From the NCBI GenBank assembly GCA_902595715.1, contig CACJRI010000004.1, forward strand, positions 16,373-80,372: DNA of 64,000 bases. The letters are read 5' to 3'. The translations under genes were made by a program, and so were the position numbers. The DNA is from an uncultured SAR86 cluster bacterium (GTDB lineage Bacteria; Pseudomonadota; Gammaproteobacteria; Magnimaribacterales; AG-339-G14). Positions 1 through 64,000 of the stretch are shown here, in pieces (within the stretch, counting starts at the first letter, position 1; each line of letters opens with the position of its first letter). The notes beneath the pieces were generated by a model. That model was given only the letters and a program-made list of their open reading frames with translations, was not told where the DNA came from and did no database searches.

Positions 1-13
1 CTAATATATCTAA

Positions 14-496
14 ATGCCTTCTTTTGATATTGAATCCAAAATTGATAACCATGAGCTATCAAACGCAATAGATCAAACTAATAGAGTTATCACCAATAGA
101 TATGACCTAAAAGATGCAAACGCCAATGTGGCTTTGCAAGAGAACGAAATTAAGGTTTCTGCCAATGAGCCCTTCCAATTGGATCAAATTATCCCAATTC
201 TCAAAGAAAATTTAAGTAAACGTAAAATCGATTTGAAAAGTTTAAAAATAGGCGAGACTCATGAAGCTAACAATTCTGCCTCATTAAATATAGAACTAGT
301 TCAGGGTATTTCCAGTGAAATAGGAAAAGAAATTAATTCGCTTATAAAAGCAAAAAAAATGAAAGTACAAAGTTCTATCCAGGGAGACTCCGTTAGAGTT
401 TCTGGAAAGAAAAGAGATGATCTTCAAGCTGCAATAACATTAATAAAAGAACAAAATTTCAATATTCCCCTGCAATTTCAAAATTTTAGAGACTAA
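14..496 (+). CDS. yajQ: YajQ family nucleotide/c-di-GMP-binding protein
   Basis: MPSFDI N-terminus, IQGDSVRVSGKKRDDLQ and C-terminal PLQFxNFRD are YajQ signatures; 160 aa. Confidence 0.95.
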   Translation: MPSFDIESKIDNHELSNAIDQTNRVITNRYDLKDANANVALQENEIKVSANEPFQLDQIIPILKENLSKRKIDLKSLKIGETHEANNSASLNIELVQGISSEIGKEINSLIKAKKMKVQSSIQGDSVRVSGKKRDDLQAAITLIKEQNFNIPLQFQNFRD

Positions 497-498
497 AA

Positions 499-1779
499 AT
501 GACTTTTATCGATTCTTTGAGGAATTATTTAAGTCCTCAAATTTTAGTAATCTTGTGCTTAGGTTTCATCTCAGGAGTGCCTTATGGCGTTCTAATGGAC
601 CCATTGAATTATTGGTTGTCAGAAGAGGGTATTGAAAAATCTACTATCGGTCTACTTTCTTTAGTTTTTTTAATTTATTCCTTAAAAGTATTTTGGGCTC
701 CTTTAGTTGATCGTTTAAAAATTCCAGGACTTCATATTTTAGGACAGAGAAAATCATGGTTATTTTTATCTCAGTTTGTAACTGGTTCAATCATATTATC
801 AATAAGTTTTGTTGAGCCTAAAGAAAGTTTAAATATCTTTGTTTATTTGATTCTTGCTATTGGTTTTTTTTCTGCCACTCAAGACATATGTGCTGACGCA
901 TTAAGAATAGAACTTGTTGAAAAAAGAGAGTTAGGCGAGGCATCAGCAGTTTTTGTTATTGGTTGGAGAATCGGAGCTATTTTGCTTTCTGGAGTAGCAA
1001 CCTTTTACCTAGCTGAATTATTTGGATGGAGTTTTGCCTACCAAATGATAGGCATAATTGTAATCTTTCTGTCTTTTATTTTTTTAATCCTCATTAGAGA
1101 GCCAACTAGAGAGATTAGACCGGCAAAAGATTTTTTTAAAGAACCTCTTGGATGGCTTAAAGATTCTTTTTTAGCTCCTTTAAAAGACCTTTACTTAAGA
1201 TATAAGAACCATCTGCTGCTATTACTTCTCTTAATATTTACTTATCGTCTTAGCGATATGTTTTTAGGCCCAATGGCTATGCCTTTCTATAGAGAAACAG
1301 GATTTACAAAAATTGAAGTTGCTGAAATAACTAATTTTTATGGACTTATCATGACTATCTTGGGCGGTCTATTTGCTGGAGCTTCAGTGCATCGTTACGG
1401 TCTTTCAAAAAATCTGGTTGCTGGAGCCATTCTAACTCCTCTAACCAATCTGCCTTTTATTTATTTGAACATGATTGGTCATGATGTAAATTTCCTCATA
1501 GTCACGATCACTTTAGATAATTTTACTCAGGGATTTGTGAATGTGATGGGCGTTACTATTCTCGGTACAATTGTGTCAAAAAGTTTTACCGCAACACAGT
1601 TTGCTTTTTTAGTGGCATTGGTTTCAGTGCCTCCAAGGATTGTTTCAGGGGGCTCAGGAATAATTGTCGATAATATGGGGTTTCATGAGTTTTTCATAAT
1701 TTGTGCTTTACTAGGAATTCCTGCAATTATTTTCTCAATAATGGCTCATAAAAGAAGGCAGGAACTGGGTTTTGAATAG
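499..1779 (+). CDS. ampG: AmpG family muropeptide MFS permease
   Basis: LGFISG.PY, YSLK.FWAPLVD, GQRKSW, SATQDI..DA.RIE and TATQFA motifs; about 12 hydrophobic segments; yajQ-ampG adjacency is typical. Confidence 0.88.
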   Translation: MTFIDSLRNYLSPQILVILCLGFISGVPYGVLMDPLNYWLSEEGIEKSTIGLLSLVFLIYSLKVFWAPLVDRLKIPGLHILGQRKSWLFLSQFVTGSIILSISFVEPKESLNIFVYLILAIGFFSATQDICADALRIELVEKRELGEASAVFVIGWRIGAILLSGVATFYLAELFGWSFAYQMIGIIVIFLSFIFLILIREPTREIRPAKDFFKEPLGWLKDSFLAPLKDLYLRYKNHLLLLLLLIFTYRLSDMFLGPMAMPFYRETGFTKIEVAEITNFYGLIMTILGGLFAGASVHRYGLSKNLVAGAILTPLTNLPFIYLNMIGHDVNFLIVTITLDNFTQGFVNVMGVTILGTIVSKSFTATQFAFLVALVSVPPRIVSGGSGIIVDNMGFHEFFIICALLGIPAIIFSIMAHKRRQELGFE

Positions 1780-1920
1780 ATGTTTAAATTTAAATCGAGG
1801 GGTAAATTGTTTTTTATATTCTTTTTTTCATTTCCTTGTCTTTATTTTTTTTCCTTTTGACAATGAAGGCCCAGAAATTTTCCTTACTTAGACAAAATGA
1901 GACATTTTTCTATTTTTTTC

Positions 1921-2027
1921 CTTGAAAAAAGATCTAAAGAACATAAATAAATAAGAGTTGTGAATTGAGCATTCGTTTAATAGAATGCGCATCTCACATT
2001 TGTTTAGTTATTTTTAAGGAGTGCTAA
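1921..2027 (+). promoter_or_regulatory. groES upstream region: possible sigma32 -35 element, leader hairpin and RBS
   Basis: CTTGAA at 1921-1926, but the -10 match is poor; inverted repeat GCATTC-N8-GAATGC at 1969-1988; AAGGAG RBS at 2016-2021. Confidence 0.4.
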
Positions 2028-2028
2028 T

Positions 2029-2322
2029 ATGAAATTTAATCCATTAGGAGACAAACTTCTCGTAAGAAGAAGTGAAGAGGAAGAAACCACTGCAGGAGGT
2101 ATTGTTTTGCCTGGTTCTGCAGCTGAAAAGCCTTCCCAAGGTGAAGTGTTAGCTATTGGACCAGGAAGAGTTCTGGATTCAGGAGAAAAAGTTGAAGTTC
2201 CAGTAAGTGTCGGAGACACTGTTGTTTTTGGCCAATACGCAGGAAGCAACACTATAAAAGTCGATGGTGAAGAATTACTGATTCTCAGTGAAAGTGATCT
2301 TCTTGGAACGGTTTCCAAGTAA
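2029..2322 (+). CDS. groES: Co-chaperonin GroES
   Basis: [33 protein letters not shown]; directly upstream of groEL. Confidence 0.99.
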
Positions 2323-2352
2323 ACAATTACATATTTTTTTAATACGAGGTAA

Positions 2353-3999
<1,647 letters not shown>

Positions 4000-4012
4000 A
4001 AATCTTCTGTTG

Positions 4013-4046
4013 AAAAAAAAGAGGCCATGTTAGGCCTCTTTTTTTT
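4013..4046 (+). terminator. Intrinsic terminator after groEL (bidirectional form)
   Basis: A8-GAGGCC-ATGTTA-GGCCTC-T8. Confidence 0.9.
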
Positions 4047-4092
4047 ATTTTACGGTTTTAGAATATAATAAAGCTTTAAAGAGGGAGATCTA

Positions 4093-4776
4093 ATGGAAAT
4101 AGAACTATATTTATATAATGTCCTAGTGAGATGGGGACACATCTTAGTTGGTATAGCTTGGATAGGGCTTTTATATTATTTTAATTTTGTGCAAACAGAA
4201 TATGTAAAAGTCGCAGATCCTGATGCTAAAGCAGATGTTATGAAAAAATTAGCACCCAATGCGCTTTGGTGGTTTAGATGGGCTGCTTTTTTAACTTTTT
4301 TAACAGGTTTATATCTTTTGTATGTTCAAGAACGAGCAATTACAACAGCTATAACTTTAGGGTCATTAATGGGAATCATCATGATGTTAAATGTTTGGGG
4401 AATCATTTGGCGTAATCAAAAGATTGTTATCGGCCTAAAAGAAGGAGATGCAGCGGCTGCAGGTGCTAAAGCTGGTCTGGCCTCAAGGACAAATACTTTA
4501 CTTTCTTTGCCAATGCTTTATTTCATGGTTTCTTCAGCTCATGGTGGAACTGCATCTTACCCAAAATCGTATCTTTTAATTGATCAATCTGCTGCGGGGG
4601 GACCCATTGCAGGTTATTTAGGTTATGATTTTTGGATTGTAGTAGCTGCGGTTCTTTTAATTGAGTTGAATGCAATTTATGGAAAAATGTTTCCTGTTAT
4701 TGCATCTGTAAGATCAGTTATAACTTCAAGCTTTATCTTAACTATTATTTTCTCTGGCTTAGTTTTTTATATCTAA
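4093..4776 (+). CDS. Membrane protein of the PuuD/Urate_ox_N-like family, without a cytochrome c domain
   Basis: RW.HIL.GIAWIGLLYYFNFVQ, ALWWFRWAA, IM.LNVWGIIWRNQK and ASRTNTLLSLPMLYFM; multi-TM; no CxxCH. Confidence 0.7.
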   Translation: MEIELYLYNVLVRWGHILVGIAWIGLLYYFNFVQTEYVKVADPDAKADVMKKLAPNALWWFRWAAFLTFLTGLYLLYVQERAITTAITLGSLMGIIMMLNVWGIIWRNQKIVIGLKEGDAAAAGAKAGLASRTNTLLSLPMLYFMVSSAHGGTASYPKSYLLIDQSAAGGPIAGYLGYDFWIVVAAVLLIELNAIYGKMFPVIASVRSVITSSFILTIIFSGLVFYI

Positions 4777-4777
4777 G

Positions 4778-6058
4778 TTAATCATCGCTGAGTTCTTCAT
4801 CTTCTTGATCGATTTGAAGAACTCTTGCGATTTTAATCATATTATTTCTAATCAATACAGTTTCGACAGCATAATTGTCTATTTCTATTTTGATATTGTT
4901 TTCAGGAATCGTTTCAACTTGATCAATAATTAATCCATTCAAGGTTTTTGCTCCATTTATTGGAAGCTGCCAATTTAGTTTTTTGTTTAGCTCTCTCAAA
5001 GGGATAGAAGCATCAATTAAATAACTACCATCCTTTTGTTCCATAATTTCTACCGTCTCTCTATCGATATCCGTAGCAAGCTCACCAACAATTTCTTCAA
5101 GAACATCTTTAATCGTAACCAATCCCTTAACAGAACCATATTCGTCAATGATTACAGCAACTGTCTTTTTATTTTTTTGAAAATTGAAAAGTTGTGTGCT
5201 TAAAGGAGTATTTTCTGGAATGAAATAGGCTTCATCTAAAGATTCAATTAAACTTTCGATTGATTTGTCTTCATTTGAAAGAAAAGAAGTTATTCCATAA
5301 AGATCTATAACTCCTCTTAAATCGTCAAGAGATTCGTTATAGACAGGCAAAAAATCTTTTTGATTATTTTGAAGATTACTCAGAATATTTTCTATTGGCT
5401 GATTTATATCTATACCAATTACTTCACTTCTTTGTGTCATGACCTCATCTACAGAAACTTTATCTAGCTCTAAAACACTGATTAACATATCTTGATATTT
5501 CTTGGGAATTAAATCTCCAGAGTTTTCCAAAACACTCTTTAACTCTTCGGGAGATAAATCTTCATTGATTGTTGTTTCTTTTGTCCCCAAAAGCCTCATA
5601 AAAAAATTTGAAAAGAAATTAACAAATAACACCAAAGGCCTGAGTATTTTTTGCAAGTATTTAAGGATTAGAGATGCTGGAAGGGCAACTTTTTCTGAAT
5701 TCAATGCTGCAAAAGTCTTCGGAGTGATTTCAGCAAATACTAAAATTATTAATGTTAAGACGATAGAACCAATTACAACTCCACTATCTCCAAATAAATT
5801 TAAACAAAGGACAGTCGTAAGTGAAGCTGCAAGAATATTTACAAAATTATTACCTATGAGAATAACACCGAGTAATCTATCGGGTCTTTTTAAAAGTTTG
5901 TCAGCTCTAATAGCTCCTTTATCGTTTTCCTTAACTAAATGTTTAAGACGATACCTATTTAAGGACATCATAGCCGTTTCTACTCCAGAGAAAAAAGCAG
6001 AAAGAAAAAGCAGAAAAACGATGCTTGAAAAGAGCATCCAGGGATTAACGTCAGTCAA
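4778..6058 (-). CDS. HlyC/CorC (CNNM, DUF21-CBS-CorC) family Mg/Co transporter, CorB/YfjD-like
   Basis: SAFFSG.ETAMMSLNRYRL, ILIGNNFVNI, FAEITPKT, IDEYG...GLVTI.D.LEEIVGE. Confidence 0.92.
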   Translation of the reverse strand: MTDVNPWMLFSSIVFLLFLSAFFSGVETAMMSLNRYRLKHLVKENDKGAIRADKLLKRPDRLLGVILIGNNFVNILAASLTTVLCLNLFGDSGVVIGSIVLTLIILVFAEITPKTFAALNSEKVALPASLILKYLQKILRPLVLFVNFFSNFFMRLLGTKETTINEDLSPEELKSVLENSGDLIPKKYQDMLISVLELDKVSVDEVMTQRSEVIGIDINQPIENILSNLQNNQKDFLPVYNESLDDLRGVIDLYGITSFLSNEDKSIESLIESLDEAYFIPENTPLSTQLFNFQKNKKTVAVIIDEYGSVKGLVTIKDVLEEIVGELATDIDRETVEIMEQKDGSYLIDASIPLRELNKKLNWQLPINGAKTLNGLIIDQVETIPENNIKIEIDNYAVETVLIRNNMIKIARVLQIDQEDEELSDD

Positions 6059-6160
6059 TTGTAGGAATTATGTGAATAGTTTGCATTTTTTTACAATTAT
6101 AGGAAGGTTTTACTTGAATACAAAATTAAATTACTTAGAATACGCATCTCAAAGAAATTT

Positions 6161-7222
6161 ATGGTAACTATAAGACTAGCCAGAGGAGGCGCTAAAAAGC
6201 GTCCCTATTTTCATATTACAGTCGCGGATTCACGAAGAGCTAGAGATGGTAAATACATCGAAAGAGTGGGTTTTTTTAATCCTATTGCCTCTGCGCAAAA
6301 CGACAGACTTAATATAGATCACGAAAGATTAGATTATTGGGTTAGTAAAGGAGCTCAAGTTACTGAGAGGGTTAAAACTTTGATTAAAGAGTCAAAACTT
6401 TCAACAGAAGATTTCAATCAATTAGTTGCAAAGAAAGAGAAACTAAGATTAGTGAAACTTGAGAAGAAAAAAGCTTCAGCATCTGAAGCAGATACTCAAG
6501 AAAGTTCTTCTGAAGGAGAAGAAGTCTCGGCTGAGACAGAAAATACAGAATCAAAAAGTACCAATAATAATAACCAATCAAACAATGAGGATAATCTAAT
6601 GGAAAAAACCGAAGATATTATCGATAAGGTTGCAGAAGGTACAAAAGACGTAGCCGAAGGCGCTGCTGAAGCTGTAACAGATGTAGCTGAAGGCGCAGTT
6701 GATGTTGCTGAAGAAGTAGTAGAAACTGCAGAAGATGTTGTTGAAGATGCTGCCAAAGCCGTAACTGATGTTGCTGAAGGAGCTGCTAATGTTGCTGGCG
6801 ATGTTGTTGAGACTGCTGAAGATGTTGTCGGAGATGCAGTTGATGCTGTTAAAGACGTTGCCGAAGGTGCAGCTGATGTTGCCGGCGATGTTGTTGACAC
6901 TGCAAAAGAAGTGGCAGGCGATCTTGCTGAAGGCGATGTTGTTGAAGCAGTAAAAGACGTAGCTGAAGGCGCAGTCGATGTTGCCGAAGACGTTGTCGAA
7001 ACTGCAGTTGATGTTGCTGAAGATGCTGTTGATGCTGTAAAAGATGTTGCTGAAGGCGCTGCTGATGTAGTTGAAGACGTTGTTGAGACAGCAGAAGATG
7101 TTGTCGAAGACGCAGTTGATGCTGTAAAAGATGTTGCTGAAGGCGCTGCTGATGCAGTTGGTGATGCAATCGATGCTGTCAAAGACGCATTCACATCTGA
7201 CGACTCTAAAGACGATAAATAA
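6161..7222 (+). CDS. rpsP: 30S ribosomal protein S16 with a ~270-aa acidic, repetitive C-terminal extension
   Basis: Residues 1-80 are canonical S16 ([37 protein letters not shown]...W..KGAQ.TERV); lies directly upstream of rimM. Confidence 0.93.
6587..6601 (+). promoter_or_regulatory. Internal RBS and in-frame ATG inside rpsP
   Basis: GAGGA at 6587-6591, a 7-nt spacer, then ATG at 6599 (codon 147), at the start of the repeat domain. Confidence 0.6.
6640..7190 (+). repeat. Degenerate ~87-bp (29-aa) tandem repeat encoding [33 protein letters not shown] units
   Basis: About 5-6 imperfect copies; recurring GATGTTGCTGAAGGCGC-type segments; one copy has a 5-aa insertion. Confidence 0.9.
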
Positions 7223-7231
7223 GTTATCAAA

Positions 7232-7741
7232 ATGACCTACCAAGATGATGATTTCATTTTGGTAGGAAGTTTTGGTCGTCCAATCGGTCTTAAAGGAAGT
7301 ATAAAATTAAATTCCTTCACAAGACCTCCTGAAAACATAAAATCTTACAATTCTTTCTTCATGAAAGAGAGCTCCCAATTTATTGAATTAGAAGTAAAAA
7401 AAATAACTACTTCCGGTAAAAATTTAATCATTTTTCTGAATAACTGCAATTCTCTTGAGGAGGCTGAAGAAACTTTTAAAGGTAGGGAAATATTTATTCC
7501 TAAATCAGATCTTCCTGAAACAGAGGATAAGTTCTATTGGAATGATCTAATTGGTTTAGAGGTAATCATACGAAGCTCAGAAAAATCTTTAGGCAAGGTC
7601 CATTCTCTTATGGAAACTGGCTCTAATGATGTGCTAATAATTAAAAATTCAAATCAAGAAGATATTTTGATTCCTTTCATTATGAAACAAGTAATTCTGG
7701 AGGTAACAGAAAAAAGCATTTATGTAGATTGGGAGGTTTAA
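7232..7741 (+). CDS. rimM: 16S rRNA processing protein RimM
   Basis: G.FGRP.GLKG, FYW.DLIGL.V, METGSNDVL, LIPF; operon position. Confidence 0.96.
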   Translation: MTYQDDDFILVGSFGRPIGLKGSIKLNSFTRPPENIKSYNSFFMKESSQFIELEVKKITTSGKNLIIFLNNCNSLEEAEETFKGREIFIPKSDLPETEDKFYWNDLIGLEVIIRSSEKSLGKVHSLMETGSNDVLIIKNSNQEDILIPFIMKQVILEVTEKSIYVDWEV

Positions 7742-8479
7742 ATGAATTTTACTTTTATTTCCTTGTTTCCCGAAATCATAAGATCTGCATTGAATGAAAG
7801 CATAACTAAAAGAGCTATCGAAAAGTCTTTGATCTCTTTTAAAACGATAAATCCTAGAGATTATCTTAAGACCAAAGAAAGGGTTGATGACAAGGTTTAT
7901 GGCGGCGGGCCGGGAATGCTTTTGAAAACTGAACCTTTAATGAAAGCTATAGACGATGCAACTTCTAAATTCGAGAGATCAGAAAGCAAAATTATTTATT
8001 TATCTCCAAAAGGCAAGCCATTTACTCAAGAGACTGCTGAGACCCTGGCTTTGGAGAAAAATATAATATTCATTTGCGGTCGCTATGAAGGAATTGATCA
8101 GAGAATCATTGATCATTATGTGGATGACGAGATAAGCATTGGAGATTATGTTCTCTCCGGTGGAGAGCTGCCTGCTTTAGTAGTATTTGATGCCATCGCA
8201 AGGAATATTGAGGGAGTCTTAGGAGACGACGCATCTCTTGAGCAAGAATCTTTTTCCGGAGGATTATTAGAATATCCTCAGTATACCAGACCGGAAAAAA
8301 TGAAATTGGGTAATGTGCCAAAAGAATTATTATCTGGAAATCATGCGGTTATAGAACAATGGCGAAAGAAACAGATGCTTGGAATTACCGCTTCGAGAAG
8401 AAAAGATCTTCTTGAAAAAATCAAATTATCACCTGAAGAAAAAGCACTTTTGGAAGAATTTTTTAATGAACTTGAGTAA
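7742..8479 (+). CDS. trmD: tRNA (guanine-N1)-methyltransferase TrmD
   Basis: VDD..YGGGPGM, CGRYEGIDQR, SIGDYVLSGGE, LEYPQYTRP. Confidence 0.99.
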   Translation: MNFTFISLFPEIIRSALNESITKRAIEKSLISFKTINPRDYLKTKERVDDKVYGGGPGMLLKTEPLMKAIDDATSKFERSESKIIYLSPKGKPFTQETAETLALEKNIIFICGRYEGIDQRIIDHYVDDEISIGDYVLSGGELPALVVFDAIARNIEGVLGDDASLEQESFSGGLLEYPQYTRPEKMKLGNVPKELLSGNHAVIEQWRKKQMLGITASRRKDLLEKIKLSPEEKALLEEFFNELE

Positions 8480-8523
8480 TAATCTGATAGAATTATTTTC
8501 CTTGTAGATAAGCTGTAATAGAA

Positions 8524-8877
8524 ATGAGTAGCAAAAGAACATCTATCCAAGTTATAGAAGCAACACAACTTAAAGATAATATCCCTGATTTCAACCAAGG
8601 GGATACAGTCTTGGTTGAGATTTTAGTTAAAGAAGGAGATCGAGAGAGAACCCAACCTTTTGAAGGTGTAGTAATTGGTATCAAAAATAGAGGTTTAAAT
8701 TCTGCTTTTACAGTAAGAAAAATTTCTAGCGGTGTTGGTGTTGAAAGAACATTTCAAACTCACAGCCCATTAATAAAATCCATTAAAGTTAAAAGGAAAG
8801 GTAAGGTTAGGCAATCTAAACTTTATTACCTAAGAGAACGCTCTGGAAGGTCCGCAAGAATAAAAGAAAAAGTATAA
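8524..8877 (+). CDS. rplS: 50S ribosomal protein L19
   Basis: [39 protein letters not shown]. Confidence 0.99.
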
Positions 8878-8884
8878 TCACACA

Positions 8885-9784
8885 ATGAGTGATTCGGATA
8901 GGCAAATTCTTGATGCCTTCATCGATAATATCTGGATTGAAAAAGGATTGAGTCAAAATACATTAGACTCATATAGAAGTGATCTTGAGCAATTTTCCTC
9001 ATGGCTTGAAAAAAATAACCTTAGTTATATTAAAACTTCCAAGAAAGAAATTCTCTCTTACTTATCTTTTCTTTTTCAAAAAGGCTTGGGAAGTAAAACA
9101 GTTGCCAGAAAACTTTCTTCATTAAAATCTTTCTTCCGCTATTTGGTCTTTAAATCTATTATTTCAAACGATCCCTCAAGCGAGGTAGAAACGCCAAAAT
9201 TATTAAAGTCCATTCCCAAATCCATTTCAGAAAGAGAAGTTGAAGCATTATTAGCTGCACCAGATGAAAAGACAGATATTGGGCTCAGAGATAAAACTAT
9301 GATTGAGACTTTATATTCTTGCGGGTTAAGAATTTCAGAATTAACAAATTTAGAATTGCTAAATCTTAACTTGCGCCAAGGTGTGATTAGAGTAATTGGA
9401 AAAGGCCAAAAGGAGAGATTGGTACCTATGGGCGATCAGCTTATTAGTCTATTAGAACTTTACATTTCCTCTTCTAGGAAAAATCTTCTCAATAAAAGAC
9501 ACTCTGACTTTTTATTTTTATCAACAAGAGGACAAAGAATGAGTCGTCAATCCTTTTGGCATAGGATAAAACACTATTGTTTTGCTTCAGGATTTGAGCA
9601 AGATAAAATTTCTCCTCACGTACTTAGACACGCTTTTGCAACCCATCTTTTAAATAATGGAGCCGACTTAAGAGTGGTGCAACTTTTACTAGGACATAGC
9701 GACTTAAATACAACGCAAATTTATACTGAGGTTGCTAGACAACGTCTGAAAAGACTTCATACTGAGCACCATCCAAGAGGCTAG
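8885..9784 (+). CDS. xerD: Site-specific tyrosine recombinase XerD
   Basis: LY.CGLRISEL, GKG.KER.VP, SPHVLRHAFATHLL..GADLRVVQ.LLGH.DL.TTQIYT, HHPRG; upstream of dsbC. Confidence 0.96.
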   Translation: MSDSDRQILDAFIDNIWIEKGLSQNTLDSYRSDLEQFSSWLEKNNLSYIKTSKKEILSYLSFLFQKGLGSKTVARKLSSLKSFFRYLVFKSIISNDPSSEVETPKLLKSIPKSISEREVEALLAAPDEKTDIGLRDKTMIETLYSCGLRISELTNLELLNLNLRQGVIRVIGKGQKERLVPMGDQLISLLELYISSSRKNLLNKRHSDFLFLSTRGQRMSRQSFWHRIKHYCFASGFEQDKISPHVLRHAFATHLLNNGADLRVVQLLLGHSDLNTTQIYTEVARQRLKRLHTEHHPRG

Positions 9785-9787
9785 GAT

Positions 9788-10498
9788 ATGATTGTTTACA
9801 GGTTTATTGTTTTGTTATTTTCTTTGCAGATTTTTGTCTTAGATAAAGATGAAATAAAAACAAAATTAAACGAAATCATTCCAGAAGAGATATCGGTAGA
9901 TACGGTTGAAGATACTTATTCTTCAAACTTCTTTTCAGTTGAATTATCTGATGGTTCTTTATTCTATATAACGGCAGATGGTGAATTCATCATCAATGGC
10001 GATCTTTATCAAATCGAAAAAAACTCTTTGATAAATTTCTCAGACATACGAGATTCTAAAAAAAGAATTAATAGACTTCTTAAAATAAATCAAAGTGAGT
10101 TTATAACCTTTGAGCCGAAAGAAAAGAAAACAGACATTTATGTCTTTACCGATGTTGATTGTGGGTACTGTAGAAAATTGCATTCTGAAATCACAAGCTA
10201 TTTAGAGAACGGCATACAAGTTAATTATTTAGCATATCCAAGAGAGGGTTTGGAAAGTGAAACTTATCAAAAAATGAAGACTGCTTGGTGCTCAAAAGAT
10301 CCTCAAGGAACTTTGACGACTTTAAAACTTGGAAAAACTATCAAAAGCGATGATTGCAGTAAAAAAATTGTCTCAAAACATTATAATCTAGCAAAAGAAT
10401 TTAATGCCCGAGGAACTCCTACTATAATTTTAGAAAATGGTTTCTTATTAGCAGGTTATCACTCTGCCGAAGAGATATTGAATTTTTTAAAAAAATAA
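9788..10498 (+). CDS. dsbC: Disulfide isomerase DsbC
   Basis: [13 protein letters not shown] active site, GTPT cis-Pro loop, N-terminal signal-like segment. Confidence 0.94.
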
Positions 10499-10500
10499 TT

Positions 10501-11679
10501 ATGGATAAAAACTTTTCTTCAATAGATAGATTGCCTCCTTATGTATTCGAGGAGATTGGCCAACTTAAAATGGCAGCTCGAAGAAGAGGTGAGGATATTA
10601 TTGATTTTGGAATGGGAAATCCTGATGGCGCAACTCCTGATTTTATTGTTGAGAAGCTTAAAGAAGTTGTTATGCGACCCGATACCCATCGTTACTCCCA
10701 ATCAAAAGGTATACCCAAATTAAGAAAAGCTATAACCGATTGGTATGCAAGAAAATTTGATGTTGCATTGGATCCTGAAGAAGAGGCAATAGCTACTCTT
10801 GGTTCTAAAGAAGGCTTGAGTCATTTAGCCATTGCCACAATGGATAAGGGAGACGTAATTTTGGTACCAAATCCAGCTTACCCAATACATCCTTTTGGTT
10901 TTGTAATTGCTGGAGCTGATATTCATCACGTACCAATCGGACCAGGCATTGATTTCTTTAAAAGTTTAAAAGATGCAATAAAAAATTCTTTTCCAAAACC
11001 TAAAATGTTGCTCATTAATTTTCCAAGCAACCCGACAACGAGTTGCGTAGATTTAGATTTTTTTAAAGAAGTTATAGCTATTGCCAAAGAGCATAACATT
11101 TGGGTTGTTCATGACTTGGCTTATGCTGATCTTTGTTTTGATGGTTATGAAGCTCCTTCAATTCTTCAAGTAGAAGGGGCAAAAGATATAGCTGTTGAGT
11201 TTTATACTCTTTCAAAAAGCTACAATATGCCAGGTTGGCGTTTAGGCTTTTGCTGTGGCAACAAAGAACTCATTGCTGCATTAGCAAGATTAAAATCTTA
11301 TTTTGATTATGGTCACTTCACCCCCATTCAGGTAGCCGGAATAGAAGCTTTGAATAATGGCGATAAAGAAGTAGAAAAGATTTGCCAAAATTATAAATCA
11401 CGAAGAGATGTACTTTGTGATGGTTTGAATGCATTTGGCTGGAGCATTGAAAAACCCAAAGCAACTATGTTTGTTTGGGCAAGAATCCCTGAATCGTTTG
11501 AAATGAAGTCTATGGAATTTTCTAGATTCCTATTGGAAAAGGCTAAAGTTGCCGTTTCTCCAGGTTTGGGTTTTGGAGAGTACGGAGATGACTTTGTTAG
11601 ATTTTCTTTGATTGAAAATGAACAAAGAACGAATCAGGCAGTCAGAGGTATAAAAAAAGCCTTCAAAGAGTATCTATAA
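10501..11679 (+). CDS. alaC: PLP-dependent class I/II aminotransferase, AlaC-like
   Basis: [43 protein letters not shown]. Confidence 0.88.
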
Positions 11680-12947
11680 TGACAAATTTAAAAATAGGTT
11701 TATGCGGCACTGGAAACGTCGGATCAGCTTTTATTGAAAGTATTGTTTCTTCGGAATCTCTAATAAATCAAAATTATGGTTTGAACATTTCAATATCTTT
11801 GATTGGCGCAAGGAAAGGCAAGGTATCCGGTGTTTCTAATATTTCAGTTATTACTGATATTCAAGAAGTTGCCAAGTCAGATGATGTTGATGTTGTGGTG
11901 GAGTTGATTGGCGGGGTTGAAGACGCATACAAACTAGCTATTTCAGCACTTAAAAATAAAAAACATTTTGTCACGGCAAATAAAGCTCTCATTGCTGCTC
12001 ATTCAAAAGAACTTTTTGAATTGGCAAGGGAAAATAAGGTTCACATCGGTTTTGAGGCTTCCGTAGCTGGGGGTATTCCAATTATTAGAACCATTAGAGA
12101 TGGTTTAATTAGTAATCAGATAAATTCCTTTGCAGGAATATTAAATGGCACTTCCAATTTTATTTTTTCTAAAATGGCTGACGAAAAGTTATCTTTTGGT
12201 ACTGCATTGGCTTTGGCTCAAAAGGAAGGGTTTGCTGAACCCGATCCTACCTTTGATATTTCAGGTCAAGATGCTGCACAAAAAACAAGTATCCTAGCGA
12301 CACTTTCTTTTTTTCAAAACTCCTCAATGGAAAAAGTTTATTTTGAAGGAATCGATAAAATTTCTCCTGATGACATAGATTACGGCAAGCAATTGAATTT
12401 TGTTTTGAAGCCTTTATCGGTTGGCATGAAATATAAGGACCAGATTACTCTTGGTAGTTTTCCTGCTTTTGTAAAGGCAGATTCGCTTTTGGCTTCAATC
12501 CAAAATGAAAATAACGCAGTGCTTGTAAATGCTGAAAATGTTGGCGGTACGATGTATTCTGGGCCAGGTGCAGGGGCCAAGCCAACTGCCAATTCGGTTT
12601 TATCAGACGTTATTGATATAGCGCGTGGAAAAATTTTTGATTATGGAAAATTTGTACAACAAGACCTTTCTTCAAGTTTTGATAATTTTTACTGTGATCG
12701 TTACCTAAAACTCCAAGTAAATGATAAACCTGGAGTAGTTGCAAAAATTTCTACTTTGCTGGCGGACAACAATCTCTCAATTGATAATCTTATTCAAAAG
12801 GAATTAGAGAGAAGTGATGACCAAATACCTTTGGTTATTGTACTGAGTAACTCCGATGAAACGACTATCCGAGAGACTATTAAAGAATTGGAAGCTTTAG
12901 ATGAGGTTTCAGGACCACTAACTCATATTAGGATTTTAGATATCTAA
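11679..12947 (+). CDS. hom: Homoserine dehydrogenase with C-terminal ACT domain
   Basis: G.GNVG, VTANKA, FEASVAGGIPII, GILNGT.NFI, GFAE.DP..DI.G.D, GPGAG..PTA. Confidence 0.96.
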   Translation: MTNLKIGLCGTGNVGSAFIESIVSSESLINQNYGLNISISLIGARKGKVSGVSNISVITDIQEVAKSDDVDVVVELIGGVEDAYKLAISALKNKKHFVTANKALIAAHSKELFELARENKVHIGFEASVAGGIPIIRTIRDGLISNQINSFAGILNGTSNFIFSKMADEKLSFGTALALAQKEGFAEPDPTFDISGQDAAQKTSILATLSFFQNSSMEKVYFEGIDKISPDDIDYGKQLNFVLKPLSVGMKYKDQITLGSFPAFVKADSLLASIQNENNAVLVNAENVGGTMYSGPGAGAKPTANSVLSDVIDIARGKIFDYGKFVQQDLSSSFDNFYCDRYLKLQVNDKPGVVAKISTLLADNNLSIDNLIQKELERSDDQIPLVIVLSNSDETTIRETIKELEALDEVSGPLTHIRILDI

Positions 12948-12948
12948 A

Positions 12949-14334
12949 ATGAAATACTTCAGCACTAGAGGAAATTCAGAAGCACTAAACTTTGTTGATG
13001 TGCTTACATCAGGTACTGCAAAAGATGGTGGATTATATGTACCAGAGAATTTTCCAAAGTTTTCAAAAGAAGAAATCTCAGATTTTGAGACTGCAAGTTA
13101 TCAAGATCTGGCTTCGCATCTTTTGTATCCATACGTTGAAGGTTTTTTATCAAAAGATGACTTTGAGCAAGTTGTAAAAAATGCTTATGAATCTTTTACT
13201 ATTCCTGAAGTTGTAAAGTTAGTTGAAACAAAAAACATTGGCTATGTCCTTGAATTGTTTCATGGTCCAACTTTTGCTTTTAAAGATGTGGCTATGCAAT
13301 TGTTGGCGGCTTTATTGGATAAAGCTGCTGAAAAAACAGATAAGAAAATCGTTGTTCTTGGTGCTACTTCAGGCGATACAGGTTCTGCTGCTATAGAAGC
13401 ATGTAAAAAATTCAAAGACATTGATATTGCTATTTTATTTCCTCATCAAAAGATATCCCCCGTTCAACAAAGACAAATGACAACTTCAAATGCAAAAAAT
13501 GTATTCCCTTTGGCAGTGAAGGGCGATTTTGATGATTGTCAAAATTACGTAAAAAAAATGTTCATAGAAAACAACAATGAAGAGGTCAAGTTTGTATCAA
13601 TCAACTCAATTAATTGGACAAGAATCATGGCACAAAGCGTCTATTTTTTTTCCACTAAACTTCAATTAAAAAAAGATTATATAGCTTCTATCCCTTCTGG
13701 AAACTTTGGACATGCGTATGCTGGCTGGACGGCAAAAAATATGGGTCTTTCATTTAAAGGAATCAATATTGCAACCAACAAGAACGATGTTTTACATAGA
13801 CTTTTCTCTGATGATGTATATCAAAAAAAAGAAACATCTGCTTCTCTTGCTCCATCTATGGACATTTCTGTTGCGAGTAATTTTGAAAGGTTATTGTTTG
13901 AGATTTACAAAAATAATGGCGCCAAGCTTAGCGATACTTTCTCATCGTTTCCTGAAAAATCTATAGATTTCAATCAATCCGATGAAATCTGGAAAAAAGT
14001 GAAAGCTTTTTTTCAAAGCTCTACTTGCGATGATAAAGAAATTGTTGAAACAATTGTAAAAAGCTTTGAAACAGAAAATATTTTGTTTGATCCTCATACT
14101 GCAACAGCAATAAAGGGAAACAAAGATCTCAACCTTGACCCTTCAGAGCTTGTAACTTTTGCTACAGCACATCCAGCTAAATTTCCAGATGCAATAAATA
14201 AAGAATTGGATATTTTAGACGAAAATACTCCAAGCTCCTTGAAGGAAATTATGACTAAAGAAGAGACTTTTTCAGTGCTTGAAAATAAATTTGAGGACCT
14301 GAATAATTATCTTAATTCGGAGGTTCTTAATTAA
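12949..14334 (+). CDS. thrC: Threonine synthase
   Basis: MKYFSTRG, DGGLYVP, LELFHGPT.AFKD, ATSGDTG, PSGNFG, TAHPAKF. Confidence 0.97.
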   Translation: MKYFSTRGNSEALNFVDVLTSGTAKDGGLYVPENFPKFSKEEISDFETASYQDLASHLLYPYVEGFLSKDDFEQVVKNAYESFTIPEVVKLVETKNIGYVLELFHGPTFAFKDVAMQLLAALLDKAAEKTDKKIVVLGATSGDTGSAAIEACKKFKDIDIAILFPHQKISPVQQRQMTTSNAKNVFPLAVKGDFDDCQNYVKKMFIENNNEEVKFVSINSINWTRIMAQSVYFFSTKLQLKKDYIASIPSGNFGHAYAGWTAKNMGLSFKGINIATNKNDVLHRLFSDDVYQKKETSASLAPSMDISVASNFERLLFEIYKNNGAKLSDTFSSFPEKSIDFNQSDEIWKKVKAFFQSSTCDDKEIVETIVKSFETENILFDPHTATAIKGNKDLNLDPSELVTFATAHPAKFPDAINKELDILDENTPSSLKEIMTKEETFSVLENKFEDLNNYLNSEVLN

Positions 14335-15424
14335 ATGGTTGAACTGTCTTTAGGCGAAAGAATCAAAGTTGCTGCTAAGTCTCTAGCTGAGCTTAGGGGG
14401 TACCTTTGACTTTGAAGAAAAGAAAAAACGCTTAGACGAAATCAACACCAGACTTCAAGACCCTGAAGTTTGGTCTAATCAAGAAGAAAGTCAGAAATTA
14501 GGTAAGGAAAAAGCTTCTCTAGAAAAACTCGTTGATTTGGTAAAGGGATTAAATAACTCTGTAGAAGATTTGAATGAATTATTTGAGCTAAGCGAAGATG
14601 AATCAGAAGCAAACCAATTAAAAGAAGAACTTTTTAATGTTGAAGAAAAAATTGCAGATTTGGAGTTCCGTAGAATGTTTTCAGGAAAGATGGATCAAGC
14701 AAATACTTATCTTGATATTCAGTCTGGTTCGGGAGGGACGGAAGCTCAGGATTGGGCAGAAATGCTTTTACGGATGTATTTGAGATGGGGCGAAAACAAA
14801 GGTTTTAAAACCGAATTAATTGAAGTCTCTCCAGGAGAAGTTGCAGGAATTAAAAGCGCTACGATTAAATTTGAAGGCGAGTTTGCGTATGGTTGGCTTA
14901 GAACAGAATCAGGTGTTCATCGACTGGTTAGAAAGTCGCCTTTCGACTCTGGGAATCGTCGACATACCTCTTTTGCGTCAATTTTTGTATCGCCAGAAGT
15001 AGATGATGATATTCAAATAGATTTAAATCCTGCAGACATTCGAATCGATACTTACCGAGCAAGCGGTGCAGGAGGACAACACGTAAATAAAACAGATTCG
15101 GCAGTGCGTTTGACTCATATGCCTTCAGGAGTAGTGGTGCAATGTCAAACACAAAGATCACAACATAAAAACAAAGATAGCGCCATGAAGCAGTTACGTG
15201 CAAAGCTCTTTGAGATAGAATTAAAAAAGCAACAACAAGAAATGGAAAATCTAGAGGCATCGAAAGCAGATATCGGTTGGGGAAGTCAAATTAGATCTTA
15301 CGTATTAGACTCGGCAAGAATTAAAGACCTCAGAACAGGCGTAGAAACGGGAAACTGCAATGATGTATTGGATGGTAATTTAGATTTATTTATTGAAGCC
15401 AGTTTAAAGCAGGGAATTGAATAA
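14335..15424 (+). CDS. prfB: Peptide chain release factor 2, expressed through a programmed +1 frameshift
   Basis: ATG at 14335 opens [24 protein letters not shown], then CTT-TGA-C; the +1 frame (GAC at 14408) is in frame with ORF 14537..15424, which carries SPF and GGQ. Confidence 0.96.
14395..14410 (+). promoter_or_regulatory. RF2 autoregulatory frameshift site
   Basis: AGGGGG-TAC-CTT-TGA-C: internal SD, 3-nt spacer, shifty Leu codon, UGA. Confidence 0.95.
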
Positions 15425-16878
15425 TGTCTCAAGACAAAGAAGAAAATCATTTAATTGAAGAAAGGCGAAAGAAACTTGCTGAGCTTAGAGAGGCAAATAA
15501 GGCTTTTCCAAACGATTTTAAAAGAAAACATTTAGCTCAAGAATTAAAAAATGAGTTTGATGAGTTTTCCAAAGAAGAATTGGAAAAGCAAAAGGCAAAA
15601 GGAGTAGTTGCTGGACGCATCATGCTTAGAAGAATGATGGGCAAGGCAAGTTTTACAACCATTCAAGATTTTTCTGGAAGAATTCAGCTTTACATCAGAG
15701 CCGATGAAATTTCGAACTACGATGAATTTAAAAATTATGACTTGGGAGATATCGTCGGCGCAGAAGGAATAGTGTTTAAAACTAATACCGGTGAACTCTC
15801 GATACACGTTAAAAAATTAAAACTCTTAACCAAATCGTTAAGACCGTTACCAGAAAAACACTTGGGTTTAACTGATACCGAAATACGTTATCGCAAACGC
15901 TACCTGGACTTATTGACCAATCCAGAAAGTTTAGAAGTCTTTAAAACTAGAGCAGAAATAATAAGCAATATTAGAGCTTTCCTGTTGGCTGATGACTTTA
16001 TTGAAGTTGAGACTCCTATGATGCACCCCATTCCAGGCGGAGCCACAGCAAGGCCTTTTGTTACGCATCATAACTCTTTGAATATGGATTTATTTTTAAG
16101 AGTTGCGCCAGAACTATACTTGAAGAGATTGGTTGTTGGCGGATTTGAAAAAGTGTTTGAGATCAATAGAAATTTTAGAAACGAAGGGCTTTCAACTAGA
16201 CACAATCCAGAATTCACTATGTTGGAATTTTATACCGCCTATGTTGATAGCGACTTTCAAATTAAATTTGTAGAGAAGATGTTCAAAGCAATTACAAAAT
16301 CATTGCCTCATAAAATAAATATCTTTAAAAAAGCTTTTCATAAATTAACTATGGATGAAGCAATATTGCAATTCACTTCTCTGAAGAAAAAAGACTTAAG
16401 TGATGCCAAGAAGCTTAAGGAATTTTGCAAAGCAGAAAAAATAAAAACGGATACTAAGGGTTCATTAGCCATCATTAAAAATGAAATATTTGAAGCATTG
16501 GTCGAAGAGAAACTTATAGAGCCTACTTTTATTACTGAATATCCAATTGAAGTTTCACCTTTAGCGAGAGCTTCGACTGTAAATCCTGAGGTGGCAGAAA
16601 GATTTGAACTTTTTATAGATGGTAAAGAGATTGCTAATGGCTTTTCTGAGTTAAACGATCCTGAAGAACAAGCAGAACGTTTTAAAGATCAAGTTGCTAA
16701 AAAGGATTCGGGCGATAATGAAGCGATGCATTTTGATAAAGATTACATCGAAGCTCTAGAGCATGGACTGGCTCCATGCGCTGGTGTTGGTATTGGCATA
16801 GATCGATTAACCATGTTAATTACCGGTACCGAATCTATTCGAGATGTTTTATTATTTCCTCAACTAAAAAACAAATAA
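15424..16878 (+). CDS. lysS: Lysyl-tRNA synthetase (class II)
   Basis: RPLPEK.HGL.D.E.RYR.RYLDL, FIEVETPM, LRVAPELYLKRL, GIGIDRL. Confidence 0.98.
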   Translation: MSQDKEENHLIEERRKKLAELREANKAFPNDFKRKHLAQELKNEFDEFSKEELEKQKAKGVVAGRIMLRRMMGKASFTTIQDFSGRIQLYIRADEISNYDEFKNYDLGDIVGAEGIVFKTNTGELSIHVKKLKLLTKSLRPLPEKHLGLTDTEIRYRKRYLDLLTNPESLEVFKTRAEIISNIRAFLLADDFIEVETPMMHPIPGGATARPFVTHHNSLNMDLFLRVAPELYLKRLVVGGFEKVFEINRNFRNEGLSTRHNPEFTMLEFYTAYVDSDFQIKFVEKMFKAITKSLPHKINIFKKAFHKLTMDEAILQFTSLKKKDLSDAKKLKEFCKAEKIKTDTKGSLAIIKNEIFEALVEEKLIEPTFITEYPIEVSPLARASTVNPEVAERFELFIDGKEIANGFSELNDPEEQAERFKDQVAKKDSGDNEAMHFDKDYIEALEHGLAPCAGVGIGIDRLTMLITGTESIRDVLLFPQLKNK

Positions 16879-16883
16879 GAATT

Positions 16884-18083
16884 ATGAGTAAAGATTGGAC
16901 AAAAATTAGAGCAAAGGTAAAAGATTTCATTGAAACTGAAATTTATCCTAAAGAAACTGAGTTAGCTAAAGGTACGCCCGAGGCGCGAGAAATGCTTGGT
17001 TCATTAATGAAATTGGCAAAGGATGAAAAAATTTGGGCATTGGGACACCCAGAAGATATTGGTGGAGGCGGGATGCCTTTTATGGAATATGTATACGTTA
17101 ACGAGGTTATTGGTAGATCTTCTTTTGCCATGGTGGCATTGGGCACACATTCTCTACAAGATTCAATAATGCTTAGAGAATTTGCTTCGCCACATTGGAG
17201 GGATCAATATCTCGAACCATTAGTTCAAGGAGAAATCTTTCCAAGTTTTGGCATGACTGAACCTGATGTCGCAAGTTCTGATCCTACTCAATTGCAAACC
17301 ACAGCTATCCTTGATAATGGTACGTGGAAAATAAATGGCACAAAATGGTTTACTACTGGAGCTGCCAGAGCTGCCTACACTACAGTGATGTGTCGAACTG
17401 AATTAGACGCCCCTAGTCATGGCGCTTTCAGCATGATTATTGTGCCAACAGACAACCCAGGTTATAAAATTATTCGAGAGACTCCTGTACTTGGTATTAA
17501 TGGTGGACACTACGAAGTTAAATACGATAACGTCGAAGTTCCTGAAGAAAATTTATTAGGCCCAAGGGGACAAGGATTCATTATTGCACAAAAACGACTT
17601 GGACCCGGAAGAATTTTTCATTGCATGCGCTGGTTAGGCCAAGCTCAAAGAGCCTTTGATCTGCTTTGTGAAAGAATGCATGAGAGAGAAACTTTTGGGA
17701 CACCACTAACGAAAAAACAACTGCTGCAAAAATTTGTTTTCGATAGTGCTTGTGAAATTCAAGCTTCTCGTCATTTGACCCTTGATGCTGCTAAAAGAAT
17801 TGACCAAGGAGATGATGCTAGAATTGAAATCGGTTTGATTAAAGTGGTTGGGGCAGAGATGCTACACAACGTCATAGATCGAGCCATCCAAGTTCATGGC
17901 GCAAAAGGACTAACTGATGATACGCCATTGAGTTTGATGTATCGACATGCCAGAGAAGCAAGAATCTACGATGGTCCTGATGAAGTTCACGTCCAATCCG
18001 TTGCAAGACGTATTCTCAAAAACTACGAAAACAATGGCCCTGGATGGGATTTTGGCGAGCGAGATGCATCCTTAGTATCATAA
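16884..18083 (+). CDS. Acyl-CoA dehydrogenase family protein (LvaC/ACAD10-11-like)
   Basis: F.MTEPDVASSD, INGTKWFTTGA, RLGPGRI.HCMR.LG, RIYDGPDEVH; likely start is ATG 16884 (MSKDW), because the ORF-track start lies inside lysS. Confidence 0.9.
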   Translation: MSKDWTKIRAKVKDFIETEIYPKETELAKGTPEAREMLGSLMKLAKDEKIWALGHPEDIGGGGMPFMEYVYVNEVIGRSSFAMVALGTHSLQDSIMLREFASPHWRDQYLEPLVQGEIFPSFGMTEPDVASSDPTQLQTTAILDNGTWKINGTKWFTTGAARAAYTTVMCRTELDAPSHGAFSMIIVPTDNPGYKIIRETPVLGINGGHYEVKYDNVEVPEENLLGPRGQGFIIAQKRLGPGRIFHCMRWLGQAQRAFDLLCERMHERETFGTPLTKKQLLQKFVFDSACEIQASRHLTLDAAKRIDQGDDARIEIGLIKVVGAEMLHNVIDRAIQVHGAKGLTDDTPLSLMYRHAREARIYDGPDEVHVQSVARRILKNYENNGPGWDFGERDASLVS

Positions 18084-18084
18084 G

Positions 18085-19047
18085 ATGTCAGTCTTCCAGG
18101 AATTTTTAGAAAATTCTCTGCAGCAAAAAATCAAGCAACTGATTCCTCTTACAGGGGGAGCTTCTGCAGATATCAACCGTATCATTCTTGCTAATGAAGA
18201 TGAACTGATTGTTAGAAGAACTCTATCACAAGAAAAATCCGTGATGGCAATTCCAAAAACCTTAGAAGCAAAAATACAAAAAGTTGTTAAAAAAAATGGA
18301 GCTCCTGTACCAGATATCATATTTGAATTTTCTGAGGGTGAAGAAATAGGTGAGGGTTATGTCATGGAAGCAATATCAGGAGAAACCATTCCTCGTAAAA
18401 TTCTTAGAGATGAGAAATTTTCAACTGCTCGAGAAAAACTTCCTTTTGAAATCGGTAAATCTTTGGCCAAAATCCATCAAACGCAATTAGAAGATTTAAC
18501 AGCTCTTGATCAGGTGACCTTTTCAGATTCTCTAGAAAAACTCTTTCAGGTATATCTGAGCTTTAACCAACCACAACCAGTTTTTGATTTAGCTTTCAAA
18601 TGGCTTCAAGCCCAAGAACTCAAAGACTATGGAGAAGTTTTGGTTCATGGCGATTTCCGTTTTGGAAACTTCATTATTTCTGAAGAAAATTTAGAATCTA
18701 TTATTGATTGGGAGTTAGCTCATATAGGCAACCCTATGGAGGATCTGGGATGGCTATGCGTACGTTCTTGGAGATTTGGCAATGTAAAAAAAAGAGTGGG
18801 CGGCCTAGGAGATATTAAAGATCTCATCGCTGGTTATGAATCCAATTCTGATATAAAAATTGATGAATCACAGCTTGATATTTGGCAGCTTTATGGTTCA
18901 TTACGCTGGGGAGTAATTTGCATGATGCAAACTTTTGCTCATCTAAGTGGAATGGTAAATTCAGTAGAAAAAGCTGCGATTGGTAGAAGAGTATCCGAAA
19001 CGGAATTTGACTTAATGAATATGATTAAACATAAAAATTTCTTATGA
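18085..19047 (+). CDS. APH-family phosphotransferase (LvaA-like)
   Basis: LTGGAS, LVHGDFR.GN, IDWELAH.G.PMEDLGW.C.RSWRFG, AAIGRRVSETE.DL. Confidence 0.88.
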   Translation: MSVFQEFLENSLQQKIKQLIPLTGGASADINRIILANEDELIVRRTLSQEKSVMAIPKTLEAKIQKVVKKNGAPVPDIIFEFSEGEEIGEGYVMEAISGETIPRKILRDEKFSTAREKLPFEIGKSLAKIHQTQLEDLTALDQVTFSDSLEKLFQVYLSFNQPQPVFDLAFKWLQAQELKDYGEVLVHGDFRFGNFIISEENLESIIDWELAHIGNPMEDLGWLCVRSWRFGNVKKRVGGLGDIKDLIAGYESNSDIKIDESQLDIWQLYGSLRWGVICMMQTFAHLSGMVNSVEKAAIGRRVSETEFDLMNMIKHKNFL

Positions 19048-19391
19048 GTGTTTTTGATAGACCAACTTCTAAAGAACTTTTAGAGGTAGTAATTGATTTC
19101 GTCGATGCCGAAATAAAATCGGATTCTTATCCAGCAAATAAAAAGTTTAAATTGCAGATTGTTTTAAATGTTCTGAATATTGTTAGAAGGGAAGTTGAAA
19201 CTGGAGAAGAAATAAATAAAAAATTTTCTAAGCTAGGCGCAAACCTTATTGGAGAAAATGGTTTCACCATAGAAAAATTGTCCCAAAAAATTAGAGATAA
19301 AGAATTTGATCATGAAGACAAAGATCTTGTAGATTTTCTATATGACCTCACAGAGGAAAAAATTAAGATAGACAATCCTAGGTATAAATAA
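19044..19391 (+). CDS. Small DUF6285/LvaB-like protein
   Basis: DRPT..ELL..V..F N-terminus and K..IDNP.Y C-terminus; overlaps the APH gene (ATGA). Confidence 0.7.
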   Translation: MSVFDRPTSKELLEVVIDFVDAEIKSDSYPANKKFKLQIVLNVLNIVRREVETGEEINKKFSKLGANLIGENGFTIEKLSQKIRDKEFDHEDKDLVDFLYDLTEEKIKIDNPRYK

Positions 19392-19525
19392 TTGGATTAC
19401 TTTGTTATTTCAATATTGATTATTTATAGAGTTTATCTAGCATGGTATTGTTTTAAACCAAAGTCCAAGACAGAAAAATTTCTAAATTCATTTTAGCTAA
19501 CAGGCCATAGGTAATTCAAAGAATT

Positions 19526-20656
19526 ATGAAAAAAATTTTATTTAAAGGAACAGGTTTTGTTTTAAAAAACTCTCAAAAATTAATTACTGAAACGGTTAAA
19601 GCTCTGCCTGCTGTTGCATCAGGAATTTATGAATTTTCCAAGGATATTACAAGTGATTCATATTACTCAATTAGAGGAAAGAAAATCAAAAAAAAACTAA
19701 TTACTAAAATAAATAAACAAAATATCAAATTTGATACTAAAAAAAAGAAATTTAGAAATGATTATCCCTTTTCAGATGCATGTATATTGTCAGGCTTAAC
19801 AGCCTATGAAATGAGTTCAAGCGGCATCCCTTCAGATGTCAGTAAAGCCTATGAATTAGCATTTCCTAATTTAGCAAGAGAAACCAACTTTTTAGACTCT
19901 TGGAACAGTTTCGATGATTACGAATCTCGTCTTGGCTTCCTGAACGCCATGAAAGGAAAATTATTTGAAGTTAAGTACCTTGACCATTTAAATAATAATT
20001 TAGAAGCTGGTTACAAAGCTGAATTAGCCGAATTACCTTCTCAAGCAGGGTGGGATATTAAAGTATCTGGTCCCGATAAAGAAATTTCTGAGCTTCTCCA
20101 GTTGAAAGCATCGACTTCATTAGATTACGTAAAAACTGCCATAGAGACATACCCTGAAATAGATGTGATTACACTTTCTGACTTGGAAGGTCAATTATCG
20201 TCTATTAACAATGCAAATAAAATTACAGCCTCGTCAATATCAAATCAAGGATTAGAAGAAGACATATCTTCAGCGACTGATAATGACTTAGGAATTCTTA
20301 ATTTAGCGCCTTTAATAAGTGTTGCTTATATTGTATTTAGCGGTTACAGGGAGAAGGATATAAGCGAATTCAAAAAACATCAAAAAATTGTAAAACGATT
20401 TTCAAATTTATCTTTAAATACTGCGATCATAGGAATTACAGGACCGATAATTGGGATATCTCTAGTTCTTGGTAGAGAATTTTTATTTAGAAATGCTAGA
20501 AAAGATAAGGAAATTATTCAATATTTAAAAAATCAAATAAAAAAAAATAAGGAAACCCAAAAGTTTTGGGAAAAAAGAGTATCTCGAAGAACATTTCTAA
20601 AGGGTTTAGTGGCGGCTTCTTCTATGATAATTTTAAAACCAAAACACCATGGATAA
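19526..20656 (+). CDS. Hypothetical protein with a possible PD-(D/E)xK-like core and C-terminal hydrophobic segments
   Basis: 376-aa ORF; KGKLFE...GWDI...QLKAS pattern; two hydrophobic stretches; SRRTFLK near the C-terminus. Confidence 0.6.
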   Translation: MKKILFKGTGFVLKNSQKLITETVKALPAVASGIYEFSKDITSDSYYSIRGKKIKKKLITKINKQNIKFDTKKKKFRNDYPFSDACILSGLTAYEMSSSGIPSDVSKAYELAFPNLARETNFLDSWNSFDDYESRLGFLNAMKGKLFEVKYLDHLNNNLEAGYKAELAELPSQAGWDIKVSGPDKEISELLQLKASTSLDYVKTAIETYPEIDVITLSDLEGQLSSINNANKITASSISNQGLEEDISSATDNDLGILNLAPLISVAYIVFSGYREKDISEFKKHQKIVKRFSNLSLNTAIIGITGPIIGISLVLGREFLFRNARKDKEIIQYLKNQIKKNKETQKFWEKRVSRRTFLKGLVAASSMIILKPKHHG

Positions 20657-20879
20657 GAAAGATTTAGATATCTTCAGATTCTTGAACTATTTGAAATATA
20701 AAGCAGATTATCTGGAGGTTCCTTTAGCTTTAGATGAGGGTTTTATTATGGAATCCTTTCATGTTGGGGTAAGGTATTTTTTTGGAGTTACTATTGATGA
20801 TAAGGGAATGCCAATTCATGATAGGGAACAGCCTTACGAGGGTTTTTTAGAAGAGTGGGTTGAAAGAAGTATTAACTAA
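20649..20879 (+). CDS. Hypothetical protein (76 aa)
   Basis: Overlaps the upstream stop by 8 nt; its own stop is coupled to the next ATG (TAATG). Confidence 0.6.
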   Translation: MDKKDLDIFRFLNYLKYKADYLEVPLALDEGFIMESFHVGVRYFFGVTIDDKGMPIHDREQPYEGFLEEWVERSIN

Positions 20880-21004
20880 TGAATAAAACTTTAATATTTA
20901 TAATCTTGGTTTTAGTTTTTGGTGGAGCTTTTCTCTACAACTTTTATCATACTCAGTTGGAGAAAATGCAACATTCAGTTGAACACATGATTCATAGACA
21001 TTAA
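20879..21004 (+). CDS. Small single-TM, His-rich protein (41 aa; not in the ORF track)
   Basis: MNKTLIFIILVLVFGGAFLYNFYHTQLEKMQHSVEHMIHRH*; TAATG coupling; exactly fills the gap to the mdh stop. Confidence 0.6.
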   Translation: MNKTLIFIILVLVFGGAFLYNFYHTQLEKMQHSVEHMIHRH

Positions 21005-22000
21005 TCAAAGTAAATCTTTTATATCGTTTTTCTCATCCAGAAGTTCTTGAGTAGTTAGATCAATTTTCTCCTGAGCATAATCGCTTATTGGTAAATCTTT
21101 GACGATTGAAACTTTTCCATTGGTATCTACCTTCAGGGGAAAGCCAAAGATTAAACCTTCTGGAACATTATAACTTCCATCGCTTAAGACTGCCGCACTA
21201 AACCAATCATCTTCAGGAGTTTCTTTAATTGTTGCCTTTACCGTATCAATGGCAGCATTAGCCGCTGAGGTTGCAGATGAAGCTCCTCTTGCATCGATAA
21301 TAGCCTTTCCACGTTGTTGAACGATTCTGAGAAAATCACTCTCAATCCAGTTTTGATCATTGATCCAGCCGCTAGCCGATTCGCCTTTGATTTCTGCATT
21401 GTCTAGATCAGGATACATGGTTGGACTGTGGTTTCCCCATATAGTCATTTTTTTGATATCGGAGATATCTAAATTGCATTTGTTTGCAACTTGAGCTTTA
21501 GCTCTGTTGGCATCTAAGGCAGTCATTGCCATCCATGTTTGAGACTCATTGTTACCATGCGTGCAGCCAATTAAAGCATTAGTGTTTGCCGGGTTCCCAA
21601 CAACAAGTATTTTTGCATCTGCCTTGGCATTTTCTCCAAGGGCTTTTCCTTGTTCAGTAAAGATGCCACCATTTATTTTTAATAAGTCTGCACGTTCTTC
21701 AATTTTTTTCCCATTGATAGTGATACCTCTCGGAATGCTACCTACCAAGAGAGCCCAATCTATATCACCTGAAGCTTCATTCATATCAGAAAAGTTTTTT
21801 ACAGTCCCTAAGGTGTTAAAACCACAATCTTCTAATTCCATGCGAGAACCCTCAAGCCTGGATACAACTTGAGGTACTTCAACGAGGTTCAAATTAACCT
21901 TAACATCCTGCCCGAAAGTTTCACCACTAGCCAATCTAGTCAGCAAGGCATAACCTATTTGACCGGCAGCTCCAGTTACTAAAACATTTACTTCTTTCAT
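21005..22000 (-). CDS. mdh: Malate dehydrogenase (MDH type 2)
   Basis: VTGAAGQIGY, LVVGNPANTNA, IWGNHS.TMYPD, RG.AII.ARG.SSA.SAA. Confidence 0.95.
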   Translation of the reverse strand: MKEVNVLVTGAAGQIGYALLTRLASGETFGQDVKVNLNLVEVPQVVSRLEGSRMELEDCGFNTLGTVKNFSDMNEASGDIDWALLVGSIPRGITINGKKIEERADLLKINGGIFTEQGKALGENAKADAKILVVGNPANTNALIGCTHGNNESQTWMAMTALDANRAKAQVANKCNLDISDIKKMTIWGNHSPTMYPDLDNAEIKGESASGWINDQNWIESDFLRIVQQRGKAIIDARGASSATSAANAAIDTVKATIKETPEDDWFSAAVLSDGSYNVPEGLIFGFPLKVDTNGKVSIVKDLPISDYAQEKIDLTTQELLDEKNDIKDLL

Positions 22001-22010
22001 GTATCTTTCC

Positions 22011-23552
22011 TTAAATTAAGTTAAAAATATTCTTTCCTTGTTTTTGAGAAACGGATACTTTGGCATCCAACATCTCATTTTTAATCATGCTATTCAGAAG
22101 AACTTCATCTTTTTCGCTATTCGCAATAAATCTAGTTCCATCTTCAAGAGATCCAATTATTAATCCAAATTCTAAACCTTTTCTTCCATTTATGACGGTA
22201 TAAGTATCTATCTTTCCATTACCTGAAGGCGTTTCCGTGAAATTTTGAATAGCTTTTGAGTTGATATCCTTTTGAACAGAACTGTTATTTATTTTTTCAA
22301 AGGGTTTGGCCGGGATTGTCGACATGACAAGAGTTGCGTGTTTGGTGATAAACCATGAATTTGCAGTAAGCAATCCATAAGTCTGAGGTTTTTTTCTCAG
22401 TTGTCTCACCATTTCCGTAGTTGAAAACATCGTGTAAGAATTTCCAGGGCCTCCAAAGTAGGGCAATCCTCCCGTAACCGTTAAATCTTTTTTTTCTTCC
22501 GGAATACCCAATTCCTTTTTTGCAATTTGTACTGCTGAAGGGAAACAAGAATACAAATCAAAGTGTTTTATATCGGATAAAGAAATTTCAGCTTGATCCA
22601 AAGATTGATTTACACAAGTCTTAATTGCAGGAGAAGAATGAAAATCAGGTCTTTCAGTAACATTCCAAATATCATTGAGAATAGAGCAGCCATGCACATA
22701 CACTCTTTTATTTTCTGCAACGTTTAGTTCGTCGGCTTTACCTTGTGACATTAGGATAAAAGCAGAAGCCATATTTACTCGTATGACTGAATTTAAATAT
22801 TTTGTATAAGGAAAACCTACCATTCGATTGTTTGTCGTTTCTTCTGCAATCTCTGTTGCGCTACGATAGGAAGGAAACCAAGAATAAGGATTTTTGGATG
22901 CAATTTTGCTGAATTCGCTGAATAAGGCGCTACATTCATCAAGATGGGTAGCAGCTGTTTTCTTCTCTACTTTTCTCAATGCTTGAGCAAAAAGAGGGTA
23001 TACGTTGGTTGGCAAGTCCATTCCATGTAACTTTTCATGATCTGAAAAACCAATATCATTATTACCTATCATCTCTGGCGAACCTCCTGGCTCATCTAGC
23101 CAATCCAATGACATGCCAGCTTTTAACTTAGCTATCATTGTTTGAAGAGCTTCACCACCACTAAGCAAAGCGCAATCTGTTTCTCCAGAGGAAATTTTAA
23201 CTAGAGCATCCTCCAACAATACTTGAGGGCTATTACCGCCCATCGGCGCATATACTTCATTTTTCGCTGAGACATTTAGTTTATTGGCAAGAGTTCTTGG
23301 AAAATTTGAATATTGAAAGTTTGATTGGTTGGTTGCGGTAAGAAAATCTACGGTAAATCTAACTACACCCACATAGTCAATGTGCTTATTCAATTCTTTG
23401 ATGCCAGAGTCTTGAATTGCATGTTCACAGGCTTTTGCAAGAAGTTCTTGAGGGTTTAGCCCATCTTCCTTGGATCTATCAACTAAGTCACCGACGCCAA
23501 CGATGACAGGAGCTCTTTTATCAATTTTTTTATTTTGCTTACGTTCTGACAA
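22011..23552 (-). CDS. Thiolase-like protein (acetyl-CoA acetyltransferase family) with a C-terminal extra domain
   Basis: PVIVGVG, GGNSPQ, NRMVGFPYTK, DLYSCFPSAVQ, TVTGGLPYFGGPGN; TTG start. Confidence 0.8.
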   Translation of the reverse strand: MSERKQNKKIDKRAPVIVGVGDLVDRSKEDGLNPQELLAKACEHAIQDSGIKELNKHIDYVGVVRFTVDFLTATNQSNFQYSNFPRTLANKLNVSAKNEVYAPMGGNSPQVLLEDALVKISSGETDCALLSGGEALQTMIAKLKAGMSLDWLDEPGGSPEMIGNNDIGFSDHEKLHGMDLPTNVYPLFAQALRKVEKKTAATHLDECSALFSEFSKIASKNPYSWFPSYRSATEIAEETTNNRMVGFPYTKYLNSVIRVNMASAFILMSQGKADELNVAENKRVYVHGCSILNDIWNVTERPDFHSSPAIKTCVNQSLDQAEISLSDIKHFDLYSCFPSAVQIAKKELGIPEEKKDLTVTGGLPYFGGPGNSYTMFSTTEMVRQLRKKPQTYGLLTANSWFITKHATLVMSTIPAKPFEKINNSSVQKDINSKAIQNFTETPSGNGKIDTYTVINGRKGLEFGLIIGSLEDGTRFIANSEKDEVLLNSMIKNEMLDAKVSVSQKQGKNIFNLI

Positions 23553-23610
23553 GATGTAATATTACCGACTTGAATTAATCAAACGCATATTAAATAACAA
23601 GGAGAACTAA

Positions 23611-24519
23611 ATGACTATTAATTTTGACGGAAAAGTTGCCATTGTAACTGGAGCTGGTGGTGGATTAGGAAGATGTCATGCTTTAGATTTAGCAAAGAGA
23701 GGGGCTAAGGTTGTTGTAAATGATCTTGGTGGAAACGTAGATGGTTCCGATGATGGTTCTTTATCGGCAGCAGAAAAAGTTGTTGAAGAAATTAAAGCAG
23801 CAGGCGGTGAAGCAATGGCGAATGGAGCAAGTGTCACTGATGTTGCTCAAGTCGAGGAAATGGTTAAACAAACTATGGATGCCTACGGCAGAATAGATAT
23901 CTTAATTAACAACGCCGGAATCCTAAGAGATAAATCTTTTTCAAAAGTTACTGATGAAGACTTTCGTATGGTCTTAGAAGTTCATTTAATGGGAACAGTG
24001 AACTGTACAAAGGCAGTTTGGGAAATTATGAAAGAACAGAATTACGGCAGAATTGTTGTGACTTCATCATCCAGTGGTTTATATGGAAATTTTGGTCAAA
24101 CAAATTATGGTGCAGCAAAAATGGGAGTGGTTGGCTTAATTAATACCCTTAAACTAGAAGGCGCTAAGTACAACATTAAATGTAATGCTCTTGCTCCTGT
24201 AGCCGGAACTCGAATGACTGAAGATTTGATGCCTGGAGAAGTTTTAGATCAGATTCAACCTGATCATGTAACTCCAGCCGTAACCTATATGGTTTCTGAA
24301 GATGCACCTACAGGAGTCATCATGTCAGCAGGCGCTGGAGTTTTTGCAAGAGTTTTTGTTCACGAAACTATGGGTGTCAACTTAGGCACTGGTGAAGACA
24401 TGACCGCAGAAAACATTGCAGAGAAATGGGATGAAATCTCTGATATGAAAGACGCAAGACCTTGTTATCAGGGCGGTGAACAATCACAAAAAATCTTTGA
24501 ATTGATAATGAAAGGCTAA
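23611..24519 (+). CDS. SDR oxidoreductase, peroxisomal MFE-2/HSD17B4-like hydroxyacyl-CoA dehydrogenase
   Basis: TGAGGGLG, GAKVVVNDLGG, NNAGILRDKSF, GNFGQTNYGAAK. Confidence 0.88.
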   Translation: MTINFDGKVAIVTGAGGGLGRCHALDLAKRGAKVVVNDLGGNVDGSDDGSLSAAEKVVEEIKAAGGEAMANGASVTDVAQVEEMVKQTMDAYGRIDILINNAGILRDKSFSKVTDEDFRMVLEVHLMGTVNCTKAVWEIMKEQNYGRIVVTSSSSGLYGNFGQTNYGAAKMGVVGLINTLKLEGAKYNIKCNALAPVAGTRMTEDLMPGEVLDQIQPDHVTPAVTYMVSEDAPTGVIMSAGAGVFARVFVHETMGVNLGTGEDMTAENIAEKWDEISDMKDARPCYQGGEQSQKIFELIMKG

Positions 24520-25430
24520 GGCTCACCAGCCCTTTCATAGTCAACTTCAACTTTATAAATCTCTCCAGTTTTGTTTTCTTTGCAAAACTGGGGATTAGAA
24601 GATTCGGCAGTCAAGATATAAAGTTCTTTTTCCTCTTTGCCACCTAACATACATGCATAAGCAGGCTGAGGAGTTGCAATTCGATCGGTAATTTTTCCTC
24701 CTTTCTTATATCTAATTACCTCTGCAGTAGTCGGAGAAGCAACCCAAATTCCATTATCTGAATCCAAGCATATGCCATCCGGCACAGGAAAAGGGGTACT
24801 GTTTGATTCTTTTAGAGGAATATTCAGAAACCTAATAATGCTTGTGATTATTTTAAAGTGAAAGGGCATGACTCTTGCCCAAATGGTTCTATGAGACAAT
24901 TCACCAGATTCATTAATTTGAAAGGAAGTTAAATTTCCTCCAAACGTCTCTCCAACAATTAATTCTTTGCCATCTGGTGAAATGACCGTTCCATTTGGAA
25001 AGAGTAGGCCATCAGCACATATTTTTGTCTCTCCCTCTTGTGTCACAGAGATCAAGCAAGTTTTATGAATCTTACTTTCAACATTGTCTGCTCCGAAGTT
25101 CCCTACATAAGCAGTTCCATCTTTGGCAATGACCATATCATTACATTGGTAAGGAGTAAGATGTGACATATCGGCATGAACCGAAAGCTCTCCATCTTTC
25201 AGTTTCATGAGTTTTCGATCTAGCATAGAAACAATAATCAAACTCCCATCCGTTAACCATCCAAGTCCAGAAGGTTGTTCTGGTATTTCAGCGACAGTAG
25301 ATAAGTTTCCATCAGCATCAAGATTGTAGACTTTATAACCATGCATATCGGAAAACCATAATTTATTTTCATACCATCTTGGGCCTTCTAAAAAATGAAA
25401 ACCGTCTGCAACTTTTATTAAATTATCCAT
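24516..25430 (-). CDS. SMP-30/gluconolactonase/LRE family lactonase
   Basis: FLEGPRW, PSGLGW, CNDMV, FPNG.VI.PDG, PDGICLD. Confidence 0.9.
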   Translation of the reverse strand: MDNLIKVADGFHFLEGPRWYENKLWFSDMHGYKVYNLDADGNLSTVAEIPEQPSGLGWLTDGSLIIVSMLDRKLMKLKDGELSVHADMSHLTPYQCNDMVIAKDGTAYVGNFGADNVESKIHKTCLISVTQEGETKICADGLLFPNGTVISPDGKELIVGETFGGNLTSFQINESGELSHRTIWARVMPFHFKIITSIIRFLNIPLKESNSTPFPVPDGICLDSDNGIWVASPTTAEVIRYKKGGKITDRIATPQPAYACMLGGKEEKELYILTAESSNPQFCKENKTGEIYKVEVDYERAGEP

Positions 25431-26181
25431 TTCTTTTTTCTTTTATTACTTTCATCAATTTTTTAGGATTATCAGTGATTATTGCATCTACGCCAAGCTC
25501 TATTAGATCTCTCATATATTTCTTATTGTTTATAGTCCATGTGATGCAGTACTTACCCTCCTCCTTGAATCTTTTAATCAAATTCATACTTTTTTTTGAA
25601 TCAATATGCTGACTGATACCAAACGATTTACTTTTTTCTAAAAAAGAGCTTATCTTTTTATAATCGTAATCAAAAAAAGCAGGGATGATGCTCAGCGTTG
25701 CAGGGATATCAAATCTCTTGATTAAACTTTTCACAACGTTTGGGTAAAAACCCAAAAAATGAGTATTCATTTTTGAAATAACATCGGTTTCAACCATCTC
25801 ATCCAATTCATTAAAACTAATTTTGCTTGGCTTTATTTCAACAAAAATTTTTGATTTTTCCGGTTTACAATCAAACGCTTCTTTTAGTAAAGGTATACAT
25901 GTGTTTGCAAACTTTTTTGAACGAGAGCTTCCTACGTCTATAGTTTTTAAAGTATCAAGAGTTTCTTTTGAGATTGTATATTCGCTCTCACTGACTCTTG
26001 CAAGACTATCGTCATGAATACAAATCAATCGTCTATCTTTTGTTTCTCTGACATCAAGCTCTACGGCATCAACTCCATGTTCCCAGGCTTTGACATATGC
26101 TGGAAGAGTATTTTCGGGAGCTTCCATCGAAGCTCCGCGGTGCGCAACTATTAAAGGATAATTCTTTTTTTTTAGTCCCAA
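25423..26181 (-). CDS. Glycerophosphodiester phosphodiesterase
   Basis: AHRGAS..APENTL, ELDVR.TKD...[19 protein letters not shown]. Confidence 0.92.
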
Positions 26182-27410
26182 CTCAAAGCGCCACCAGTCT
26201 GGTACTCAATGACGCGAGTTTCAAAGAAATTCTTTTCTTTACGCAAGTCCATGATCTCAGACATCCAAGGAAAAGGATTAGTTGCATTAGGAAATTCTTC
26301 TTCAAGTCCAATTTGGGTAAGTCTTCGGTTTGCAATGAATTTTAAATAATCAGACATACTCTCTGCATTCATCCCTAAAATACCACCTGGCATGGTGTCG
26401 TGAGCGTACTCAATTTCTAATTGCGTTCCTTGCAGAATCATATTCCTTGCTTCGGTTTGCATAGCTTCATCCCAGAGCTGAGGATTTTCAAGTTTAATCT
26501 GGTTGATCATATCTATTCCAAAATTAACATGCATAGATTCATCTCTTAGTATGTATTGGAATTGTTCCGCCGTTCCTGTCATTTTATTTCTGTTACCCAT
26601 GGATAATATCTGGGTAAAACCACAGTAAAAGAAAATTCCTTCCAATACGCAGTAAAAGGCGATTAGATTTCTCAATAAAGTTTTATCATCCTCTAAAGAT
26701 CCAGTTTTAAAATTTTGGTCAGAAAGAGATTCTGTAAATGGGAGAGCCCAAGCAGCTTTTCTTGCTACAGAAGGGATTTCTTTGTACATATTAAAGATTT
26801 CTCCTTCATCCATACCTAAAGATTCAATAACATACTGATAGGCATGAGTATGAATTGCTTCTTCCAAAGCTTGTCTCAATAAGTACTGTCTACATTCTGG
26901 ATTTGTGATGTGTCGGTATACGGACAGGACGATATTATTTGCCACCAATGAGTCAGCTGTGGAGAAAAATCCAAGATTTCTCATTACGATTCTCCTTTCG
27001 TCCTCGGTAAGCCCGTTTGGGTCTTTCCAGAGAGCTACATCAGCAGTCATATTTATTTCTTGTGGCATCCAATGATTGGCGCTGCCATCAAGATATTTCT
27101 GCCAGGCCCAATCGTACTTGAAGGGAACCAATTGATTTACATCTGCTCGGCAGTTGATCATTTGCTTTTGATCAACGTCGACTCTACTTGATGCACCTTC
27201 TAACTCTTCTAACCCTTTTTCAATATCAAGATTATCCAGAGCTTCGGATACATCATTAATTGAGCCTGTACTTATTGGCGGGTTTTTTGCTGGAGTTACA
27301 GCATCATCATTCACAACTGCAGTTTGTTGCATTGCGACTTGCGCTTTTGCTGGTTCAGCTACCGGCGTTTTTTGTGTTTCTTCTGAGTTAAAGTCATCCC
27401 AAGATAACAT
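26172..27410 (-). CDS. nrdB: Ribonucleotide reductase class Ia beta subunit
   Basis: [18 protein letters not shown] (radical Tyr), RDESMH, NFFETRV.EYQ. Confidence 0.97.
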
Positions 27411-27428
27411 AGCTACCTCCTTATAAAA

Positions 27429-30245
27429 TTACTGACATGCCTCGCAGTCAGGATCGTCAATGGAACACGCTTCTGGCTGATCATAGGTTTTAGGTTCAGT
27501 CTTGACGGCATTGAGCTCCATATTGGTTATTGTTGATTTTTCTGTTGTTGTGGCACTTCTTGATCTTAGATAGTAAGTCGTTTTCAAACCTCTCAACCAT
27601 GCCATTCGATACATAACATCGAGTTTCTTTCCGTTAGGCTCTGAAACATAGAGATTCAACGACTGGCTTTGATCTATCCATTTTTGTCTTCTGCTTGCTG
27701 CTTCAATTAACCACTTAGGCTCTACCTCAAAAGATGTAGCGAACAGCTTCTTAATGTCTTCTGGTACTCTGGCTATACTTTCTAAGCTTCCGTTGAGGTT
27801 CTTAAGATCATAAACCATAACCTCATCCCACATATCTATTTCTTTAAGCGCATCAACTAGATGCATGTTTATGACAGTAAACTCTCCAGAGAGATTTGAT
27901 TTCACAAACAGGTTTGAATAGGTAGGCTCGATGGATTGAGTTAAGCCTGTGATATTGGCAATCGTTGCTGTTGGTGCTATTGCCATGGTGTTTGAGTTTC
28001 TCATCCCTTGAGTTTTTACTTTTTCTCTAAGAGCGTCCCAATCAAGACGAGTTGTCTTATCAACTTCGATGTAGTCTTTTCCTCTTTGTTTTTCAAGAAT
28101 TTCAATTGAGTCAAGTGGCAATATTCCTTGACTCCAAAGAGAACCCTCATATGAAGAGTAAGAACCCCTTTCTTTAGCTAAATCAGAAGATGCGTTTATT
28201 GCCATATAGCTCACTAATTCCATTGACTCATCGGCAAAATCAACTGCTGCTTCCGACGCGTAAGGTATTTTCTTAATGTAAAGCGCATCTTGGAAACCCA
28301 TGATTCCCATGCCTATAGGTCTATGCTTAAAGTTAGAGTTTTCTGCCTGAGGCACTGCGTAATAATTTATATCTATTACGTTATCAAGCATTCTTATTGC
28401 AGTGGTTACGTTCTTTTTCAGTTTCTCTTTGTCTAGGTTTCCTTCCGCATCAAGGTGATTAGGAATGTTAATTGAACCTAAGTTACAAACTGCAATTTCA
28501 TCATTTGAAGTATTAAGGGTAATTTCTGTACATAAGTTTGATGAATGAATTACCCCTGTATGTTGTTGCGGAGATCTGAGGTTACAAGCGTCTTTAAAGG
28601 TTATCCAAGGATGACCGGTTTCAAAAAGCATGGACAATATTTTTCGCCATAATTCTTCCGCTTCCACTTCTTTATATGCTTTAAGTTTTCCTTCCTGGGC
28701 AAGCTTTTCATATTCCTCATACTTTTCTCTGAAGGCTTCCCCAGAAAGATCATGCAATTCAGGTGTCTCATTTGGAGTGAAGAGGGTCCACTTTTTCCCT
28801 TCAAACACTCTTTCCATGAATAGGTCTGGAACCCAATTGGCTGTATTCATATCATGTGTTCTTCTTCTATCGTCTCCGGTATTTTTTCTCAGCTCAACAA
28901 ATTCTTCGATATCCAGATGCCAAGTTTCTAGATATGCACAAACAGCTCCCTTTCTTTTTCCACCTTGATTTACAGCAACTGCTGTATCGTTTACTACTTT
29001 TAAGAATGGAACCACCCCTTGAGATTTCCCATTTGTGCCTTTTATATGGGCTCCCATTCCTCTTACAGGCGTCCAGTCGTTACCTAGACCGCCTGCCCAT
29101 TTTGAAAGCATGGCGTTATCTTGAAGCGCACCATAAATTCCATGCAAGTCATCGGGGACAGTAGTCAAATAACATGAGGACAATTGAGAATGCATAGTTC
29201 CTGCATTGAATAGGGTAGGCGTTGAACTCATATAATCAAATGAAGACAGCAACTCGTAGAATTCTAAGGCTCGTTGTTCTCTGTTTTCCTCGTTAAGGGC
29301 CAAGCCCATTGCCACTCTCATAAAGAATACTTGCGGGAGTTCAAATCTTATTTCATTTGAGTGAATGAAATACCTGTCGTAAAGAGTTTGAATGCCCAAG
29401 TAGGAAAAAAGTAAGTCATTGTCTGGAATCATCGCTTTACCGAGTAAATCCAAGTCATAGTTTGCTAGCTCTGGGTTAAGAAGTTCTAACTCTATTCCTT
29501 TTTTTACAAATGCATTTAAAGCCTCAGGGTAGAGAGCTAACATTTCCTGATGAGTTGCATTCTCTGTTATCTCTAGGAAAGAAAGAGCCTCTGACCTTAG
29601 ACTGTCCAATAGAATTCGTGCTGTTGCAAAAGTATAGTTTGGCTCCACTTCAACTAGTGAACGCGCGGAGAGCACTAATGCCTCCTTTACTTCATGTTCT
29701 GGCGCTCCTTCATAAAGGTTTTTGTTTGCTTCTAAAATTATTTTTTCACTGTCAGTTCCCTCTAAGCCGTTGCAAGCTTCTTTTGCTATAACTTCAATTC
29801 TTTCAGAAGTTTCAAGCTCCTCCTTTTCTGGACGATCGTGAATATGAGTTTCTATTGCTCTTTGATTTGCTCTTTCGGCACGGTATAAAACATATTCTCT
29901 TGCAACCTTGTGTTCTTCTGAGCGCATCAAAGCCAGTTCTACCTGATCTTGAATTTCTTCTATATGTATAGTTCCGCCGGATGGCATTCTCTTTCTAAAG
30001 ATATCTTCAACTTGGCTACTTAAAGCTGATACTCTGCTATGAACGCTTGAAGATGCTGCTGCAGCACTAGTATGTACTGCCAGAAAAGCCTTTGTAATGG
30101 CAATTTCTATTTTAGAACCATCAAAATCAACTACGGATCCATTTCTCTTTATAATTCTTAGTTGACCTGGCGAAACCATAGCTTTTTTTGGTTCCGATTG
30201 AACTGATTCTTGCTTCTTCTCTTCTATTGTTCCTGTTGTTTCCAA
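27429..30245 (-). CDS. nrdA: Ribonucleotide reductase class Ia alpha subunit with N-terminal ATP cone
   Basis: IIKRNG ATP cone, STPTLFN.G, SSCYL, SNLCTEI, AIAPTATI, KTTYYLR, C-terminal C...CEACQ; TTG start. Confidence 0.97.
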   Translation of the reverse strand: METTGTIEEKKQESVQSEPKKAMVSPGQLRIIKRNGSVVDFDGSKIEIAITKAFLAVHTSAAAASSSVHSRVSALSSQVEDIFRKRMPSGGTIHIEEIQDQVELALMRSEEHKVAREYVLYRAERANQRAIETHIHDRPEKEELETSERIEVIAKEACNGLEGTDSEKIILEANKNLYEGAPEHEVKEALVLSARSLVEVEPNYTFATARILLDSLRSEALSFLEITENATHQEMLALYPEALNAFVKKGIELELLNPELANYDLDLLGKAMIPDNDLLFSYLGIQTLYDRYFIHSNEIRFELPQVFFMRVAMGLALNEENREQRALEFYELLSSFDYMSSTPTLFNAGTMHSQLSSCYLTTVPDDLHGIYGALQDNAMLSKWAGGLGNDWTPVRGMGAHIKGTNGKSQGVVPFLKVVNDTAVAVNQGGKRKGAVCAYLETWHLDIEEFVELRKNTGDDRRRTHDMNTANWVPDLFMERVFEGKKWTLFTPNETPELHDLSGEAFREKYEEYEKLAQEGKLKAYKEVEAEELWRKILSMLFETGHPWITFKDACNLRSPQQHTGVIHSSNLCTEITLNTSNDEIAVCNLGSINIPNHLDAEGNLDKEKLKKNVTTAIRMLDNVIDINYYAVPQAENSNFKHRPIGMGIMGFQDALYIKKIPYASEAAVDFADESMELVSYMAINASSDLAKERGSYSSYEGSLWSQGILPLDSIEILEKQRGKDYIEVDKTTRLDWDALREKVKTQGMRNSNTMAIAPTATIANITGLTQSIEPTYSNLFVKSNLSGEFTVINMHLVDALKEIDMWDEVMVYDLKNLNGSLESIARVPEDIKKLFATSFEVEPKWLIEAASRRQKWIDQSQSLNLYVSEPNGKKLDVMYRMAWLRGLKTTYYLRSRSATTTEKSTITNMELNAVKTEPKTYDQPEACSIDDPDCEACQ

Positions 30246-30287
30246 AACAATTCCTTCTTAAAAAATTAACTAAAATGGGTATAAAAA

Positions 30288-30334
30288 ACACAACATATTG
30301 TGTTTTCATAACAATGAAGTACAAGATAAAGGGT
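30288..30334. promoter_or_regulatory. Tandem NrdR boxes upstream of nrdA
   Basis: ACACAACATATTGTGT (30288-30303) and GTACAAGATAAAGGGT (30319-30334) match acaCwAtATaTwGtgt and start 31 bp apart. Confidence 0.8.
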
Positions 30335-30383
30335 TTTTAACAAAAAAGCAATACAACAATTTATGAAAATTTAGTGGATAGGC

Positions 30384-30392
30384 TGTGTATAA
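30384..30392 (-). promoter_or_regulatory. DnaA box in the nrdA/glpK divergent promoter
   Basis: TGTGTATAA reads TTATACACA on the minus strand; a 2-mismatch copy lies at 30373-30381. Confidence 0.55.
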
Positions 30393-30410
30393 GTGTATAT
30401 AAATGTGTTC

Positions 30411-31853
30411 ATGTCTAAGTATTACATCTCAATAGATCAGGGCACTACGAGTTCGAGGGCAGTATTATACGACAGCTCCTTTAACCAAATAACTCAAGAA
30501 CAACAAGAATTTAAACAACACTATCCCGCAGAAGGATTAGTTGAGCACGACCCTGAAGAGATTTGGACTTCAGTGCTTAATACAGTGAATTCCTTGATGA
30601 GCAAGAAAGGCGTCAAAAGCTCAGATGTTATCTCCATTGGCATAACCAACCAAAGGGAAACGGTAATGCTTTGGGACAAAGATGGCAAAGTTTTGGATAA
30701 AGCCATTGTATGGCAAGATCGCAGAACAACAGAATTTTGTGAAGAACTCAAATCCAAAGACATTGAGTCAGAAGTAACAAAAAAAACCGGTCTTTTACTC
30801 GATCCTTACTTTTCTGCAACCAAAGCTCGTTGGTTATTAAAACAACATAAAATTGATCCAAAGAAATATTTTTTTGGTACTATTGATACTTTTCTTGTTT
30901 GGAAGTTAACAGAAGGAAAAAGCTTCAAAACAGATGTAACTAACGCATCAAGGACATTATTATTAAATATTGATTCTGTCGAGTGGGATACAAACTTGAT
31001 AGACATATTTGAGTTAGGTGGCTTAAATTTACCCGAAGTAACAAAGAACACTGCAGATTTTGGCTCAACTAAGCTTTTTGGCGGAGAAATAAAAATTTCT
31101 GGCATTGCAGGAGACCAACAAGCATCTCTAATAGGACAAGGTTGTTTTGCTAAAGGACAGTTAAAAAGTACCTACGGCACAGGATGTTTTTTAATGGCAA
31201 ACACAGGCAAAAAAAGACAGAACTCCTCAAATAAGCTTCTTTCAACTATAGCCTACCAAGTGGACGATTTATGCTATGCCTTAGAAGGAAGTATTTTTAT
31301 GGCTGGAGCTAATTTTCAATGGCTTCGAGACAAAATGAATTTTTTCGAAGACGTCAGCGAATCTGAAGAACTGGCTAAAAGAGCAGATCCCAACACCAAA
31401 GTTTTTCTCATTCCTGCTTTTGTGGGTTTAGGAGCTCCGCATTGGGTTCCTGATGCCAGAGGAGCTATTTTTGGACTTACAAGAGACTCCGGAAGAGAAG
31501 AATTGAGTTTAGCTACCCATGAAGCAGTCGCTTTTCAAACCAAAGAGATCATATCTTCTTTAAAAAACGATGGCGTAAAAGTGGATAGTGTAAGAATTGA
31601 TGGTGGTTTAACGAGAAATGCTTTTTTTAATCAGATTTTATCCAGCGTCATTGAATTGGAAGTTTTGTGTTCAAAAACGGTTGAATCTACTGCTTTAGGG
31701 GCCGCTTATCTTGCTGGTATTGGAGCTGGAGAAGTGTCTTTGCAAGATGTTGCCAAGAATTGGTCTCCCAAGGCAGAGTATAATCCGGATTCTGACTATG
31801 ATTTAGAACGGTACGATACCTGGAAAGAATTTTTAAACAGATTAATCAGCTAA
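30411..31853 (+). CDS. glpK: Glycerol kinase
   Basis: SIDQGTTSSRA, GITNQRET, WQDRRT, DPYFSATK, TD.TNASRT, GDQQA; likely start is ATG 30411. Confidence 0.96.
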   Translation: MSKYYISIDQGTTSSRAVLYDSSFNQITQEQQEFKQHYPAEGLVEHDPEEIWTSVLNTVNSLMSKKGVKSSDVISIGITNQRETVMLWDKDGKVLDKAIVWQDRRTTEFCEELKSKDIESEVTKKTGLLLDPYFSATKARWLLKQHKIDPKKYFFGTIDTFLVWKLTEGKSFKTDVTNASRTLLLNIDSVEWDTNLIDIFELGGLNLPEVTKNTADFGSTKLFGGEIKISGIAGDQQASLIGQGCFAKGQLKSTYGTGCFLMANTGKKRQNSSNKLLSTIAYQVDDLCYALEGSIFMAGANFQWLRDKMNFFEDVSESEELAKRADPNTKVFLIPAFVGLGAPHWVPDARGAIFGLTRDSGREELSLATHEAVAFQTKEIISSLKNDGVKVDSVRIDGGLTRNAFFNQILSSVIELEVLCSKTVESTALGAAYLAGIGAGEVSLQDVAKNWSPKAEYNPDSDYDLERYDTWKEFLNRLIS

Positions 31854-32738
31854 CAAAAATTCAAGAAGGCTTTGCTGAGCATGCAATCTATTCTCTGCTT
31901 GGTCCCAGACCATACTTTGAGCATGTTCTAGCATTGTAAAGCTTATTTCTTCACCCCTGTGAGCAGGCAAGCAATGTAAAAAGATTGCATTGTCACCAGC
32001 AAGACCCATGTCTTCTTCTTCAACAAAGAAATTTTTAAAGGTTTTTCTTCTCTCTTTTGCAGAGGTTTCATTATTCATGGAAGTCCACACATCAGTCGTG
32101 ACGATTTGGGCTTTTTCAAGAGCTTCATTTTTTGAGGATGCTAACGTTATGAAATCTTTAGCCTTATTTAACAATGGCTGATAAGGCTCACAACCTTTAG
32201 GACAAAAAATACTAATTTCAAAATCAAAAATAGAGGCAGCTTCAATATAAGAATTGCAAACATTATTTCCATCTCCAATCCAGCATACTTTGTTAAGAAT
32301 TTCTCCTTCATTTTTCTCTTTGAAAGTCATCAAGTCAGCAAGAATTTGACAGGGATGAAATAAATCAGTTAAACCGTTAATCACAGGAACAGAGGAGTTT
32401 TCTGAAAAAAGCTTCAATTCTTCATGACTGTCGTTTCTAATTACCACGGCATCAACCATGGAAGATAATACTTTAGAAGTATCTGCAATTGGCTCACCTC
32501 TGGACATTTGTAACTCAGATGAACTTAGGAAAATTGTGTTACCCCCCAATTTATTCATAGCTACTTCGAAGGAAACCCTCGTTCTAGTTGAGGGTTTTTG
32601 AAAAATTAAACCGAGAGTTTTTTTATCAAAAACATTTGATGTTTCTGATTTTGATTTTATTTCTATAGCTCTATCAATGATATGGCTGAGGTCTTGTCTC
32701 GAAAAATTTTCAAAATTTAAGAAATGCTTTGGTCTCAT
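31842..32738 (-). CDS. argF: Ornithine carbamoyltransferase
   Basis: STRTRVSFE, HPCQILAD, WIGDGNN, TDVWTSM, HCLPA.RG.E. Confidence 0.95.
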   Translation of the reverse strand: MRPKHFLNFENFSRQDLSHIIDRAIEIKSKSETSNVFDKKTLGLIFQKPSTRTRVSFEVAMNKLGGNTIFLSSSELQMSRGEPIADTSKVLSSMVDAVVIRNDSHEELKLFSENSSVPVINGLTDLFHPCQILADLMTFKEKNEGEILNKVCWIGDGNNVCNSYIEAASIFDFEISIFCPKGCEPYQPLLNKAKDFITLASSKNEALEKAQIVTTDVWTSMNNETSAKERRKTFKNFFVEEEDMGLAGDNAIFLHCLPAHRGEEISFTMLEHAQSMVWDQAENRLHAQQSLLEFLLAD

Positions 32739-32809
32739 TTAATTTAAGTTATAGAATTGCAGATTCAAAAACTAATACTAATAGACTTCATTAAATAAAT
32801 AAAATTCAT

Positions 32810-33991
32810 ATGACGCAAAAAATTAAAACCTTCAATGCTATTGCTGAGAAGGGTCTAAACATCCTTCAGGAAAAAAATTTTGAGGTATCTGATGGTCTTT
32901 CTGATCCTGACGCAATTATTTTGAGAAGCCACAAACTCAAAAAAGAAGACTTTGGAAACAATCTAAAAGCCATAGCCAGAGCTGGGGCAGGGGTAAATAA
33001 CATCCCTGTCGAAGAATGTTCTGAGCTTGGAATTCCTGTATTTAATACTCCAGGAGCGAATGCTAATGCAGTTAAAGAAATAGTTTTAGCAGCACTTTTA
33101 ATGTCTTCCAGAGGTCTTTTTCAAGGAGCTAATTTTGTAAATTCAATAGAAGAGTCAAATCAAGAAGAATTAAAACCTTTAATTGAGTCTGGAAAAAAAA
33201 GTTTCAAGGGCAGAGAATTAACTGGCGGGACTTTAGGCGTTGTTGGTATGGGGGCTATAGGCTCTAAAGTTGCTGATATGGGAGTAATGTTAGGTATGAA
33301 TGTTATTGGCTATGATCCAGCTATAACTGTTGAAGCTGCTTGGAAATTGCCTAATAAAGTTGAACGAAAAGAGAGTATTGAAGATGTTTTCAAAGAATCT
33401 GACTACATCTCTCTCCATGTGCCAGCAAATGATAAAACTAAGGGTCTTATAAATTCTGATTTACTAAAAAATGCCAAAAAGGACTTAAGACTTATAAATT
33501 TTGCGAGAGATGAAATAGTTGTCTCAAAAGACATCATTGATAGCTTAGACAAAAACATCCTTAGCAAATACATCACAGATTTTGCTGATTTAGACTTAAT
33601 CTCTAGAGCCAAAATAGCTAACGATGTCATTATTTTGCCTCACATTGGAGCAAGCACAAGCCAAGCAGAAGAAAATTGTTCTGTCATGGCCGCTGAACAG
33701 CTCGATGATTTTTTAAATAATGGAAACATTAAAAATTCAGTGAATTTTCCTGAGTTAATTGAACCCAGACCTTCAGAATTTAGGATTACTCTTTCAAATA
33801 AGAACCATCCAGGAATGATAGGTAAAATTACTACTGTACTTGCCGATAATAAATTGAACATCATAGATATGGTAAATAAAAGTAGAGGCGATATTGCCTA
33901 CAATGTAATTGATCTGGAAACCAAACCGCCGGAAAAGGTTCTGGATGAGTTGTCTGCTTTAGATGATGTTATTTCTGTAAGGGAGGTATAA
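32810..33991 (+). CDS. serA: D-3-phosphoglycerate dehydrogenase with ACT domain
   Basis: ARAGAGVNNIP, NTPGANANAVKE, GMGAIG, PHIGAST..AEENC, C-terminal ACT domain. Confidence 0.88.
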   Translation: MTQKIKTFNAIAEKGLNILQEKNFEVSDGLSDPDAIILRSHKLKKEDFGNNLKAIARAGAGVNNIPVEECSELGIPVFNTPGANANAVKEIVLAALLMSSRGLFQGANFVNSIEESNQEELKPLIESGKKSFKGRELTGGTLGVVGMGAIGSKVADMGVMLGMNVIGYDPAITVEAAWKLPNKVERKESIEDVFKESDYISLHVPANDKTKGLINSDLLKNAKKDLRLINFARDEIVVSKDIIDSLDKNILSKYITDFADLDLISRAKIANDVIILPHIGASTSQAEENCSVMAAEQLDDFLNNGNIKNSVNFPELIEPRPSEFRITLSNKNHPGMIGKITTVLADNKLNIIDMVNKSRGDIAYNVIDLETKPPEKVLDELSALDDVISVREV

Positions 33992-33993
33992 AA

Positions 33994-34755
33994 ATGACTA
34001 AACCAGTTGCAATTGTTACAGGTGGAAGTAGAGGTGTTGGCGCCGAGGTTTCAAAACTCCTTGCAAGCAAGGGTTGGAACATAGCAATAACTTGTTCAAG
34101 TTCAATAGAAGCAGCAAATGAGGTAAGTAAGGAGTGTGAAACATTAGGAGCAGAGACCATTGTTTTAAAAGCAGATGTTTCACAGCCCGAATCTTGCGCC
34201 CAAACAGTGAACGAAACTTTAAAAAAATGGGGAAAACTGGATGCTTTGATTAATAATGCCGGCACCACTAAATTCAATGCACATGATAATTTAGACGGTC
34301 TCTCCAAAGATGATTTTCTTGGATTGTATGCAACAAATACCGTGGGTCCCTATATGATGATTAAAGAAGCAAGAGAAAGCCTCCTTAAGTCAGATAATCC
34401 ATCAGTTGTGAATGTTGCCTCCATAGCTGGAGTTTTAGGAATAGGTAGTTCCGTAGCATATGCTGCATCTAAAGGAGCTTTAATAAATATGACCAAGTCT
34501 CTTGCCAGAGCTTTGGGACCAATTAGAATTAACGCAATCTGTCCTGGATTTATTCAAGGAGATTGGCTGAAAAACGGCTTGGGTGAGGAAACTTATGAGT
34601 TTGTAAAAAAATCTACTGAAGACAGTGTTCCATTAAACCTAACTTGTACTGCAGAGCAGGTTGCAGAAACAATCTGTTATTTCATAGAATCAGGATCAAC
34701 AATAACAGGAGAAACTTTATTGCTTGATGGTGGAATGCATTTAGGCAATTATTAA
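33994..34755 (+). CDS. Classical SDR oxidoreductase
   Basis: TGGSRGVG, NNAG, YAASK. Confidence 0.9.
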   Translation: MTKPVAIVTGGSRGVGAEVSKLLASKGWNIAITCSSSIEAANEVSKECETLGAETIVLKADVSQPESCAQTVNETLKKWGKLDALINNAGTTKFNAHDNLDGLSKDDFLGLYATNTVGPYMMIKEARESLLKSDNPSVVNVASIAGVLGIGSSVAYAASKGALINMTKSLARALGPIRINAICPGFIQGDWLKNGLGEETYEFVKKSTEDSVPLNLTCTAEQVAETICYFIESGSTITGETLLLDGGMHLGNY

Positions 34756-34758
34756 GCC

Positions 34759-35850
34759 CTAAAAATATTTTTCCACATATTCCTTTGTAAAACCTACAAT
34801 CTCGTCTTCTCGGCCCTCTTTAACCTTCAAAACCCATTCAGGATCAGATAAGAGAGCTCTACCTACAGCAACCATATCGAATTCTTCTCTTTCGAACATC
34901 TCTACTAGAGTTTTAATGGATGAAGTATTCGCTTTATCATTGCCGATATACAGACCTATAAAATCTGAATCAAGCCCCACACTTCCCACCGTAATAGTGG
35001 GCTTGTTGGTTATTTTTCTAGTCCAGCCAGCAAGATTCAAATCAGACCCTTCAAATTCTGGCTCCCAGTATCTTCTTGTACTAGCATGAAAGACATCAAC
35101 TCCAGAATCAGATATAGGCCCTAAAAAAGTTTCAAGGTCTTCAGGAGTTGGAGCAAGTCTTGCATCGTAATCTTGTTGTTTCCACTGAGAAAATCTCAGC
35201 ATTATCGGAAAATCATTTCCAATAAGTTTTCTAGCACGTGAAACTATCTCACAGACAAACTTTGTTCTTAAGTCTTCTTCTTTGCCGTATTTATCTTTTC
35301 TTACATTAGTATCTCTCCAGAAAAATTGATCGATCATATATCCATGAGCTCCGTGAAGCTCTACACCATCAAAACCCAACATTTTTATAGTTTCAATATC
35401 TTTTACATAGTTCTGAATGAGGTCTTCAACATCGTTATCTGTCATTTCATAAGCTACTTTTTTATCTTTTCTGACTAAACCTGAGGGCGTATAACCAGGT
35501 ACCTCAGGATTTGGAGGTTGACCGGGTTTTCTTATTCCTCCCACATGCCATAGTTGACAAAATATCGTGGAACCTTCTTTTTGAACTGCAGAAATTAAAT
35601 TCTTCCAGCCTTCATGAGAATCTTGTCGTAAATTAGGAACATTAGGATAGCCACTCGATGCAGGATGACTTACCTCAACGCCTTCAGTAATGATCATCCC
35701 AACCTCTGCAGCTGCTCTGCGTTTGTAATATTCTAAATTCTGATCTGTTGGAATACCATTTGGAGACATGCTCCTAGTCATAGGCGCCATTGCTATTCTA
35801 TTGGGTACAACTAAGTTATTGATTTTTATTGGTTTAAATAAAGTTTCCAT
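34759..35850 (-). CDS. NADH:flavin oxidoreductase (Old Yellow Enzyme family)
   Basis: NRIAMAPMTR, QLWHVG, GFDGVELHGAHGY..DQF, VGRALL.DP.W. Confidence 0.92.
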   Translation of the reverse strand: METLFKPIKINNLVVPNRIAMAPMTRSMSPNGIPTDQNLEYYKRRAAAEVGMIITEGVEVSHPASSGYPNVPNLRQDSHEGWKNLISAVQKEGSTIFCQLWHVGGIRKPGQPPNPEVPGYTPSGLVRKDKKVAYEMTDNDVEDLIQNYVKDIETIKMLGFDGVELHGAHGYMIDQFFWRDTNVRKDKYGKEEDLRTKFVCEIVSRARKLIGNDFPIMLRFSQWKQQDYDARLAPTPEDLETFLGPISDSGVDVFHASTRRYWEPEFEGSDLNLAGWTRKITNKPTITVGSVGLDSDFIGLYIGNDKANTSSIKTLVEMFEREEFDMVAVGRALLSDPEWVLKVKEGREDEIVGFTKEYVEKYF

Positions 35851-36178
35851 TTTTACCTCTATTTTTATTCAAAATTAATAAGATCTTATTGGAATAAGAA
35901 TTTTTTTTATAGTAACTTTTATATGAGTTACACACAAAAGTTTATTTATTTTTTTTAAATTCAAGTTAGGTCTGTCTTTTACTGCTTTATCATGGTGCAA
36001 TCTTAATAACTTCATAAGCTATTGATTTTATTGAATATTTTTTAAGTGGTTAAAAATTAACCAATTTAACTAAAACACTTCTGTTTAAAGGATCTAATCA
36101 ATCTTCCTTATTTTATCCAAAGAGTTATCCACAATTTCTGTGGATAAAAAAAAATAAAAATTTGTTAATATTTCTCTC
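35851..36178. other. AT-rich intergenic region with clustered DnaA boxes (candidate oriC or DARS-like element)
   Basis: TTATCCAAA 36113-36121, TTATCCACA 36125-36133, TGTGGATAA 36139-36147, TTACACACA 35928-35936; GATCT words at 35882 and 36091; longest non-coding stretch without an RNA element. Confidence 0.6.
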
Positions 36179-36847
36179 GTGGAGGGCTCATTAGAATCTT
36201 GGAAAGAAGTTGCTGTTGAATATGGTTTAAAAGATATTTTAAAACCTATAAGAAAAAAAATATCTGAAGCTTCTTCAAAGAAAAAGAAAATTTACCCAAG
36301 CGGCAAAGATATTTTTAGGGCATTCGAACTAACACCTTTTAAAAAAGTAAATATTATAATTCTCGGGCAAGATCCCTATCATGGCCCAAATCAGGCAAAT
36401 GGCTTAGCTTTTTCAGTTAATTCCGAGGTTAGGTTTCCTCCATCTTTATTGAATATTTTTAAAGAATATTCCACAGATTTAAATTTACCTATTCCCTCAG
36501 ATGGAAATTTATCGGCTTGGGCAGAACGAGGGGTTCTGCTACTAAATTCTATCTTAACTGTAGAATCCGGATCTCCAGGATCGCATAAGAATTTTGGATG
36601 GGAAGAATTTACCAATCAGATTATCAAAGCTTTAAGTGATAAAAAATCAAATCTAGTTTTCATCTTGTGGGGGGCATATGCTCAATCAAAGAAAATTCTT
36701 ATTGATCCTTCAAAGCATTTAATCATTGAATCTCCTCACCCATCACCATTATCGGCTCACAGAGGATTTTTTGGATCAAAACCTTTTTCTAAGACTAATG
36801 ACTATCTTAGGAAATACAAAAATGAAGAGATCGACTGGAGAATATAA
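36179..36847 (+). CDS. ung: Uracil-DNA glycosylase (family 1)
   Basis: GQDPYH, PPSL.NI, GVLLLN, HPSPLSA.RGF. Confidence 0.97.
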   Translation: MEGSLESWKEVAVEYGLKDILKPIRKKISEASSKKKKIYPSGKDIFRAFELTPFKKVNIIILGQDPYHGPNQANGLAFSVNSEVRFPPSLLNIFKEYSTDLNLPIPSDGNLSAWAERGVLLLNSILTVESGSPGSHKNFGWEEFTNQIIKALSDKKSNLVFILWGAYAQSKKILIDPSKHLIIESPHPSPLSAHRGFFGSKPFSKTNDYLRKYKNEEIDWRI

Positions 36848-36850
36848 AGA

Positions 36851-37522
36851 TTACAGAATGTTTAAAATTTGTCCGCCTAGATAAACAGACTCAGTTTGAT
36901 CATCTTTGTTTTTAAAAAAAATAAAGCCGTATTTACCTTCTTTAGATAAGATTTCTCCAACTTTCTTTCCTTCTTTGTTATAAATCGAAGATTCCTTGAT
37001 CTCATCTTTTAAATTATCTGCAATTTTGAGAGCAAATTTCAATTTCCCTCTATATTCCATTCTTGCAATTACCTCTTGACCATTAAAGCAGCCTTTTGAA
37101 AAATCAATCAGTTCGTTATTTTGATAATTAAGTTCGTGGGGAGTAAATTTTGAGGAAGTCTGTTTGTTAACTTCCACTATTCCTTTATTAATTAGAAATT
37201 TCATCCATTCTGCTGAATCTAGATCTTTTTTAAAGTCATCTTGTGCATCATTTTTTAATTCCGCATCGAAGAAAGGGATATATTTGTTCATATGTTCTTC
37301 AAAAGACGCGATTAACTCTTCAAGGATGGCTATCTTAAATCCATTTTCTATCTTTTTAATCCAAAAAGTTGCCATGACTCTGCCTTTGTTGTTGCAAATG
37401 CAGGCAGGTTTAAAATCTTCATTAAAAATCTTTTCTATATCTATTGTAATTTGTCCTTGTAGGAATTCTGAAGCTTGAGATCCTTGAACAATGAGAGAAG
37501 TATGTTTTTCTGAAAAATTCAT
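36851..37522 (-). CDS. ygfZ: YgfZ-like folate-binding Fe-S repair protein (short form)
   Basis: FLQGQ.T, KGR, IDF.KGCFNGQE.IAR..Y.G; divergent from sdhE. Confidence 0.85.
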   Translation of the reverse strand: MNFSEKHTSLIVQGSQASEFLQGQITIDIEKIFNEDFKPACICNNKGRVMATFWIKKIENGFKIAILEELIASFEEHMNKYIPFFDAELKNDAQDDFKKDLDSAEWMKFLINKGIVEVNKQTSSKFTPHELNYQNNELIDFSKGCFNGQEVIARMEYRGKLKFALKIADNLKDEIKESSIYNKEGKKVGEILSKEGKYGFIFFKNKDDQTESVYLGGQILNIL

Positions 37523-37558
37523 TCTTTTTTGTAATTTCTAGATTATATAATTCTTTCT

Positions 37559-37807
37559 GTGAGTGACCTATTAAATAAAGCTAAATTTAAGGCAAGAAGA
37601 GGCTTAAATGAACTAGATAAAATCTTTGTACCCTTTGTAGAAAAAAGGTTCTTATCCTTAAGTAATGCTCAGATTGATCAACTATTTGAACTATTTGAAA
37701 TTGATGATGTTTCCCTAGCAGATATGATTATTTACAAAAAAATGGATTATCCAATTGAACTCAAAGAAATATTTGAAGAAATATTTGAATTTTATAGTGA
37801 AATTTAG
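37559..37807 (+). CDS. sdhE: FAD assembly factor SdhE
   Basis: RRGLNELD is a variant of RRGMLELD; 82 aa; next to ygfZ. Confidence 0.8.
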   Translation: MSDLLNKAKFKARRGLNELDKIFVPFVEKRFLSLSNAQIDQLFELFEIDDVSLADMIIYKKMDYPIELKEIFEEIFEFYSEI

Positions 37808-37809
37808 CT

Positions 37810-37836
37810 GAACTTGTGGACAATACGCATGTCTAT
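37810..37836 (+). promoter_or_regulatory. SigmaE/AlgU-type autoregulatory promoter
   Basis: GAACTT-N16-TCTAT, ending 12 nt before the rpoE ATG. Confidence 0.8.
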
Positions 37837-37848
37837 AAGGATTAGGAC

Positions 37849-38424
37849 ATGGAAAACGATATAAACATTATTAATCTTGTTAAAAAAGGGGATGTGAGAG
37901 CCTTCGATATCCTCGTGGTTAAATACCAAGATAGACTTGTTTATTCTGTTTTTAAGTTTTGCAAGGACTTTGAATTATCTCAAGATATTGCTCAAGAAGC
38001 TTTTGTCAAAGCTTTCAGAAATATTGATAAATTTAGAGGGGAAAGTTCGTTCTATACTTGGATTTACAGAATTGCTATCAATACAGCAAAAAACTACTTT
38101 TCGAATAAATCCAGAGGAGCTGAAACTTACAATGAAGACGTTCTTGATGGCGCTTTATCTGATTTGTCTTTAAATTCGGATAATCCTGAAACACTTTTAG
38201 CAGCGGAAGAAATGAAAGATGCTGTAAATCAGGCTTTTCAGAATTTACCAGACGAAATAAGATCAACTTTATCTCTCAGAGAGTATGATGGGTTGAGTTA
38301 TGAAGAAATAGCTAAAGTCCAAAACTGTCCAATTGGTACGGTGAGATCAAGAATTTTTAAAGGAAGAGAGCTTATTAACGAAACTTTTTCTAAATTAGGA
38401 CTGTCTAAAACCTGGAGCAATTAG
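37849..38424 (+). CDS. rpoE: ECF sigma factor RpoE/AlgU
   Basis: GD.RAFD.LV.KYQ, FRGESSFYTWIYRIAINTAKN, GLSYEEIA....CPIGTVRSRIF. Confidence 0.95.
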   Translation: MENDINIINLVKKGDVRAFDILVVKYQDRLVYSVFKFCKDFELSQDIAQEAFVKAFRNIDKFRGESSFYTWIYRIAINTAKNYFSNKSRGAETYNEDVLDGALSDLSLNSDNPETLLAAEEMKDAVNQAFQNLPDEIRSTLSLREYDGLSYEEIAKVQNCPIGTVRSRIFKGRELINETFSKLGLSKTWSN

Positions 38425-38425
38425 C

Positions 38426-39115
38426 ATGGAATCAAGCGTAGATCAAAGATTATCTTTACTTTTGGATGGTGAAGCTTCCGAATTCGAAACACGCAGACTC
38501 GTTGAGGATATTTCCAAAAACCCTCATATTAAGAAGCGCTGGCTGGAGATGAATAAACAAAAATCAGCGCTTCGAAGAGAACTTTTAATGCCAAATCTGG
38601 ACCTTTCTTCCAAAATCTTAAACGAACTTCAAAAATCTAAAAAAACAAATAACCAAAAACATCACGAAAGCCATTTTAGTTGGGGAAAAATTCCCTATAT
38701 GAGGACCTGTTCTTATCTTTTTGGCCTCTGTTTTACTCTCACCTTTATATTTTTCGAATTTTCCTCCCAACCCAATCAATCTTTCCTCCAAGTCTCAGCT
38801 CCAAAAACACTAGTCTCTACAATAAATCCGGTTATCCTTGGCGATTACGGTAGAAATTTTGATGGTAATCTTCGTAGTTATAGATTCATCTCCAATAATC
38901 AAGTAGAGGCTAACTATGGACTCAAAGGTTCAAATGCGAATCTTAAACTAAAATTTTTCTTCGAAGATGGCTCCAACACTGTGAAACTGTCTTCCATTTC
39001 CAATGGCGTTACTATAAATGCAAAGAAAGGTGACAAATCAATGATTATAAATTTATCCAGTGATAAATTATCTAACCAAAAATTGATAAGTATTTCTAAT
39101 TTGATTTTAGAATAA
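38426..39115 (+). CDS. rseA: Anti-sigmaE factor RseA/MucA-like
   Basis: N-terminal LSLLLDGE...E.RR RseA_N pattern; one TM; position after rpoE; divergent periplasmic part. Confidence 0.7.
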   Translation: MESSVDQRLSLLLDGEASEFETRRLVEDISKNPHIKKRWLEMNKQKSALRRELLMPNLDLSSKILNELQKSKKTNNQKHHESHFSWGKIPYMRTCSYLFGLCFTLTFIFFEFSSQPNQSFLQVSAPKTLVSTINPVILGDYGRNFDGNLRSYRFISNNQVEANYGLKGSNANLKLKFFFEDGSNTVKLSSISNGVTINAKKGDKSMIINLSSDKLSNQKLISISNLILE

Positions 39116-39128
39116 TAAAAATCTTACT

Positions 39129-40544
39129 ATGCAAAGAAAATTATTTGTATTTTTTACTCTCTTCCTCGTTTCCAGCTCAGGCTGGAGTCAGTTGAACCAA
39201 AACGTATCAGATCTTCCCAATTTTGCCTCTTTAGCTGAGAAAGTGACTCCTGCTGTTGTAAATGTAAGCGTCACAAAAGTTATTAAATCTCCAGCACAAA
39301 ACGAAATGAGAAGAGGGCCTTTCAACGATCCTTTCTTTGATGACTTTTTTGGTTCTCCCTACAACCCTCCAAACCGAGATAGAAAAGTAGCATCAGGAGG
39401 TTCAGGATTCATTATTTCTGAAGATGGTTACATATTAACAAATCACCACGTAATTGAAGATGCCTCCGAAGTTGTAATTAGTCTTCAGGACAGAAGAGAA
39501 TTTTCTGCAGAGATAATTGGAAGCGATAAAAAGTCAGACGTTGCTCTTTTGAAGGTGAAAACTAATGAGAACCTTCCTTTTTTAAGTTTAGGAGATTCCG
39601 AAAAAGTTAGAGTTGGCGATTGGGTCATGGCAATCGGATCACCTTATAGGCTGAATGCAACGGTAACGGCAGGAATAGTGAGTGCAAAAGCTAGAAGCGT
39701 TCCAGGACAAAGCACTTCATATATTCCTTTTATTCAATCAGATGTAGCTATTAATCCAGGAAACTCAGGGGGTCCATTATTCAATCTTAACGGAGAAGTC
39801 ATTGGTATTAATGCAATGATTTATTCAAATCGTGGCGGGTATATGGGCATATCCTTCACTATTCCCATTAACTACGCAGATGAAATAGTTAAACAAATAA
39901 AAGAAAACGGGTTTGTCTCCAGAGGCTGGTTGGGTGTTGCAGTCCAAGAAGTTACTAAAGATTTAGCAGATTCGTTTGGCTTAGACGTACCGCGTGGGGC
40001 TTTAATTGGTAGTGTTTTAAAAGATTCTCCTGCAGAAAAAGCTGGACTAAAAAATGGTGACGTAATTATTGATTTTGATGGTCAACAAATAATTTATTCA
40101 GGTGATCTTCCTCTAATCGTAGGAAGGATACCTCCTGAAAAAAAAGTAAACGCAACAATATTTAGAGATGGAAAGAAAGTAACGGTTTCTGTGACAACTG
40201 GTAAATTAGATGAAAAAGTTGCTCAAGATACAACTGTTGATAAAAAAGAAGAAACTGGAAATATTTTAGGTATTGCCGTCAAAGATATTGGTTCCTTGAC
40301 AGAGCCGGAACAAAAACAATTAGGCCAAAATAAAGGAGTTGTGGTATCAAGTGTTTTTCCAGGACCGGCGTCTGAAGCCGGAATCAGAAGGGGAGACATA
40401 ATCGATAAAATACAGTTTAAGGATGTTGGCAATATCAAAGATTATGAAAAAATTTCTAAAACTCTAAAAAAAGGCTCTACTATTGCTTTAAGAATTATCA
40501 GAGATAAAAACGGTTCTTTTCTCACCCTTAAAATTCCAAAATAG
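39129..40544 (+). CDS. mucD: Periplasmic serine endoprotease DegP/MucD (two PDZ domains)
   Basis: [33 protein letters not shown]; signal peptide. Confidence 0.9.
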
Positions 40545-40558
40545 GACATAATGCCCGC

Positions 40559-42358
40559 ATGTCGAGCCATGCTTCTATAAATAAGATCAGAAACTTCTGC
40601 ATCATTGCGCATATTGATCATGGAAAATCGACACTCGCAGATCGTCTTATCGAAATATGCGAAGGCTTAAGCAAACGTGAGATGCAAAATCAAGTGTTGG
40701 ACTCTCTTGATTTAGAAAGAGAAAGAGGCATTACTATCAAAGCTCAATCGGTATATCTAGAATATGAGTTGGATAAAGAAAAGTATCAGATTAACTTGAT
40801 TGATACTCCGGGGCACGTGGACTTTGCCTACGAAGTGTCTAGATCTTTAGCTGCATGCGATGGAGCTATTTTACTTGTTGATGCTTCTCAAGGAGTTGAA
40901 GCACAAACTCTTTCTACTTGTTATAACGCTATTGATCAAGGACTTACGATATTCCCTGTATTGAATAAAATTGATCTCAAACAATCAGATCCAGAAAGAG
41001 TCAAACAAGAGATTGAAGAAATAATCGGCATAGAAGCAAGCGAAGCACCAGCTATAAGTGCAAAGGATGGATTAGGTGTTAAAGATTTATTAGAAAAAAT
41101 TATTAGAGAAATACCTCCGCCAGAAGGCTCCATTGCAGAACCATTACAGGCTTTAATAATTGACTCTTGGTTTGATCAATACCTTGGAATTGTCTCTTTA
41201 GTGAGAGTGGTAAATGGTGAAATAAATCTTGGCGATAAAATTAAATTTATCTCAAATAATAATGTTCATTTAGTGGAAAAATTAGGAGTCTTTACTCCCA
41301 AACGATTAGAAAAAACTAAACTAGTTGCTGGAGAAGTTGGTTTTATCTGTGCCGGAGTTAGAAGCATTAAAGGCGCTCCTGTTGGAGATACTATAGTTCT
41401 ACCTGATAAAAATAACTCTTTGCCAGGATTCAAGCCAATAAAACCTCAAGTTTTTGCTGCCCTTTATCCTTTAGATTCTGGTGAATTTGAATCATTTAGA
41501 GAATCCTTGGAAAAATTAGCCTTAAACGATGCTGCCTTGCAATTTGAACCAGAGCAATCTCAGGCTTTAGGGTCCGGTTTTAGATGCGGTTTTTTGGGCA
41601 CTTTACATATGGAAATCATTATAGAAAGACTTCAAAGAGAGCATGGAATGGAGCTTTTAGCTACAGCGCCTACTGTCGTGTATGAAATTCTATTGAAAAA
41701 CAATGATGTAATTGAAATAGAAAATCCAAGTAGATATCCTGATCCAAGTTCAATAGAGGAGGTCAGAGAGCCAATAGCTCTAGCAACTATTCTTGTTCCT
41801 GAGGATTATGTTGGAAATGTTATTTCTCTTTGCGTGGAAAGAAGAGGAAGTCAAAAGTCTCTCAGATATGTGGGTGGCCAAATAGAACTGGTTTATGAAA
41901 TGCCAATGAATGAAATAGTTCTCGATTTCTTTGACAAATTAAAATCAACCAGCAAAGGATATGCATCTCTAGACTATGATTTTGTCAGATTTGACCAAAG
42001 TGACATTACTCGAATTGATATCTTGCTCAATGGCGAAAAGGTTGATGCTCTAAACTTCATGGTGCATCGCTCTAAAGCTGACTATAAAGGGAGAGAATTG
42101 ACAAAAGCTCTGAGAGAGGTTATTCCCAGACAAATGTATGATGTAGCAATTCAAGCTGCAATTGGAAACAAAATTATTTCTCGAGAGACAGTTAAAGCCT
42201 ACCGTAAAGATGTAACGGCCAAGCTTTACGGTGGAGATGTAACGCGAAAGAAAAAACTTTTGGAAAAACAAAAAGCTGGTAAGAAAAAAATGCGTCAGAT
42301 TGGAAAAATTGATGTTCCTCAAGAAGCATTTTTATCGGTTTTAAAGGTAAGCAAATAA
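40559..42358 (+). CDS. lepA: Elongation factor 4 (LepA)
   Basis: [50 protein letters not shown]. Confidence 0.99.
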
Positions 42359-42360
42359 TT

Positions 42361-43341
42361 ATGTTTGAATCAATTTTAATTATTTCAGTAATCATAATTT
42401 CTATCTTATTTGCAGTTTGGGTTTATTCAGAGAAAAAATTAGAAGGTAAATTTTCCAAGACCATCAGCACTATTTCGTTCCCGTTTCCTCTTTTAGCTTT
42501 GTATGCAATTTTTAAACTTAATATTAGCTTTGGTTATATTTTAGTTGGCTTAACTTTGATTTCACTTGTAATTTGGATAATCTCTCGTCGAACCGATTTA
42601 GTGAATTTGCAGAAAGAAGCAAGATCTTTTTTCTTAATCCTCCTTGGGATAACTATTTTTAGATCATTTATTTATGAACCTTTTCAAATTCCTACAGAAT
42701 CTATGATTCCTCAGATACAAGTTGGAGATTTTTTGGTAGTGGATAAATTTTCTTATGGTTTAAAAAATCCTGTAGGAAAATCAACTTGGTTTGAAACAAG
42801 AGAGCCAAAAAAAGGAGAGATGGTTGCATTCATTCCCGAGCATACTATTTGCAGTTCTCCAATTGAGAATGCCTATCCGGAAAAAAACTTCGATAGCTCT
42901 CAGGAATATCTTTGGCAACGTTATAGCGAAGCTTGCACTCCCTTGGGTCTTACTTTTGTAAAAAGATTAATAGCAAAAGAAGGAGATGAAGTTATTTATC
43001 GAAACAAAGAATTGATAGTGAATGGTAAAAAATTAAAAAGAGAGTTTTTATCTTCAAATGATGATGAAATTTATTTAAAAGAGTTCTATAAAGATAAGGC
43101 TTACACGATAAGACTGTTAGAAAACTATAGGAATCAACTCACATACGGAGCTGAACGTAAATGGGTGGTACCAAAAGATTATTATTTCGTAATGGGCGAC
43201 AACAGAGATAACAGCGCTGACAGCAGAAGTTGGGGTTTTGTACCAAAACAAAATGTTGTTGGCAAACCAGCTTTCATATGGATGCATTGGGAGTGCTTAA
43301 CCTGTATTCCATCTTTTTCAAGGAATAAATTTTTGAATTAA
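42361..43341 (+). CDS. lepB: Signal peptidase I
   Basis: RSFIYEPFQIPT.SM.P (Ser), FVKRLI (Lys), YFVMGDNRDNS.DSR.WGFVP. Confidence 0.95.
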   Translation: MFESILIISVIIISILFAVWVYSEKKLEGKFSKTISTISFPFPLLALYAIFKLNISFGYILVGLTLISLVIWIISRRTDLVNLQKEARSFFLILLGITIFRSFIYEPFQIPTESMIPQIQVGDFLVVDKFSYGLKNPVGKSTWFETREPKKGEMVAFIPEHTICSSPIENAYPEKNFDSSQEYLWQRYSEACTPLGLTFVKRLIAKEGDEVIYRNKELIVNGKKLKREFLSSNDDEIYLKEFYKDKAYTIRLLENYRNQLTYGAERKWVVPKDYYFVMGDNRDNSADSRSWGFVPKQNVVGKPAFIWMHWECLTCIPSFSRNKFLN

Positions 43342-43343
43342 GA

Positions 43344-44015
43344 ATGAGTCTTGTTGAGTTAGAAAATTCTATTGGTTATAAATTTAAAAACAAGAAACTT
43401 TTAGACGAGGCTATTACGCACAAAAGTATAAACTCTGATTTCAACAATGAAAGGTTAGAATTCCTTGGCGATTCAGTAATTTCACTTGTTGTTTCAGAAG
43501 CCTTGCATTTTGAAGAGAGTTCTCTAGACGAAGGAAAATTAAGTATTTACCGCTCTAGAATCGTAAGTAGATCTTCATTGAGTAAAGCGGGCCTGAAAAT
43601 AAAATTAGATAAGTATTTACATGCAGGTTCAGCGCTTAAGAATAATCAAAACCTAACAGAAACTATCATCGGGAACACTTTAGAAGCTCTCATTGGAGCT
43701 ATTTTTCTTGATTCAGATTTTTTAAAAGCAAAAGAAATTACCTTGTCTATTTTAGATATAGATTTTTCTAAACTTTTATTAGAAGAACAGAAAGATTCTA
43801 AAACTCTTCTTCAGGAATTTTTACAGTCTTTAGACGAAGATTTGCCTGAATACGTAACTACTGAAAAAAAGCAAAATGGAGAAATTTATTTTATCTCTAA
43901 GGTAACTTTGCCGATACATGGTGTTTTTGGTGAAGGACAAGGAAAAAGTAAAAAATTAGCTGAACAAGAGGCCGCTTCAAACGTTTTAATCATGCTGAAT
44001 AAAGATGGAAAATAA
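43344..44015 (+). CDS. rnc: Ribonuclease III
   Basis: NERLEFLGDS, EALIGAIFLD, dsRBD K..LQE...G.SKK.AEQ.AA. Confidence 0.97.
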   Translation: MSLVELENSIGYKFKNKKLLDEAITHKSINSDFNNERLEFLGDSVISLVVSEALHFEESSLDEGKLSIYRSRIVSRSSLSKAGLKIKLDKYLHAGSALKNNQNLTETIIGNTLEALIGAIFLDSDFLKAKEITLSILDIDFSKLLLEEQKDSKTLLQEFLQSLDEDLPEYVTTEKKQNGEIYFISKVTLPIHGVFGEGQGKSKKLAEQEAASNVLIMLNKDGK

Positions 44016-44898
44016 ATTTGGTTTTGTTTCGTTATCAGGCCGAACAAATGTTGGCAAATCAACCTTGCTTAATGCTTTCTTTCAAAAAAAGATTGCCATT
44101 ACTTCGAGAAAACCGCAGACCACTCGCAATCGTATTTTAGGGATACTCACAGAAGAAAAATCTCAAATCGTTTTTCTAGATACTCCTGGGGTACATCTAG
44201 GATATAAAAGGCAGCTTAACAAATTCATGAATAAAATCGCCTCTCACTGCTATGAAGAGGTAGATCTTGTTCTCTTTTTAATTGATCGTTTTAAGTGGCA
44301 AAAGGAAGAAGAAAGTATTCTCAAAAGGTTAAAAAACCTCAATAAGCCTGTAGTTTTAGTCATAAACAAAATAGATAGATTGAGAGATAAAACCAAGCTA
44401 TTAGCATTTATCAAAGATATTAGTGAAAAATTTAATTTTTTATCTATTGTTCCAATATCCGCATTGAAAAAAGATAATTTGATGGAATTGAAAAATGTAA
44501 TTTTAAATAATCTGGAAACTGGTCCACATCATTTTCCAGAAGACTCTCTAACAGAGTTTTCAGATAATTTTTTTATCTCAGAAATAATTAGAGAAAAAGC
44601 GATCAATAGATTGGGCGATGAATTACCTTATCGTCTGAATGTCGTGATTGAAAAAATTGATGATTCAAAAAAGCTTAAGACCATCTATGCAGCCGTCATT
44701 ACTGAGTCTCAGAGTCAAAAAGGAATCATCCTTGGCAAGCAGGGCAGTATGATTAAAGCCATCGGAACAGCTGCCAGAAAAGAATTGGAAAAAGAGTTTT
44801 CAAAAAAAGTGAACCTTCAACTTTGGGTTAAAGCAAATAAAAATTGGACAAACGATATCAATAAGTTAAAAAAATTTGGTCTTGGAGTTGATTTTTGA
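44005..44898 (+). CDS. era: GTPase Era
   Basis: GRTNVGKSTLLN, KPQTTR, DTPG, NKID, KH domain. Confidence 0.97.
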   Translation: MENKFGFVSLSGRTNVGKSTLLNAFFQKKIAITSRKPQTTRNRILGILTEEKSQIVFLDTPGVHLGYKRQLNKFMNKIASHCYEEVDLVLFLIDRFKWQKEEESILKRLKNLNKPVVLVINKIDRLRDKTKLLAFIKDISEKFNFLSIVPISALKKDNLMELKNVILNNLETGPHHFPEDSLTEFSDNFFISEIIREKAINRLGDELPYRLNVVIEKIDDSKKLKTIYAAVITESQSQKGIILGKQGSMIKAIGTAARKELEKEFSKKVNLQLWVKANKNWTNDINKLKKFGLGVDF

Positions 44899-45593
44899 AG
44901 TCTTTAGGCGCGAATGAAACAGAAGCAATTCTATTACTAAGTAGAAAGTTCTCAGAAACCAGTCTGATTTGCGAAATTTTTACTAGAAAAAATGGCAGAG
45001 TTTCTGTCATAGCCAAAGGAGCTCGATCAAAAAAAAACAAATTTCAAAATGTTGCTGCTCCAAATATTTTAGCCAACATTAACTATTCTGGTAAAAGCGA
45101 ACTAAAGACCTTAACTTATTGGGAAGAAATTAAATACTTTCAAATACTTGGAAAAAATTTAAAAATTTTACTGTATCTCAATGAATTGATTTTCAAATTA
45201 ATAGAAAAGGAAGTTAAACAAGAGAAAATTTTTGATGCCGTAATTAATTTTTACAAGATCTTAGAATTGGGAGAAGCTAAAAATATTGAGATATCTTTAA
45301 GAGAGTTTGAATATTTTTTAATTTGTGAACTTGGCTATGGTTTTAATTTTCAAATCGATGACAAAGGAAAAGAGATACAAAAAGATGGAATCTACTATTT
45401 TCATCCAGCTCAAGGTTTCTCAGAAAAACCTTTAAATAATTTTTTAAAAGTCTCTGGAATTGATATCATAAATTTTACTAATGGAAAAATCACTTCTTCT
45501 TCAGCAAGAAGTAAAATAAAAAAAATTATGCAACTTGCCATCACCTACATTGCTGAAAAACCTATGAACGCGGGAGCAATATTCAATGACTAA
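44895..45593 (+). CDS. recO: DNA repair protein RecO
   Basis: ETSLI.EIFT...GR...AKGAR, YLNEL, LREFE; position after era. Confidence 0.88.
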   Translation: MKSLGANETEAILLLSRKFSETSLICEIFTRKNGRVSVIAKGARSKKNKFQNVAAPNILANINYSGKSELKTLTYWEEIKYFQILGKNLKILLYLNELIFKLIEKEVKQEKIFDAVINFYKILELGEAKNIEISLREFEYFLICELGYGFNFQIDDKGKEIQKDGIYYFHPAQGFSEKPLNNFLKVSGIDIINFTNGKITSSSARSKIKKIMQLAITYIAEKPMNAGAIFND

Positions 45594-45972
45594 ATTAAGA
45601 AGCGGAATAGATTTGGTAAAGGTCTCAAGATTGGCAAAGGCTTATGAGAACTTTGGTCTTAGATTTTTGCACAGAATTTATGACAATCTTGAGATCGAAC
45701 AATTTCAAAAAAAATCTACTAGGGCTAAACCTTTCTTTTTAGCAAAAAATTTTGCTGGCAAAGAAGCTGTATCAAAAGTCATAGGCTATGGCTTCACCAA
45801 TGGCGTCAGACCAAAAGACATTGTGATACTAAGAAAATATGGGGGCCCAAAAGTTAAACTTAATGGAAGAGCAAAATTATTGGCAAAAGCGCAAGGGCTT
45901 AAAGACATTTCCCTAAGCTTAAGCGATACCGAAGAACACGCCACTGCAATGGCTGTAGCTATCACCGAATGA
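45586..45972 (+). CDS. acpS: Holo-ACP synthase
   Basis: GIDLV, FAGKEA.SK..G.G, G.P, SLS. Confidence 0.9.
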   Translation: MTKLRSGIDLVKVSRLAKAYENFGLRFLHRIYDNLEIEQFQKKSTRAKPFFLAKNFAGKEAVSKVIGYGFTNGVRPKDIVILRKYGGPKVKLNGRAKLLAKAQGLKDISLSLSDTEEHATAMAVAITE

Positions 45973-46616
45973 ATCTCATTATTTTAGGCCCACCCGGAGC
46001 TGGTAAAGGTACCCAAGCAGCTTTTATTGCTTCAGAAAAAAACATTCCGCATATCTCTACAGGCGACATGTTACGAGAAGCCATTAAGAATGGAACAGAA
46101 TTAGGCATACAGGCAAAGGCAGTAATGGATGCTGGAAACTTGGTTTCTGATGAGCTAATCATCGAATTGGTCAAAGAGAGGATTTCACAAGACGATTGTA
46201 AAAATGGCTTTTTATTTGATGGTTTTCCTAGGACCATACCTCAAGCTGCAGCACTTCAGGAAAATAACGTTGACATAAATGGGGTCATAGAATTAGTTGT
46301 TGCAGATGACGAAATTATCAAAAGAATGTCTGGTCGAAGAATCCACTTGGCGTCTGGTAGAACATACCATGTTGATTTCAATCCACCCAAAAAAACCGGG
46401 CTAGATGATGAAACGGGCGACGAACTTATCATGAGAAAAGATGATGAGCCAGAAACAGTCAAAGACCGTCTAAAAGTCTATTGGACTCAAACTCAACCGT
46501 TGATTGAATATTATTCAAATTTTAAAAACGCCTCAGATTTCAAGTATCTTACTGTTGATGGCACTTTAACCGTTGAGGAAATTAAAAATAATATTAAAGA
46601 CTTTTTATCTCAGTAA
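45969..46616 (+). CDS. adk: Adenylate kinase
   Basis: GPPGAGKGTQ, ISTGDMLR, DGFPRT, LID SGR.YH. Confidence 0.98.
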   Translation: MNLIILGPPGAGKGTQAAFIASEKNIPHISTGDMLREAIKNGTELGIQAKAVMDAGNLVSDELIIELVKERISQDDCKNGFLFDGFPRTIPQAAALQENNVDINGVIELVVADDEIIKRMSGRRIHLASGRTYHVDFNPPKKTGLDDETGDELIMRKDDEPETVKDRLKVYWTQTQPLIEYYSNFKNASDFKYLTVDGTLTVEEIKNNIKDFLSQ

Positions 46617-47288
46617 ATGACCAACATTTTAGCTATTGAAACCTCTTCGGTTTACTGTTCAATTGGCTTGGCAAAAAATAAAGAAATTTATATTGAGCAT
46701 TCTCAGGAAGAAAATACTCATGGTAAAAATATTTTTGGTTTTATAGATAACCTCCTTAAGAAATCTCAACTTGAAAAAGAAGAGCTAGACTTCATTGCCT
46801 TGAGTGTTGGCCCAGGATCTTTTACAGGGTTAAGGGTAGGGTGTTCTGTAGCACAAGGCCTTGCGTTTGGTTTGCAAAAGAAAATCTTACCTCTGTCTAG
46901 TCTTTGGGTTTTAGCTCAAACTGTTCTTTTGGAACACAAAGCCAAAGAACTTTTTATTGTCAAAGAAGCACATATGAACGACTTATATGTTGGTAAATTT
47001 ACAAGAAAAAATAATGATTTGGCTCACCCTTTAATCAACGATGCTGCCATTAAGAAAACAGAACTTTCTGATTTTATTTCTTCAGATAATAAGGAAATCA
47101 TATGTAGCGATTGTCATGAGTTTTTAGACTACTTAATTAAGCCAAATCTTTTAGAAACAAATAACCATGCAAAAGGTTTATTACACTTAGCCTGTTATCT
47201 CGATGATTTAGATACTAGATTGAAAAATCCTGAAGAGGTATACCCCGCTTACCTTTCAGGCACCGATCAATGGAAGAGAGTTAAATAA
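46617..47288 (+). CDS. tsaB: tRNA threonylcarbamoyladenosine biosynthesis protein TsaB
   Basis: ILAIETS, GPGSFTGLRVG..VAQGLA, P.YL. Confidence 0.92.
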   Translation: MTNILAIETSSVYCSIGLAKNKEIYIEHSQEENTHGKNIFGFIDNLLKKSQLEKEELDFIALSVGPGSFTGLRVGCSVAQGLAFGLQKKILPLSSLWVLAQTVLLEHKAKELFIVKEAHMNDLYVGKFTRKNNDLAHPLINDAAIKKTELSDFISSDNKEIICSDCHEFLDYLIKPNLLETNNHAKGLLHLACYLDDLDTRLKNPEEVYPAYLSGTDQWKRVK

Positions 47289-48065
47289 ATGGAAGTTTTG
47301 CAAATTCTAATTTTGTCGGTCATTCAAGGCTTAACTGAATTTTTACCTATTTCTAGTTCTGCACACTTGATAATCACTTCCACAATCTTAGATCAAGAGA
47401 CCCAATCAATCACTTTTGATATTTTTGCTCATGGTGGCAGTTTATTTGCAGTAATTATTTATTTTAGAGCAGAACTAACTGACGCTTTAAAAGATTACAA
47501 ATTATCTTCAAGTAATTCTTTTTTAAACAAATTGTTGCTTGGATCCTTGCCAATATTAATTACAGGATTTTTATTAAGAGATTTCATTTCAGAAAATTTA
47601 AGGACTCTAGACATTATTGCGCTTTCAACTATTTTTTTTGGTATTCTTCTTTGGATTGCTGATAGATCTTCAAAAGATAAAACGCCTTATGAATCAGTAA
47701 CTCTTAAACATGCTTTTTTCATTGGCTTAGCTCAATGCTTGGCTTTGATTCCAGGAACCAGCCGTTCGGCGATCACAATAATTTGTGCTTTATTCTTGAG
47801 TTACTCCAGAACGGTTGCCTCAAAGTTTGCTTTCATGCTTGCAATACCTACTTTGGGTATTATTTTCCTTTCCGAAATTATCGCCTTAGGATTTACCTCA
47901 TCAGAAATAAATTGGCTTGATGTTCTTTTGGTTTCAACCTTTTCATTTTTAAGTTCTTACTTATGCATTGGAATTTTTTTAAACCTTATTGAAAGAATAG
48001 GCTTTACACCTTTTGTCGTCTATAGAGTTTTACTCGGGATTTTTTTACTTTTCTTAGCCTACTAA
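47289..48065 (+). CDS. uppP: Undecaprenyl-diphosphate phosphatase
   Basis: QGLTEFLPISSSAH, AQ.LALIPGTSRS, F..YR. Confidence 0.96.
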   Translation: MEVLQILILSVIQGLTEFLPISSSAHLIITSTILDQETQSITFDIFAHGGSLFAVIIYFRAELTDALKDYKLSSSNSFLNKLLLGSLPILITGFLLRDFISENLRTLDIIALSTIFFGILLWIADRSSKDKTPYESVTLKHAFFIGLAQCLALIPGTSRSAITIICALFLSYSRTVASKFAFMLAIPTLGIIFLSEIIALGFTSSEINWLDVLLVSTFSFLSSYLCIGIFLNLIERIGFTPFVVYRVLLGIFLLFLAY

Positions 48066-48905
48066 TTGTCTTTTGATGCTCCACCCACTATATTTTTGAA
48101 CCACATAAAAGATGTAGGATATGAATCTAATGATTCTAGGAATCTTTGTTTCTTTTGCAAAAACTTCTCTTTTTAATAAGCTTTCATACCAATCATTAAC
48201 ATTGGGATGAAGAATATGTATTGGATATCTTGCAGCCTTAAGTCTTGAAACATAAATAAACCATGCAATATCGGGTAAGGTTAGTTCGTTGCCCAAAATG
48301 TAAGTATGGTGAGAAAGTTTTTCATTTATTTCATCAAGATGGAGTTTAAGATTGAGCAATGATTTAGTTGCAGCCTCGTCTGTGATCCCTACTTTTTTAT
48401 AACTCTCCCAAAACTTTCTATTTGCATCGTCTTCTGAATCTTCATTTCCATGTAAGGTAGCCTTTGATTGGGATTTTTCTTTAATTTTTACGTTATTCAA
48501 GAATTTTGGAACTAAGAATTTAAAAGTCACATTTCGAATGTCTAAATGAAGGTCATTTTCTTCAATCATCATCTGATTTATCTCTTCTTCTTTATCTACA
48601 GGTATCAAAGTCATGGGGGGAAATTTATTGTCTAAATACTTAAGGATGTCGTTACTCTCGATATGAACTTCTCCGTCATCAACCAAAACAGGAACCAATG
48701 ATCTCGGAGTAATGCCTTGAAAGTAAGGAGAAAAGTTTTCTTTTTTTTGAAGATTAATATGATGGCCTGTGTAATCTATATTTTTTAATCCCATAAAAAT
48801 TCTTGTTTTCATTGAACAAGCTGAAAAAGTGAAATGAAAGAGATGGATTCCTTTCCAAGAAAGGACTTCTTTTGTTTTAATATCTTCTTGTCTGAGTTTA
48901 ACCAT
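48054..48905 (-). CDS. Glutathione S-transferase family protein
   Basis: S.CSMK.R, VPVLV.DG...ESNDI..YLD, LTL.DIAW. Confidence 0.88.
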   Translation of the reverse strand: MVKLRQEDIKTKEVLSWKGIHLFHFTFSACSMKTRIFMGLKNIDYTGHHINLQKKENFSPYFQGITPRSLVPVLVDDGEVHIESNDILKYLDNKFPPMTLIPVDKEEEINQMMIEENDLHLDIRNVTFKFLVPKFLNNVKIKEKSQSKATLHGNEDSEDDANRKFWESYKKVGITDEAATKSLLNLKLHLDEINEKLSHHTYILGNELTLPDIAWFIYVSRLKAARYPIHILHPNVNDWYESLLKREVFAKETKIPRIIRFISYIFYVVQKYSGWSIKRQLVG

Positions 48906-48919
48906 CGTTTTTTACTAAC

Positions 48920-49693
48920 ATGAACAATTTTACAGAAAGAAAGCCATTTGTATCTTATCTTTCGAAAAATGAAATCAGATTTGCAGAACAATTTGCTTCC
49001 AAACACAACTTGGAATTAATCACACCAAGAAACTTAAGGATCTCCGAAACACACAAGCAAGTCATATGGGCATCAGCCAAAAACCTTGCATTGCAAGATT
49101 TGGCAATAAAGAACTCAAAACCTTTTGTCATCGATTACATGGACTTTAAAAAAATTATGGCTAAATCATCTTTGCTAAAAAAATGTTTTTCTAAAAAAGA
49201 TATTGGTAGAAAAGTGATTGATTTGACCGCAGGATTTTGTATAGATGCTTTAGAAATAAGTTTTCTTGGGTATTCAGTCACTGCCATAGAGAAAAAATCT
49301 TGGCTATATGAATTTACAAATCAATGTATGCAAAACTCAAAGCATAAAGACTTGCAACATTCCATTAATAGAATAGATTTTTTAAATGGCGATTCTCTGG
49401 ATCTTATAAAAAAATATTCGGATCATGAGATTGTCTATCTGGATCAAATGTTTGAACAAAAAAATGATGCAAGAGCCAAAAAAGAAATACAATTTTTAAG
49501 AAATTTGGATTTTGAAGAATTTGATTTAAATAGATTTAAAAAGTCTCTGAAACAAAACAATTTCAAGAAAATCATTTACAAATCAGCTCTGCATAGCAAT
49601 ATGAGCTCGCTTATTAATTTAAAGCCTTCCCGTGTTATAAAAGGGAAAGCATTTAAATACAATATATTTACTTTAGACCAGGAGAACGAATGA
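48920..49693 (+). CDS. RsmJ-like SAM-dependent methyltransferase (divergent)
   Basis: VIDLTAG...DA and VYLDQMF resemble the RsmJ motifs DATAGLG.DA and YLDPMF. Confidence 0.65.
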   Translation: MNNFTERKPFVSYLSKNEIRFAEQFASKHNLELITPRNLRISETHKQVIWASAKNLALQDLAIKNSKPFVIDYMDFKKIMAKSSLLKKCFSKKDIGRKVIDLTAGFCIDALEISFLGYSVTAIEKKSWLYEFTNQCMQNSKHKDLQHSINRIDFLNGDSLDLIKKYSDHEIVYLDQMFEQKNDARAKKEIQFLRNLDFEEFDLNRFKKSLKQNNFKKIIYKSALHSNMSSLINLKPSRVIKGKAFKYNIFTLDQENE

Positions 49694-50058
49694 ATTATCA
49701 AAAAGATGTATCTAACTTTATGATCTTAGGAGAACAAAAAATAGCTTCAGATCTTAATCTTAAAAATGAGCAAACTCAGCTTTATATGAATTTGATCAAA
49801 GAAGAGTTTGAAGAGACCGCGAAAGCATTTGATGATGAAGACTTGGTTGAGGTTGCTGATGGTCTTGCAGATATGGTTTGGGTCATTATGGGTATGTGCA
49901 ATAGCGTAGGCATAGATTTTGATAAGATTTGGGAAGAGGTGCGAAGCTCAAATATGAGTAAATTTGTTGATGGAAAATTCATTAAAAATGATGCTGGGAA
50001 AATTATGAAGCCAGAGACTTATTTCAAACCAAATATAAAAAAAGCTTTGGGTTTATAA
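49690..50058 (+). CDS. MazG-like/PRA-PH nucleoside triphosphate pyrophosphohydrolase
   Basis: LI.EE..E, EVAD.LAD..V, EV..SNMSK, GKI.KP..YF.P. Confidence 0.85.
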   Translation: MNYQKDVSNFMILGEQKIASDLNLKNEQTQLYMNLIKEEFEETAKAFDDEDLVEVADGLADMVWVIMGMCNSVGIDFDKIWEEVRSSNMSKFVDGKFIKNDAGKIMKPETYFKPNIKKALGL

Positions 50059-50060
50059 TC

Positions 50061-50083
50061 CATGCCGCCTTGACGGCGGCATG
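50061..50083. terminator. GC-rich hairpin between convergent genes (probable terminator)
   Basis: CATGCCGCC-TTGAC-GGCGGCATG; only a short U tail. Confidence 0.65.
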
Positions 50084-50095
50084 TTTCGGGGGAGA

Positions 50096-50542
50096 TTATT
50101 CTGTAATTAATTCACCTGAATTAATTTGAATAACTTTTGCTTTTTCCGACTCTGGAATAACCCTTTCTAGGTTTATTTTTAATAAACCATTCTTTAGATC
50201 GGCTGTTTTTACAACAACTTCCGGGGCAAGAGAGAATTGCAATTTAAAGGCCCTCGCAGCAATACCTTGATGTAAGACTTCTCCAGAAGAATTTTTAGAT
50301 CCTTCATGAGTGATGCTCAAGTTGTTTTCTTTAGTTTCAACTGTTAAATCATCTTCACTAAGACCTGCAACTGCAACCTCGATGGTAATATCATTACCTT
50401 CACGTTTGATATTGTAGGGTGGATAAGACCTTGAATCTTCTCCTATCTCACTGAAAGTTCTCAATGAATCGAACAGACTGTCGAATCCTAAGAACCTCGT
50501 TGAAAAGAAAGGATCTGATAAATTTAATAAACTATTTTTCAT
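50096..50542 (-). CDS. ibpA: Small heat-shock protein Hsp20 (IbpA-like)
   Basis: GFD.LF, YPPYNI, E.AVAG, LHQGIA.R.F...F.L, A.L.NGLL.I.L. Confidence 0.93.
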   Translation of the reverse strand: MKNSLLNLSDPFFSTRFLGFDSLFDSLRTFSEIGEDSRSYPPYNIKREGNDITIEVAVAGLSEDDLTVETKENNLSITHEGSKNSSGEVLHQGIAARAFKLQFSLAPEVVVKTADLKNGLLKINLERVIPESEKAKVIQINSGELITE

Positions 50543-50636
50543 AATAAACTCCTTAAAATTTAAGCAAGTTAATAAAAAGACACCTCATTCGAGCATGTCG
50601 ACCTAAGGAAAGATCCCATCACGGCAATCTTTCTCA
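50543..50636 (-). ncRNA. ROSE-type RNA thermometer in the ibpA 5' UTR
   Basis: Three hairpins; the last (50547-50570) reads AACUUGCUUAAAUUUUAAGGAGUU and pairs UUGCU against the AGGA SD, the ROSE hallmark. Confidence 0.8.
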
Positions 50637-50642
50637 ATATTT

Positions 50643-50670
50643 ATATGGAGGTATTTTTTATTTTTTCAAG
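50643..50670 (-). promoter_or_regulatory. Sigma32 promoter of ibpA
   Basis: Minus strand CTTGAA-N14-CTCCATAT, against consensus CTTGAA-N13-15-CCCCATnT. Confidence 0.8.
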
Positions 50671-50673
50671 ACT

Positions 50674-53043
50674 TTAAGTGGTACTTTTGGAAAGTTCTTT
50701 CAGCCAATTTGGCTCTAAAAACTTATTAGCATCCTTTTCTAATCGTTGAGTTATCCTGGTGGGATAAAGCATTCCCTTATCATCCTCGCGGACATATTTA
50801 TTTTCTATTAACCTACTTAAGAAAACATCAAACATCCATTTTTCTGAAAACTCTGGAGTCAATCTTGCTTGAGTTTTTTCTAAAGTTTTAAGTATCTCTA
50901 GAGAATTTCTTTCCAATTCATTTTTTGAAATATGTTCTGCTGAATTTTTCCATAATTGAGAAATCAGAACGTAAAATCTATCAATGGATGGTTGGACAAG
51001 TTTCCCCAGAGATTGAGTTTCATAAAACTCTTTTGATTTGAAATCAGGCCTTTTAAAAACATTGGAATCTTCAAGAATGAGCTTTTTATTTATAAGTTTG
51101 TTAAGTTTTAAGTCAATTATTTGGTCTAAATCGGCCTCATCCCATTTAAGAAAAAATTCTTCTTTCAAAAACGGGTAAATCATTTTTATGGACTGCAATA
51201 AATCTTCCTTAACGATTTCTTTTTGGTACTGAAAAAAACCGCATATTAGTGACTCAAAAATAAGCAAGTGAGAAATATTATTTCTGTAAAAGCTAAGCTT
51301 AGCCGCCTCTAAATTTGTTAAAGAAATTCTGTCGTTTATGTCTTCCTTAGAAAGGAAACCCAACTTTCTCATTTGATTAATTATCTCTTCTCCAGTTTTT
51401 TCACAAATCAAGGTTTTGGAAGAATATTTATCCTCTTCAAGCAAAGACTTCAATAATTCAATTCTTGAAATAAGTTCTTGTTTTGATATAGAGAAACCAT
51501 CACTATTCAAAATTGCCAAAGAAAACAACGCAGTAGATGTCACAACAGTTGCGTCATTGATATTCGTCATGATTTTCTTACCAAGAACAGGAGTAATTTT
51601 AAAGAGCCAATCCTTCTCAGATGAATAGTCGCTAAGTGGATATTCTATTAAAAGGGTATTCAAATTTATTGGATCTCCAAATTGCAAATAAGCCTCTCCA
51701 AGATAATTTCTAAAATCTCTAAATACGGAAAAGATATCTTTTAAATTTTCCTTTTTCTTCTCTGCACCCATTACTTCATTGATATAAGAATTTCCTTCAA
51801 GGACTTTTTCATAATTAATAGAAATTGGCACGAAACTAACTTGTTTTTCATCCATGCCTAAGAAGGATCTGAGTATCATCGAAATAATACCAGGTCTTGG
51901 TGGCATTAATTTTCCTGATCTTGAACGACCTCCTTCAGGAAAAAATTCTATTGAATGTCCTCTTTGCATTAATTTTCTTAAATGTTCATAAAACACCACA
52001 GAGTAAAGACGATTGTTGCTAAAAGAGCGCCTCATAAAAAAAGCTCCTCCTTTTCTCAAGAGTGGACCTACTAGAGGTAGATTTAAATTTTTGCCGGCAA
52101 CGATTTGAGGCAACATCAAGTCTTTGTAGTAAAGCAAATAAGATAAAGCTAGATAATCAATATGGGAACGATGACAAGGTGAAAAAATTAGAGAGGTGCT
52201 AGGCGCAATTTTTCTAATTTCTTCGAAATTTAATACCTCCAAGTTCTCATATCTCGAGTTCCAAAACCAAGATAGGGCTCTATCGTATAGATAAATAAAT
52301 GGATAAGACATGTCCGAACAAATTTCCCATACATATTTACTGGCTTTTTTTTGTAATTTAGCTATTTCTTTTTGACTGCCCTCGGATTCAGATTCAATAA
52401 AACTTTTAATCGAATTAGAATTTAGAATACTGGCCACCAATGTTCTTCTATTGGAAATATCTGGTCCTAAATGAGCTTTTCGATTTTGTCTAAATCTAGC
52501 TCTCAAAAGTCTTTCAGTTTTTAAAACAAGATTTTTATCTGATTCAGGACTATTGAAAATGTCCTCTACTTCGAGAGGTTTGTGAAAAAATATTTTCACA
52601 TTTCTGCCATTAAAAAAAAGTTTGAATAAGTTTCTGATAAAACTGGTTCCCTCCCAAGATTCTCTAAACAGAAGCTTCAGCCAGTTATCCTGTCGTTCTG
52701 GCGATTTCCCCCAAAAAACGTCTACGGGGATGATGATTGCTTTTTTTGAAAAATTTCTATTTTCAGCAAGAATGCTCAATTCCTTTGGGTGCATTCTTTT
52801 GGGAGTCTGCCAAGGAAATTTTCTTTTCGGATTTCTAATTTGAAAATAATTTTTCCTAATTGGAGATTTTTCATTTTTTAATTTAAGACCAGTAAAGTTT
52901 TTTTGTTTAGTGAGGATTTTTAAGGCTTGAAAATCTATTCTTGAGGTTGAGGAAAGGGCGTAGATAATGTCTTCATTTTTTAAGAGTAATTCGGTTTTTT
53001 TTGATTCACTCTCGTGATTGGCCTTTATTAGATAATTAAACAT
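50674..53043 (-). CDS. plsB: Glycerol-3-phosphate 1-O-acyltransferase
   Basis: PCHRSHIDY, AG.NLN, GAFFMRRSF, FFPEGGRSRSG, YEKVLEG.SY. Confidence 0.93.
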   Translation of the reverse strand: MFNYLIKANHESESKKTELLLKNEDIIYALSSTSRIDFQALKILTKQKNFTGLKLKNEKSPIRKNYFQIRNPKRKFPWQTPKRMHPKELSILAENRNFSKKAIIIPVDVFWGKSPERQDNWLKLLFRESWEGTSFIRNLFKLFFNGRNVKIFFHKPLEVEDIFNSPESDKNLVLKTERLLRARFRQNRKAHLGPDISNRRTLVASILNSNSIKSFIESESEGSQKEIAKLQKKASKYVWEICSDMSYPFIYLYDRALSWFWNSRYENLEVLNFEEIRKIAPSTSLIFSPCHRSHIDYLALSYLLYYKDLMLPQIVAGKNLNLPLVGPLLRKGGAFFMRRSFSNNRLYSVVFYEHLRKLMQRGHSIEFFPEGGRSRSGKLMPPRPGIISMILRSFLGMDEKQVSFVPISINYEKVLEGNSYINEVMGAEKKKENLKDIFSVFRDFRNYLGEAYLQFGDPINLNTLLIEYPLSDYSSEKDWLFKITPVLGKKIMTNINDATVVTSTALFSLAILNSDGFSISKQELISRIELLKSLLEEDKYSSKTLICEKTGEEIINQMRKLGFLSKEDINDRISLTNLEAAKLSFYRNNISHLLIFESLICGFFQYQKEIVKEDLLQSIKMIYPFLKEEFFLKWDEADLDQIIDLKLNKLINKKLILEDSNVFKRPDFKSKEFYETQSLGKLVQPSIDRFYVLISQLWKNSAEHISKNELERNSLEILKTLEKTQARLTPEFSEKWMFDVFLSRLIENKYVREDDKGMLYPTRITQRLEKDANKFLEPNWLKELSKSTT

Positions 53044-53128
53044 TAGAAGTCATTCCTTCTTTATAGTGATAAGATGCGGATTTTAACAAAACAAATCTTA
53101 TTTTTTTTGAATTTTACCTTGTAATATA

Positions 53129-53214
53129 GCCGGAGTGGCGGAATTGGTAGACGCGTTCGATTCAAAATCGAGTGCCCACAAGGCGTGAGAGTTCGAGTCT
53201 CTCCTCCGGCACCA
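53129..53214 (+). tRNA. tRNA-Leu (CAA)
   Basis: Acceptor stem GCCGGAG/CTCCGGC, D-loop GGAATTGGTAGAC, anticodon loop TTCAAAA, long variable arm, GTTCGAGTC, encoded CCA. Confidence 0.96.
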
Positions 53215-53228
53215 AAGGAGAAGCAAAT

Positions 53229-53543
53229 ATGAAAGAAACAGAAATAGTCATGGCCCAACAAACCCCAAGTTTTTTTGGTCCGCAATTAATTTTATTAATT
53301 GGTTTTGTCGCCATTATGTACTTTTTAATAATTAGACCTCAAAACAAAAGACTTAAAGCTCAAAAAGAAATGATCGAATCACTTGCCGTGGGAGACGAAG
53401 TGATTGCTTCAGGAGGTATGGTCTGTGTTATTACAAAGATGAATGATGACTTTATAACCGTACGGGCTAATGATACAGTTCTTACAATTCAGCGAGAATC
53501 TGTAAGTAATGTCTTGCCTAAGGGAACAATAAAATCTCTTTAA
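53229..53543 (+). CDS. yajC: Preprotein translocase subunit YajC
   Basis: MYFLIIRPQ.KR, L..GDEV...GG, LPKGTIK; start ATG 53229 after AAGGAG (the ORF-track start lies inside the tRNA). Confidence 0.95.
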   Translation: MKETEIVMAQQTPSFFGPQLILLIGFVAIMYFLIIRPQNKRLKAQKEMIESLAVGDEVIASGGMVCVITKMNDDFITVRANDTVLTIQRESVSNVLPKGTIKSL

Positions 53544-53546
53544 AAA

Positions 53547-55367
53547 GTGCTCAGATTTCAGCTCTGGAAAATTGTAATCATATTGTTTGTCATTTCCATT
53601 GGCATTACATATGCGTTGCCTAATTTTTATCCACCAAGTCCAGCTGTTCAAATCACCTTGGACAGTTCTTTGGGGAAAATATCTCCTAATATCGCAAAAC
53701 GAATCGGACAACTAGCAACAGAAACAGAAATAAGTTTCTCATCAAATTTTAATGAAGAACTTGATGGGTATGACTCAATTTTATTTAAGACAGAGAATTA
53801 TCAAGATCAAGTTAAGCTTAAAGAATATTTAGAACAAAACTTAGAGCGAGAATTTGTAATTGCATTAAATCTTGCTCCAAATACTCCTGCTTGGCTATCA
53901 GATATTCAAGCCTCGCCAATGAAGTTAGGTTTGGACCTTAGAGGAGGAGTTCATTTTTTAATGGAAGTAGATTCAGAATTGCTTATTTCAACTCGTTTGG
54001 AATCTTATTTGGCAGATATCAGAAGGAAGTTAAGAGAAGAGCGCATCGGAATCAGTCGATCTGAAATAACTAATAATCAAATTATTTTCACTACACGGAC
54101 TGATGCAACAGATCAATTAGACGACTATCTAAAAAGTAACATTGACCTTGAGTATAGCAAAGAAGGGAGCAATCAATTTATTGTTGAGTATAACGACCAA
54201 GGCCTTGATGACTTGATCGATTATGCAGTTTCGCAAAATCTAATAACTCTGAGAAATAGGGTAAATGAGCTTGGTATTTCTGAGCCAGTAGTAGTTCGTC
54301 AAGGTAAGAATAGAATTTCTGTTCAACTTCCTGGTGTTCAAGATACTGCTGAAGCAAAAAAGATCATTGGCAAAACTGCTAACTTAGAATTTCGTCTTGA
54401 GGCAGAATCTAATAGTTTACTATCGCGAACCGACCAATTTGATTTTTCTGGCAGAAGCATAAGGCTGCTGAAACAAGTAATCATTACAGGTGACAAAGTA
54501 GCTGATGCAAGCGTCGGTTACGATGAAAGCGGTTTCCCACAAGTAAATATTTCTTTAGATGGCGAGGGTGGAACAAAAATGCATCGTTCTACAAGAAACA
54601 ATGTTGGTAGAAAGATGGCAGTTATTTTTGTAGAACGGAAAATAAAAACATCAAATAAAAGCGAAGAAATTGAAAGTTATTTTGACAAAAGAGTTATAAG
54701 TTTTGCCACTATTCAATCGGCACTTGCCAACCAATTTAGAATCACGGGTTTGGACAGCCCTAATGAAGCTTCCGAATTGGCACTGCTTTTAAGAGCAGGA
54801 GCCTTAGCTGCACCAATGAATTTTGTTGAAGAAGGGACAGTCGGACCTTCTTTAGGAGCCGATAACATTCGTGTAGGAGTGCAATCATTAATTCTTGGCT
54901 TGTCTTTGGTCTTAATCTTTATGATTTTTTACTACAAAGTTTTCGGTGTAATTGCCAATATTGCCGTAGCACTAAATATCGTCTTAATAAGCGCCATCAT
55001 GTCAATTTTATCAGCAACCTTAACGTTACCAGGTATAGCTGGAATAGTTTTAACAATTGGAATGGCAGTTGATGCCAATGTTTTGATTTTTTCTAGAATC
55101 AAGGAAGAATTAAAAAACAGACTTAAGCCGCTTGATGCCATCAATGCCGGATATGATAGAGCCTACATTACAATTGTAGATGCTAACATAACAACCTTAA
55201 TCGTCGCATTGATTCTTTATACAATAGGAACAGGTCCGGTCCAAGGCTTTGCAATAACTTTATCGGTAGGAATTTTAACCTCCATGTTCACTGCTATTTT
55301 AGTAACAAGATTTTTAGTTTGGTTGGTTTATAGGAATCGAAAGAATCTTGAAACTCTATGGATTTAA
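53547..55367 (+). CDS. secD: Protein translocase subunit SecD
   Basis: KLGLDLRGGVHFLMEVD, RNRVNELG.SEP, VGPSLG, GMAVDANVLI. Confidence 0.97.
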   Translation: MLRFQLWKIVIILFVISIGITYALPNFYPPSPAVQITLDSSLGKISPNIAKRIGQLATETEISFSSNFNEELDGYDSILFKTENYQDQVKLKEYLEQNLEREFVIALNLAPNTPAWLSDIQASPMKLGLDLRGGVHFLMEVDSELLISTRLESYLADIRRKLREERIGISRSEITNNQIIFTTRTDATDQLDDYLKSNIDLEYSKEGSNQFIVEYNDQGLDDLIDYAVSQNLITLRNRVNELGISEPVVVRQGKNRISVQLPGVQDTAEAKKIIGKTANLEFRLEAESNSLLSRTDQFDFSGRSIRLLKQVIITGDKVADASVGYDESGFPQVNISLDGEGGTKMHRSTRNNVGRKMAVIFVERKIKTSNKSEEIESYFDKRVISFATIQSALANQFRITGLDSPNEASELALLLRAGALAAPMNFVEEGTVGPSLGADNIRVGVQSLILGLSLVLIFMIFYYKVFGVIANIAVALNIVLISAIMSILSATLTLPGIAGIVLTIGMAVDANVLIFSRIKEELKNRLKPLDAINAGYDRAYITIVDANITTLIVALILYTIGTGPVQGFAITLSVGILTSMFTAILVTRFLVWLVYRNRKNLETLWI

Positions 55368-55368
55368 A

Positions 55369-56268
55369 ATGCAAATAAATTTCATGCGACCTAGAAAGAT
55401 AGCCTCAGCAATATCGATTGTATTGGTTTTGATATCACTTGTTTCTCTTACATTTAAAGGTTTGAATGCCGGATTAGATTTTACTGGCGGGACTTTGATT
55501 GAGATAAAGTTGTCTCAACCAGCAAACCTAGAAGAAATAAGAGGTGTTCTTGGTTCTAAGCTAGAAGACGATTTTCAAGTTTCATATTTTGGCTCTGAAG
55601 AAGATATTCTTATCAAGATTCCGGGAGGCTCAGAAAACAATATATCGGATGAAATTGTTTCTACTTTGGCAAATGTATTTCAATTTGATTTGAGGCGTAA
55701 GGATTTTATTGGTCCACAAATAGGGGAAGAGTTACGTGACCAAGGAGGTCTAGGCTTACTTGCTGCGCTTTTGGTGATGATGGTTTACATCATGTTTAGA
55801 TTTCAGTTTAAATTTGCCATTGGAGCACTTTTAGCATTAGTTCACGACGTATTGATCGTACTAGGATTTTTCTCAATATTTTACATTGGCTTTAACTTAA
55901 CAGTCCTAGCTGCCATTCTTGCCGTAATTGGTTACTCGCTCAACGATACAATAGTAGTGTCAGATCGAATCAGAGAAAATTATCGAAAGAAAAGAAAATC
56001 TGATAATGTCGATGTAATAAACAGATCTTTGAATCAAATGTTGGGAAGAACTTTAATTACTTCTTTAACTACTTTATTAGTTTTATTTGCACTTTTAATT
56101 TTAGGCGGAGATTTCATTCAAAATTTTGCAATTGCCCTGATATGCGGGGTTATTGTTGGAACTTATTCCTCAATCTATGTTCTTTGCAACAATTTGATTT
56201 TGACGAAACTAAGTTTCGATGATCTTGCCATTAAAAAAAGCGAAACATACGACGACGGTCTACCATAA
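55369..56268 (+). CDS. secF: Protein translocase subunit SecF
   Basis: GLDFTGGT, GPQIG.EL, HDV, GYSLNDTIVV.DRIREN, GTYSSI; start ATG 55369. Confidence 0.97.
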   Translation: MQINFMRPRKIASAISIVLVLISLVSLTFKGLNAGLDFTGGTLIEIKLSQPANLEEIRGVLGSKLEDDFQVSYFGSEEDILIKIPGGSENNISDEIVSTLANVFQFDLRRKDFIGPQIGEELRDQGGLGLLAALLVMMVYIMFRFQFKFAIGALLALVHDVLIVLGFFSIFYIGFNLTVLAAILAVIGYSLNDTIVVSDRIRENYRKKRKSDNVDVINRSLNQMLGRTLITSLTTLLVLFALLILGGDFIQNFAIALICGVIVGTYSSIYVLCNNLILTKLSFDDLAIKKSETYDDGLP

Positions 56269-56303
56269 AAAAAAGGGAGGCCCGAAAGCCTCCCTAAATT
56301 TTT
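56267..56303. terminator. Bidirectional intrinsic terminator between secF and the YRG-peptide gene
   Basis: A-run, AGGGAGGC-CCGAAA-GCCTCCCT; the U tract is best on the minus strand. Confidence 0.85.
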
Positions 56304-56315
56304 ACTATTCCTCAA

Positions 56316-56480
56316 TTAAGCAGAATGTTTTACACCACGGTAAATACCGTTTTGTAACTTTCCTGACTTATCTGATTCCATAGCATCATGCTTTACGCCT
56401 CTGTAAACACCAGGTTGAGTTGCTTGCTTCTCAACGTGAAGGTTGTTTTCAGTGACTTTGATACCTCTGTAAGTAGACAT
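56316..56480 (-). CDS. 54-aa triple-YRG peptide (DUF4278/'downstream peptide'-like; not in the ORF track)
   Basis: MSTYRGIKVTENNLHVEKQATQPGVYRGVKHDAMESDKSGKLQNGIYRGVKHSA*; strong SD TGGAGG at 56490-56485; has its own terminator. Confidence 0.85.
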   Translation of the reverse strand: MSTYRGIKVTENNLHVEKQATQPGVYRGVKHDAMESDKSGKLQNGIYRGVKHSA

Positions 56481-56540
56481 ATCGCCTCCAGTTTTCGTTT
56501 CGATTATGTTTCATGTGCCTCACGGCATACACCCTCGTAA

Positions 56541-56678
56541 CGCGTTCCTTCGGTAGATATTCGGTCTCGTTCCCCATAAAAAGGTACTTGCTAGCCTTTC
56601 TACACATCGTGCAGAAAGAGGTTTTCCTATCTTCCTACTTCCGTTCAATGCACTAAAAAAGGGCACTGAATGAACGAT
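56541..56678 (-). ncRNA. glnA-motif (glutamine-I) riboswitch with a large structured insertion in P3
   Basis: CGUUCA...[P2 UUCAGUGC/GCAUUGAA]-CGGAAGUAGG...CCGAAGGAACGCG matches the glnA aptamer core (P1 CGUUC/GAACG, E-loop AGUA/GAA); lies upstream of a YRG peptide. Confidence 0.8.
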
Positions 56679-56686
56679 TAATGTGC

Positions 56687-56716
56687 ATTTTATCAAAAAA
56701 AATAACAGTTTGTAAA
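56687..56716 (-). promoter_or_regulatory. Putative sigma70 promoter for the riboswitch-peptide transcript
   Basis: TTTACA-N18-TAAAAT with an extended -10 TG; ends about 8 nt before the aptamer. Confidence 0.55.
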
Positions 56717-56720
56717 TATT

Positions 56721-57512
56721 TCAGATCAAGGATTTTTTTATTTCTTGGTTGATGGCTTTCACGCAAGACATGTTCCCCGCAACAATATTATGTGAAGAAA
56801 ATACATCTTCATTGCCGATGAAGTCATTTATAAAACCACCAGCCTCCATTACCAACAAAGCTCCAGCCGCAAAATCCCATACCTTCATACCGTATCCTAA
56901 AAATGCATCAAGTTTTCCAGAAGCTACAAAAGCAAGGTCTAATGCCGTTGATCCTGTCCTTCGCAAGGTTAAAGAGTTTGAATAAAGATTTCTAATTAAA
57001 GTAAGTTGATCAAATTTTGGCTCAAGATTTGTGCCGCCATGGAAAGAATTACATATTAAAGAATTTTTTAACCCCTTTATATCAGAGACTCTAATACGAG
57101 TTTTATTAAGAAAAGCTCCTTTTCCTTTTGATGCGTAATATTCATCATCTCTCGAAAGATCATAAATTAAGCCATGTTCTATTGAGCCTTTGTAGAAGCA
57201 TGCAATTGAGATTGAGTAAAAGGGAAAATCATGTATAAAGTTTGTAGTTCCATCCAAAGGGTCTATAATCCAATGATAGTCTGAATTCTTATTACCTTGA
57301 CGACCAGATTCTTCTCCTTCAAAAGAATGGTCAGGAAAAGAGGTCTTTAGAGTGTCGATAATTATATTTTCAGCAATACTGTCTACTTGAGTTACAAAAT
57401 CAGTAGGCCCTTTTTCAAAAATATTTATTTTATCTCTTCGTCGAGAAAATTTATGAATTTCTTTTGCAGCAAGTCTAGCGGCATTAATCGCAATAGTAAC
57501 TTTAGGTTCCAT
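56721..57512 (-). CDS. suhB: Inositol monophosphatase SuhB
   Basis: DFVT.VD, GEE, WIIDPLDGTTNF.H, WD.AAG.LLV.EAGG; divergent from trmJ. Confidence 0.94.
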   Translation of the reverse strand: MEPKVTIAINAARLAAKEIHKFSRRRDKINIFEKGPTDFVTQVDSIAENIIIDTLKTSFPDHSFEGEESGRQGNKNSDYHWIIDPLDGTTNFIHDFPFYSISIACFYKGSIEHGLIYDLSRDDEYYASKGKGAFLNKTRIRVSDIKGLKNSLICNSFHGGTNLEPKFDQLTLIRNLYSNSLTLRRTGSTALDLAFVASGKLDAFLGYGMKVWDFAAGALLVMEAGGFINDFIGNEDVFSSHNIVAGNMSCVKAINQEIKKSLI

Positions 57513-57547
57513 GGTTTTTTGTAAGGAAAGAATTGTAAACTATAAAG

Positions 57548-58291
57548 GTGTCCGATTCTTCACTAAAAAATAAATTTGATTTCATTTTGGTTGAACCATC
57601 ACATCCAGGAAATATTGGAGCAGCTGCAAGAGCAATTAAAAATATGGGATTTATAAATCTTTCTCTAATTAACCCAAAAGATTTTCCAAATGACGATGCC
57701 TTTTATCGAGCCAAAGGTGCAAAAGACATTTTAGATAATGTGAAAATTTATGAGGATTTGTCTGATGCTTTGAAGAACGCTACTTTGATATTTGGCACTA
57801 GCGCAAGAACTAGAACTATTCCATGGCCTACCAAGATGTCATCTGAATTGAATGTTGTTTTAAAAAAAGCTTTGGAAAGTAGCAATGCAAAAATTAGCTT
57901 TGTTTTTGGAAGGGAAATCAGCGGTCTAAGTAATGAAGAACTTCAAATGTGCGATTACCATATAAAAATTCCAACTGCTGAGGAATTTTCATCTATAAAT
58001 TTATCCCATGCTGTTCAAATTATTTCTTATGTATTGAAGATGGAAATAGATAGCATAGATTTACTGACAGAGACAGACAATAACTCTCCAACATTTCAAG
58101 AAAATGAATACTTAATTGACCATTTCGATCAAGTTATGAAAAAAATGGATTTTTATGATCAGGAAAATCCCAAGCAAGTAAAAACAAGAATGCGAAGACT
58201 TATTAAACGTCTTCAACCCGATAAATTAGAAACGGGTATCCTTAGAGGATTTTTAGCTAAAATCGAACAAATACTTAACAAAAAAAATTAG
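57548..58291 (+). CDS. trmJ: tRNA C32/U32 2'-O-methyltransferase TrmJ
   Basis: LVEPSHPGNIGAAARA.KNMG, GTSAR.R, FGRE..GL.NEEL, SINLS.AVQ. Confidence 0.93.
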   Translation: MSDSSLKNKFDFILVEPSHPGNIGAAARAIKNMGFINLSLINPKDFPNDDAFYRAKGAKDILDNVKIYEDLSDALKNATLIFGTSARTRTIPWPTKMSSELNVVLKKALESSNAKISFVFGREISGLSNEELQMCDYHIKIPTAEEFSSINLSHAVQIISYVLKMEIDSIDLLTETDNNSPTFQENEYLIDHFDQVMKKMDFYDQENPKQVKTRMRRLIKRLQPDKLETGILRGFLAKIEQILNKKN

Positions 58292-58316
58292 TCTGATAAA
58301 ATCTCTTCCCTTCAGT

Positions 58317-58391
58317 GTCCCCTTCGTCTAGCGGTTAGGACACCGGGTTTTCATCTCGGCAACAGGGGTTCGATCCCCCTAGGGGACGCCA
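58317..58391 (+). tRNA. tRNA-Glu (TTC)
   Basis: Acceptor GTCCCCT/AGGGGAC, anticodon loop TTTTCAT, GGTTCGATCCC, encoded CCA. Confidence 0.96.
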
Positions 58392-58568
58392 AGAGTTTTT
58401 CTTGGCGGAAAAGTTCCATTGCTGTTTCTTGGTGCAAATAAATTTTTTAAACATCTGTTTTTGAAAAGTTTTAGTGCAAAAAACTATATTTTTGTTCTTT
58501 TGACCCAAAATTTAGCTAGTTTACAACGCTCTATAATTGCTCAAATTAATCTTTAATTAGGTGAAGAT

Positions 58569-58925
58569 ATGAAACTGTTAACAATAGTCGTTAAGCCGTC
58601 CAGATCCGATGGAGTTAGGCGTGCTTTATCAACCATTGGTACTGGTGGAGCTACTATCATTTCTGCTCAAGGTTTTGGAACCCAAAAGGGTCATTCCGAA
58701 ACTTATCGTGGAGCAAGTTATGAAGTAGATACAAAACCTAAAACGATGTTTCAAGTAGCTTGTAAAGACGATGACGTCGAAAACATCATCCGAGCCGTGC
58801 GAGAAGTCGCAAATACCGGCGAAATAGGTGATGGCAAGATATTCGTAACAGAACTTAACGATGTCGTTCGCATCAGAACAGGTGAAACTGGTGAGGACGC
58901 AATAAAGGAGAATAGCAATGAGTGA
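58569..58925 (+). CDS. glnK: PII nitrogen regulatory protein (GlnK-type)
   Basis: GFG.QKGH.E.YRGA.Y T-loop, TGEIGDGKIFV, RIRTGE.G..AI; overlaps amtB. Confidence 0.93.
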   Translation: MKLLTIVVKPSRSDGVRRALSTIGTGGATIISAQGFGTQKGHSETYRGASYEVDTKPKTMFQVACKDDDVENIIRAVREVANTGEIGDGKIFVTELNDVVRIRTGETGEDAIKENSNE

Positions 58926-60144
58926 ATTAGAGTATGCTTTAAATACTTTTTATTTATTAATCTCTGGAGCCTTCGTAATGTGGATGGCTGCAGGATTTAC
59001 CATGTTAGAAGCCGGTTTAGTTAGAGCTAAAAATGTATCAGAAATTGTTACAAAAAATTTAGGTCTTTACTCTATCGCATGTGTCATGTACCTAGTATGT
59101 GGCTTCTTTTTAATGTACCCAGGTGATAGCGTATACAACGCATACTTCCCTATGATTGGCAGTACTTGGGGTATGTCTTTAGATGGCTTAACTTTCAATA
59201 CCGATTTAGGTTATTCAGATGCTGCTGACTTTTTCTTTCAGGTAGTTTTCGTTGCAACAGCAATGTCAATTATCTCTGGAGCAGTTGCAGAAAGAATGAA
59301 ATTAATTCCATTTTTCTTATTTGCCATCGTCTTAACAGGCTTTATCTACCCAGTCCAAGGTTATTGGAAATGGGGTGGCGGTTGGTTAGACGCTATTGGC
59401 TATACTGATTTTGCAGGATCGGGTGTTGTCCACTTATGTGGTGCAGCTGCTGCTCTTGCTGCGGTAATTATTCTCGGTCCAAGATCTGGTAAATACGGTT
59501 CAGATGGATCCGTTAAAGTTATGAGAGGTTCAAACATTCCAATTGCAGCTTTAGGTGCACTAATCCTTTGGTTAGGTTGGTTCGGTTTCAACGGTGGTTC
59601 TCAATTAGCTGTCAACGATGCTGCAAATGCAAATGCTGTTGCTCAAGTCTTCCTAAACACAAATGCTGCTGCTGCAGGTGGTGTAATAGGTGCATTACTT
59701 ATAGCTAAAGTTCTCACCGGTAAAGCGGATGTAACAATGGCTATTAACGGTGCTATTGCAGGACTAGTTGCTATTACAGCGGCTCCTGACACTCCCTCAG
59801 GCGGATTAGCCACAATCATCGGATTTATTGGTGGAATAATTGTTTACTTCTCAGTGGTCTTTTTAGACACAGTTCTTAAAATTGACGACCCTGTTGGAGC
59901 AATTTCCGCTCACGGTACTGTTGGTATTTGGGGAATCATGGCGACACCACTGTCTGGTGCTGGAGCTTTTGGAACTCAAGCAATAGGAGCTATTTCAATC
60001 TTCCTTTGGGCTTTCATATGTACTGCAGGAACTTTGTTAGTGTTAAATGCGACCATAGGTCTAAGACCTTCAGAGGAAGAAGAAACTTCAGGACTAGATG
60101 CTTCAGAAATTGGAGTGGAGGCTTATCCTGAGTTTAAAGATTAA
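58918..60144 (+). CDS. amtB: Ammonium transporter
   Basis: M.AGF.MLEAG.VR.KN, SGAVAER, DFAGS.VVH, LW.GWFGFNGGS, DDPVGAI..HG (twin His). Confidence 0.97.
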   Translation: MSELEYALNTFYLLISGAFVMWMAAGFTMLEAGLVRAKNVSEIVTKNLGLYSIACVMYLVCGFFLMYPGDSVYNAYFPMIGSTWGMSLDGLTFNTDLGYSDAADFFFQVVFVATAMSIISGAVAERMKLIPFFLFAIVLTGFIYPVQGYWKWGGGWLDAIGYTDFAGSGVVHLCGAAAALAAVIILGPRSGKYGSDGSVKVMRGSNIPIAALGALILWLGWFGFNGGSQLAVNDAANANAVAQVFLNTNAAAAGGVIGALLIAKVLTGKADVTMAINGAIAGLVAITAAPDTPSGGLATIIGFIGGIIVYFSVVFLDTVLKIDDPVGAISAHGTVGIWGIMATPLSGAGAFGTQAIGAISIFLWAFICTAGTLLVLNATIGLRPSEEEETSGLDASEIGVEAYPEFKD

Positions 60145-60162
60145 TTAATTATCCTCCCCCCT

Positions 60163-60195
60163 AAAAGCAGGTAAGGAAACTTACCTGCTTTTTTT
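60163..60195 (+). terminator. Intrinsic terminator after amtB
   Basis: AAAAGCAGGTAAG-GAAA-CTTACCTGCTTTTTTT. Confidence 0.92.
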
Positions 60196-60207
60196 ATATA
60201 ATTTCTC

Positions 60208-62214
60208 ATGCCTTTTTTTCTCTTTTTATTATTACTCTTTCCTAGTTTTTCTTTTCTTACTGAGACTAACGAAGAACTAACTGTCTCTACCAATCAAAAT
60301 TGGAATTTTAAACCCTCCTCAGAGACCATTTCATCTGATGAAATTAGATTTTTAAACATTTCTCACAACAAAGAACTTTTTAATTTATCAGCCGGTAGTT
60401 GGATTAGTAGAGGATCAGGCCAAGAAAGTTTAATTTCTTTAAGATCTCCAGTATTAACCGGTTCGGGTGCCTGTGGATCTTTCTTGATTTTAGAGGATGG
60501 TTTGCCAATCAGACCTGCTGGATTCTGTAATGTAAATAATCTCTTTGAAGTCTCTACAAACTTATCTTCTAAGGTTGAAATTTTAAAAGGCCCATCCAGC
60601 GCAAGATTTGGCGGCAATGCTTTACATGGGGCAATAAATTTTCAATCTCTTGAGATTGATGCAGATAATTACCTAAAGACAGAAGTAAATGACGATGAGT
60701 CTTTCAAAGCATCTTTTCAATATCAGGAAGCAACCGATTGGTCTTTGGGAATTTCCTTAGATAGAGATCAAGGATTCAGAGATTCTAGTGGTTTTGACCA
60801 ACAAAAATTGGCTTTTAAGTCAAAAAATAACCTCAAGAACTGGCAAGCCACAACATATTTGAATTTAACTAACATCAATCAAGAAACAGCAGGGTATATC
60901 AGTTCTTATAAATCGAACTTAAGATTTACGAATGCCAATCCAGAAGCGTATCGTGATGCTAAGTCATTTCGCTTAAATTCTCTTTTAATCCAAAATAAAG
61001 ATAACTTTGAATTTCAGTTAAGACCTTACCTGAGATACAGCAAGATGGACTTCATCCAGCATTATCTTCCTGGAAAGCCCATAGAAAAAAACAGTCAAAC
61101 CAGTTCGGGTTTGAATTTTTTAGTGAATCTGAAACGCTTTCCTAAGCACAAGCTATCATTTGGGGCTAATTTTGAGATAGCCGATGTTCAATTAGAAGAA
61201 TTTCAACCAAACCAACTTACAAACAGCTCAGCTTTCAATAATGCAACAAGGCCTCAAGGTTTACACTATGATTTTGAAGTAAATACCAATTTATATGCTG
61301 CATTTTTGACTCATGAATTTTTAACTGATGATGATTTTAAAATATTCTCTAATTTTAGAGTCGAAAGACTAAGCTATAATTACGATAATCTCATGCTTGA
61401 CGGCAGAACCAGATCTGACGGCTCTGAATGCGGATTTGGGGGTTGCTATTATTCAAGACCAGCCGATAGCAATATTTCTTTTGCTGATAACTCTTTTAGG
61501 TTTGGCTTTTCCAAACAAATTTTGGCAAATGAATTTTTCCTACAATTTAGTAAAGGTTTTCGACCACCTCAAATAAATGAGCTTTTCCGATTGCAAAAAG
61601 CCCAGACTTTAGCTGACTTAAATTCTGAAAAAATTGATTCTTTAGAATTTGGAATTCTTTCAACTGGGAATAAATTTATAAATAAATTTGTTCTTTTTTC
61701 TTCAAAGAAAAAGAATTACATCTTTAAAGATGCTGATGCAACAACTATAGCTGGAGGAAAATCAAAACACCAAGGTATTGAAATTTCTGGTTCTGTAGAT
61801 GCAATGCCTATGCTGAAGATTGAATATGCCTGGAGTATTGCAGAACATCTTTACGATTTTTCTTTATCCTCTATTGGAGTGCAAGAAGGCAATTTGATAG
61901 ATACCGCCCCTAGATTACAAGGGAGCTTATTTTTTAATATTTTTCCAATAGATAAACTTACCCTTCAAATTGAAGAAGAATACATGGGTAAGTATTTTTT
62001 GGATCCTGCAAACCAATATAGCTATCCGGGTCACTTTTTAACTAACATTAGAGGTTTCTATAATCTTACCTCAAAGCTTGATATCAACTTTAGCGTGCTG
62101 AATATTTTTGACAAGCGTTATGCTGAGAGAGCTGATTACTCATCCTTTTCTGGAGAAAGATATTTTCCAGGTCTTCCGATACAATGGCGTTTCGGGTTTA
62201 GTTATTCTTTCTAA
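60208..62214 (+). CDS. TonB-dependent outer-membrane receptor
   Basis: Signal peptide; plug motif EDG.PI...VEILKGP.S..FG.NA..GAIN; N.FDKRY; terminal FSYSF beta-signal. Confidence 0.9.
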   Translation: MPFFLFLLLLFPSFSFLTETNEELTVSTNQNWNFKPSSETISSDEIRFLNISHNKELFNLSAGSWISRGSGQESLISLRSPVLTGSGACGSFLILEDGLPIRPAGFCNVNNLFEVSTNLSSKVEILKGPSSARFGGNALHGAINFQSLEIDADNYLKTEVNDDESFKASFQYQEATDWSLGISLDRDQGFRDSSGFDQQKLAFKSKNNLKNWQATTYLNLTNINQETAGYISSYKSNLRFTNANPEAYRDAKSFRLNSLLIQNKDNFEFQLRPYLRYSKMDFIQHYLPGKPIEKNSQTSSGLNFLVNLKRFPKHKLSFGANFEIADVQLEEFQPNQLTNSSAFNNATRPQGLHYDFEVNTNLYAAFLTHEFLTDDDFKIFSNFRVERLSYNYDNLMLDGRTRSDGSECGFGGCYYSRPADSNISFADNSFRFGFSKQILANEFFLQFSKGFRPPQINELFRLQKAQTLADLNSEKIDSLEFGILSTGNKFINKFVLFSSKKKNYIFKDADATTIAGGKSKHQGIEISGSVDAMPMLKIEYAWSIAEHLYDFSLSSIGVQEGNLIDTAPRLQGSLFFNIFPIDKLTLQIEEEYMGKYFLDPANQYSYPGHFLTNIRGFYNLTSKLDINFSVLNIFDKRYAERADYSSFSGERYFPGLPIQWRFGFSYSF

Positions 62215-62240
62215 AATAACTTTAATCCCAAACTTTTAAT

Positions 62241-63614
62241 ATGCAAGAATCTACTGCTCGTACAGATATTGACGAAGAATCAACAGAAAAAGTTGCTAGT
62301 CCTGAGACACTTTCGGTTTGGGGGCTTGCATGGCCTTCGATATTAGCAAATGTTTTATTTGCCTCAGTTGGAGTAGTGGCCTTAAAAGCTGTAGGTAACT
62401 TAGGTACAGATGCAGTTGCCGCAGTAGGTACAGGTGGTCGAATCTTTTTTGTCATTCAATCCATAATGATGGCAATTTCAACAGGAACCACCGCACTGGT
62501 TGCAAGAGCTTATGGAGCAAGACGATATCAAGAAGCAAGCCAAGTCTTATATGATTCAATTCTAATAAGTATCTTTTTAAGTTTTATTTCTATCTTTGTT
62601 ATTTGGGTAGCTGGTGAAGATTTAATGAGCCTTTTTGGTTTGGAGTCAGAGGCGAAAAATTTAGCTGTTGATTATTTAAAAGTTTTAATCTTATTTGCTC
62701 CAGCTTTTGGCGTTTCAATTGTTCAAGGTGCTGCAATTAGAGCTGCAGGAGATGTGAAGACACCTCTTTACTTGGGTTTAATTCAAAACGTAATAAATAT
62801 TTTCCTTTTAATAGGATTGGTAAACGGACGATTTGGCTTTCCTGAACTTGGTGTCGTCGGAGCAGCATATGCTGGAGGCATATCTTTTGCTATCGGCACA
62901 ATATTAGGGATTTTAGTGTGGATTTTTAGGGTCATTACTATTCCTTTACCAAATCTTTCCAGCTTTTCTTTTTCTAGGTTTAGAGAATTGATCCATGTAT
63001 CTACGCCAGCTGGACTAGAACAGGGAGTGTTTCAATTAGGCCTTCTACTTTATTTTTGGATTATTTCCTTATATGGAAACGCACCTATTGCTGCTTACAA
63101 TGTTGGTATTAATATTCTGATGCTTTCTTTTATGGTTGGGCAAGGCTTTACTGTCGCTGGCGCAACTTTAACTGGACAGTTTATAGGCGCAGAAAATCCT
63201 AAAGAAGCTAAAAGAAGTGGTTGGCGTTCTGCAGGGCTAACTATGATTTCAATGGGAATTTTAGGAATTATTTTAGCTTTAGCATCTCGTCCTATCGCCA
63301 GTTTTTTTGTGGATGACCCTGAGGTCATTCGTTTGACAGTTTTATTCGTCTGGCTCCTAGGAATTATGCAGCCTTTGATGGCCTTGGAATTTGCTTTAGG
63401 CGGAGCTCTCCGAGGTGCAGGAGATACTAAATCTCCGTTATACATCATTACGATTAGCCTTATTTTCTTTAGGCTTACTTTCGCTGGACTTTTTGTTTGG
63501 CTGAATTTCCCAATTGAATACATTTTTGGGAGTTTAATAATCGACTATATTGTTAAAGGAATTCTCTTTACATATCGCTTTGAATCTGGTCGGTGGATAA
63601 AACTTAAAACCTAG
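62241..63614 (+). CDS. MATE family efflux transporter
   Basis: LAWP, LG..AVAAVG, RA.GD.KTP, ELG..GAA, LRGAGDT..P; about 12 TM. Confidence 0.92.
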   Translation: MQESTARTDIDEESTEKVASPETLSVWGLAWPSILANVLFASVGVVALKAVGNLGTDAVAAVGTGGRIFFVIQSIMMAISTGTTALVARAYGARRYQEASQVLYDSILISIFLSFISIFVIWVAGEDLMSLFGLESEAKNLAVDYLKVLILFAPAFGVSIVQGAAIRAAGDVKTPLYLGLIQNVINIFLLIGLVNGRFGFPELGVVGAAYAGGISFAIGTILGILVWIFRVITIPLPNLSSFSFSRFRELIHVSTPAGLEQGVFQLGLLLYFWIISLYGNAPIAAYNVGINILMLSFMVGQGFTVAGATLTGQFIGAENPKEAKRSGWRSAGLTMISMGILGIILALASRPIASFFVDDPEVIRLTVLFVWLLGIMQPLMALEFALGGALRGAGDTKSPLYIITISLIFFRLTFAGLFVWLNFPIEYIFGSLIIDYIVKGILFTYRFESGRWIKLKT

Positions 63615-63700
63615 AGTTTTTCAAAAAATCCGTATATTATCTAGAACATAACTCATTTAGGAGAGTTAATTTATAAATTAAATCACTTTTGGGAGGATTT

Positions 63701-64000
63701 ATGAGCTATTTAGCTACAAATGATTACGTAGGTATCTCGTTCTGGATTGCGACTGCTATTATGTTAGCGTCGACAGTATTCTTCTTTGTAGAAAGACAAG
63801 ACGTATCTGGTAAGTGGAGAACTTCTCTTACCGTTGCAGGTCTTGTTACTGGTATTGCTTTCTGGCATTACCTTTACATGAGAGGAATGTGGTCAGACAT
63901 GGGAGCTTCCCCTACGGTATTTAGATACATTGACTGGTTAATCACAGTGCCACTTCAAATCATTGAGTTTTACTTAATTGTTGCAGCTGTCACAGCGGTG
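63701..64000 (+). CDS. Proteorhodopsin, truncated by the window end; DTE proton pump with the blue-tuning Gln
   Basis: GGGAGG SD; MSYLATNDYVGISFW...FFFVER..V..KWRTSLTVAGLVTGIAFWHYLYMRG.W...SPTVFRYIDWLITVPLQIIEFYLI. Confidence 0.96.
   Translation, partial: MSYLATNDYVGISFWIATAIMLASTVFFFVERQDVSGKWRTSLTVAGLVTGIAFWHYLYMRGMWSDMGASPTVFRYIDWLITVPLQIIEFYLIVAAVTAV

Follow-up and report, generated by a model that had tools for sequence, protein, structure and literature searches.

A conserved, helix-periodic acidic repeat extension of ribosomal protein bS16 in an uncultured SAR86 cluster bacterium

Organization of the rpsP locus

The analysed window is a stretch of 64,000 nucleotides (contig CACJRI010000004.1, positions 16,373 to 80,372) from an uncultured SAR86 cluster bacterium, whose 1.2-Mb genome has 34.5% GC and is 83% complete. 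According to the open-reading-frame list, positions 6161..7222 of the plus strand form a single ORF of 353 aa. Its product gives the sole match to Pfam Ribosomal_S16 (PF00886) in this genome. The gene is the single, functional, single-copy rpsP of a small marine gammaproteobacterium and encodes bS16 with a 270-aa C-terminal extension. Three ORFs follow on the same strand (7232-7741, 7742-8479 and 8524-8877), which we take from their translations to be rimM, trmD and rplS, the usual followers of rpsP. L19 of this genome has 117 aa and carries no tail.

The bS16 core (6161..6400, aa 1-80) is recognized by the profiles PF00886 (aa 8-68, 85 bits against a cut-off of 27) and TIGR00002 (aa 2-79, 90.9 bits against 45.3). 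Its AF2 pLDDT is 70-92, and the AF2 model matches solved bS16 chains with Z of 14.6-14.1 and rmsd of 1.3-1.8 over 79-82 residues. The core is followed by a basic helix (6401..6496, aa 81-112), the part of the extension that is kept throughout the order, which AF2 predicts at aa 82-112 with pLDDT 79-63. An acidic, Ser/Asn-rich flexible linker (6497..6598, aa 113-146) comes next, with pLDDT of about 30 and no predicted secondary structure. The remainder consists of a first amphipathic acidic arm (6599..6907, aa 147-249), a hinge unit (6908..6946, aa 250-262), a second amphipathic acidic arm (6947..7180, aa 263-340) and a conserved C-terminal motif with the stop codon (7181..7222, aa 341-353). 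Net charge amounts to +8 for aa 1-80, +4 for aa 81-105, -10 for aa 106-145 and -55 for aa 146-353. Profiles, charges and composition thus agree with the layout read from the letters in an earlier note, namely about 80 aa of S16, a basic helix, an acidic linker and about 200 aa of repeats built from A, V, D, E, G, T and K.

Two ORFs on the opposite strand (6496-7230 and 6596-7243) were rejected as shadows of the stop-free, GNN-rich repeat, since population differences sit on third positions of the plus-strand frame. No inverted repeats were found in 6500-7300, and a mobile or palindromic element was therefore set aside as the origin of the tail. A promoter scan returned 8 candidates against 7.5 expected, which is not above chance.

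Repeat architecture of the tail

Seven residue types (V48, A47, D39, E28, G14, K12, T10) make up 198 of the 208 residues of aa 146-353. There are 12 Lys and no Arg, only one Phe, two Leu and three Ile, and Pro is absent. At the DNA level, Tandem Repeats Finder reports an 87-nt period both in 6655-6909 (2.9 copies, 76% matches, score 293) and in 6941-7160 (2.5 copies, 84% matches, score 300). At the protein level, residue autocorrelation peaks at lags 7 (0.37), 11 (0.41), 18 (0.39) and 29 (0.53). The hydrophobic moment of aa 146-345 is 0.40 at 98 degrees, corresponding to 3.67 residues per turn, and 500 shuffled versions of the same segment gave a mean of 0.141 (sd 0.016, maximum 0.194). Calculated per arm at 99.25 degrees, the moment reaches 0.48 for aa 147-249 and 0.52 for aa 263-345. 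In both arms this angle equals 3.627 residues per turn, that is 29/8, or eight turns per 29-aa unit. The 29-residue unit (7+11+11) with about 3.6 residues per turn that had been proposed earlier is borne out by these lags and by a moment peak at 98-99 degrees; the unit quoted as its example was located at aa 266-294.

The tail is thus composed of two two-faced segments of about 100 and 80 residues, each with an Ala/Val half-face and an Asp/Glu half-face, and a conserved hinge between them. In arm 1, the three sectors at the hydrophobic pole contain A22 V22 T2 I2 M1 G1 and no charged residue, and the opposite sectors are occupied by D, E, K, G and T. At the hinge the amphipathic phase slips by about 100 degrees: sliding windows that start at aa 238 and aa 259 give -163 and -53 degrees, respectively, with the moment going down to 0.22. 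The AF2 model breaks its helix at aa 255-257, within this unit. A hinge-equivalent unit was found also in the sister genus g3 and in the S16 homologue P0001, and the Asp of its "GD" is invariant across alignment A3. The C-terminal motif is kept in the host genus (g1) and in homologues P0001, P0007, P0008 and P0013, and occurs in a diverged form, IKDAITGEDDDK, in g3. The same helical phase is displayed by three independent repeat units: 29 aa in this S16, 22 aa in homologues P0020/P0024 and 40 aa in bS6.

Structure prediction, one of the checks proposed for the helical reading, supports it in part. AF2 assigns helical secondary structure to the tail, both in the full protein and for the tail alone, but in each run no part of the tail reaches a pLDDT of 50. 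The tail has 38% charged residues and a net charge of -0.26 per residue and, when free, could be disordered. When the full model was compared with known structures, designed helical bundles and mitofusin were the only partners of the tail (Z about 12, rmsd 5-6), and such values lie in the range that is uninformative for helical repeats.

The fusion in relatives and population data

An uninterrupted S16 ORF of 347-353 aa is present in 14 of 16 genomes of the same genus. In one of the two others, S16 is split over two contig ends; in the other, which is 67% complete, S16 was not found. The 14 assemblies sharing this S16 length are independent and include contigs of 0.8-1.1 Mb. In four public runs, of which two are RNA libraries, contigs extend over 24-29 of 30 bins of the gene and show neither indels nor joints. 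The earlier reading that S16 continues into the repeat is upheld by these data, and none of the relatives has a stop codon between the two parts. Comparison of rpsP lengths, also suggested earlier, gave 347-353 aa within the genus and differing repeat numbers between lineages. Assemblers can misjoin repeats, and the bS6 repeat ends contigs in assemblies G005, G006 and G010; still, with one length in 14 independent assemblies, no indels in four runs and S16 repeat copies that are only 76-84% alike, diverged enough to assemble, we give next to no credence to an assembly artefact or to two separate ORFs wrongly joined. The same degree of divergence between copies suggests that the array is old and stable.

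Among the CDS differences listed for contigs of the four runs, 34 of 38 fall on third codon positions (25 further differences exist). Pooled over 45 pairs from 10 congeners of equal length, dN/dS is 0.012 for the S16 domain, 0.27 for aa 81-145 and 0.053 for the repeat. The linker region (aa 81-145) is therefore the least constrained part of the protein. In comparisons with congener L001, synonymous differences in the repeat number 28-39 and non-synonymous ones 1-6.5. Judged by these substitution patterns, the repeat part is under strong purifying selection.

Acidic S16 tails across the order

An acidic S16 tail was detected in all 12 genera sampled in the order, mostly in the form (EEAPA)n. 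The earlier note had regarded a regular S16 tail as unusual for gammaproteobacteria, which does not hold for this order. In 23 S16 sequences from the 11 other genera, 19 tails are Pro-containing E/A/P sequences and two, both from g3, are helical V/A tails. Of the remaining two, one ends at a contig end and one, from genome G017 (a single contig, 97% complete), has 101 aa with the basic helix and no acidic tail. The acidic tail is thus dispensable in at least one species of the family. The basic helix was seen in 22 of these 23 sequences, the last one being cut by the contig end upstream of it.

The (EEAPA)n tails share with the studied tail the S16 domain, the basic helix, the position and a strong negative charge (up to -78). 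They differ in having Pro every 5-6 residues, which makes long helices impossible there, whereas the studied tail has no Pro. In the sequences sampled, the helical V/A/D/E form is limited to genera g1 and g3 and to homologues P0001-P0046. From 119 long S16 proteins parsed, 33 have a Pro-poor acidic tail with a moment of at least 0.3, and all of these belong to the closest relatives, P0001-P0046. Moments of long S16 tails in general are 0.06-0.2, against 0.3-0.4 for the helical form. Total S16 length among lineages ranges from 198 to 353 aa with varying repeat number, which suggests that no fixed length is needed. The lineage lengths of 353, 295 and 266 aa are separated by 58 and 29 residues, i.e. 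by whole units. An A/E tail is also found on a Caulobacteraceae S16 of 195 aa (P0106).

Acidic S16 tails as a class have been described. Ntountoumi et al. 2019 (PMC6821194) place S16 among the bacterial proteins richest in low-complexity regions, which they list for more than 100 orthologues of various genera; 157 of 187 S16 low-complexity regions contain over 70% Ala+Glu, and S6 and L31 are also carriers, with at least 20 orthologues each. This published class was overlooked when such a tail was taken to be unusual for S16. The studied tail has in common with it an acidic low-complexity C-terminus of S16, but Ala+Glu account for only 75 of 208 residues (36%), below the published 70% (PMC6821194), and Val+Asp for 87 (42%). 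Unlike those Ala/Glu tails as reported there, it has a strict amphipathic repeat of 29 aa, contains no Pro and evolves under strong purifying selection. It is an unusually ordered, well-conserved helical form of the already known acidic S16 tails. In main texts of the literature, no account of S16 or S6 with helical V/A/D/E repeat tails turned up, nor did anything on SAR86 ribosomal proteins; the main text of the SAR86 isolate paper does not contain the term "ribosomal protein".

Profile and tail-alone searches

The earlier note had likened the tail to LEA proteins and apolipoproteins. At the level of profiles and features, a general resemblance to 11-mer amphipathic proteins stands; membership in these families is not supported. 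Above the Pfam cut-offs, the protein matches Phasin_2 (PF09361; 41.2 bits against 24.9) and Rv1893 (47.6 against 27). Phasin_2 also matches the g3 orthologue with 32.1 bits, and the same profile matches unrelated low-complexity helices as well. Below cut-off are the phasin profiles TIGR01841 (18.1 against 30.2) and TIGR01985 (15 against 99.7), Apolipoprotein (PF01442; 18.6 against 90) and ApoLp-III (PF07464; 18 against 36.3), and the 16 families listed at E<=1 do not include LEA_4 (PF02987). The nearest Atlas cluster (0.91, 197 shared features) is labelled Phasin_2/CsmB/Rv1893; the LEA_4 cluster reaches only 0.77 and is a lead at most. PhaC_N was not found in the genome (83% complete), with a positive control in Caulobacter.

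Proteins with 11/3 helices that bind interfaces (phasins, CsmB, group 3 LEA proteins, apolipoproteins) share with the tail long amphipathic helices of 3.63-3.67 residues per turn. Group 3 LEA proteins in particular share the 11-residue periodicity (lag 11 of 0.41, moment peak at 98-99 degrees). Unlike interface proteins, the tail has an acidic polar face and an Ala/Val apolar face and is fused to a ribosomal protein. The class A helix of exchangeable apolipoproteins carries cationic residues at the boundary between polar and apolar faces. Such boundary cations are missing here, the polar sectors being dominated by D/E, with 12 Lys and no Arg per 208 aa.

A search with the tail alone in 1.84 billion representatives gave 761 matches at E<=1e-3, 43 at E<=1e-10 and none at E<=1e-30. 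The 14 matches scanned comprise subtilases, an M23 peptidase/phage tail protein, a solute-binding protein, PDZ, DUF937/OmpA and eCIS proteins and one family-less protein. This mixture of unrelated proteins points to compositional likeness, not to a shared domain. Searching the repeat domain by itself, as had been proposed, thus led only to assorted long proteins with similar low-complexity helices. Taken together, the profile matches look compositional, and the lipid, LEA or apolipoprotein reading appears to be only a resemblance.

bS6, bL31 and hibernation factors

The bS6 protein of the same genome has an independent amphipathic acidic tail, encoded as 140 aa of 40-aa repeats with a moment of 0.51 at 99 degrees. 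Its repeat copies are 97% identical at the DNA level, and the protein ranges from 185 to 290 aa within the genus. The bL31 protein also has an acidic tail. Long A/V/D/E tracts occur in the whole genome only in bS16 and bS6, and three ribosomal proteins (bS16, bS6, bL31) are among the 14 ORFs with the most acidic 40-aa windows. Complex prediction for S16 aa 146-353 with bS6 aa 120-265, a run that had no controls, scored 0.00, a value that speaks neither for nor against contact. In E. coli, bS6 has an acidic C-terminus to which Glu residues are added by RimK. Likeness to that system lies in an acidic C-terminal tail on a solvent-side 30S protein; E. coli bS6 acquires few Glu residues, whereas here a 140-aa bS6 repeat tail and a 270-aa bS16 extension are encoded.

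A search of 41 genomes from the order, 29 of them with a completeness of at least 90%, detected the hibernation factor HPF (Ribosomal_S30AE) in none; 11 of 14 control genomes, including Caulobacter vibrioides, were positive in the same search. TIGR00741 likewise gave no match above cut-off in the 41 genomes, and RMF was not found in the studied genome. The 16S rRNA matches the model from position 1 to 1533 and so has its full length. There is thus no sign of rRNA reduction, and the idea that the tail compensates for shortened rRNA was discarded.

Discussion

Solved structures suggest how the extension may be anchored. In Cutibacterium acnes, a 65-aa bS16 extension binds uS4 and h17, its distal part being invisible (PMC10085706), and in Porphyromonas gingivalis an extension of about 100 aa contacts 16S rRNA and uS4 (PMC12123416). 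As in the present protein, both start directly after the S16 fold; as far as described, they are bound to the 30S body proximally and flexible distally. Solved extensions have 55-100 aa and include neither a repeat array nor an amphipathic acidic helix of about 200 aa. Residues 1-133 of PDB 9t0z chain P (bS16, 137 aa) align to aa 1-130 with E of 1e-29, so that the basic helix is placed on the extension of that chain.

By analogy, the basic helix would lie on the solvent side of the 30S body, against rRNA or uS4, and the linker would let the acidic arms reach out into the cytoplasm. The arms would most likely double back on each other, with the hinge as the turn of an antiparallel helical hairpin or bundle that buries the Ala/Val faces and exposes a dense array of carboxylates. 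The most likely function, proposed with low certainty, would be that of a polyanionic, nucleic-acid-like appendage on the solvent side, acting by steric and electrostatic means, for example by retaining cations or basic proteins or by repelling other polyanions. In a bulk charge estimate, -55 is small beside the roughly 1500 phosphate charges of the 30S subunit, and any purely electrostatic role must therefore be local. The explanation that accounts best for the data overall, and to which we give somewhat better than even chances, is a real, translated bS16 extension with a basic-helix anchor and hinged acidic arms that serves as a polyanionic appendage. We see the tail as the helical, ordered counterpart of the (EEAPA)n tails of the order, not as a lipid-body anchor.

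Acidic low-complexity S16 tails rank with the most frequent features of bacterial ribosomal proteins that still await an explanation (PMC6821194). The host genus offers an unusually tractable case: its helix-periodic tail is conserved, dN/dS is about 0.05 in the repeat as opposed to 0.27 in the linker, and bS6 has gained such a tail in parallel. The lineage is abundant worldwide and without HPF, and a cultured relative exists if it is SAR86. Should the tails have a specific role, they would give insight into modification or protection of ribosomes in streamlined marine bacteria; should they have none, they would provide a benchmark for constraint on "mere" low-complexity sequence.

In an alternative reading, the arms are 11/3-type helices that lie flat on a membrane, lipid droplet or storage granule and so tether or protect the 30S subunit. 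Half-apolar helices of such periodicity are the typical look of interface-binding proteins, and the 180-degree Ala/Val face is coherent at 3.63-3.67 residues per turn over about 200 aa. Phasin_2 lies above its cut-off, in g3 too, the nearest Atlas cluster has the same label, and lipids and beta-oxidation are described as central to SAR86 metabolism (PMC11582366). Against it, a net charge of -55 with 12 Lys and a polar face made almost purely of Asp and Glu should cause the arms to be repelled by anionic bacterial membranes; the apolar face is devoid of bulky residues, and PhaC_N was not found in the 83% complete genome. Apolipoprotein profiles stay below cut-off and LEA_4 is missing, the profiles that do match also hit unrelated low-complexity helices, and most genera of the order have a Pro-rich S16 tail that is unable to form such helices. 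During co-translational insertion, moreover, the solvent side of the 30S subunit is directed away from the membrane. Tethering of 30S subunits to membranes or lipid bodies, as the earlier note had imagined, is not supported, given the charge, the polar face and the failure to find PhaC_N, and we regard interface binding as unlikely.

An equally unlikely, more speculative view is that the ribosome of this HPF-less order, among the most abundant in the ocean, grew long polyanionic tails on bS16, bS6 and bL31, and that in the present genus the bS16 and bS6 tails were reshaped, independently and under strong selection, into rigid amphipathic helical arms of 15-30 nm that perform a specific job, either as RNA-mimicking shield or plug of idle ribosomes or as linker between ribosomes or to surfaces. 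If true, these arms would represent a new class of functional ribosomal-protein appendage, beyond low-complexity decoration.

The tail might instead be a tolerated low-complexity expansion, a harmless slippage product of the ancestral acidic tail that has no specific role. Copy number does vary by whole units between lineages, the bS6 copies are nearly identical and bS6 varies in length within the genus, G017 lacks the acidic tail, and low-complexity S16 tails are very common (PMC6821194). This is opposed by a dN/dS of 0.053 in the repeat against 0.27 in the adjoining linker, by a constant length of 347-353 aa in 14 species-level genomes and by a strict amphipathic phase over 200 residues, far beyond that of shuffled sequences. 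A 270-aa addition to a highly expressed protein would probably also be costly in a streamlined 1.2-Mb genome. Such an origin seems to us quite improbable.

Built-in ribosome protection would mean that the acidic, RNA-like arms of bS16 and bS6 shield basic sites (mRNA entry or exit) of the idle ribosome in place of HPF/RaiA. This is suggested by the missing HPF and TIGR00741 in all 41 genomes and the missing RMF in the studied one, and by the position of solved bS16 extensions, which extend to uS4, close to where mRNA enters. According to a preprint, species that have lost HPF or RMF must depend on unknown mechanisms (10.1101/2025.11.04.686544). The link between HPF loss and tail is, however, a correlation drawn from one event in evolution. 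Some lineages that bear HPF have acidic S16 tails as well (the tail in Caulobacteraceae P0106, HPF in Caulobacter vibrioides; these are different genomes), and a plug of the channel would need far less length than these arms have. Very little weight can be given to hibernation on these grounds.

Even less can be given to two products, in which an internal start at Met147 yields a free 207-aa acidic helical protein, or in which the tail was a separate downstream gene later fused to rpsP. The S16 domain is present in all 120 matches listed of 194-618 aa, no free-standing homologue was found (a search below 194 aa gave 14 matches, all of them fragments of 32-75 aa or weak), and no relative has a stop codon between S16 and tail. 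The starting point for this reading is that Met occurs only at aa 1 and aa 147 and that the codon of the conserved Met147 is preceded by GAGGA and 7 nt (6587..6601), a candidate internal start that is a weak lead. The arrangement GAGGA-N7-ATG is found in 12 of the 13 orthologues compared, which are kin representing about three of four lineages: host genus g1, L015/L028 and L017 have it, L018 does not. It is kept although GAG accounts for only 8 of 44 Glu codons here and for 23% genome-wide; Glu-Asp codons readily spell GAGGA. In the same operon, trmD has a GGGAGG Shine-Dalgarno sequence, and the 3' end of 16S rRNA contains CCTCC.

Structure of the extended bS16 protein

The rpsP gene (window 6161-7222, forward strand) is a single ORF of 353 aa, and the ORFs that follow it are presumably rimM, trmD and rplS. 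L19 encoded in the window bears no tail. Residues 1-80 form a bS16 domain of standard type (85 bits with Pfam, 90.9 bits with TIGR00002), the AF2 model of which matches solved bS16 chains with Z of 14.6-14.1 and rmsd of 1.3-1.8 over 79-82 residues. No second S16 match was found in the source genome G000 (1.21 Mb, 27 contigs, 34.5% GC, 83% complete). The extension begins with a predicted basic helix (aa 82-112; AF2, pLDDT 79-63) and continues with an unstructured, acidic Asn/Ser-rich linker up to Met147. From this residue on, approximately 200 residues consist to 95% of V/A/D/E/G/K/T and have net charge of -55.

Tail DNA displays an 87-nt period with 76-84% matches (TRF), and autocorrelation of tail residues peaks at lags 7, 11, 18 and 29. 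Over 200 residues, hydrophobic moment reaches 0.40 at 98 degrees, as compared with a maximum of 0.194 in 500 shuffles. Two arms can be distinguished, arm 1 (aa 147-249, moment 0.48) and arm 2 (aa 263-345, moment 0.52), both at 99.25 degrees, which corresponds to 3.627 residues per turn, or exactly 29/8. A conserved hinge unit separates them, and here the phase slips by about 100 degrees. Around the hydrophobic pole of arm 1, a 180-degree face is made up of Ala, Val and a few T/I/M/G only, without any charged residue; the opposite face is built of Asp/Glu plus some Lys, Gly and Thr. The earlier note had read the gene as S16 fused through basic helix and acidic linker to acidic helical 29-aa units with about 3.6 residues per turn, and both the fusion and this anatomy are confirmed.

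Every codon for V, A, D, E and G starts with G, so that GNN accounts for 85% of repeat codons (window 6596-7219), with G at only 2% of third positions. This composition explains why the reverse strand carries long shadow ORFs free of stops (6496-7230 and 6596-7243).

Met147, where the repeat domain starts, is the sole internal methionine. Its codon is preceded by GAGGA at 7-nt spacing (window 6587-6601). Of 13 orthologues compared, 12 keep this arrangement, and one genome of the sister genus lacks it. Translation could possibly start internally at this site.

The tail is a genuine and constrained coding sequence

An uninterrupted S16 ORF of 347-353 aa is present in 14 of 16 genomes of the same genus. 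In one of the others (G013) the gene is divided between two contig ends; in the second (G009, 67% complete) S16 was not found and the only match is a bS6 tail. Contigs of four public runs, two of them metatranscriptomes, cover 24-29 of 30 bins over the S16 gene with no insertions, deletions or joints. The suspicion that the repeat is an assembly expansion, or is separated from S16 by a stop, is dispelled by these contigs and by the intact ORF in congeners. Both S16-linker and linker-repeat junctions are bridged by contigs from RNA libraries, which alone do not prove transcription. Third codon positions account for 34 of the 38 CDS differences listed, 25 more lying beyond these.

Pooled dN/dS was determined from 45 pairs of ten equal-length congeners (orthologues L001-L010), excluding L011-L013 and L015 (unequal length), L014 (ambiguous bases) and L016 (truncated). 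The S16 domain gave 0.012, aa 81-145 gave 0.27 and the repeat gave 0.053, figures that are descriptive and not an independent test because the genomes are kin. In comparisons with L001, 28-39 synonymous differences in the repeat stand against 1-6.5 non-synonymous ones. The tail is thus a real coding sequence under selective constraint.

S16 tails in related and distant bacteria

The order sampled is probably Magnimaribacterales (SAR86): its four families, genomes of 0.9-1.8 Mb, approximately 34% GC and marine runs fit that order as characterised in the part of PMC11582366 consulted. From 11 genera other than the source genus, 23 S16 sequences were parsed. In nineteen, Pro-containing E/A/P repeats, e.g. 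(EEAPA)n, come after the basic helix, with total length up to 299 aa and tail charge down to -78. Two sequences from the sister genus (325 aa) carry diverged helical V/A/E tails, with hinge and end motif as in the source genus. One is cut by a contig end. The last (L144, G017:C1:285600-286600; one-contig genome of another genus, 97% complete) has 101 aa and retains the basic helix without an acidic tail; tails of two congeners measure 162 and 191 aa.

Among 120 long S16 relatives listed from a large protein collection, 119 were parsable. A Pro-poor acidic tail with helical moment of at least 0.3 occurs in 33 of these 119, all 33 among the closest relatives; the rest have mostly A/E/P-rich tails with moments of 0.06-0.2. 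The repeat unit has 29 aa in the S16 described here and 22 aa in proteins P0020 and P0024. Comparison of rpsP length and repeat number, proposed in the earlier note, revealed that copy number shifts by whole units (353, 295 and 266 aa in total). Acidic S16 tails are a class already published (PMC6821194, as far as its consulted part extends). In contrast to the non-helical EEAPA tails of sister genera, the tail described here is a helical V/A/D/E variant, a strongly constrained form of this class that is new.

Possible role of the tail

When the tail alone was searched among 1.84 billion representatives, no true homologues and nothing below 1e-30 were retrieved; matches scanned were unrelated long proteins carrying similar low-complexity helices. 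Sequence search found no free-standing version either. The S16 protein scores above Pfam cut-offs for Phasin_2 and Rv1893, and an Atlas neighbour of the tail (score 0.91) is labelled Phasin_2/CsmB. By these profile and neighbour matches the tail resembles interface-binding amphipathic helices. The suggested LEA/apolipoprotein likeness stands as resemblance, and family membership is not supported. NCBIfam phasin models, Apolipoprotein and ApoLp-III score under cut-off, and LEA_4 gives no match in Pfam search.

Such resemblance had led to the proposal of a tether to lipid bodies or membranes. Unlike in interface-binding helices, however, the polar face of the tail is purely acidic and its apolar face consists of small residues. 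Together with non-helical EEAPA tails in sister genera and with PhaC not found in G000 (83% complete), this argues against such an anchor. Compensation for lost rRNA is rejected, since 16S rRNA is full length.

With low certainty, we favour an appendage on the solvent side, polyanionic and RNA-like, whose charge and bulk would act locally. In solved ribosomes, according to the consulted portions of PMC10085706 and PMC12123416, bS16 extensions bind with their proximal part to uS4, h17 and 16S rRNA, on the solvent-facing side of the body, and their distal part is invisible. Of solved sequences, 9t0z_P (137 aa) is the closest, and its alignment extends through aa 130 of our protein. By analogy, the conserved basic helix would anchor on the 30S body and the linker would free the acidic arms. 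A helix consisting half of Ala/Val has to bury this face. The conserved hinge, with arms of about equal length on either side, suggests that they fold back as an antiparallel hairpin or bundle with carboxylate-covered surface, AF2 confidence being low. The tail would be derived from the acidic tail found across the order and be a structured form of it.

Other acidic tails and absence of HPF

In a scan of the whole of G000, long A/V/D/E amphipathic tracts occurred in only two ORFs, bS16 and bS6. The latter (G000:C5:39107-39901, L107 1501-2295, outside the window; 265 aa, Pfam S6 at aa 3-91) has an amphipathic tail of 140 aa with net charge of -36 and moment of 0.51 at 99 degrees. Its 40-aa (120-nt) unit is unlike the S16 repeat, and copies are 97% identical. 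Length within the genus varies from 185 to 290 aa with copy number, and several short-read assemblies break at this repeat. In other genera, bS6 tails are acidic and do not form a helical repeat. In one long-contig relative (L113, G007:C2:551010-554405) a TGA stop follows after 127 aa and the repeat resumes in another frame, probably a frameshift error within the repeat. When ORFs of G000 are ranked by their most acidic 40-aa window, ribosomal proteins account for three of the top 14. The third is bL31 (G000:C2:66761-67240, L159, outside the window; 160 aa), where the L31 domain (aa 1-78) is followed by about 80 aa of acidic tail rich in Pro, Glu, Ala and Thr.

Across 41 genomes searched from the order, 29 of them with completeness of 90% or more, HPF (PF02482) was not detected and none exceeds the TIGR00741 cut-off; of the 14 reference genomes used as controls, 11 were positive. 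A search for RMF in G000 (83% complete) gave no match. According to the consulted part of a 2025 preprint (10.1101/2025.11.04.686544), lineages that have lost HPF or RMF must use unknown mechanisms. A link between missing HPF and acidic tails is speculative, and A/E-tailed S16 in lineages possessing HPF counts against it. With a parallel tail on bS6 and a background lacking HPF, the S16 tail is of moderate interest.

G000 also encodes a 202-aa protein (G000:C2:57488-58096, L162 19-627) whose N-terminal tail is rich in Lys, Pro and Ala and resembles histone H1, and whose C-terminal part holds a four-Cys motif that we take to be similar to the DksA/TraR zinc finger. Two giant ORFs, one of 2516 aa (G000:C4:92556-100103) and one of 2138 aa (G000:C15:4942-11355), contain extreme low-complexity runs of Glu/Ser or Glu-Glu-Thr.

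Follow-up and report, generated by a model that had tools for sequence, protein, structure and literature searches.

Composite two-sensor leaders are known, for example the tandem SAM and AdoCbl elements of the Bacillus metE leader, or the c-di-GMP-II aptamer that lies beside a group I ribozyme. The closest described relative of the locus studied here is the type-1 glutamine riboswitch (glnA RNA, RF01739), as described for the gifB/IF17 leader of Synechocystis (PMC6212724). According to Klaehn et al. (PMC6212724), the glutamine-synthetase inactivating factor IF17 contains DUF4278. Structural accounts place a loop E in J2/3 of the glutamine riboswitch (PMC12510878, PMC6698751). Glutamine is reported to bind the P1 groove at C1:G59 and G2:C58, with a G of the CGG strand; P3 projects to one side and changes its conformation upon glutamine binding (PMC6698751, PMC5393176). 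In the crystallised RNA, the P3 loop had been swapped for a U1A loop (PMC5393176). Tandem glnA RNAs are reported to occur (Weinberg et al. 2010, PMC2864571). In the glutamine-II riboswitch (Downstream-peptide, RF01704), the 5' CGUUC is described as pairing with GGAACG just after an AGUA turn, in the loop of a downstream helix (Huang et al. 2019, PMC6698751). Klaehn et al. 2018 (PMC6212724) report the glutamine riboswitch from cyanobacteria only among RefSeq genomes, and otherwise from metagenome sequences whose owners were not known. RF01739 is listed in SAR86 MAGs (PMC12379486) and in marine myophages (PMC9004378).

In this study, we analyse a leader on the minus strand of a window of 64,000 nt from an uncultured SAR86 cluster bacterium. 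It shares with the Synechocystis leader the P1/P2/P3 junction, the loop-E signature and the position in the 5' UTR of a DUF4278 gene, and ON control of translation would be expected by analogy. In contrast, P3 holds a conserved three-way junction of 69 nt (the module) instead of a small loop, the expression platform is long and has no obvious anti-Shine-Dalgarno (anti-SD) sequence after P1, and a streamlined marine gammaproteobacterium or its phages take the place of the cyanobacterial host. As in tandem glnA RNAs, more than one structured unit is present in a nitrogen-related leader, but the second unit lies inside the first, is unrecognisable as a glutamine aptamer and can co-occur with a tandem arrangement. 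The SAM plus AdoCbl and c-di-GMP-II plus group I leaders likewise hold two modules per mRNA with possible two-input logic; those modules lie side by side, whereas here one is nested in a helix of the other. With glutamine-II the leader has the order CGUUC...AGUA...GAACG in common, a likeness seen by eye. However, the module gives no RF01704 match (E <= 10), its two extra hairpins and its GAAAACC and GAGACC strands have no counterpart in glutamine-II, and an A follows the inner GAACG, which leaves the module without the long-range G-C pair.

Searches of the literature on glutamine riboswitches found no description of a nested domain; long-P3 variants from metagenomes may figure in Ames & Breaker 2011, in Ren et al. 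2015 and in the supplements of Weinberg 2010 and Klaehn 2018. The glutamine riboswitch part of the leader is ordinary, and the accessory domain is undescribed, widespread and modular. The switch would here control an IF17-like gene in abundant, streamlined heterotrophic ocean bacteria and in T4-like phages.

The leader and its glutamine aptamer

Positions 56478-56716 of the minus strand form a self-contained leader, consisting of a promoter-like element, the glutamine aptamer, a 60-nt platform, a Shine-Dalgarno (SD) sequence and an AUG (Table 1). The hexamers of the putative promoter are preserved among leaders of the same genus, with a variable spacer, and transcription would start a few nucleotides 5' of P1. 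Contigs from four metatranscriptome runs span leader and ORF, one of them at a depth of 384 over 56380-56704, and two RNA-library contigs from different studies both stop at 56704; such contigs show the presence of the sequence in RNA libraries and define neither strand, ends nor level. The GUGA-capped hairpin and the GGAGG SD of the original prediction were both recovered, and the compensatory changes in the hairpin pair alignment columns 170-176 with 182-188. The IF17-like product of the 54-aa ORF is presumed to be a glutamine-synthetase inhibitor. Neighbours of the ORF are suhB-like, secDF-yajC and two tRNAs; P-II and amt lie on the opposite strand, 2 kb away.

Table 1. Features of the leader and the downstream ORF, in positions of the window.
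Feature	Positions	Strand	Basis or remark
Type-1 glutamine riboswitch aptamer (glnA RNA, RF01739), insert included	56539..56678	(-)	cmscan 41.1 bits, gathering score 35
P1 5' strand CGUUC	56672..56676	(-)	Rfam alignment; invariant, 49/49 leaders
P2 hairpin UUCAGUGC...GCAUUGAA	56644..56670	(-)	Rfam alignment
J2/3 CGGAAGUA	56636..56643	(-)	contains outer loop-E AGUA 56636-56639; Rfam alignment
P3 5' strand GGAAGAUA	56628..56635	(-)	pairs with 56552-56559
P3 3' strand UAUCUACC	56552..56559	(-)	pairs with 56628-56635
GAAG (outer loop-E GAA) and P1 3' strand GAACG (56543-56547)	56543..56551	(-)	Rfam alignment
Inner three-way-junction domain, 69 nt	56560..56628	(-)	model R1 77.4 bits, E = 1e-17
Junction strand T1 GGAAAACC	56620..56627	(-)	
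Inner hairpin H1 UCUUUCUGCAC-GAU-GUGUAGAAAGG	56595..56619	(-)	basal U.G and C-G pairs constant
Junction strand T2 CUAGCAAGUA	56585..56594	(-)	inner AGUA at 56585-56588
Inner hairpin H2, CC...GG, variable loop	56573..56584	(-)	
Junction strand T3 GAACGAGACC and GAA bulge	56560..56572	(-)	includes second GAACG copy
Putative sigma-70 promoter	56687..56716	(-)	-35 UUUACA 56711-56716, 18-nt spacer, -10 UAAAAU 56687-56692; read from sequence
Expression-platform hairpin GUAUGCC-GUGA-GGCACAU	56513..56530	(-)	compensatory changes in 5/7 pairs, 49 leaders
Shine-Dalgarno GGAGG	56485..56489	(-)	invariant in leader alignment A1; 4 nt 5' of AUG
AUG start	56478-56480	(-)	
54-aa ORF, three YRG(I/V)K repeats, DUF4278 (IF17-like)	56316..56480	(-)	Pfam PF14105 26.1 bits, cut-off 25.3

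Judged by its sequence, the outer element is a bona fide type-1 glutamine aptamer, as had been predicted, and every helix and junction string listed for the aptamer and its insert was found at its predicted place on the minus strand. The alignment matches the complete RF01739 model (positions 1-53) and places 80 nt between two P3 pairs that are separated by about 6 nt in the short P3 hairpin of the family. The position in a 5' UTR before a nitrogen-metabolism/DUF4278 gene agrees with the family. All 49 leaders have, without variation, the strands CGUUCA, ACGGAAGUA and GAAGGAACGC as well as the AGUA/GAA loop-E signature, and the terminal GAACG occurs in all 143 nested elements examined. C56542 would correspond, by analogy, to the linchpin C. 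The helices vary more freely: the sequence of the P2 stem changes between genera with its pairing preserved, and P3 shows 27 strand combinations among 84 unique elements, ranging from 3 bp (AAC/GUU, GAC/GUC; 10 of the 84) to 8 bp. The genome of the window (1.2 Mb, 83% complete) yielded one aptamer match only and thus no tandem arrangement. A genome search with RF01739 missed the window's own element, presumably owing to the insert, and pattern searches were therefore used instead.

Fold and conservation of the inner domain

A second AGUA/GAA three-way junction had been proposed inside P3, and it is upheld by conservation and covariation over 83 distinct domains. These were aligned to R1, a covariance model of the insert alone (65 positions, 16 pairs) built from 50 sequences. 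In H1, two-sided changes were found at 8 of the 10 pairs, and 97.5% of the cells are paired. The covariation score is 0.260 as compared to 0.073 +/- 0.006 for shuffled controls (0/500 reach 0.260) and at most 0.070 for slid partners, figures that overstate independence since related sequences were aligned by fitting them to the model. Compensations in H1 are visible in the raw strings (UUUC/GAAA, UAUC/GAUA, CCUA/UAGG, CCAC/GUGG, UCAC/GUGA). Of the three pairs of H2, two are invariably C-G and one covaries; 4 to 26 nt lie between CC and GG. Two boundaries differ from the original prediction. H1 is a hairpin as proposed, but begins at the U of CCU (U.G, then C-G) and not at CC. In the proposed closing 'GG/CC' helix one invariant G-C pair was found, but the other two positions alternate between an AGG and a CUG type: 51 domains have A.G and G-C, 32 have C-G and U.C. 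The inner loop-E signature, AGUA-CC...GG-GAA, shares its register with the outer AGUA-GG..CC-GAA and likewise flanks a Watson-Crick helix. Taken at the level of sequence comparison, the insert is a conserved, covarying three-way junction with a second AGUA/GAA signature.

Folding of single sequences did not exceed chance, neither for the 89 nt of P3 and insert (z = -1.53; 17/200 shuffles as stable) nor for the 221-nt leader (z = -1.32). The whole-leader consensus of RNAalifold mispairs P1, and a structure of our own was used instead. Scanning of the whole element against Rfam returned RF01739 for its outer part. The insert alone, compared with the 4227 models of Rfam 15, belongs to no family, the best result being a spurious sRNA match at E = 4, and within a 401-nt region neither a second RF01739, nor RF01704 (E <= 10), nor any other family overlapping the insert was detected. 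The collected homologues thus show an insert that covaries, and neither free variation nor a known Rfam family explains it.

Each junction strand was scored in sets found by patterns without that strand. All 83 distinct domains have GAAAACC in T1, including some found by a pattern that does not contain GAAAACC. T2 reads AGC[A/U]AGUACC in 60/60 viral matches of the T1..T3 pattern (41 with A, 19 with U) and in 51 of 52 genomes of the order, the exception (G122) having AUUA for AGUA. T3 is exactly GGGAACGAGACC in all 41 real viral matches of the T1..T2 pattern and in 51 of the 52 order genomes; the remaining one reads GGGAAAGAGACC. About 30 junction bases are near-invariant across module homologues, and free variation is seen at the two linker bases that follow H1, in the loops and at the tips of the hairpins. 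Fixed junction strands together with drifting stems and loops are the pattern that a binding core, or a specific tertiary core, would leave.

At the border of T1 and H1 lies the sequence CCUC(U), for which pairing with the GGAGG SD had been suggested. This suggestion would make the insert a component of the expression platform, with the segment pairing the SD as long as the aptamer stays unfolded. Of the 83 distinct domains, 81 have an unchanged CCUC, which is the only SD-complementary pyrimidine stretch in long-platform leaders; some phage leaders permit 6 bp (ACCUCC with GGAGGU), and the predicted pairing of the SD with the CCUC segment reaches 0.76 in some leaders. Yet among long-platform leaders the predicted values range from 0.01 to 0.76, the partners of the SD are inconsistent (about 0.4 pairing), and the segment obtains 0.02 in the window's own leader. 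Short-platform leaders keep CCUC though their SD pairs (predicted 0.72-1.0) with a separate anti-SD right after P1. Two related metagenome contigs that retain the module (L123 and L129, see below) read CCGU. H1 begins with two pairs that involve the U and the C of CCUC, which accounts for the constancy of the segment. The suggested pairing is therefore weak; as the main function of the insert, it was rejected on the predicted SD pairings in short- versus long-platform leaders, and we consider it highly improbable.

Distribution, gene association and natural variants

The pattern of the outer aptamer was found in 43 of 50 family genomes and in 151 of the 266 order genomes; beyond the family, most of the aptamers are short and often in tandem. 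An insert-specific pattern matched 54 of the 266 order genomes, and 52 of these matches are genuine: 38 of 49 genomes of one family (f1) and the window's own, 3 of 139 in a second family, and 10 of 47 in a third, all within a single genus. Each of the 52 genomes has a single insert, located within a glutamine aptamer, and together they give 49 distinct leaders. Two long matches (G245, G248) were set aside as unrelated to the module. Among viral contigs the insert-motif pattern gave 41 matches, 40 of them nested and one cut at the contig end, and by the T1..T3 pattern 60 viral contigs carry the module. On a viral contig of 131 kb the cassette stands beside genes for T4-like major head, portal, sheath, tube and terminase proteins. 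The phage link comes from IMG/VR contigs; comparison of the leader with deposited phage genomes by blastn gave no match. Species-representative genomes contained six matches of the insert-motif pattern, three from the same group and one a chance match in coding sequence; outside the group, a Flavobacteriales-labelled MAG contig (of the phage-like type) and a Halieaceae-labelled MAG were matched. Of 107 matches in metagenome contigs, 88 are nested, 7 are cut but consistent, 10 are chance coding-like matches and 2 are special (L123, L129), and 95 contigs were counted as carrying the module. Discarded as chance matches, being coding-like, without H1 and not nested, were L104, L122, L126, L128, L138, L161, L183, L197, L214, L223 and L224, as well as L226-L230, the five chance viral matches of the T1..T2 pattern. 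A search with R1 found no second or free-standing copy in the window's own genome and no copy in 150 other genomes of the class.

All 136 distinct regions downstream of the element that offered 300 nt or more contain a YRG/DUF4278 ORF, and in none of them does the module precede any other gene family. This exclusive link makes a protein operator a serious rival explanation. The junction with its bulged-G/loop-E motif would bind a protein, foremost the basic YRG protein itself (autoregulation), or else a general RNA-binding or ribosomal protein. Loop-E and bulged-G motifs are classic protein-recognition sites, and the restriction to YRG/DUF4278 genes extends to the phages and to L123 and L129.

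Natural variants separate the module from the aptamer. A sister species (G026, 96% complete) shares the aptamer (RF01739 match of 47.7 bits), the long platform and the YRG gene, and has no module; its P3 closes with a 4-nt loop, and R1 gives no match at E <= 0.1 in the genome minus 8000 bases. Other members of its genus carry the insert. The related metagenome contigs L123 and L129 keep the module (R1 53 and 54 bits) on a P3 almost identical to that of the window, within a P1/P2/P3-like scaffold. They are without the CGUUC, CGGAAGUA and GAAGGAACG strands, their P1 is an 8-bp AUUACUAC/GUAGUAAU helix, and they do not match RF01739 at E <= 10. The ORF downstream is assigned to DUF4278 with 25.3 bits, exactly the cut-off. 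Both contigs were found by a pattern that fixes 21 bases of the module, and only the remaining bases count as independent conservation. Together, G026 and L123/L129 indicate that module and glutamine core are separable, which fits a two-input design without proving one. In other genera, two short aptamers in tandem precede YRG orthologues whose platform is similarly long (L113, 62.1 and 61.3 bits; L114). In four metagenome leaders (L141, L198, L199, L221), a short aptamer is followed by a module-bearing one, so the module is not simply a substitute for a second aptamer. The short-P3 form was found in G026 and in the g3 genomes, in the latter upstream of a gltB-like gene (GATase_2, 601 bits).

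For a protein operator these variants point in both directions. Retention of the module in L123/L129, where glutamine sensing is lost, would fit a stand-alone operator. On the other side, YRG genes with the same platform exist without the module (G026, and the tandem leaders L113 and L114), and no obvious change of the protein accompanies its absence, as compared by eye. We regard regulation by a bound protein as quite unlikely.

A passive role, in which the module only stabilises or folds P3 or shields the 5' end of the mRNA and carries no signal, can be weighed on the same variants. P3 accepts foreign caps such as the U1A loop (PMC5393176, in the construct described there), G026 manages without the module, and a stacked junction would aid a P3 of 3 bp as seen in 10 of 84 unique elements. 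However, the capping of a helix needs no ~30 invariant unpaired bases, maintained in three bacterial families, another order and phages. A P3 of 3-8 bp argues against fixed docking on the core, and L123 and L129 keep the module after loss of the glutamine core. A merely structural extension thus appears improbable to us, to about the same degree as the operator.

Proposed function and coupling to the glutamine switch

Since P3 is one-sided, mobile and tolerant of the U1A loop, a domain borne by it should be sterically free and placed on a moving arm. The varying length of P3 (3-8 bp) makes a rigid contact with the aptamer core unlikely and suggests that the module acts through itself; a fixed tertiary clamp on the core was rejected because P3 length varies by 5 bp. 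A variable P3, an invariant junction and persistence without the glutamine core together point to a function of its own for the module, and by this comparative evidence it is to be seen as an autonomous functional unit. Our preferred reading, held tentatively, is that the module may be a second ligand-sensing site, an orphan aptamer for a small molecule of nitrogen or carbon status, which licenses the glutamine switch. The ligand-responsive P3 arm of the glutamine aptamer would be capped by the 69-nt module instead of a loop, and the folded module would license the switch by one of two routes. It may stabilise P3, which is plausible where P3 has only 3 bp, or it may keep its own GAACG from competing for the CGUUC strand of P1. 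The small protein would then be translated only when both glutamine and a second cue are present. Retention of the module on a T4-like phage contig favours a universal ligand over a host-specific factor.

Several findings speak against a second sensor. The sole gene link, YRG/DUF4278, would suit a gene-specific protein operator equally. A window-type P3 of 7-8 bp should form without the module, so that coupling via P3 stability would be weak. The outer P1 of L123 and L129 is a stable helix of 8 bp, with no evident route for a ligand signal, and the conservation of the module in these two contigs is partly ascertained. The leader of G026 exists without the module, and searches of the window's own genome and of 150 others from the class turned up no free-standing module.

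The complementarity of the inner GAACG to CGUUC permits an explanation without any second ligand. T3 GAACG would pair with P1 CGUUC in a pseudoknot-like manner and keep the switch OFF until glutamine favours the terminal P1; strand exchange would sharpen the response, much as in tandem aptamers. The two strands are exactly complementary and both are invariant, and the minimum free energy structure of the window's leader as well as RNAalifold over 49 leaders (pairs 4-130 to 8-126) pair CGUUC with the inner GAACG in preference to the terminal copy. In the glutamine-II sequence AGUAGGGAACG, too, an AGUA is near the strand that pairs with the 5' CGUUC, and the pseudoknot helix is equated with P1 of glutamine-I in the structural comparison given (PMC6698751), in the same order as the inner AGUA-[H2]-G-GAACG. 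Orthologous genes elsewhere carry tandem aptamers instead of the module (L113, L114). However, all three strands are invariant, so that covariation support is unobtainable, and given a loop-E GAA, the additional 'CG' arises by chance in 1 of 16 cases. Partition functions for 119 distinct aptamers give a median probability of 0.58 for the real P1 versus 0.10 for the alternative, which beats the real P1 in only 31 of the 119. L123 and L129 retain GAACG without any CGUUC, four leaders hold both a tandem aptamer and the module, and the ~30 invariant junction bases are left unexplained by a competing strand alone. We consider such strand exchange unlikely as the function of the module.

Within the preferred reading of a second sensing site, a more specific form would make the inner junction a new aptamer class for a second nitrogen or carbon metabolite, part of a nested two-input riboswitch and standing alone in leaders of the L123/L129 type; this we hold possible but rather doubtful. 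If it were true, the leader would be the first natural nested two-input riboswitch. A second sensor in the general sense would be a new orphan aptamer and a natural case of allosteric RNA logic in nested form, for which nature already supplies 'deletion' controls. If the module were instead a competing strand or a protein operator, it would show how a minimal riboswitch becomes more elaborate in the tuning of a potent enzyme inhibitor. Since the domain by itself comprises about 70 nt, it can be tested directly in vitro.

Conserved expression platform of the leader

Strong conservation extends into the expression platform, as seen in the alignment of the 49 leaders with the insert (A1), where GCGUU(G)AGAAGGGUGUA is followed by a covarying hairpin of 7 bp, frequently carrying a GNRA loop, and then by UAUGUACGAAAUCGAAACGAAAACUGGAGG. 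No obvious anti-SD sequence was found within this conserved platform. The same platform is common to the leaders with the insert, to the sister-species genome G026, which is devoid of the insert, and to the L113 and L114 leaders, in which the aptamers are in tandem.

Feature coordinates in the window and in matched loci
Feature	Location	Strand	Remark
Expression platform	window 56481-56542	(-)	A1 columns 157-213
Inner module in three-helix scaffold	L123:1140-1320	(+)	metagenome contig
Inner module in three-helix scaffold	L129	(-)	metagenome contig
Riboswitch and YRG cassette	L244:994-1058	(-)	viral contig, 131 kb
Canonical short glutamine riboswitch	L011:1478-1536	(+)	63.3 bits
P-II (glnB/K-like) gene, then directly ammonium transporter	window 58569-60144	(+)
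tRNA gene	window 53129-53211	(+)
tRNA gene	window 58317-58388	(+)

Other arrangements of aptamer and inner module

In two metagenome contigs, L123 and L129, the inner module is kept while the glutamine-binding strands of the three-helix scaffold are gone, and RF01739 gives no match to this scaffold. A conserved block of 40 nt lies upstream and a DUF4278 ORF is still found downstream. The hairpin GGGACU-CAU-AGUCCC, located 3' of the scaffold and followed by GCAGUUUUU, might be a terminator. In L141, L198, L199 and L221 a short aptamer directly precedes the aptamer with the nested module, so that three structured units stand ahead of a single YRG gene.

In viral contig L244 the cassette adjoins a T4-like structural module (head, scaffold, protease, portal, tube, sheath, terminase), its direct neighbour there being the gene for the major head protein. 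Viral loci L064, L077, L079, L085, L090 and L100, which represent one phage type, possess a further GGGGAACGG string in the platform 3' of P1, with CUGUUC a few bases 3' of it; AAUAGG...CCUAUU flank this segment and could pair, closing a long stem immediately 5' of the SD.

Genomes of genus g3 contain a second glutamine riboswitch, canonical and short, at the same place in L011, L012, L014, L017, L018, L020 and L021. It carries an anti-SD-like GCAUCUUUC...GGAAGGAUG 3' of P1 and precedes a gltB-like gene (GATase_2, 601 bits).

Genomic neighbourhood and RNA-library contigs

On the opposite strand, at a distance of 2 kb from the riboswitch, lie the P-II and ammonium transporter genes, and the region is flanked by the two tRNA genes. 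RNA-library contigs from two different studies (window 56380-56704) both end at 56704. This position lies some 20 nt 5' of the transcription start inferred from the promoter hexamers. A third RNA-library contig continues into the suhB-like gene.
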